Origin: Amoeboaphelidium protococcarum X5
Lineage: Eukaryota > Fungi > Aphelidiomycota
Direction: 5' to 3'
Assembly (NCBI GenBank): GCA_023515725.1
Contig: JALDTO010000011.1
Location: 1 to 9,375 of the forward strand
DNA length: 9,375 nt
Positions 1-9,375 of the stretch are shown piece after piece (the stretch's first letter is position 1; each line of letters opens with the position of its first letter). Below the pieces are notes generated by a model, which saw only the letters and a list, made by a program, of their open reading frames with translations, was not told the DNA's origin and did not search any database. The position numbers and the translations under genes are program-made.

Positions 1-76
1 TGATGGTGCCAAAGAACGCGGATGTTGATAACATCTCTGCCAATTATGAGAATGGCGTCTTGGAGGTGAAGATTCC
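1..76 (+). repeat. Terminal direct repeat, copy 1 (identical to 9300-9375)
   Basis: tgatggtgccaaagaacgcg...gaggtgaagattcc matches the last 76 bases of the window base for base. Confidence 0.97.
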
Positions 77-125
77 GAAGAAGACTGAAGGTTTACCTCA
101 GAAAAAGGCGATTTCTGTAAACTGA
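1..125 (+). CDS. Small heat-shock protein (Hsp20/alpha-crystallin domain), 3' part
   Basis: The frame starting at base 3 reads MVPKNADVDNISANYENGVLEVKIPKKTEGLPQKKAISVN-TGA(123-125). It contains the alpha-crystallin A-x-Y-x-NGVL-x-V-x-I-P-K motif and a C-terminal I-x-V motif (ISV). Confidence 0.93.
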   Translation, partial: MVPKNADVDNISANYENGVLEVKIPKKTEGLPQKKAISVN

Positions 126-286
126 GAGAATATGATATGTAACATGTGGCACTGTATGTATTGATATAATTTTATGTGAAATAAGGAATTTAATGATAAT
201 GAACTAAATAATACTTATAATGGACTTGAAACAATCTTTGTGATTCTCTACCATCAGCCCTGTCAAACTACGATCTTCGTTTCCGC

Positions 287-982
287 ATGTCGATCATTTC
301 AAAGTTCACGGCACTTGGCGCTACTTTCAGTATGAACGATTTCTTAACAATTATTGTGAAAATATTAGGACTGTTTTTTACTATTGCATGCTTTCATGTT
401 GCGGTGGTCTCCAATGAAAGTCACTTCAAATTCAATGAGAGTGAAGTAAAAGACCCGTTCGCTAAAGTGGTCGTTAAATTCAATCAGAGCGTCAAAGCTG
501 GTGCCTTGCTGATGTATGCTATTGCATTCCTAATGTACGTTGTTCCTCCTTTAAGAATTTATAGATGGCTTACAGTTGGTGGATTATATGATGCTTTTGG
601 CAGAATACGTCAGTGGTCATTTGTCGATACTTTGAGCATTATATTAGTTCTAGGTGGTTGCGCGTTAAGAATTTCAGCCTACCGCGCTCTCGGTCAATAC
701 TTTACCTATGTAGTCACTATCAAAGATGAGCACAAGTTGGTTACAGATGGCCCGTATCAGTATCTGGTCCATCCGTCGTACACTGCGCTTTTACTTGTGA
801 CTATTGGTATGTAACTGTATCATGGCACTCGCAGTTGGATTGTCGTTCTGAACACGGCATTGTTTACCGGTGCTGTTTTGTACAGAATCCAATACGAGGA
901 GGAGGCTTTGTATCAACAATTTGGCCGGCATTATCAAGATTTCATCCACTCACGATACCGTCTAATTCCCTTCCTGTATTGA
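287..982 (+). CDS. Isoprenylcysteine carboxyl methyltransferase (ICMT/Ste14)/PEMT-family integral membrane methyltransferase, 231 aa
   Basis: Hydrophobic helices and the motif ALGQYFTYVVTIKDEHKLVTDGPYQYLVHPSYT. Reading TAA 812-814 as Gln adds QLYHGTRSWIVVLNTALFTGAVLYRIQYEEEALYQQFGRHYQDFIHSRYRLIPFLY-TGA(980-982), which supplies the family's RIxxEE..L...FG..Y and IPF C-terminal motifs. Confidence 0.9.
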
Positions 983-1291
983 TAAGTGAACTTTGGTTGC
1001 TAATATACTTAACGTTTTGGTATACATGATTGCTTTCCTGGACTTGATGTATTCTGCGTTATTCCAAATCTACATGCTTGCGTAATACTGGGCATTACAG
1101 AGCATATCAAATAGACAAAGTCTAAACCGAAACGCTTCGTTCCAAGATGACACGGGCGACGCGTTTTCGATCCGCCGAGCTTTGTCTCAACTCGCCTCTT
1201 TTTCTTTCCTCTTCCAACGCCACGCGCAGAGCTAATACGAAAGCATATATCTTATCACTTTCTATACTTGTATACCGTAGGAAGCCTAAAA

Positions 1292-3713
1292 ATGCACAGT
1301 ATTAATAAGGAGTTGAGTGCAGTCATGATTGCTTTGCTCTCAGGCTAGGTAATTTTAATTTTTAAAGTTCATTTTTCTTTTACATACTGTACAAAGTGAG
1401 TATGTGTGTGTGTAGACTTTGGATGTCAGAAGAGAGTTGATTTTGGAGAAGGTTCTGAGAGATCCTTTGGTGGTTCGGTACAAGCATGACAGATTGAACA
1501 TGAGTAGGCCTGGTAGAATGCACATGGCATTGCAAGTTTGCAAACGAATAGTCTAGTTGAAATGTTAACTGCTGCTTAATAAGGATGAAGTTGCGTACTT
1601 GCTCTATCTTGTTGATGACCTGTTGCCAATCTCGCTTCATTTAACTCTGGTTACAGACTTTATACAGGATCAAGCGTCTGAGTAGCAGGCCAAAGCACTT
1701 GTGCCTCATCTGGAAAGGTTTGAGTACATTGGGTGTTATGCGTAGACGGAATTGGGTCATGGTAGTGATGTTTCCGGTATTCTTACCTCAGCCACTTATG
1801 TCAAGGAACGTGATTAGTTTGATATTCACTCGCCAAGTTTGGAGGCTACCAAGATGTGGGCAGGTGGCTCAGGAATTCTGGCTACGCATGCAATTCTAAT
1901 GGCTCGCCTTATCGTAGACGGTAAAGATTATGGAGTACATGCATTTTTCATACGTATTCGCGATGCTGAGAGTCATAGAGCTATGCCAGGAATATTAATT
2001 GCAGATCTCGGATCTAAGATGGGCGTCAACTCTGCAGACAATGGAGCTATCACTTTTAATCATTACCGCGTTGGTAGAGATTGTCTGCTGATGAAGCATT
2101 GCCAGTTGGATAGAAATGGTGTTTATACTCCACCCAAGGATCCCAAAGCTTTATACAGTGGAATGACTTTGTTGAGAACTTACTTCCTCAATTATTCTGC
2201 TCTAGCTCTATCACGTGCTGTCACTATCGCGGTTAGATACGCTCATGTGAGAAAACAATTTAAAGATATCAACAGTGTAGAGGTCCCTTTGATTCAGCAC
2301 CAGAGTATTTAGTATCGCCTTATTCCTGCAGTGGGTCTAACTTATGCAATTGCGTTTGCATCTTTTAGTTTGAATGTTCGGATGAAGTAGTTGCAGTTTG
2401 GTGGATCTAAAGATAGTCTGAAAGCTTATCACATTTAATGTTGTACGTTGAAGGTGCTGTCTACGGCTGAGAGTGCTAAATGTATTGAAGTGTGCAGAAT
2501 GGCTTGTGGTGGTAATGGGTACTTGAACTGCTCGGGATTTGCTGAAAATTACAATTCTTTTGTCCATATGCTTACTGCTGAAGGGGAAAATCATGTCCTG
2601 AGTCTGCAAGTGGGTAATAGTGCATTGAAATCCGTGGCGTAGGTTGTGTCAGGTTCTAAGCTTGATAATGCAGACTTTGAGTTTCTTCGCAAGCACTATA
2701 AGAATGAATTTGTGGTCACCTCAATCGCTGATGCATAATCAATCGTTGCTGTTTTTGAACACAGAGCAGCTTTGATGGCCTTCAAGTTGTATGATTTAGT
2801 CTAGCAGATGGTTGTCAGTGGATTATCAGAGATTGAGGCAGTTGGTCGTTTACAATCCGATATGTACAAGTTCACATTTGCACTCGGTCAGTATCGTTTG
2901 ATTGAAAACTTTAAAACTGCGCTGGATGGTCCTTTACCCAAATTGCCTTCATTTAAATATGGAAAGCAGTCGGCGTTTAATTTGATGAAGAAACCCTTGA
3001 GCCAGTTGAATGGTGATGTGGCAAGTGCTTTGAATGTGCTATTTAAATGTTATGCCTTCTATTTGATTAACGAAAACACTATGGACTTTGTAGAATGTGG
3101 TTCGCTGAATGCGTCAAAGTTGAAGCAAGTTCTTACGTAGCTGTTGTATTAGAAAGAGTCGTTACTGCAATCTGTTGTTCCCTATTTGCCGATGTTTGTT
3201 AATTCATTGGCTGTTCCAGACTTTGTTGTAAATTCAGCTATTGGCCACTCTGATGGTAAAGTTTACGACCGCGTTTGGGATAGTGTCGTGTTTAGTGGTG
3301 TCAATACGTAGAACTCCTTATTGAACCCTCCTAATCTACAGAAACATGCCAAGAGTTTGACTGATGTTGTGCCTGATGGGAATCTGAATAAAATATTCAA
3401 CAGAGAGATTTATGAGAATTTGAGTGCTTTGTAGATCTCTGTCTCAACTGCTACCCATCAGATCCGCGCCCCTGGTAGAATTATGCGAAATATTGAGGCA
3501 AGATCGGATGGGAAGATGGCAATGTCCTCAATGTACAGCGAGTTGGGAGACGGTCAAGATCATGACTAGGAAACTGAAACGGAGAAGTAATCTGCTGAGA
3601 ATGTGCGTTAATGGATTGAGACGCATGCGCTAGTCATAAAGCCACTGGTATCCGGGGCCGTCTTTGCTGAAGCTCAGGGTGACTCTGGCATGAAGCCCAA
3701 GTCTAATTTGTGA
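1292..3713 (+). CDS. ACOX: Peroxisomal acyl-CoA oxidase, about 784 aa; exons 1292-1348 and 1416-3713
   Basis: One TGA-free frame runs from 1416 to 3713 and joins track ORFs 1839, 2448 and 2808 when TAR=Gln. Motifs: GCYA(Q=TAG)TELGHGSDV, KMWAGG, GVHAF, DLGSKMG..SADNG, AVTIAVRYAHVRKQF, (Q=TAG)YRLIP, CRMACGGNGY, catalytic TAEGEN, NSAIGHSDGKVY. The C-terminus is KPKSNL-TGA (PTS1-like). Exon 1 and the start codon are inferred from splice signals. Confidence 0.92.
1349..1415 (+). other. Spliceosomal intron (67 bp, phase 0) in the acyl-CoA oxidase gene
   Basis: AT-rich GTAATT...TGTAG. Removing it joins MHSINKELSAVMIALLSGQ in frame to TLDVRRELILEK. Confidence 0.75.
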
Positions 3714-3748
3714 ATATTGATTTATTTGACTTTTACCTTAATATATTG

Positions 3749-3836
3749 ACGCGTCTATGAAAATTAAATTTCCTGTTTCACTTTCGGTTTCAGCAGCATT
3801 GGTCGCGCCTTAACGCGTTCTGTAACGTTGACCAAT
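3749..3836. promoter_or_regulatory. Candidate promoter motifs: two ACGCGT (MCB-like) boxes and two CCAAT boxes
   Basis: ACGCGT at 3749-3754 and 3813-3818, ATTGG at 3798-3802 and CCAAT at 3832-3836, all within the 242-bp gap upstream of ATG 3956. Confidence 0.4.
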
Positions 3837-3955
3837 TGACGCCGCTTACATTAGAATGGCTCTGCACTCTGCCCCTCTATTCTACCTTTACATCTCTGAT
3901 TAATTTATACATTTTGGTATTCTATTCACTTTTAATTTTGGAAAATTTTAGGAAA

Positions 3956-4402
3956 ATGACTACCGACGAGTAAACTAATGCTGGTTAGCAGCTTCAGGAT
4001 CAGGCTTCGTTGAAACGTTCACTGGAAGATGGTCCATCTGCTGCTACTCTTGCCTACACCACCAGAACCATTCTTAATTTGAATGATATTGAAGATGAAG
4101 AGAATGACATGGATTACCGTGAAGGCCTGAGTTCCGTCGTTGAGTAGCCAGAAGATGTCCAAACATCTCAGGATCTGCAAGATGGTCAAGACGACGATGA
4201 GGAGGATGATAATGACGATGAAGAGGAGGACTATGATATGATGGACGAAGATCTGGACCCAGAAGAGTATGCAAACTTGGTCAAGGAGGCTGAGATTGAT
4301 CTAAATGATTTGGGAACTCGTTCTCTGCGTACTGGTAAGAGAATTCCACTAAGTTATGAATCCAACTTGGATGAATAACGCGCAGTTTAATCTGAACAAT
4401 GA
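3956..4402 (+). CDS. Small highly acidic protein, 148 aa (possible histone chaperone-like, disordered nuclear protein)
   Basis: With TAR=Gln: MTTDEQTNAGQQLQDQASLKRSLEDG...QDDDEEDDNDDEEEDYDMMDEDLDPEEYANLVKEAEIDLNDLGTRSLRTGKRIPLSYESNLDEQRAVQSEQ-TGA(4400-4402). ATG in AAAATG context, strong GAN codon periodicity, five in-frame TAR. Not present in the ORF track. Confidence 0.82.
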
Positions 4403-4472
4403 TCAAACTGACACAAAGTAAGTAAGTTGTGTGAAACTTGGTCTATCTATTATCTATCAATCTATATTTCAC

Positions 4473-5913
4473 TCAATTTTCCAATTTACTCTTTATATTT
4501 CGTTAAATACTCTCAAAGTATTTGGAACTGGTGCGCTAATCAACATTGCTGGCGAGGCCTTTATCGCGCAAGAGCCAGCCAATTTCAGTTTACATGTCAG
4601 TCTTGGCTCTCTTCAACTAAAAAACTTCTTGCTTTAATCTATCTTGAATAGCTTCAGATTCACTTTTCACAGCATTTAATTCAGTTAAATGTCTTTGAAG
4701 TATCTCTTCTAGTTCACCTCTTCGTTCGCGTTAAACAGCACTGAGCTGATTCTGAATATGGACAACCTCGCGTAAGAGACGATCATTTTAAGCACTCAAC
4801 TACTTCACCGCCAGTTCGGCTTCTTCGCGATTAAATAAAGCTTCTCTAAGGGCGGATTAAACTGAATTAAACTTGTCATCAACAGAGTCGAAATCCTCCT
4901 TGTACCTCCTGACCAGCTTCTAATGAGCATCAACAAGATCAGAAAGATCAGCTTTCAATTTTCGGCTCTCTTTAAGTTCCAAAGCCATGTCTCTCTTCAA
5001 TTTCCTTATGCTAGCTAGTAGAAGCCGATCATTATCCACAATAATCTCGACGTTATTATTACGGTCATGATAGTTATTCAGCCACTGCAAGATATTCATC
5101 TCCTGGCAACATTACTCGAATTCTTCAGTTTTATTTCTAGACGCGTCAAACCATTACTTCATCTTGTGATAGCTCTCTCGCATCGTTTGATCAGACTCCA
5201 TCACCTCTTTATGCTATTTCTCCATCGCATGAATCTAGTTACTCATTTTCATAGTCTTGGCCTACTCCGCTTTCAACTAGATACTCAAATCATGATTGAT
5301 TTCCTTTTATTTAGACAAATGGGAGTTGAGATCGCGAATGGCATCAGATTCTGCCACCAAACTCTGCTTTTCCATCTGTTTCATCTTGGCCTCCAGTTCG
5401 AACGATTTTCTGATCAGCAGCTCGTTGCCCCGTTGATTCTCCATTAAGAGTGTGTTCTCTTCAAGCAAAATATCCACCTTCTTGCGCATAACTACTTCAT
5501 TGTTCTATCTCTTTTTTAGTTCTTCATTCTCCCTTTACAAATCATTCATCTTGTCTTGTACACGTTGCATTTGGGACTCAAACTTCTTCATCACTTCTCG
5601 CTGATACTCCAGTCTCTCATCGTAACCGTGTATCAATGGAATCAAGATTTTATCAAGTTCTTGATTTCTGAATCCTCTCTAAATTAGTTCTATATCATGT
5701 TCAATCTAACTCTGTGGTTCGTGTGGATATCTCATTTGATAAAACTGAGTCAATGCAGCATATCTGGCAACTACAACAATTGTTACATCAACATTTCGTT
5801 TAAGCGTTAGAATACTTACGGCTTTGCTTTAACACACACATTGACTTTGGACTTTATCCCTAATTGTTATCTGTCTTTACTTCTTAAACACCCGCTGCTG
5901 ATATCATTATCAT
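4473..5913 (-). CDS. Coiled-coil protein, CEP89/CCDC123-like (about 460 aa; start uncertain); exons about 5913-5820 and 5770-4473
   Basis: TGA-free minus frame from 5770 to TGA 4475-4473 with about 20 in-frame TAR and E/K/Q/L/M heptad composition. The segment KILIPLIHGYDERL...QRENEELKKR...ILLEENTLLME resembles the CEP89 conserved block as I recall it. The first in-frame ATG is at 5913 if the intron is real; alternatives are 5841 and 5735. Confidence 0.8.
5771..5819 (-). other. Probable spliceosomal intron (49 bp) in the coiled-coil gene
   Basis: The minus strand reads C|GTAAGTATTCTAAC...GTAACAATTGTTGTAG|TT, with a consensus GTAAGT donor and TAG acceptor. An alternative CAG acceptor lies at 5766-5764. 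Confidence 0.6.
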
Positions 5914-6127
5914 TAAGATTTCTTGAATACGAGCTACTAAAGTTTTTCCTTTTTAAAGATTTAACTCTGGCTTAATGGAGAATCCCTTCAACAGAAGTGT
6001 CTCTTGGCAACCATAATCAAGATGGAGATCAATAATAATATCTGACCTTTCAATAAAGTCGTGAAACGAATGGTAAAGTATAAAAAAAATAATATGAATT
6101 ATAGAATTCTATATATCACCTGCTGAA

Positions 6128-7894
6128 TCAATTTTAAGCCACTCCATCGGCTGAGCCATTGACAGCATTGCCTCCAGTGGCGCCAGCAGGTCTGGTGGTT
6201 GGCTTCAAACTCACTTTGTAATCCAACTTATTCGTCACCAACTGCCACATCATTGCATTGATACCTGGAATCAAGTAATAAGCAAAGAGACAGAACGGAA
6301 GACCGGCCCAGTCAATAATCTGATACCACTTTCTGAATGCAACCCGACTCTGAGCGAATTCGTCAATCGCGTCATGGTGATCAACGTCTTTCATCATCAG
6401 ATCGCCTTCATGCGCGAATCGATCACTATTGTCGCTAGCACAATTCTTCAAAGGTGAAGCCAGTTCAACGGAATTGGCCAAAGACTCTTAGCTCATCTTA
6501 TCCTTGACTATCTTCAGGATAGAGGCGCGATAGTGACAAGCCAGATAGTGATATCTCTCATAGGCGAAAGCCACAATAATCGCTGGCGGAATCAACGCCA
6601 AATTGATATACGTAACATACTCAATAACAAAAGAACCAATACCAACCATAGACTGAGGAAATATGATCTGCGCAGTCAGATGGTAGAAACCAAAGTAAGG
6701 CTGGAAAAAGATTTCAAACAGCAGGTAGACACACAGGAACGATCTCAGAGGAGACTTGTACCAGCAACCTTCAATAATGATACTGGAGAAAGCGTAACCA
6801 AAATCCAAAGCTCCCCACAAGTGTCTCAAACTTTACTGGAAACGCGCGTTAACACTACCCAGATAAGTATCAGCTTAAACACAAGAACAACTGGCAGGAA
6901 CATAGATAGGAGTTGCAATCAAATTCATGCCCAGCTTGGTCCAACACTTCAGAGCCATGTGCATATCTTCACCGATAGCCTCTGGACCGGCATCCCAAAA
7001 GCCAACACGTTCAGCCAACTGCATAGTGATGGTGTACACTGAGCACGGAAACTTGACCACCAACTGAAAATTACTCATCAAACCGATAGACCAACAGATA
7101 TCCGCAAGTCTCACCACAAATGGCACGTCATTCGCATTACGGTCAAAAATCAGAGTAGGTGCAAACAGCATGCGCTTCTACTCATCCTCAGTGGCAATGC
7201 AATACTTGTAAGTAAGACAATCAAAGTACTTGGAAGTCAGATGAGTATCAGCATCCATGACAGTGATCACTTCATTCTTGGAATCATTGGCCAACATCCA
7301 ATTCTGATGATAGTAAGTGGCAGCCCATGCAACATTAGAACTCTTACCACGAGCCTCACCCGCAATACCAGATGGATGTACAGTGTACTTCATATCGAAA
7401 AAGCGATGACCAAATTCTTTAATCAAGCCCTCGGCCTTCTCTTCGCATCCCTTCTCGCCCTGCTCCATAGCCATGATGACTTTATAACAGTTCTTGGCCT
7501 AATAGTGATGAGCCAGAGTATCTAGAGTCTCGCACAGCACATCGCGATCCTCTTTATAGTTTGGTATAATGATCACATGCTTCACAGCAGATGGCTTGAC
7601 ATCAATCTCTCTTTCACCTTCCCAGCTGGCGACGACATCCCTATACTTGGCCATCCAGTCGAGATCAATGTGTTTTCTAGTCTTTATAGCGGTAATCACC
7701 AGACCGACAGCCAGGCGGACAGCGTTAGTCACCAGACACAATTTGAGCAGAGCTACCACCACCCAATACAGACCAGTGAGGTATAGCGGACCAAGGAAGA
7801 GCAGCAATGCTCCCAGAATGAACACTACACCGGGTATTCTCTACGACACAGCCCTCAAGGCTTACTAGAGCTGCAAATTTAGACTCTTTGACAT
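6128..7894 (-). CDS. Membrane glycosyltransferase family 2 (Glyco_trans_2_3-like, fungal-type), 588 aa, intronless
   Basis: Five track ORFs (7825, 7474, 7171, 6829, 6481) share one frame and are separated only by TAR codons. Start MSKSLNLQLQQALRAVSQRIPG at 7894; end ...ADGVAQN-TGA(6130-6128). Motifs IIIPNYKE, GKSSNV, MDADT (DxD), IGEDMH and RFQ(Q=TAA)SLRHLWG (QxxRW-like). Transmembrane helices lie on both sides of the catalytic domain. Confidence 0.92.
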
Positions 7895-8849
7895 TACGAT
7901 TTTTACAACAGATTCTTCTTATAATGGACTGCAAATTATTAAATACAAATGCAAAAACTATTACGGTGAGGATATATAGAGCTAGCTTCTTGATCAATAA
8001 TATGATGATGATGCAGCAGCAATTTATCCTATTTCGGAAGAGAAAGTTTATTGTTTACTTGGCACGAAGATCAGTCTCTAAGGAATCGTCGCAGTGAATT
8101 GAAATAGCAGTGTTTATAGATCAAGACAGCACTGGCGATAACGACGAGTAAATATATATAGATATACTAGCTCTACTACTAATACCAACAGCAATGTGCA
8201 GTGATGAACAACAAAAACTGATCAATAAACACGGTGTGTAACTACAAAGATTAAAGTCCGACGCCGCCTACTTTTAGGGCGTGTGGCACTGATTTTGCAC
8301 AGCGATTCGAAAAAATACTCCTGAAAATGTGGTCTTTGCTCCCGTTGACTCCTGATCATGATTTTTGATTTGAGGCTTACGGCTCTCGGTGGCTTATGAT
8401 TGGTCATTTCAAGGCGACGACTGCGTGACTTTTGTGTAGATTATATGGTGGCTTCTATTACGAGCTAAGTGGTCCAATTCGTGATTTTAAAGTTTACTAA
8501 GTGGATGCTGCAAGTTCAAAGCTTTGTTGAGAATAGGACTATCTACAACTAGCATAATCACGTTTTCTTAAATTTCAATCGTCTTGCAATGTGACTTTAG
8601 GTAGCGTTGGAGAGGCTAATGTGAGAAGATACATATGTGGTCAAAGAAAGACTGTTATACTGCTCTGTAATGATTGTTCTCCGAATACAACTTGATTCCG
8701 CTCTTTTAAAACATAGCTTCACTTCATTATCAGGTTAATACTCATTCTGGCATGGAACAGTTAAAATAACCACAAAGCAAATGCCGTGCTGTCTGATAGA
8801 ATGATCGCGAACAATTGTTTCAGTCGAATCACACAGTGTGGAATCAACG

Positions 8850-8864
8850 CGAAAGTTCTCGAAT
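8850..8864 (+). promoter_or_regulatory. Heat-shock element (HSF binding site)
   Basis: cGAAagTTCtcGAAt is three perfect alternating nGAAn units. Another in-phase GAA lies at 8841-8843. The element is about 115-130 bp upstream of the Hsp20 ATG. Confidence 0.85.
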
Positions 8865-8880
8865 GATAATATGATCACAC

Positions 8881-8887
8881 TATAAAA
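8881..8887 (+). promoter_or_regulatory. TATA box of the Hsp20 gene
   Basis: TATAAAA lies 16 bp downstream of the HSE and is followed by an A-rich leader and AAAAAATG. Confidence 0.75.
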
Positions 8888-8977
8888 CGGCATATTACAC
8901 ACTCTCACTCTTTATCCTCCTTACGATCTGTAACAATTAAAAGCGAATAAAAGAAAAACTATAAGCAAGGATAAAAA

Positions 8978-9375
8978 ATGAGCCTATTCTTTGATGATGA
9001 ATTTGTGTTTAATCGCCTGAATCAAATGCTGCAAACGTTTGAAAAGAGTGCAGAAGGTGGTAGAGATGAACGTGCTTTGGTGTCACCTTCATACAAGACT
9101 GCATTCCCTATCGATGTAATTGAACGTGAAAATGACTACTTGGTGCAATCTGAACTGGCTGGTATCCCAAAGGAGGCTATCTAGATTGAACTGGCGAATA
9201 ATAAGTTGAGAATCTTTGGTGAAAACTCGCAGAGCCGTGACGATCAACAAGGCAAGTGGCACGTACAGGAACGCTCTTATGGCAAGTTTGAACGTACGTT
9301 GATGGTGCCAAAGAACGCGGATGTTGATAACATCTCTGCCAATTATGAGAATGGCGTCTTGGAGGTGAAGATTCC
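8978..9375 (+). CDS. Small heat-shock protein (Hsp20), 5' part; runs off the window end and continues at the window start (148 aa if joined)
   Basis: MSLFFDDEF...FPIDVIERENDYLVQSELAGIPKEAI(Q=TAG 9182-9184)IELANNKLRIFGE...WHVQERSYGKFERTLMVPKNADVDNISANYENGVLEVKIP, a complete alpha-crystallin domain signature. Confidence 0.94.
9300..9375 (+). repeat. Terminal direct repeat, copy 2 (identical to 1-76)
   Basis: Exact 76-bp match to the window start. Confidence 0.97.

Follow-up and report, generated by a model that had tools for sequence, protein, structure and literature searches.

The window analysed here, the whole stretch of 9,375 nucleotides, is the entire contig C11 of the X5 assembly (23.6 Mb, 346 contigs), one of two public assemblies of the algal parasite Amoeboaphelidium protococcarum, and the genes found on it are summarized in Table 1. 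Read with the standard code, the longest open reading frame reaches 194 codons, whereas table 6, in which UAA and UAG encode glutamine and UGA is the stop, opens six long frames. No tRNA genes were found within the 9,375-bp window. Pfam and protein searches were made with stop-free pieces of each gene, while the spliced and read-through models were translated in scripts only.

Table 1. Genes and selected codons of the window (contig C11).
Feature	Position	Strand	Details
Upstream Hsp20 gene, 3′ end	1..125	+	TGA 123-125; 5′ portion lies on contig C278; repeat in bases 1-76 common to the second Hsp20 copy
ICMT/Ste14-PEMT family methyltransferase, 216 aa	332..982	+	One TAA (812-814); stop TGA 980-982; Pfam PF04140/PF04191
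Acyl-CoA oxidase (ACOX), 784 aa	1292..3713	+	Intron 1349-1415; 5 TAA and 14 TAG; stop TGA 3711-3713; Pfam ACOX
ACOX TAG in the conserved AQTE motif	1743..1745	+	89% Gln column
ACOX TAG	2310..2312	+	80% Gln column
Acidic protein, 148 aa, without Pfam match	3956..4402	+	3 TAA and 2 TAG; stop TGA 4400-4402
461-aa protein, coiled-coil-like by composition, without Pfam match	4473..5907	-	Intron 5819-5771; 11 TAA and 12 TAG; stop TGA 4475-4473
GT2 glycosyltransferase (PF13632, Glyco_trans_2_3), 588 aa	6128..7894	-	DAD, ED and QxxRH motifs; 9 TAR; TAA 6835-6833 is the Q; stop TGA 6130-6128; poly(A) ~6093
Downstream Hsp20 gene, 5′ part	8978..9375	+	One TAG (9182); remainder on contig C124; Pfam HSP20

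The window is 90.6% identical to contig C192 of the same assembly and 91.0% identical to the syntenic region of another strain. The start of the ICMT gene most likely lies at 332, since both homologous regions have TTG instead of the upstream ATG at 287. The best match of the ICMT piece was the A. protococcarum protein MP228_005072 (93% identity), the window's ICMT being 92-93% identical to proteins of A. protococcarum, and contig C192 holds a gene with a single internal TAA whose product is 100% identical to MIR68_006107. A public 156-aa protein turned out to be the ICMT of the window with TAA 812 translated, and ACOX has an identical length in the annotation of the other strain. Public proteins thus already translate through TAA, and the concern of the original prediction, that annotation would leave this region fragmented or pseudogenic, did not materialize.

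The first and last 76 bases of the window are identical, as in a circular element, but these 76 bases also form the ends of contigs C278 and C124, and the two syntenic regions are linear, running Hsp90, Hsp20, ICMT, ACOX, acidic protein, coiled-coil protein, GT2, Hsp20 and peptidase C13. Joining the end of the window to its start yields a chimeric Hsp20; the repeat is a stretch common to two Hsp20 paralogues and is what interrupted the assembly. Contamination was ruled out by the same code and 91% identity on C192 of the same assembly.

With each gene counted from its first in-frame ATG, the six together contain 55 TAR (TAA or TAG) codons, of which 1 falls in ICMT, 19 in ACOX, 5 in the acidic gene, 20 in the coiled-coil gene, 9 in GT2 and 1 in Hsp20. 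An extra upstream exon of the coiled-coil gene, missed in the original prediction of roughly 55, adds three more and brings the total to 58. The four codons singled out in that prediction (TAG 1743, TAG 2310, TAA 6835-6833 and TAA 812) are all at the coordinates that it gives, and neither the internal TGA nor the frameshift that it had reported absent was found in any of the six gene models. Its statement that all six genes end in TGA holds for the five genes that terminate within the window, whereas the stop of the Hsp20 gene at 8978 lies beyond the end of the contig; on contig C124, where this gene continues, it ends in TGA. The TGA stops of the five genes are kept in both homologous regions, and the eight genes called in the syntenic region as well as both eRF1 copies likewise end in TGA without an internal TGA. 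In this sample of about ten stop codons, all the nuclear genes inspected end in TGA and none in TAA or TAG. In-frame TAR codons also occur in intact conserved genes beyond the window, including eRF1, pelota and Hsp90.

The genome of A. protococcarum is duplicated, according to passages of PMC10608142, and thus offers paired gene copies in which codon usage can be compared. Among the 54 TAR sites of the window that could be aligned, eight are CAA or CAG in at least one homologous copy, including TAA 812 of ICMT, which is CAG in one homologous gene, and two are other codons (TTG and TAC). Exchange between TAR and CAR amounted to 30 of 254 codon pairs in the window genes (11.8%), compared with 11.4% for the synonymous pair TTR/CTR, in two homologous comparisons that share ancestry and hence give counts that are not independent. 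Non-synonymous controls with the same first-position C/T change were rare, with no TAY/CAY exchange, 0.7% for TTY/CTY, 2.2% for TCN/CCN and none between TGY,TGG and CGY,CGG. Twelve other duplicate gene pairs gave the same picture (TAR/CAR 12.4%, TTR/CTR 11.4%, TAR/GAR 1.5%, TAR/AAR 0.2%, TAR/TAY 0); TAA and TAG each exchanged with CAR, and differences between copies lie mostly at third codon positions. The catalytic GGQ of eRF1 reads GGT GGT TAG in one gene copy, against GGT GGT CAG in its duplicate. TAR is therefore used like a synonym of CAR across gene copies, and TGA is the conserved stop, which bears out the glutamine assignment made from the window alone.

The tRNA genes with UUA and CUA anticodons that this assignment had predicted are present in the assembly, two of each. 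The two CUA genes are identical (C158:362956-363027 and C200:31431-31502) and differ at five positions from the UUA genes (C158:383536-383608 and C200:16432-16504). These suppressor tRNAs are nearest to tRNA-Gln, with 49-52 matching bases to tRNA-Gln(UUG) and tRNA-Gln(CUG) and 28-42 to other tRNAs, and have U73 and the T-arm in common with the Gln tRNAs. Neither the first 63 tRNAs scored nor an initial pattern search yielded the tRNA-Gln(CUG) gene, which a second pattern recovered. The CUA, CUG and UUA genes lie within ~20 kb on both duplicate contigs, CUG and CUA being ~620 bases apart on C200, and this linkage to tRNA-Gln(CUG) suggests that the suppressors may have arisen by local duplication of a Gln tRNA. 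Both suppressors carry a U1/C72 mismatch and a further mismatch at 27:43, leaving an anticodon stem of four pairs. Bacterial glutaminyl-tRNA synthetase favours a weak first pair. In the mitochondrial contig C346 no UUA or CUA suppressor tRNA was found and the genes end in TAA, so that the reassignment is confined to the nucleus.

Inspection of the eRF1 N-domain, which the original prediction had proposed as a check, revealed changes at both the TASNIKS and the YxCxxxF motifs. Relative to human, the two copies have AAVNIKS in place of TASNIKS and MYQCDNRF in place of LYLCDNKF (T58A, S60V, L124M, L126Q and K130R), with NIKS, GTS and the Y/C/F of YxCxxxF unchanged. The 122-126 cluster is also changed in the Stylonychia-derived QFM_F mutant, which acquires UGA-only specificity as described in parts of PMC3632111; L124M is common to the Stylonychia QFM, whereas position 126 is Gln in A. 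protococcarum and not Phe. Judged from these substitutions, a UGA-only eRF1 is plausible in A. protococcarum. The factor is otherwise very similar to that of human and yeast.

Transcript evidence came from the assembled contigs of run X6, which stems from a related strain and for which the library type is unrecorded. X6 skips 1349-1415 in ACOX and 5819-5771 in the coiled-coil gene, both GT-AG on the coding strand, and shows a poly(A) tail at ~6093, 35 bases beyond the TGA of GT2. Neither intron joint was present in the DNA run X1, and given these joints and the poly(A) tail, X6 is probably RNA-derived. Over 1413-2185 the X6 contig has 40 differences from the window, and none of the 39 that are listed lies within TAR 1554, 1566, 1683, 1743 or 1815.

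In a profile of 114 ACOX homologues, in which only 13 columns were scored, Gln obtained the best summed score (17.8 bits), ahead of Glu (9.3), with every other residue negative. TAG 1743 and TAG 2310 fall in conserved Gln columns, as the original prediction stated, whereas TAG 1683 and TAG 1815, which it did not mention, fall in columns of 74-75% Glu. Half of the four TAR columns that are well conserved are thus Glu, and the profile, while it favours Gln, is weaker on its own than the original prediction implied. The pooled TAR columns hold 23% Glu and 21% Gln, compared with 7% Glu in CAR columns, and in the other duplicate pairs TAR/GAR swaps (6) outnumber CAR/GAR swaps (2), all of which could be expected if UAA and UAG were read as glutamate or as a mix of glutamine and glutamate. 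However, TAR exchanges with CAR as often as synonymous codons do and eight times as often as with GAR, a TAG holds the catalytic glutamine position of eRF1, and the suppressor tRNAs match tRNA-Glu at only 33-35 bases, compared with 49-52 for tRNA-Gln. GAR needs no more than a G-to-T change to become TAR, and Glu-to-Gln substitution by this route would explain the Glu columns at TAG 1683 and TAG 1815 and the excess as a whole. We therefore regard decoding as glutamate, in whole or in part, as exceedingly improbable.

The intact NIKS, GTS and Y/C/F positions of eRF1, together with TAA codons that stand two to four codons ahead of the terminal TGA in the GT2 and acidic genes, would fit a code in which UAR is glutamine inside genes and yet acts as a stop close to their 3′ ends, like the codes of Blastocrithidia and Condylostoma. 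However, the genes examined all terminate at a TGA that both homologous regions preserve, the near-terminal TAA of GT2 is missing from its homologues, where the frame continues to the same TGA, a TAA near the end of the coiled-coil gene is CAG in both homologues, and an internal TGA occurs nowhere, all of which makes context-dependent termination very unlikely. The shortness of the standard-code frames could alternatively mean that the genes are decayed, or that their TAR codons are removed by RNA editing or splicing. Decay is at odds with the lack of frameshifts, with the concentration of copy differences at third positions and with essential genes such as the two eRF1 copies, which hold at least 13 TAR each; as for removal from the mRNA, which the original prediction had named as counter-evidence to look for, the five TAR codons are retained in the spliced X6 contig of the related strain, as far as the 39 listed of 40 differences go. 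The presence of cognate UUA and CUA tRNAs speaks against both, and the likelihood of pseudogenes or edited transcripts is negligible and the reading is effectively refuted.

We thus consider it almost certain that the window follows the table 6 nuclear code, with UAA and UAG as glutamine and UGA as stop. Both codons would be decoded by tRNAs of their own, with the anticodons UUA and CUA, whose genes appear to derive from tRNA-Gln and whose charging with glutamine is suggested by this sequence kinship. The altered stop-reading N-domain of eRF1 would avoid termination at UAR, presumably through lost recognition of these codons, and UGA would be left as the nuclear stop, while the mitochondrion retains its TAA stop. 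We give a small chance, though a larger one than to any of the alternatives above, to an incomplete reassignment in which UAR decoding is not clean, either with eRF1 terminating at some UAA or UAG near poly(A) or with part of the UAR codons read as Glu; this would be in keeping with the intact NIKS, GTS and Y/C/F of YxCxxxF and with suppressor tRNAs whose first pair is unpaired and whose anticodon stem has four pairs.

The observation made from the window is real and its interpretation correct, and the code has already been known since 2013. A. protococcarum, cited in the original prediction as a precedent, is in fact the source organism, and the reading of UAR as Gln in this species goes back to Karpov et al. 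(2013, Protist 164:195) and is treated as established in PMC5304391, PMC6299283 and PMC11687900; species, codons and amino acid are the same, and there is no difference in code. A code that is published and applied in public annotation gains little from a further description. The use of the present analysis is modest and lies in the parts list, four suppressor tRNA genes beside tRNA-Gln(CUG) and a few eRF1 substitutions, with which it could be tested in a simple way how termination at UAR was lost in a lineage related to fungi. Among the papers searched, we found none on the suppressor tRNAs or eRF1 of A. protococcarum, which Mikhailov et al. (2022, Curr Biol 32:4607) may describe.

Among the aphelids, Paraphelidium uses the standard code according to a passage of PMC6299283. 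UAA and UAG likewise encode Gln, with UGA as stop, in ciliates (Tetrahymena, Paramecium and Stylonychia), Hexamita, Streblomastix and ulvophyte algae, and table 6 groups likewise possess UUA and CUA tRNAs of Gln origin and an eRF1 altered in the 122-126 cluster and ahead of NIKS, as described in parts of PMC3632111. In contrast to all of these, the code of A. protococcarum represents an independent origin in a fungus-related lineage. In-frame UAR codons within coding sequences are also found in Blastocrithidia, Condylostoma and Amoebophrya sp. ex Karlodinium; unlike these context-dependent codes, A. protococcarum has no in-frame TGA, and the genes inspected all end in TGA.

Both suppressor anticodons occur in clusters linked to an ordinary tRNA-Gln gene, and this linkage of CUA, CUG and UUA tRNA genes is present on both contigs of a duplicate pair. 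All four suppressor genes (L059, L060, L067 and L068) carry a U1/C72 mismatch, whereas both ordinary Gln tRNAs hold a G1-C72 pair at this position, and each of the four also has a mismatch at 27:43 that leaves an anticodon stem of only four pairs. On the termination side, eRF1 carries the substitutions T58A, S60V, L124M and L126Q together with the sequence MVSMII after the GTS region, and its own gene has a TAG codon at the conserved N-terminal E position preceding IWK.

The mitochondrial contig, with a GC content of about 24% over its first 10 kb, has genes that are interrupted by ORF-bearing introns and stop at TAA. Only four tRNA genes (Trp, Gln, Asn and Tyr) were detected on it, which implies that tRNAs are imported. 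The UUA and CUA tRNAs, if imported as well, would conflict with the TAA stops there.

Coordinates of the features discussed
Feature	Position	Remarks
Linked tRNA genes	G000:C158:362956-383608	anticodons CUA, CUG (Gln), UUA
Linked tRNA genes	G000:C200:16432-31502	anticodons CUA, CUG (Gln), UUA
tRNA-Gln(CUG)	C158:369025-369099	
tRNA-Gln(CUG)	C200:30739-30813	
eRF1, two near-identical copies	L006:1423-2757 and L007:1276-2757	contigs C244 and C136
76-nt Hsp20 repeat	window 1-76 and 9300-9375	also ends of G000:C278 and G000:C124
Mitochondrial contig	G000:C346	28,427 bp; L069, L095, L096
Membrane GT2, fungal-type	window 6128-7894	(-) strand

The window looks circular because its two ends share an identical 76-nt stretch, which lies in two Hsp20 paralogues 9.3 kb apart. 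Overall these paralogues are only about 83% alike despite this identity, and comparable matches are again present in both homologous regions; the identical stretch looks like the product of gene conversion between the paralogues. In the other strain (L072:1-8663), the first Hsp20 has two Hsp90 genes upstream that face one another, and together they make up a heat-shock gene cluster.

Within the window, the C-terminus of acyl-CoA oxidase is extended (3300-3713) by about 130 aa that most homologues lack, and the protein ends in SNL, possibly a weak peroxisomal signal. Relatives at about 90-97% identity were found in the sequencing runs X7, X13, X14 and X15-X17, which come from biofilm, sediment and freshwater metagenomes and from data sets filed under other organisms. 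For the GT2 glycosyltransferase, the closest Atlas clusters are unnamed proteins of ascomycetes and basidiomycetes.
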